Shown here one piece after another: positions 1-39,056 of a stretch of DNA of 39,056 nucleotides. How positions within the stretch are numbered: the first letter of the stretch is position 1; each line of letters starts with the position of its first letter. The notes beneath the pieces are model-generated. The model searched no databases, was not told the DNA's origin, and saw only the letters and a program-made list of their open reading frames with translations. A program made the position numbers and the translations under genes. Source of the DNA: Jimgerdemannia flammicorona (Eukaryota); assembly GCA_003990765.1 (NCBI GenBank), contig RBNJ01000153.1, positions 1 to 39,056 of the forward strand, given 5' to 3'.

Positions 1-422
1 AAAAAAAAAAAAAAAGAGGGTAGTTAGTAAGAATATGGCGATATCCAGTCAATGATCCTTTAACCATATTTGCTCACCTGCAGACATTTCAAACTGCTCA
101 TCATCTTTTTGCTTTTTCGGTGGATGAATGTCACTATTGACTGTGTTTTTAGTTGGGCACTTAGTTCATTTGGTTCCTTTAGGCTCTGGTGGAATATAAA
201 GTGTAAATATAAAACATATATTTTATAAGTAAGTGAACTGATTTTAGCAGCTATGCTTACTTGAGAGAGGGTTCATTGCCTTGTTGATCATCTGTTCTAT
301 GATATCTTTATCAAGTTGATATTTGGCTCCATATACATCCATATAGCTGCCCTCTGATACAAAGCAACAAGGTTAGCTCATACTCTTATACATCAGATCA
401 TTCTAGATAATAACTTACCCAA

Positions 423-890
423 TGTAACATAGTGGATGCTTACTCTTAAAAGTACATCAGATTTCTGTATCTTGAATACTTGATCTTCTGTGACTCCTCA
501 GAGTCCTTGGGATACAGGGGTGGATGAGTTCGAAGTGTATCTGCCCACAGACTTACTAGTTCCTTTGCTATCTATTTACTTTTGAACTATTTCGATCTGA
601 GGTTTATTCACTCTAAGATACTGGGTTATTTATACAAGTTTTGCTAACTATAAGGTGGCTAAGTAATGGCTCATTTCACAAGTGTTGAATCTTTTAACAT
701 CTGCCAAGATTTCGCTGATTGCGAGGATTCTAACATCTCCTAAATCTTTGCAAATGTTAAAGTTTCTGCACTTTGTGAAATGTGGCTGCTATTTATGAGG
801 CTAAGCTATATTAGGAATCGGATTCAGGTACTGCGATCAAATGTCTAATATTCCCCTGTTTCATGTTACTAATTCGGATCAGCTGTCACA
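423..890 (-). repeat. 3' LTR of the short element (~468 bp)
   Basis: Aligns along its length with 3652-4117; tgtaaca..tcaca ends. Confidence 0.95.
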
Positions 891-1154
891 TCTTCCTCCT
901 AAATAGATGATTCGTCTCAGAAGTATCCTATTCACTTGAATTCCCAGGCTTCTACAATTTGTATTTCTTTATACTGTGTGATTTGTGTCATTATGTCCTT
1001 CCAATGTTGTCTCTTGACATATCCAAAGTCTCCTGGGGTTATTTTTTGGAAATGGGCTAAGGCTGCCTTGTCATCTTTGAATAACTTGTGCACTCTTTTT
1101 GCAATTGTGATCTGAGTGTAGGAGAGCTGACATTCTCTGATCCAGTCTTCTTTG

Positions 1155-1490
1155 TCAGACTGGGAAGATCAACATCTGTGCCAGTTGGTCCTTCTTCTTG
1201 ATTGGGAATAGAATAGTAGGATTGTGATTCTTAGTGATGAGTAGTATTTCTCCAATGTAGTCTGAATCAATGACTCCTCCTTCAATCATAATTTCACTTC
1301 TTGCCAAACTGCTTCTTGTCTTAAGGATCCTGACATGATCCTTTGGGATGGTCATCTCTAGGCCAGTTGCAAGTAGAGTGGTTGTCTGGGGTTCAAGTAC
1401 AGTTTTCTCCACTGTGGCGATATCCATTCCAGCTGCATTTTCTGATTTGTATTCTGGCAGGATGGCATCAGGGTGAATCTTCTGAATTTT
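1155..1490 (-). pseudogene. dut: dUTPase domain relic
   Basis: Motifs AGMDI, TGL, RSSLA, GGVIDSDYIGEI, AQM match trimeric dUTPase motifs 1-4; motif 5 (RGxxGFGS) not seen. Confidence 0.88.
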
Positions 1491-1856
1491 GACCTTGATT
1501 TCTTCTTCATCATCACTGTCCTCCAGAAGGGCTGGTGGTTCATCATCTTCCTCCTCCTCCTTTTCCTCTTTGGCTTGTTCCTTGAGGGTCTTCTCTCTTC
1601 TTTAGTGGTAGATCTCCTTGATTTTGCCAGTGTACTGGTAGCACTCATTGACATGCTCCATACAGTACATTTGGATCCCATGTGGGCAGACTCCTTGTGG
1701 TACATATCCTCCTGGGATCTTCTTGCACCATTCTTCTTCACTCATCCATCTGACTTTCTTCTTCTTTTTCTGTGTGGTCACCATGTAAGCTTCTTCTTGC
1801 TTGCTCTCTTCTTCCTCCATGTCAGGTAAGACTTCTTTGTTGACATTGATGGGAAT

Positions 1857-2200
1857 TCATATCTTCTGTCTCCGGTAGGTGATTTGCATCTTCTGGACAT
1901 TGAGATCGATTACTGCCCTGGCTTTGTGAAGCCATTGATTGCCAATAAGGATGTCATAGTTGGTGGCATTGGTTACAATTACATCTACTGGGATAGTCGC
2001 TCCTCCAATCTTGATGGGGACTTCTCGGATCTTTCCCAGAGGGGTGGCTCTTGTGCTGTCTGCTGTGACAAAAACCAACTTGGTTGCTTCTTCAACTTCT
2101 CAGCCTAGGCAGTCTGCTGCTTTCTTGCTCTCCTGCTCCAGTATCTATGATGGCTTCAAAGACCCTATTTTCGATTTGACATGTTGCATAGGCAGAGGTT
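1857..2200 (-). pseudogene. Retroviral-type aspartic protease relic
   Basis: AIIDTGA active site (~2135-2151) and DILIGNQWL flap-region motif, in different frames. Confidence 0.85.
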
Positions 2201-2229
2201 TTGCGATTGTCTTCACTTTCTTCTCCTGA

Positions 2230-3549
2230 GTCCTCTTGAACATTATTGGCCTTGGTTATCTTCCATCCTTGCTCCTTGGTTGTTTCAGCAAGTCTGAACC
2301 TCATTTGTTGTCTGAATGTTGGGATATCTGTGAGCTGTCCAAAGGTTGTGTTGACCTTTTGTTGGCTAAGATCCTTGAAGATATCATACTTGAAAGTCTT
2401 GGTCTTGCGAAGTTTCTTTTCTTTTTCTCCTTCGCTAGCTGGGGTAGTTCCTCAGATAATATCTTGAACTGCTTGCTCCAGCTCCATATCTTGGTCCATC
2501 TCTTCGGCTTGGCTTTCAGTGGCTGTTTCCATCTGCTTTTCTACTGGGTTCTTCTTGGGTCTTCCTGGTGGTCTCTTGTATGGTTCCTTGTGAACATCCT
2601 TCTTGGTAGTCTGAGCAGGATAGACCTCCCATTCTTCTTCATCAGAATCTCCAATTTCCTCAAAGGTAATTGTATTGGCCTGCTCCTTGTTTCATGTAGC
2701 ATTGCTTGGTTGAGCCTTGCACTTGGTTTCACTCATGCATTCATAGGAGTAGTGGCCTTCTTCTCCACAGATATAGCAGGTACCTTTCTTCTTGTCTGAG
2801 GTGGCAGCAAACTTTTGAACTGGGCAGCAGTTTCTTCCTTGGATTTCTTTTACCACATCTCCCAGTTGGGCAATCATTTCGGCGAACCTCTTGGCAAGTT
2901 CCTCCATAGGGTCACTGTTATTTTGCTGCTCTGTAGTTTTTGGCTGAGGTGTGTTTCGATTGATCATTGTAGTAGTGATCATGCTGGTTGCCTTGGGTGT
3001 TTCAATTCTGACTCCTGTGACTCTTTCCATTGTATGGTCTTGTGGGTGTCTGGCTGTCCAATATCACTGAGTATAGGTGACCTTCTGTGGCAGATCCAGG
3101 ACTACTGGTGATGAATGGATGGCCATGGCTATCTCTGGGCGAACTCCTTTCATGAAGGTTGCTTTGGCTACTTGATCTCAGATAGCAGCAGCATAATCTA
3201 CAAGGATTATCTGATATCGAATTCTGGTATAGAATGTGTTTGGATCCTCACTCATTTCTTGGCATATTGTGTTGAGCTGATCCTTCAAGGCTTGCTTGAT
3301 CTCATCTGTATAATATGTATTTTGGAGCCAGGTCTTCTGTGCTGTTAGTATAGCATCAGCATCATTTCCTATATGGGTTGTGGCTGTGAATGCTGCTCTG
3401 GCAGAGCCTCGTACGCTGAAGGGCATGAGGGCTACTTGCTGTGCTGCTGTCAGGGTCCTTACAGTGGCATACTACTCGAAATCATCAATGAAGGTAATGA
3501 TTGATTCATCTGAGGTATACCCGTGGAATACTGGTGGTCTCATATCCAT
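2230..3549 (-). pseudogene. gag: gag relic with CCHC zinc knuckle
   Basis: MRPPVFHG..FIDDFE start, major-homology-like QEMSEDPNTFYTR, and CYICGEEGHYSYEC knuckle at 2737-2778; many stops. Confidence 0.8.
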
Positions 3550-3651
3550 TTTGTCCGAGTATTGTGGCTAGATTTGTGTAGTGGCAGTTGTTCATTGTTC
3601 AGCTTGAAAGTGAGAGATTTGTCTTGAATTACCAGCCAATGGGCACCAAGT

Positions 3652-4117
3652 TGTAACATAGCAGATGCTTACTCTTGAAAGTACATCAGATTTCTGTATC
3701 TTGAATACTTGATCTTCTGTGACTCCTCAGAGTCCTTGGGATGTAGGGGTGGATGAGTTTGTAGTATATCTGCCCGCAGGCTTACTAGTTCCTTTGCTAT
3801 CTCTTTGCTTTTGAACTATTTCGATCTGAGGTTTATTCACTCTAAGATACTGGGTTATTTATACAAGTTTTGCTAACTATAAGATGGCTAAGTAATGGCT
3901 CATTTCGCAAGTATTGAATCTTTTAACATCTGCTAAGATTTCACTAATTGCAAGGATTCTAACATCTCCTAAATCTTTGCAAATGTTAAAGTTTCTGCAA
4001 TTTGCAAAATGTGACTGCTATTTATGAGGCTAAGCTATATTGGGAATTGGATTCAGGTACTGTAATCAAATGTCTAATTCCCCTGTTTCATGTTACTAAT
4101 TCGGATCAGCCATCACA
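3652..4117 (-). repeat. 5' LTR of the short element
   Basis: Aligns with 423-890; followed on the minus strand by a TGG-starting PBS-like sequence. Confidence 0.95.
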
Positions 4118-5039
4118 CCAAGTAGCTGTGACTTCACAGGTCTGGATCACCACCAATTGTAATATGTAATCATTCTAATAACCTTTGGTGCCTTGGAGAA
4201 CATTATGTGCCATTTGATTGCATATTTTGTTTTTTGTTGTTTGTGAGGATTTCAATGGTGTTCTCTTTGTTTTCTCCTTCAAATAAGGTTTTGTAGTTAT
4301 CTTTGTAGGCGATCAGAAAATTCAGCATACCTAAAGTGTCAGCATTGGCAAAATCAGGTTTGATCTTTGGATAAGATTTGTTGCCAAATGATGTGACCTC
4401 TGTAGTTGTGATACAATTTGCATTCCAAACCAAAAATTGGAATAAGTTCCTCTCAGCAAAGTTGAGGACCTTCTCAACAATCCTGCCTTGTTTATGAGGG
4501 GAGAACAAGAAGTGATATTAGAGTGGTAGCAGCAGAGAGGAGTTACTTGGCATTATTTTGCAAAGGCCAAGAATTCAGCCATATTCTTTATTGAAAACTG
4601 GGACCTCTAATTCTTAAAACCACTGCCATAAGATGATATGTGCTACTTGTTTATTTCAGAATATTTCATTAGTGGTGAGAATATTGCCAAGTATACTGTG
4701 AATTACATTCTTGGTGACTGTCACCATTGTGCAGAGTGCATGGAGGGCATTGATTGTTTCATGTAAATTACTTTTGATATTTTGCCTGGTAACTCCAGAT
4801 TGGAGCCAAATTACTATAATATCTGTTCAGATATTGGGGGCAATGCATTGAGTTTGTATATTGGGGGGACAAGAAGTACCTTGTGGTATTTTATTTTATT
4901 TTTCTTGTATTTTTATTGAATCCATCAAAAATGGTTGGTGATATCACAAGGATTCTTACCCTGAAACTCAGATATATATAAAGTCTTCTACAAGGCATGG
5001 TAGCTAGAATCACTCAGATTGGGATAGACAATGATGTGA

Positions 5040-6620
5040 CCATTCATCTACTTAAATGGTTCAGGCCAACCTTATACATCAGCAAGTGAGGATTTGTATC
5101 CTTAGACTGGATGCACACCTGGCTCCACCTGAAGCATGTGTCTCTGATGAGTAGATGTGGGAGATCTGCAGAGTCTGGAAATCTTACAATAGATATAGAT
5201 TTTATAGTAAACATCAAGTGCCTATGGTTTATGAAGAATATTATACAAAAAGGGTGTTTGGATAGAAATGATGTTGAATGACAGGGTCTAAGGAAATAAT
5301 ACCTAAGGGAGATAGTGGAAATTTCATCATCATAGAACTTTTGACTACACAGCTGCCAGTAAGAAGCAGAAGAAGTAGGTAGAAATTTCTTATTTGTAAC
5401 ACCCATATTTGGCTCCAAAAGCCACAGGTCTCGCTCTTTAACTTTTGTTACATTCTTGGTAAGGAGTGATGCATCTCACTAATTGCAACTGGACTTCTTG
5501 TAATATTGTTTGTTGCTATTGGTGCTGATTGGTACAGACTCAGGCAGGCTTACAGAATGAGCATGTTAAAGTCTTGTTCATCACTCTCTTCTTCCTTGTT
5601 GTTGTAGTGTGGAGTTTCAGAATATTGACTGCTATATAATTTGTAGTGGATAGTGATCCTTATATTTGTCAGATTCTTTCCAGTATGGCCTTCAAGCACA
5701 GATTTGTCAGCATATGCAAGGCATTTCAGTAGTGTCCATTTTTACAAGTATAGGTTTGTTATTTTTAGTATTTAGGCAAGGGGTATTGTGATAGTTGGTA
5801 ATAATCTTCTATTCTTGTCTTATGGGGTCCATGTGATTGCTGATCTTGTATTAATTTTCCAAAGCCTTCTTTATCAGAATTTGGCCTTCTCAGGTGAACT
5901 GTCATTGTTAATACCAAGTGGTTGGAGTCCAGAATCATTTTTTCTGTTCTTGTATTAGAATCTTCTTTATATCTGATCTTCTAAGGTAATATAGTGGCAG
6001 ATGCTGTGGCAGAATATCATGTTGAATTTCAGAGCTGGACATCTGGTGGATGGTGGCCGATTGGATTGTGAGGAGTGTTATAATGTAGGGCAAGTTGGGG
6101 GCTTTGTACAGATGCCAGAACATTGGTTGGGAGAGTGTGAGGTTCTGGGGAACTTTTGGGTAGCTGTAGGGGACTGACTGGGTGTAGAGAGGAGGCTAGA
6201 TGATGAGAGAGAGCACTGGGAGGATTTGAAGTCTTGATTAGTAGATAGAGTGGGTAATAGTTGGCTCACTTTAGGGTGGGTCTTAGCAGTATGGGTTGGG
6301 CTGGCTGGACACTGGTTGTTTATTTTTGAGGAGGAGCAATAGATGGGCTTACAGGAGAAGTTGTTAAGATAGGAGTGATTGGTGGGAGATTTGCTAGCTG
6401 AGTGGTGGGTGGGCTGGGGTCCCCAGGATGGGCACTGATGCTATCTAGTGGAAGAGATCTGTGAATTGAGTGGGGGGAGAGTGGTAATGGTATTGGACAA
6501 AGTGGTCTTTCATCATGAGAGGGTGGCCCTCCCAGGGGGATTGGTTAGGGATGGGCATGGTATAATATATAGAGTCTAGATAGGTGTATTAATAAAGAAA
6601 GAAAGGAGTCCAAGTGACTA

Positions 6621-6630
<10 letters not shown>
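5040..6630 (+). mobile_element. 3' portion of a probable LINE-like element ending in poly(A)
   Basis: ~6035-6630 matches 12660-13264; both end AATAAA..GTCCAAGTGACTAT-poly(A). No clear protein motif is recognised and the left boundary is approximate. Confidence 0.55.
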
Positions 6631-6652
<22 letters not shown>

Positions 6653-8247
6653 TCTGATCTTCTATATATCAGATCTCCTATATATCAGATCTTCTTTATG
6701 CTAGCAATGTGGAAAAGAGTGAAAAGAATGCAATGATTATTTAGTGAGTTGATAATTGTCTATGTTCACAGCATCCTATTTTGAAGGATAGTGTCTACCT
6801 ATTATCTAATCTTGCTAGGTTGCTGGAAGTTATAGTTTTATAGAGAGGTTCACTCTGTTCTATCATCATTCTGAAAATTCAATAGATAAATCTTCAGCAA
6901 TATTAACTTCAAGGCATGCATATCAATCTTCTTAGATTAGATGCTTCATATTGGTCACTGCTTTCCTGTTTGAATTTCTTCAGATGATGGTATGCCATAG
7001 TCAGTAGTTTTTCTGACCAGTTTTTTGATATAGCATAGTAGGCAATAATTTTTAGTTAGTAACACTTTTAGGAGATTTGCAGTTGTCTAAATGAGTTCTT
7101 AAAGAAGTTGTTATGGGAGCTGTTGTTAGGTCCTCAAATTTCAAAGATCCTCATCATCAATAATATCACTATTACTAGTAAGGATAGAAGTTTTGCATAG
7201 AAAGTAATTATTATGCCCCTCTCATATTACAGATTTGAGATTAGGGTCTTTTTAGAAGACATCTGCAATTGCACTACCCTGCTATCTATCTCACTATTGG
7301 CTTATGATGATGATGCTCAATGACAATATACAAACAACATACTGCCAAAAGCCAAGAGCATCAAAAAGCTACCTTCTCAGGCTCTCTATGAATAAATTCC
7401 ATCAAATAAAAAAAAATAGCAAAGACCAGTATAAATTTTACTTGATTTTGCTTACTCTGAAAATCCCATTACTGATCTCTCTCAATGGAATGTGCATTAA
7501 GTTCTGATCTTTGGTCTTGAAATGATTAGAGAAACTATGTTTACTATGTTATTAAAGCTCTAGAGGCCACTATTATTCAGTTTTCCATTCATCTCTATCA
7601 GTACAATATTTTGCAACATTCATTTCAGTAGACATTTCTTCTGCATAAGGTATTCCTTTGGTGGTATTATTCAGACTTATATATATAGTATCATCTATAT
7701 AGTTGGTCTTAGTGATGCAAGTAATTTTGGTGAGATATAATTCTTCTCTAATATGGAAAATCTGTACACATTGGCATTCAGCCACATCTGCTCTAAATTC
7801 TAGACTTAAATAGAATAGCTTGGAGCTGCAAGAATTCTATCAAAATAAATAAGAGTGGTATTTGAATAGTTAAGTTGGGAATAGATAATAAATAGATATC
7901 ACTTTAGCTTGAATTACAGATGAGTTAATCTATAATTTTACATATAAAAACAATATAATATTATATAAATTACTTTTATTTGTTTAGTTTATATTTTATG
8001 TAAAGAAAAGATAATTATTTATAAATTTAATAAACCTAAGACACACCTGAAGGATAGCTATAGATGATAAGAGATTGGTGTAGATAATTTATAATTGTTA
8101 TAGCATCTGTAGACTATAGAATACAGACCTGGCCTCAGTTCAATATAGTGGAAACGCATGGTAAACCGACCCTTATGGTTGTAGTGTGGAAATGAAAGAC
8201 GACAGAACTAAAATCGCAAAAACGTGATGGTGACGACATGACAATTC

Positions 8248-8271
8248 TGTGACGTCACAATTTTTTTTTTT
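8248..8271. promoter_or_regulatory. Palindrome TGTGACGTCACA (CRE/ATF-type TGACGTCA) followed by a poly(T) tract; candidate promoter
   Basis: Perfect 12-bp palindrome 8248-8259 and T-run 8261-8271 near the start of the CpG-rich island. Confidence 0.4.
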
Positions 8272-8572
8272 GTTGACGGGTTCAAAACAATGATCCTGCA
8301 GCGGACGGCAGATTTCCCTGTTGGCGTCAGCGCCGGGTTACATGATTCCCATCTATTCCTGCAGTAGACGTAGATCTTCGGCACCCACGTCGAATACCCG
8401 TTTACTGCGTGGCTACGATGGCTAACATGAACGCCTTTCGTGTGGATCCCAATCAGCGGGCGTGAACGTTTTAGGGTGATTCGGCAGTTTGGCAGCTGGC
8501 CGTAGTTGCCTTGGTGTTCGTGGGGCGGTTGCCTTATGCCTAGCGCTACAGCTGCTAAATATCTCTGTACAG
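8272..8572 (+). ncRNA. Candidate structured ncRNA of unknown identity ending at an ATAAGT 5'SS-like site
   Basis: CpG-rich, no credible plus-strand ORF, several possible helices (GACGGGT/ACCCGTT; GCAGCT..GTAG/CTAC-AGCTGC); followed by AG|ATAAGT (8573-8578) and TACTAAC (8630-8636). Start is a guess. Confidence 0.35.
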
Positions 8573-8660
8573 ATAAGTATTTTATATTAACGTGGCGAAC
8601 CTTGTATAATCTTCGAAATCCGTAACACCTACTAACTTTACTTTTGACCTGTTCCTTATG

Positions 8661-8716
8661 CCGGTCTTGGTTGCTGTAAACCAACTGATGAGCCCCTTAA
8701 GCAAGGGCGAAACCGG
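8661..8716 (+). ncRNA. Type III hammerhead ribozyme
   Basis: CCGGUC^ UUGGUU-gcugua-AACCAA CUGAUGA GCCC-cuuaagcaa-GGGC GAA ACCGG. Core CUGAUGA at 8685-8691 and GAAA at 8709-8712, GUC triplet with predicted cleavage after 8666, stem I 6 bp, stem II at least 4 bp with G10.1-C11.1, stem III CCGGU/ACCGG. Confidence 0.92.
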
Positions 8717-8984
8717 TTCTATAGAAACACATCTGCACGCAACCCATCTTCCAATGTCCATTGTTGTGGCCACCCGCACAATACGTGCTATGATTAACTG
8801 AGCATGGTCCCGTAGCGAGAATGTGCCATGCGACGTCGACGCGTGTTTGAGGAGGTCACGAGGATGAGGTGGGATTAATAAGAGGTTCAAGGAGAGGCAG
8901 GGGGGACCTTATTTACTTCTCAATCCTTATCCGCATATCCATAATTCGTCTATAGAATCTTCAAGAACTCGTTAAAGCTCAAAG

Positions 8985-9077
8985 GTACGTTCCCCAACTC
9001 TCTGTTCCCTCCACTTAACTATTCCGATCCCACTATCTTAATATATTTATCAACGCCTTTCTTCTTCTAACTCGCAG
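8985..9077 (+). other. Canonical spliceosomal intron (93 nt) of an unidentified transcript
   Basis: AAG|GTACGT donor, pyrimidine-rich body, TTCTAAC branch, CAG acceptor; a further donor GTGAGT at 9127 and possible acceptor TGTCAG at ~9333. Confidence 0.65.
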
Positions 9078-9659
9078 CATCCAAACCGACGTGGATTGCC
9101 ACCGTCGACCAGGTTGTTCGCGTGACGTGAGTGCCTCGTGCGATGGGGATGTTGGGAAGGTGTATATTGTTGGCAGACAATCTCTGTGTTTTTGTAAGAT
9201 CTGTTTGCTTTTTATACTATTTAAGGTGTGATGGTGCGGAGCTCGCGACATACATTTCATTTCCTATTATTTATGTTTTTTAATTTCTGTTTCCAATCGG
9301 GCCTCCCTCATTCTTTCGCCCTGTTGTTTGTCAGAATATGAATCTAATTTCTACATAATTCGCCCGTTGATGCTGCCTATTACTGGCAAATACTCGCGTT
9401 GAGAATGTATGTAGTGTATGGTGCATAATTTCTTAGAACACATGCATACATATTTCATACATGGAACTTGATGAGCAGGCTCAAACCACGACACTGTGGT
9501 AGATCCTAATGGCGAAGAGCGGCACTTTATTGATAATGTATGTAACGAGCTTTTTCGTTTAGTGATATAGATACTGATGACATTAATACATAAGCCACAG
9601 TGGGTGATGCATGGCATAAAGGTTATAGAACCCTCAGAAGTGATCTCTCATGAAATATA

Positions 9660-21654: not shown

Positions 21655-24600
21655 AGAGATATATCTTGAGGCAGTTGATGTGTACTGGTGTCCTGAGGGT
21701 TCATCCATCTATGCTTCTTAAATAGATGCTAGTTCCTATGATGTTGTATACAAGATAGGGTCCTTTCCACTTGGGCTCCAGTTTGGTAGTAAAATTTGTT
21801 TCAATCATACTTCTTCCAACTAGTACTTGATCTCCAATTTTGATCTTCTGATCCTTCTGCTTCTGGTTATAGTACTTCTTTTGTCATTCTTGGGCTTTGA
21901 TAATTTAAACTCAGGTTTGATTACATAACTGTTCTGCCTTCTTAACAAGGACTCTGAGATTCTCATAGTCAGCAGTTCTGGTTTTCTTGACAAACAACAT
22001 TTTGAATGGCTTTTGTTTGGTGGAGGTAGCAGGAGTGTTCCAAATTTCCCATAGGATCACAGACAAGCATAGGTCCCAGTTGGTAGGATTGACTTGGGCA
22101 AGTCCTTTCTTGATGGTCTGATTCATTCTTTCTGTCATGTCATTGATCTGAGAGTGGTATGTTGTGGTCCATTTGAGGTGGATCTTGTAAATTCAGGTAT
22201 AACTTATAATTATATTTTTGATGAATTCTGTATCTCAGTCAGAGATAAGCTCTTCTGGGGGTCCATATCTGAGTGTGAGTACATGAAGAAGGTCTACAAT
22301 AGTTAAGACATATGCAATTTCCATTGGAAAAGCCTTGGGCCACTTTGTCAGATAATCTACAAATATAAAAATATACTTGTTTCTTCTTGATATAACTGGT
22401 AGAAGTCCAATTACATCTTCTCTCCATCTCTGAAAGACGTTGTCAGGTAGTATGATTGGTTGTAGTGGTGCTTGATAGTTCGTACTTCTAGCAGATATCA
22501 CATTTCTTAAGTATATCCTGGACTTGTATTCTAAGGAAGAGCTAATGTTGATATATTGTTTACAGCTTTTCTTCTATGTTTGCTTGTCCCTGGTGGGCTT
22601 TCTGATGTTCCTTTCAGATGAGATCTTCTTATGTCTTGATGGTCTGAGGAGCTTCCTTTAGGGTATAGTTCCTTAGAATACCTTTTGATTCATTAGGGTT
22701 AGCAAGAAAGTATATCAACATTGTTGTGAGCTTTCTCTGCTGTTTGGATGATGGTGATTTTATAATCCAGAAGGATAAGAATCCAGTCAGCTAGGATTCT
22801 GGTAGGTTCCTTATCATTCAATAGCCATTTAAGGGCTATATGGTCTATGAACAGGGTGAATCTTTTTCCAATAAGTTAATGCTTAAACAGGGTGACAGCC
22901 TATATAACTGTAAAGTATTCAAATTTGGTGCTACTATAATTCATCTGCTGCTGATCAGTAGCTCAGCTTGCATAAGCTATCAACTAGTATTGTTGGTCAG
23001 ATCCCTCTTGGGCTAGAACTGCTCTCAGGCCATTTTTGGAGTTATCTATATCCAAGATAAATGGCTTCTATAGATTTGGGTGGATAAGGATTAGTGCTGT
23101 AGTCATACTGTGCTTGAGTTCCTTGAAGGCTAGTTCTTGTAATTCTGTCCATTTGTAAGATACTCCTTTCTTGAGAAGGATTCGAATTGGGGCAGTGATT
23201 TGCACAGAGTCCTTGATAAACCTTCTATAGTAGGATACTAGCATCAGAAAGGATAGTATTTCCTTTGGGGTTTTGGGTACTGGCCAGTTGTTGATGTTCT
23301 CTGTTTTCTTTGGGTCTGCACGATTTCTTATTTCAAAACTATAAATCCAAGAAATTTAAGTTTCTGTTTTTCAAAGTAGCATTTCTTAGTATTGAGTCTC
23401 AGGTGGTTCTTGTGGGTGAGCTTGATGAATTCTTCTAGATGATGTAGGTATTCCTTGAAATTTGCTGAATAGATGTTTGAATCATCTATGTATACAATTA
23501 GACAGTAATGGATCAGGGAGGTATAGACTGAATTCATCATTCTCTGAAAGATTGGGGGTGTATTGCAAAGTCCAAAAGATATCTAGAGATATTCAAACAG
23601 TTTTCCTAGAGTAAGAAAGACTGTCTTTTGAATGTCTTTTGAGTCTATGGGAATCTTGTGGAATCCTGCAAAAAGGTTCATACTGTTGAAGTATCTGGCA
23701 TCTTGTAACTGAACCAAAAGGTCATCAATTGTGGGCAAGGGATAGGCATCCTTGTCAGTTACTGAATTGAGTTTTCTATAGTTAAAGCAGAGTCTCCTTC
23801 CTCCTTTCTTTGGTACAATAAGTATAGGGCTGGCCCAAGAACTAGTTGAGGGTCAGATGACTCCATTGTCTAAGAGTTCTTAAATGTGCTCCTTTTTGAA
23901 TATCTTTAGGTGATGGGGTATTCTATAGAGTGTCTGCCAGATGGGTATTGCATTTCTTATATTTATACTGTGGTGATATGATGGGTTATATGATAGGTTG
24001 CCATAGTCTATAATGAAGATATCTTGATATTTATTGAGGAGTTCTACTAGTTGTTACCATTGCTGGGGTGTCAATTCTTCTCCAATGTTGGTGGAAGGCT
24101 TCACTGTCTCCTGGATCACAGAGGGGCCTTTCCTTTCTGCTGGGACCTTTTGCCATTTCCTGATTGGTTTAGCTCATAGACTTCTCTGTTGGTTTAGTTG
24201 AGAAAGGGCACTAAATGTCCTATGATGGGTCCTTTTGACAGAATGATAGTTTCCCAACTTTGGTTGGTTCCTTGAGAGTGCACTAGATTTATCTTTTCAG
24301 GGAATGTGTGTCCTTCAATGTACAGATTCAGGATATCTTCATTAGGTTTGAAAAAGAGGTTTCTGGGATTGGGTGGTGCAAATATTTCGAAGGTGGTTTG
24401 CTATCCAGGCTCCAGGATGAGATTCTTGTGCAGTTTGACTAGTTGGTGGTATACTTGCTGGGGAATATGCCTCTTGAGGTGATTAATATGAAGGAGATAT
24501 ACTTTCTTCTTGTCTGAGCTTCCAAATTCTTTGGCCTGCCTTGTTCCTTCAATCAGTTCAGAGACTTCTTGTAATTGAGGAGTTTTGACTCTCATGAAGA

Positions 24601-24920
24601 CTGCTTGAGCAATCTTCTGTTCTCTCATGATTCAGTGCCATTCTGTACTACTATTGTATAGGATGACCTTGATTTTGCCTGTATATTCTGAGTCTATAGT
24701 TCCTCCTTCAATAGTTATTCCTCATCTGGTGAGTTCAGCTCTTGAGGTCAGTTGGATGTAAGTTCCTTAGAGTGACTGCATGGCTATTTTGGTTTAGATC
24801 ATCAGTGTTCTTCCAGACTTAATAGGTTTGTCCTCCAGATTGTGAAGGTCATACACTATATCCTCTTGGTGAGCTTTGGTCGGGGGTTTGGCTTTGGGAT
24901 GTAGCAGGGCATACTGGGCA
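21655..24920 (-). pseudogene. pol: Decayed pol (dUTPase 24515-24920, RT ~23100-24050, RNase H ~22710-23080, integrase ~21655-22500)
   Basis: IVYIDD, DYLTKWP, PEELISD, GMTERMNQTIK, KWKGPY, KIAQAVF..RQAKEFGS motifs; many stops. Confidence 0.9.
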
Positions 24921-25769
24921 ACATTCTTGCTAAATTCGGGCTGTCCTTGGGCTGAGGCTCTACTAGCAGGAAGTCTTTAGGCTCTGAGGTTGAGGTGCAG
25001 CCATTGGGCTCCAGTAGAAGGATCTCAGAAGTAATTGATTCCTCTTTTTCCTGTAGAGTCTAGGGCTTCCATGTATCTTCTATCCATTCTTGGCAGGTTG
25101 TATGTCTGATGAGAGCTAGGACATCTTCTCCCAAATTATAGATATTGAGGATCCTTCTTCCTGGCTTCTTGATGTGGCATATTTAGATCTGGCCTCTATT
25201 ATCTCCTCTCTTCAAGGTATAAATTGTGATATCCTGACTGAGATGAATCTTCTGGTGTCTGCAGTCTCAGCAATCTGGGTGTCTTCCATGGTTTTAATAT
25301 CCCATTGCTTGAAAATGCTGTTCCCAGTTATTGATCTCTTGTTGTCTTGGGAATTAGTATCCATCTTGATCATAAGTTGGGGGAAGGGTAGACAGGGGAT
25401 ATACCTCTATTCAGGTGAAGAGGCCTTGTTCTCTAGATCAGCTTTGCAACTTGGTAGTAACTTCTTAGAAGGTGGTTGACCATGTAACTGTGGTTGGAAG
25501 TTCTAGTCTTTGTACCAGAAATTGAATACTTTTGGAGAACACCCACACTATACAAATTGCTGCTACACCCAGAGAACTGTCCCAATAAGAAAATTGCCAG
25601 AATCACTCACAGATATTCAGTTTTGACTATTATACCACTAAATACCAACAAGGACCCAAGGAATCTTAGAACATTTTATTACTTTTAACAAAGTAACTGG
25701 GGGCTCAAGCCAAACTACATCAATTTCCAACCTTGTAATTTATCTCTATTGAGCCAGGCACATTACATT

Positions 25770-25786
25770 TGGGGGCTCAACTGGGA
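25770..25786 (+). other. Primer binding site, tRNA-Pro type
   Basis: TGGGGGCTCAACTGGGA two bases after the LTR end; resembles the tRNA-Pro PBS TGGGGGCTCGTCCGGGA. Confidence 0.75.
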
Positions 25787-26317
25787 AGATTTCAAATTGA
25801 CATGACTTTTCAGCTCACAAGATCCCACAATCAAACTGGATAAATTTGATACAACACCAATCTCTGCCACCACAGGAGAACCTGTTATCACCAGAATCTG
25901 GACAGAAAGAGAAGTAATCACCTCAAGACTTGCCAACTATCCAGCATCAGAAGGATCCCAACCAGAAACCAGTACAGCCCAAAATCCCCAACCAGAGCAA
26001 CTAGACAACACAGGTGACCCTGTTAGAGACTTTGGAGAACTTGTCCAGGAACTAGAAGATATCATTACATAAGCCTGAAACTGCACAGCCAGATACCCCA
26101 CAGTAGTTCCACCAATCTCACCCATAGAACCCTTACTATCATCTCTTGCAGAACTGGAAGTAGCTCTTATAAAAATACCTAGGCTCATTCTACTTCATCC
26201 AAGGTCCAGAACACCTTCTTAAGATATCCAAGCACCTCCATTTCCAGTGATATTTTAGAAAGTGAATCCGAATCAGAATTCAGACCAGAACCAGAATCAG
26301 AAGAAAGTGACAATGAA

Positions 26318-28190
26318 ATGGCCACCTCATTACCAACCTTTGCAGGATATCTAGAGGAAGACCCTAGAGAATTTCTTGATGGAATTAAAGGAGTCACAGT
26401 CCTGAGGAATCTCTCAGATGAAAGAAAAATCACCATCTATAAGGTCCAACTCAGAGAACCAGCCAGAGGAATTTTCCACTGAACAACAAATGACCCCCAC
26501 TCAGAACTGGTAGCATAAATACAAGCAGCAGCATCCTATGAGCTGGAATATGTAGCCATGGTCCACTGGCTTATCAAAAAATATGCAGGAAATGAAATCT
26601 GCCACAAAGCCCCAGAATCCATTATAGGAATGAAGATGAATTTTAGAGAATCACCCAGAGCTTTCTTCATAAGAATCCAGAAGAGAATGTATGCAGCCAG
26701 ATTCGATGCCACCAACCAAGACATCATAGGTCCAATAACCTTCATGAATGGGATTCCCCCAAACATTACCCAGCATATCTGCACTCTAGGCATCAGAAGG
26801 TCTGAAGAGCAAGTAGATGCAGCCCAAGGATTCTTTGATATCAGACAAGAAACTACCTGGAGTGATCATGACAAGAAAGAATATAAAGAAGACATCCTGG
26901 TCAAAGCCCTACAATGACCTCTTTAAGGACAAGAGAGATCCAAAGAAAGAAGGCCAGCCAAAGAAGAAAAGAAGGACAAAAGTGAAATTCAAGACCTCAG
27001 CTCCAAGTTGGACTGATTGGTTGGACAGATTGAAAACTTACCATATGTGAAAATCGGAGTTATCAAGATAACAGAGGATATCTGCCCCAAAGGAGCCAAG
27101 TTATCCTCCAAGAGATAATAGGTGCTACCAGTAAGAGAAAAGAAAATACCCTGTCTGAGACAGAGCCCAAGTTCAATACTTCCACTGTGGATAATTTGAA
27201 CACTATGCCACTGAATGTGACAACAAAAAAAGTGACCAAAGAGACTCAGAATCACCAAACTGAAGAAATGACACTTAGTACAAGGAGACTGAAGTCCATC
27301 CTGTTGAAGATTTTGAAGAAGCAAGCAACAGTGAAGACTACAGTGACCTAGACTTGTACCCTATCAAGATTACTACTCAGAAAACAGTCTACCCAGCAGA
27401 AAAAAGAAAGAGACCTGTAGGAAGGCCATCTAGGAATATCAGCAGAAGAATTATCCAAGAAGAAGATGAAGACCATGAAGAAGAACAAGTAGAAACACCT
27501 CCCCAGACTCTCTCACCTTTTGTCTCTGAGACAAATGAACTACCTCCAGAGGATGAAGAAATGGAACAAGAGGAATGAGAGCCTGCTGCCCCAAAGCCTA
27601 AGAAGAAGTACACCTGAAAGACCATGTCCAGAGACTACAATGAAGCCTGGCAGAATATTCAAGAAGCCAAGATGGAGGTTCCCCTTTTGCAGTTTCTGCA
27701 ACTGACACCAGCTGGAGTCTGAAACAAATTGATGAGAACCACCAGGTCTAGCACTGGCTGAGTTCCAATCCCACAACAAGAGCCAGCTTCCATTCCTATC
27801 TATGCTGCAGAAAGACATATCAGCACTTACCTATTGGAGGCCAAAAGGCGAAAATCCTTATAGATACAGGAGCAGCTGTCTGTGTCATTGCAAACAATTC
27901 CTGGACACCCTTCAATGGCCCATTGATGGACCATCCAACCTCAGCATCATAGTAGAAAATGGAACCTGAACTCAACCTCTTGTAGAAGTATGAAATATTA
28001 CTATTTCTCTTGGACACATTCAGTTCTCTATCTCGAAAGCTGTTGTTACTGAGGCTGTTACCTATGATATGATCCTTGGCACCAACTGGATAAAGGAAAT
28101 GAATACAGTTGTTGATATCAATGAACAAGTACTCAAGTTTGATTACTGAGGCAAGAAGTACAGAGTCAAGGTGACCAGCTATGAGCAATT
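26318..28190 (+). pseudogene. gag: gag and aspartic protease relic
   Basis: MATSLPTFAG..EDPREF, KMNFRESPRAF (major-homology-like); KILIDTGAA at ~27851-27877 and DMILGTNWI. Confidence 0.82.
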
Positions 28191-29459
28191 AAAAAAGAAG
28201 AAAAAGGTCATGACCTAGAAGAAATATGCCAGTAGTGAAGAATCTACCATAGAAGAGAAAGAAGAATCTGAAGATGGAAATTATCCCAGACTCAATCTCT
28301 GAATCAACCTAGTGGATGATAGGCCAGAAGACAATATATGGGTCAAGAATACTATTCCCATTACCATTGGAGCTATTGCAGGCGAAATCTAAGGATGCCC
28401 CACCTGCCTCAAGAGACACAAGTGCCCCAAGCACTCCTCCAAGATCATTGGGACAAAAAATTCACCTAGCATAGCCTGCTCTGAGTGCAGAAGGAAGAAG
28501 ACAAAATGCAAATATTTTCTAGAAATACCTGCAGCTGAAGCCACAGATGTCCAAGCAATCTGGAGACAAGAATCATCTGAGGAAGAAGAAGCTCTTGACC
28601 AAGAAGTTCCTGAACAAGAAGCACCTAAAGAAGAAGAGGTCTCTGAACTCATTCCCAGGGATGACCCTTATTGGACACCATCTGAAGATAATGACCCTTG
28701 GAATATAGAAGAAGGATCCAGCATAATCCCCATTATTCCCAAGAAAGAAACTTACCAAGTAAGGGCATTTTGGCTAGGGAGATGCCCACACCAAATGGTC
28801 TTCTACTCTCCCTGAGACTACTGTTATCAGTGCCATCTACTTGATCAGCAAGAAAGACAGAGACCCTAAAGACCAGAACCCCTAACTATAGTTGCACAGT
28901 CAACTACCTTCCAAGAAGTTATCACTAGGTTGCAAAGCCAATTTAGAGGACAAGGCCTTTTCACACAAACAGAAGTATACCCCTTATCCATGCTTTCTCC
29001 AACTTATGACTAAGATGAGTACTGATTCCAGAGACAACAAGAAATCAACAACTGGAAACATCATTTCTGAGCAATGGGATATTGTAATTATGAAAGACAC
29101 CAAGACTCCCGAGACTGCAGACATCAGAAGATTTACCTCTGTCATGATGTTGCAATCCACACCTTGAAGAGAGGAGATAACAGAGGCCAGATTCGAAAAA
29201 TCCAAACTGAGAAGCCAGAAAGAAGGACCCTCAAGATCTACAATTTAAGAGAAGACATCCTAGCTCTCATCAGATATATAACTCACCAAAAATGGGCAGA
29301 AGATGCCACCAAATTCATGGAAGCCCTAGAACCCACAGGAAGAAGAGGAATTAACTATCTCTGAGACTCCTCTACAGGAGCCAGATGGCCACACCTTAAG
29401 AGGCTCTCTGCCTGTAGAGCCACAGCTCAAGGACAGCCAGAAATCAGTAAGGATATTGC

Positions 29460-32400
29460 CCAGTATGCCCTGCTACATCCCAAGGCCAAACCTCTGACCA
29501 AAGTTCACCCAGAAGATGTAGGATATGATCTTCACAGTCTGGAGGATTAATCCATCAAACCTGGAAAAACATTCATGATCAGAACTGGACTAGTTATGCA
29601 GTCACCTCAAGGAACCTATATTCAACTAACCTCAAGATCTGGACTTGCCAGATAAGGAATAACCATAGAAGGAGGAACTATTGACCCAGGATATATAGGC
29701 GAAATTAAGGTCATTCTATATAACAGTAATACAGAATAGCACTGAATCATTAGAGGACAGAAGATTGCCCAAGCAGTCTTCATGAAGGTCAAGACCCTAT
29801 AACTACAAGAAGTCTCTGAACTGACAGAAGGAACAAGACAAGCCAAAGGATTCAGAAGTTTAGACAAGAAGGAAGTACATCTCCTTCAAGTCAACTACCT
29901 CAAGAGGAATATTCCCCAGCAAGTGTACTGCCAGCCAGTCAAACTGCACAAGAACCTCATCCTGGAACCTGGAGAGCAAACCACCTTCGAAATCTTTGCA
30001 CCACTCGACCCCAGAAATCTCTTCTTTGAACCCAATGAAGATATCCCACACCTGGATATAGAAGGACACACCTTCTCCAACAAGATGAACCCAGTACATT
30101 CTCGAGCAACCAACCAAGTTGGGAAACCATCATCTTGCCAAAAGGAACTATCATAGGACATCTGGTGCCTTTTCTTAACCAAACTCATAGAGAAGTTTAT
30201 GAACCAAACTTATTGGGAAATGGCAAAAGGTCCCAGAAGAAAGAAAAGGCCCCTCTGCAACCCAGAAGACTGTGAATCCTTCCACTAACATTGGAGAAGA
30301 ATTAACACCCCAACAATGGCAACAACTAGTAGAACTCCTCAACAAATATCAAGATATCTTCACTACTGATTATGGCAACCTACCATACAACCCATCATAT
30401 CACCACAGTATAAATATAGGAAATGCAACAGCTATTTGGCAGAAACCCTATAGAATACCCTATCACTTAAAGACATTTGAAAAGGAGTACATCTAAGAAC
30501 TCCTGGACAATGGAGTCATCTGACCCTCAACTAGCCCTTGGGCCAGTCCTATACTTATTGTACCAAAGAAAGGAGGATGGAGACTCTGCATTGATTACAG
30601 GAAACTCAATTCAGTCACCAAAAAGGATGTCTATCCCTTGCTCAGAATCAATGACCTTTTGGATCAGTTATAAGATACCAGATACTTCAGCAGTATGGAC
30701 CTTTCCACAGGATTCTATGAGATCTCCATAGACCCTAAAGACATTCAAAAGACAGTCTTTCTTATTCTAGGAAAACTGTTTAAATACCTCTAAATGCCCT
30801 TTGGACTTTGCAATGTACCCCCCCACCTTTCAGAGGATGATGAATTCAGTCTCTGCCCCCTTGATTCACCACTGCCTGATTGTATACTTAGATGATTCCA
30901 ATATTTATTCAGCAAATTTTGAAGAACACCTGCAATATCTAGAAGAATTCTTTAAGCTCACCCATAAGAACCACCTGAGACTCAATGCAAAGAAATGCTA
31001 CTTCAGGAAACAGAAACTTGAATTCCTTAGATTCATAGTTTTGAAAGAAGAAATCCATTCAGACTCAAAGAAAACTAAGAAGATCAACAATTGGCCAGCA
31101 CCCAAGACCTTGAAGGAAACACTATTATTCCTGATACTAGTATTCTACTATAGAAGGTTTATTAAGGACTTCACCCAAATAGCTGCCCCAATCTGAGCCC
31201 TTCTCAAGAAAGGGGTACCTTATAAATGGACAAAATCATAAGAGAAAGTCTTCAAAGAACTCAAGAACCACATGACTACAGTACCAATCCTTGTGTGCCC
31301 CAATCTACAGAAGCTATTCATCTTATATATAGATGCTTTCAACATTGGCCTAGGAGTAGTTCTAGTCCAAGAAGGATCTGACCAACAATACTATATGATA
31401 GCTTATATAAGCCAAGCTACCAATTAGCAGCAGATGAACTATGGTAGCACTACACTGGAATGTCTTGCAGTTATATGGGCAGTCACTCTGTTCAAGCATT
31501 ACCTCATCAGAAAAAGATTCACCCTGATTACAGATCATATAGCCCTCAAATAGCTATTCAACTGTAAGAAATCCACTAGAATTCTAGACTGCTAGATCCT
31601 TATCCTTCAGGATTACAAAATCACCATCATCTACAAAGCAGAGAAAGCTTACAACAATGTTGACGTACTTTCCCATCAGCCCCAATGAACCAGAAGAAGG
31701 GTGTCCCAAGGAACTATACCCTAAAGGAAGCTCCTCAGACTATCAAGGCACAAGAAGATCTCATCCAAAAAGAATACCAGAAAGCCCACCAAGGACAAGC
31801 AAACATAGAAGAAAAGTTGTAAACAACACACCAACATTGGCCCAATCTCAGAACACAAGTCTGGGACATACATACTTAAGAAAAGTAACACCTGCCAGAA
31901 GGACCAAGGAAGGAAGAACTACCAAGTACCACTGCAACCAATCATACTACCAGACAATATCTTTCAGAGATAGAGAGTAGATGTAATCAGACCTCTACCA
32001 GTTAGACCAAGAAGAAACAAATATATCCTTATATTTGTGGAACATCTAACCAAGTGGCCCAAGGCTTTCCCAATAGAAATTGCAGATACCTTGATCATTG
32101 TAGGTCTTCTCCATAGACTCACACTCAGATATGGACCCACAGAAGAACTTATTTCTGACTAAGGCACAGAAATCATCAATAATATAATTATAAGTTATGC
32201 CTGAATTTACAAGATCTACCTCAAACAAACTACATCATACCAATGGTATGACAGAAAGAATGAACCAGACCATCAAGAAAGAACTTGCCCAAGTTAATCC
32301 TACCAATTGGGACCTTTGCTTACCTGAGATCCTATGGGAAATTCAGAACACCCCTGCTACCTCTACCAAACAAAAGCCATTCAAAATGATGTTTACCAAG

Positions 32401-32740
32401 AGAACCAGAACTGCTGACCACGAGAATCTTGGAGACCTCCTCAAGAAGGCAGAATAGTTACTTAATCAAGCCTGAGCTCAGATTATCAAAGCCCAAGAAA
32501 GACAAAAGAAGTACTATGACCAGAAACAGAAGGATCAGAAGATCAAGATTGGAGATCAAGTACTAGTTTGAAGAAGCATAATTGAAACAAATTATGCTGC
32601 CAAACTGGAGCCTAAATGGGAAGGATCTTATCTTGTATACAACATCAGAGAAACTAGTATCTATTTAAGAAGTATGGATGGATGGACCCTCAGGACACCA
32701 GTACACATCAACTACCTCAATATATGCTCTCCTATTATAA
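29460..32740 (+). pseudogene. pol: Decayed pol (dUTPase 29460-29860, RT ~30290-31200, RNase H ~31310-31670, integrase ~31750-32740)
   Basis: [43 protein letters not shown] (30885-30896); IDA..GLG, ITDH; TKWP, NGMTERMNQTIK, KWEGSY. Confidence 0.92.
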
Positions 32741-33281
32741 ACTAAACAATTAACTAGTACCTCTAGACCCTTGTTCTGAGTTCATTCCAATCACTTCCTT
32801 CCACAATTCCAACAAGCCAACAGAAACTCCCTTCAGCAAATCCAGACCCATCTAGAGAACCTCACCTTGGCCAGATATTTACTACAAGTCCACCAGCTAC
32901 AGGCTTACTATACAATTGGAGAATGGTTGCAGAACCTCCCAGCAGCAGACCTAACCTACATCAGAAGCTCCACTGGCCTTACTCAGAAAAATATCACTGC
33001 TGTAGATAGATTGTATACAATTTACAAATAGAATATCCCAGCATTAATGCAAGTACAATTCCTTCTAAATGACATCCAAAACATGAATCCTACCATCTAA
33101 TGGAGCATCATCAACCATAATAAAATTCTGTTTCCAGAGAAAGAAAAAGAACCTGTTGGATGGAGTGACTCTGATCCAAACAAAGATACTGGTTCAGGTA
33201 TTAATGCTGAAGATACTTATGCACATTGGAATGATGACTAAAGAATTGTCTGAGGACAAACCATTCTTTAGTGGGGGCTGA

Positions 33282-34791
33282 TGTGACAAGCAACAGAATT
33301 GTACCACTGAAATCATAAATTAGCCATATACTATATTTAGTACACTAAGCAATCAAGACTGCTTTACTGTGATAACCTGTATATTTAGCCAGAGATACCA
33401 GAAACAGTATGTTTATCTGTACCCTCCAGGTATACTGTACCCTCAAGATACACTGTACCCTCTAGGTAGACTGTACCCTCAAGGAACACTTGCCATAGTT
33501 AGCAATCTATAGTTTGCAATATTGTAATCAGTAGTAACTACAATTGTATAAAATACTCCAGAGACAAGAGTGAATAAACCTCAGTCTGAAATTCAGAATA
33601 CATTTCAACTTCAGTTCACTTTCCAATACAAAGAAGAGTCCAAAATTCAAAGCAAAAGATAAGTTTGCCTACAACACTTCAAGAGGAACTCTACAGCCAC
33701 TACTAGGAGATTGTAAGCTTTGCCATTTCCACTCTAGTCTATTTTCTGATACAAAAGATTGGTATACTTGCCAGGCTAAGCCAGAAGAGAAGAGTCCAAA
33801 ATACAAATACCAAAGAAGTCTCTAAATATTGAGTATTGGTCTCCTTTCCACTCTGGTCCACTTTCCAATATAAAGTCTTGGTTTGATTTCCAGATAAGCC
33901 TGAAGTTTTGCTGCCAAGTTCAAGGAAGAACTTCACTGCCTTTGAAGAGAAATCTACTGCTTAAGAAATAAGCCACTATTTCTAAGTTATCCACATTCCC
34001 AGAGAGCCTACTTTAAGAAACCTTGCCACAAGCCAGTCTATCTGATGCAACTTTGTAGTAGAGCTAGTCTAATAATGTAACTTTATGTAAATATAGCCAG
34101 TCTTTGACAAACTTACTAAGAATCTGCATTATCCAAGGTATCAGAGCTATCAATACCATATGAGTTATTAGTTTGTTCCCAGTGAGCCTGATTCAGAGAA
34201 TCTACCAGTAGTATTATTCCCAGTAAGCTGCCAATTCAGGAAGAATCTACACCATCCTCTATTCCCAGTGAGCCCAGTATAGAAGAATCTGCAACATTTA
34301 AGAAATCCACTAATTTAGGAGAATCTGCACCAAATCAAGTTATCTGCCAAATCCATATAAAGAATATCACTAAGATCATCCTGCATAAGGAACTACTGCT
34401 CTATACAGAAATCATTGTGCTATACAGAGATTATCATACAGAGATCACATAAGAAAACCACCAAATTGCCAGACCATCACACATAAAGAACCCACCACAC
34501 TATATAGAGATTGTCATACTATACAAGAGATTGTCATATCAGAAATCACATAATTTTGGAGAATGCCTATACCACACAAATCGCTGCTACACCCAGAGAA
34601 CTATCCCAATAAGGAAATTGCCAGGATTGCTCACAGATATCCAGTTTTAACTATTATACCACTAAACACCAACAAGGACCCAAGAAATCTTAGAACATTT
34701 TGTTGCTTTTAACAAAGTAACTGCAGGCTCAAGTCAAACTGCATCAATCTCCAACCTTATAATTTGTCTCTATTGAGCCAGGTACATTATA
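33282..34791 (+). repeat. 3' LTR (~1.5 kb)
   Basis: TGTGACA start after the PPT; ends CATTATA (decayed CATTACA); last ~260 bp match 25512-25767; TATAAAA at ~33547 and AATAAA at ~33573. Confidence 0.9.
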
Positions 34792-35864
34792 CTATATAGC
34801 AAGTTGCTATCTCAATTCAGATTATTAATGTGCTCAACTTATTCACAGAATCTCTTCTTGGGCTTTATTTATATGTATATTAAATAGCTAAGATTTGAGA
34901 TGAAATTAATTTGATAAGAATTCTTTTAAATGATAATTATATAAATCTTTTATATATTATAAGCTTTATTTACTAGTTCATTAATATAAAAAGAATATCT
35001 TATTATGCTTCACAGTTATTTATAATATTGTAACCTTGAATCTATACTTTTAGTTTTATATACTTTGCCAAATCACACTCCTTTAGAAGATTACTTATAT
35101 GGAATATTCAAATGATATATGTAATTCTTATCATTAAAGACTAAGATAGACCTCTTGACTGAATTTAAACTCACTATGGAAACTGTGACTACTGTTATAT
35201 CTATATTGAGAGTATCTGTTTCTATTATAGCTGTATTTGATATCTTAGTTTAGTTGTTTTTAGAGAATTATATTATAGCTACTTAGTTTATATTATAGCT
35301 ACTTAGTACTAGTAGGACTCATAACCTTTATTATGAATATGAAGTAAATATTGGAGAAAGAGTGAAGAAGAGTATTGTTTTTTATTGTTAAAGATAGAAA
35401 TCATTCACTTTATTATTATTGGTACTACTGTAGGAATGGTCATAATTGTGACTATTATAATAGGTATACTTATACTACTGTTATCAATTTTGGGTCTCAT
35501 TCTATTTAAACTACTTAGTAGGCTTATATTAGATATATCTGGTAGATTTGAGATCTTCTACACATAGTACAGCATATATGTTAGAGAAGTGTCTTTATTA
35601 TTATCAACTTTTGCTAGTGGGGCTCATAATTTTTATTCTAAAATACTTGGAAAAAAACAGATAGAGCGAAGTAAGAAGCAGCAATTGGTTATTGATACTA
35701 GCTTATATACTTTTATACATATAGATGATATTTATTAATATAGTCAGACTGTGGCTGTACTACTATACATCAAGTTACTATAACTAAAATATTTCAATAA
35801 AATGGTTTATATATAACTAATAAATAATAGATAAATATATTTGGTTAATATTAAGAAAGAGAGC

Positions 35865-39056: not shown

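Follow-up and report, generated by a model that had tools for sequence, protein, structure and literature searches.

Fungal telomerase RNA is among the closest described systems for the element reported here. According to excerpts of PMC4299874, an A at +1 of the 5′ splice site halts splicing after step one in Aspergillus telomerase RNA, and AUAAGU and GUCAGU are the two 5′-site variants for which a block of step two has been shown in the telomerase RNAs of fungi. Both variants occur in the present family, AUAAGU as in Aspergillus and GUCAGU as in S. cryophilus and S. octosporus, and in both systems a non-coding RNA is followed by a non-canonical 5′ site and a strong branch site (PMC4299874). 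In contrast to telomerase RNA, which is one gene, the family has at least 141 copies, and a hammerhead ribozyme and a masking hairpin follow its branch point. The family also differs in having U and C at +1, in lacking an Sm-like site and in carrying upstream RNAs that are specific to subfamilies.

Several ribozyme and intron systems offer further comparisons. Plant LTR retrozymes, as presented in passages of PMC4918200, resemble the family in their type III hammerhead with a loop-loop contact and in being many-copy, non-coding and heterogeneous, with isolated copies common. The family differs from them in that neither paired LTRs nor a target duplication were found, in the splice signals ahead of the ribozyme and in its fungus-like host. 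Its letters almost equal a tandem type I motif of the kind found in non-LTR retrozymes and Penelope-like pLTR hammerheads, here on metagenome contig L233 (compared with excerpts of PMC4209133 and bioRxiv 10.64898/2026.07.22.740005), and the Penelope intron of Drosophila virilis abuts its hammerhead (PMC4209133). Unlike these elements, the family has type III topology, is non-tandem and has no RT or GIY-YIG ORF beside its copies; the fungal Penelope-like hammerheads treated in the preprint excerpts are type I (bioRxiv 10.64898/2026.07.22.740005). U2-type AT-AC introns, as outlined in part of PMC5029451, share a /ATAAGT donor and a candidate AC past the branch point with the family, whose homologous copies, unlike those introns, also have T or C at donor +1 and are followed by a ribozyme. 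Self-cleaving RNAs are found within amniote introns as well (PMC7761336, in part), and their likeness to the family is that of a self-cleaving RNA in an intron-like frame. The HH9 and HH10 hammerheads and the CPEB3 ribozyme are few-copy, sit inside long canonical introns of protein-coding genes and are not known to lie within 10–30 nt of a branch point. In the titles and abstract openings that searches of open-licence PMC articles and bioRxiv preprints brought up, no hammerhead directly behind a branch point, or in Mucoromycota, is described; subscription papers and supplements, for example genome-wide hammerhead tables, could list copies.

The hammerhead lies at 8661–8716 on the forward strand of the window, the whole 39,056-nt stretch of DNA that was analysed, and from its letters and their covariation it is a genuine type III motif. 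Helix III (8661–8665/8712–8716) forms the open end. It is followed by a GUC cleavage triplet, with the predicted cut after C8666 (between 8666 and 8667), by helix I (8667–8672/8679–8684), by the core CUGAUGA (8685–8691), and by helix II (8692–8695/8705–8708) with GAAA behind it. The CUGANGA and GAAA core, the NUH triplet and the three helices that define Rfam family RF00008 are all present, in agreement with the sequence-only reading, which had described the catalytic core and helices as intact. Across 25 aligned copies, 94.4% of the cells in the stems are paired and two-sided changes occur in 5 of 17 pairs, a level reached by 0 of 500 shuffles; the covariation of helix II is partly fixed by the search pattern and related sequences can beat shuffles. 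The kissing contact between loops I and II, the tertiary contact of RF00008, is paired in 99% of 97 cells with 15 two-sided changes, and joins 8673–8675 with 8700–8702 in the window copy. An Rfam search had been proposed as a check. RF00008 does match the window copy, but weakly (24.1 bits, E = 0.034) and under the gathering score of 48.5, so that the window hammerhead has no gathering-level Rfam match. All 37 RF00008 matches in the G000 assembly also fall under the gathering score, the best copy reaching 47.4.

A search of G000 with the exact core pattern gave 141 matches and its reversed control gave 0; divergent hammerhead copies add to this number. From loci L001–L110, 102 distinct sites were parsed, with 44 more from other searches, and 41 of the 141 core matches were taken in only where another search listed them. 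The ribozyme had been called lone, and it is so within the 39,056-nt window, where no second copy was found, but not in G000 with its 141 or more copies. By the copy-number check named beforehand, the proposal of a single domesticated ribozyme was rejected. The other proposal, a very recent insertion, is unlikely and was set aside as well since a duplicate at locus L002 shares both the unit and its left flank. Between the window and L002, the left flank is 83–88% identical and the unit 93–98%, from which it follows that the unit was already present when the duplication took place and has since been spared the decay seen in its flank. Elsewhere, copies that are 93–97% identical stand in unrelated flanks and thus the unit has moved. 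Selection on the ribozyme structure and on the splice-like signals next to it is also seen across the family, in keeping with a processing role for which the family as a whole was co-opted.

The retention of CpG, which had been noted for the ribozyme, in fact extends to the whole unit of about 1.5 kb. The CpG-retaining island at 8100–9600 lies within CpG-depleted retroelement debris, and its extent is also reflected in the identity with L002. The observed/expected CpG ratio is 1.07 at 8200–9500 compared to 0.11 over the remainder of the window. CpG is also retained, though less markedly (ratio 0.4–0.8), in an LTR-like repeat at 36000–37500, where no ribozyme was found. The window also holds two related, decayed LTR-retroelement copies at 20785–25511 and 28868–33593, which are inverted relative to each other, 78–88% alike and contain RT fragments, and, on the reverse strand at 1155–3063, retroelement fragments in which a zinc knuckle, an aspartyl protease and a dUTPase domain lie side by side.

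In contigs outside G000, a loose search pattern produced 122 matches in viral contigs, and a tighter one produced 0 in viral and 0 in prokaryote contigs. Some units in the family occur as inverted pairs. Those of L051 and L079 stand back to back less than 1 kb apart, and L236 has an inverted copy of 1.4 kb at 93% identity. Immediate 68–78-nt duplications of most of the ribozyme are seen at L238 (139–293) and L239 (1450–1576), and the second copy has no cleavage triplet.

The retroelement origin of the family was considered from several sides. No hammerhead-bearing direct repeats 600–1000 nt apart, the arrangement of a plant-type LTR retrozyme, were found at the 102 sites, with the reservation that G000 consists of 35,354 contigs in which tandem or paired forms may be collapsed. 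A repeat of any kind spans the ribozyme at 10 of the 102 sites, and ribozyme pairs on the same strand are approximately 70–80 nt, 2 kb or 4.3 kb apart. Unit ends are ragged across the compared copies. Nothing convincing was seen in a search of 11 copies for target duplications, in which repeats of at least 7 nt were sought so that 4-bp ones were not callable. A fixed terminus of the Helitron, TIR or LTR type was sought and not found, and no internal region of the kind that would carry a PBS and PPT could be delimited. A few local duplications aside, the upstream flank does not resemble the downstream one in the way expected of a permuted circle. The RT or GIY-YIG domain of a non-LTR retrozyme or Penelope-like element was absent from the 139 + 112 flank ORFs scanned, which were drawn from 796 of at least 90 aa in flanks up to 2.5 kb; flanking ORFs are mostly unrelated host genes or fragments. 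The earlier statement that no LTR pair or reverse transcriptase flanks the ribozyme is therefore borne out beside the copies. As for the tandem or pLTR form, one exact type I hammerhead pattern had 0 matches in G000.

The type I form was found only in L233, a metagenome contig that as a whole is a 530-nt tandem repeat with nearly the same ribozyme letters in type I order. L233 is probably a non-LTR retrozyme; Plant_SRP matches in it are weak and far under the gathering score. The ribozyme of the family probably goes back to a type I hammerhead of the retrozyme or Penelope kind that would have been circularly permuted to type III. Since the intron of D. virilis Penelope ends at its hammerhead (PMC4209133, in part), an intron-plus-ribozyme module has a precedent in Penelope-like elements. 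The same facts could be read more simply, with the copies as solo LTRs or as what is left of a retrozyme or Penelope-like element and the splice-like motifs as relics with no present role. The high copy number, the near-identical copies in unrelated flanks, the close kinship with L233, and the Penelope intron argue for this, as does the frequent identity of isolated plant type III hammerheads with solo LTRs in the available text of PMC4918200. However, there is no hammerhead-bearing LTR pair, no convincing target duplication and no RT or GIY-YIG domain in the 251 flanking ORFs, the ends are ragged and the type I pattern is absent from G000. Relics would also not avoid G at +1 of the 5′ site in several different ways, as described below. 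This explanation is considered unlikely.

The unit has the order of a cassette: a promoter-like block, a structured RNA of about 300 nt, a 5′ splice-site look-alike, a branch point, a hairpin and the ribozyme. The 5′ block (8225–8271, forward strand) was delimited by a subfamily alignment and by pairwise 5′ boundaries. It contains a GTGACG repeat, TGACGTCAC at 8250–8258, which we take to be CRE/ATF-like, and a T11 tract at 8261–8271. The family homology of the window copy begins near this block; the 5′ boundaries of several near-identical pairs are at approximately −385 to −430 from the core; and family-wide the homology usually starts 385–470 nt ahead of the core, in a block that combines a homopolymer tract with TGACGTCA-like motifs. 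From this position and composition, the block may act as a promoter.

The putative structured non-coding RNA (8279–8572, forward strand, about 300 nt with an inferred start site) has a long-range helix that pairs approximately 8316–8326 with 8447–8460. Two-sided changes are seen in 5 of 19 predicted pairs among nine copies of the window subfamily, and in 6 of 17 pairs for one other subfamily. Upstream RNAs range from about 100 to 330 nt and differ in sequence between subfamilies. Folding of single sequences is better than that of shuffles in some representatives only; this and the differences between subfamilies count against the model set out below. The upstream RNAs match no Rfam family, and no ORF common to the subfamilies was found. 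In viral contigs, one upstream-RNA motif had 0 matches and another had five. L315 (1265–2361) has two upstream-RNA units in tandem, 526 nt apart, the first with an A+1 donor and a branch-like motif but without the ribozyme, the second with a C+1 donor and the ribozyme. In the subfamily of L043 and L039, the upstream RNA (200–460 nt ahead of the core) contains several occurrences of an AGUA/GGAA-type motif, which has no Rfam match and presumably resembles loop-E and large-subunit rRNA elements.

Behind the ribozyme, comparison of copies outlines a variable non-coding 3′ tail (8725–9494, forward strand) that is common to the closest copies only. Tails vary between copies and some hold host-gene fragments. 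In the window, the tail contains a canonical-looking short intron at 8985–9077 (forward strand; GT donor, CTAAC branch motif, CAG acceptor), which is partly kept in the closest copies and hints that the tail is or was a spliced transcript. One subfamily (L030, L038, L069, L074, L084, L103) has a decayed Cys/Gly-rich frame roughly 800–1400 nt downstream of the core that looks like captured gene cargo. Shortly behind the ribozyme are found a Crinkler N-terminal-like fragment in L018 (1215–1652, reverse strand), an RNase PH domain in L008 (2102–2533, forward strand) and a SPRY domain in L099 (2004–3062, forward strand).

Between the upstream RNA and the ribozyme are two signals of the kind used in splicing. 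The first, a 5′ splice-site look-alike at 8570–8580 (forward strand), reads CAG/ATAAGTAT with A at intron +1 (8573). It fits what we take to be the U1-complementary donor consensus at all 10 positions other than +1. The second is a perfect TACTAAC branch point at 8630–8636 (forward strand), whose branch A at 8635 is 63 nt after the 5′ site. Scoring of the donor ignored +1 and left out sites with under 170 nt upstream (10 of 102), giving a set of 92. A donor-like site of at least 8/10 is present in 63 of the 92 copies, where 4.3 are expected from shuffles, 4 are found antisense and 1 downstream; the copies are related, which makes the counts non-independent, and the scoring windows were fixed only once the data had been viewed. 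Of these 63 sites, 62 have a base other than G at +1, namely A (50), T (10) or C (2); the remaining one has G. The branch motif is matched at 6/7 or better in 62 of the 92 copies (15.7 expected), and donor and branch occur together in 46. Donor and branch are separated by a median of 63 nt, and branch and cut by a median of 31 nt (n = 44).

There is no AG between the branch point and the cut in the window copy. The first AG past the branch point belongs to a TAG at 8722–8724 (forward strand), which could serve as a 3′ splice site and would be lost through the ribozyme cut. The ribozyme is followed by a YAG at a distance of up to about 20 nt in 61 of 111 copies of the main ribozyme clade (clade I) and in 1 of 21 of a second clade (clade II), so that this feature is not general.

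The donor could instead be taken for a DNA site. AGATAAG contains what we take to be the GATA consensus, and the branch motif would then be due to chance. The T and C variants at +1 destroy GATA yet keep U1 complementarity, and the site keeps to the ribozyme strand (63 sense compared to 4 antisense) at an intron-like distance from the branch motif. A GATA-factor site was rejected as a very improbable reading, being largely refuted by the +1 variants.

A hold-out set of 43 sites was picked by ribozyme features alone and not by splice signals, leaving out 10 of 53 loci without a parsed ribozyme and one site that was too short. The donor threshold is passed by 13 of the 43 (1.2 expected), with A at +1 in 7, T in 3 and G in 3. 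Against the model, 30 of the 43 miss the threshold and G stands at +1 in 3 of the 13 that pass. About 20 of the 43 belong to clade II, which has different stems. A canonical GT[GA][AC]GT donor is present in 17 of these 20 and a CTAAC branch motif lies 9–10 nt before the cut in 14 of 20; homology between clade II subfamilies begins at the 5′ site. In one family with a common upstream RNA, the aligned donor is non-canonical in 15 of 18 rows and never canonical. The 15 donors are GTCAGT (4), CTAAGT (5), TTGAGT (3), TTGGGT (1), TTAAGT (1) and ATAAGT (1).

Genome-wide, the combination AGATAAGT..TACTAAC occurs 63 times compared to 23 for its control, and the ribozyme is directly behind it in 23 of 30 among the matches listed; the canonical GT version occurs 7 times (control 3). 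Other observations count against the model. The U1-like site is missing in 29 of the 92 copies and a good branch point in 30 of 92, a subfamily of 11 copies has the 5′ site but a good branch point within the scored window in only one, and in 15 of 59 copies an AG intervenes between branch point and cut. Judged by what characterises telomerase RNA, the family has a strong branch site at an intron-like distance and a 5′ site that, from its letters, would block step two, but it lacks an Sm-like site before the 5′ site (5 of 63 copies, where 3.3 are expected) that could protect the new 3′ end, which also counts against the model.

The A at +1 leaves room for complete splicing. In a U2-type AT-AC intron, the ATAAGT site would be joined to the AC of a GAC located 12–14 nt past the branch point, which would remove part of the strand that competes with the ribozyme and license the ribozyme to form the 3′ end. 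According to part of PMC5029451, a strong /ATAAGT consensus marks U2-type AT-AC introns, and yeast is able to splice AT-AC introns. A /ATAAGT donor with an AC after the branch point is present in the window and in most A+1 copies. A U-run followed by GAC is found in most A+1 copies, 12–14 nt after the branch A in 33 of 37, and splicing at GAC in silico raises the copies with catalytic folding above 0.5 from 2 to 15 of 37. However, the combination is absent in other copies, and those with T+1, C+1 or GTCAGT, as well as clade II, are not covered. Some A+1 copies have GGC, some T+1 copies have GAC, and the hairpin described below also explains GAC. A G at −3 makes for a poor acceptor. Full AT-AC splicing is regarded as a rather improbable account of the family.

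The stretch between branch point and ribozyme contains a strand that competes with the ribozyme fold. In the window this competitor, recognised from sequestration counts and folding, is at 8646–8652 (forward strand) and pairs with the 5′ arm of helix III and the cleavage triplet. It includes the AC (8647–8648) required by the AT-AC account, and one mismatch weakens its hairpin. A competitor strand is kept at this position with different sequences in each subfamily. The 5′ arm of helix III is sequestered in 89 of 111 clade I copies compared to 47 expected, and in 7 of 21 clade II copies compared to 4. Against the model, palindromic CCGG also favours the hairpin (the 47 of 111 expected by shuffle), and the hairpin is weakened in the window copy. 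The probability of the catalytic helix III exceeds 0.5 in 6 of 88 copies when the upstream 45 nt are included and in 60 of 88 when they are not. For the window copy, predicted to be partly active, the values are 0.59 with the upstream stretch and 0.99 without. When the bases from the branch point to +18 are held unpaired, as a bound spliceosome might do, the number of copies above 0.5 rises from 2 to 24 of 37. Folding thus predicts that the hairpin past the branch point keeps the ribozyme off until this stretch is opened.

Opening of the stretch suffices to free the ribozyme in silico, and this would also serve a docking or gating device in which U1 and U2 bind but never cut, with the ribozyme alone making the RNA end. 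Ribozyme activation, nuclear retention or suppression of polyadenylation are roles that such a device might have. Excerpts of PMC4299874 add to its plausibility: a G1A change blocked the first step in two S. pombe intron contexts, and U or C at +1 is absent from the natural cleavage signals given there. Set against this, the spacing equals that of a real intron (median 63 nt), and both AUAAGU and GUCAGU, known from the same excerpts to permit step one, occur in the family. Binding without cleavage is given only a small chance.

The preferred reading, held with about even confidence from these sequence comparisons, is that the unit is a retrozyme-derived, splicing-gated cassette for 3′-end formation on a dispersed family of non-coding RNAs. 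The order of its parts suggests that the splicing machinery may turn the ribozyme on and trim the end of a small non-coding RNA. The unit would be transcribed by RNA polymerase II, and the hairpin would fold first and hold the ribozyme off. A spliceosome would then assemble on the 5′ site and branch point and open the stretch 3′ of the branch point. The freed ribozyme would fold and cut about 30 nt downstream, taking away any 3′ splice site. As a non-G at +1 would also block step two, the spliceosome would perform only the first cut, and this cut would set free the roughly 300-nt upstream RNA and give it a defined 3′ end, in the manner of fungal telomerase RNA. In clade II, where the 5′ site is canonical, the ribozyme alone would block step two by cutting 9–10 nt past the branch point.

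In its full form the proposal is more tentative, and is given less than an even chance: spliceosome assembly would melt a conserved hairpin and activate the hammerhead just behind the branch point, and a large family of structured non-coding RNAs would owe its mature 3′ ends to the two cuts together. Telomerase RNA would then not be the only natural substrate of spliceosomal cleavage, and the family would have come to it along several independent routes (A, U or C at +1, C at +3, or the ribozyme cut). The effects of +1A and +3C are context dependent and can amount to simple inhibition of splicing in excerpts of PMC4299874, which counts against the model.

The discussion of PMC4299874, as excerpted, raises the question of whether spliceosomal cleavage stands alone or is the first example of a wider class. 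With more than 100 natural variants in one genome, the family makes this question directly testable. Controls are built in, namely the different +1 bases, the clade with canonical donors, and copies with weak and strong hairpins. The proposed mechanism would give dispersed, unpaired hammerheads a role that needs neither circles nor LTR pairs, and it suggests a compact RNA switch that is controlled by splicing.
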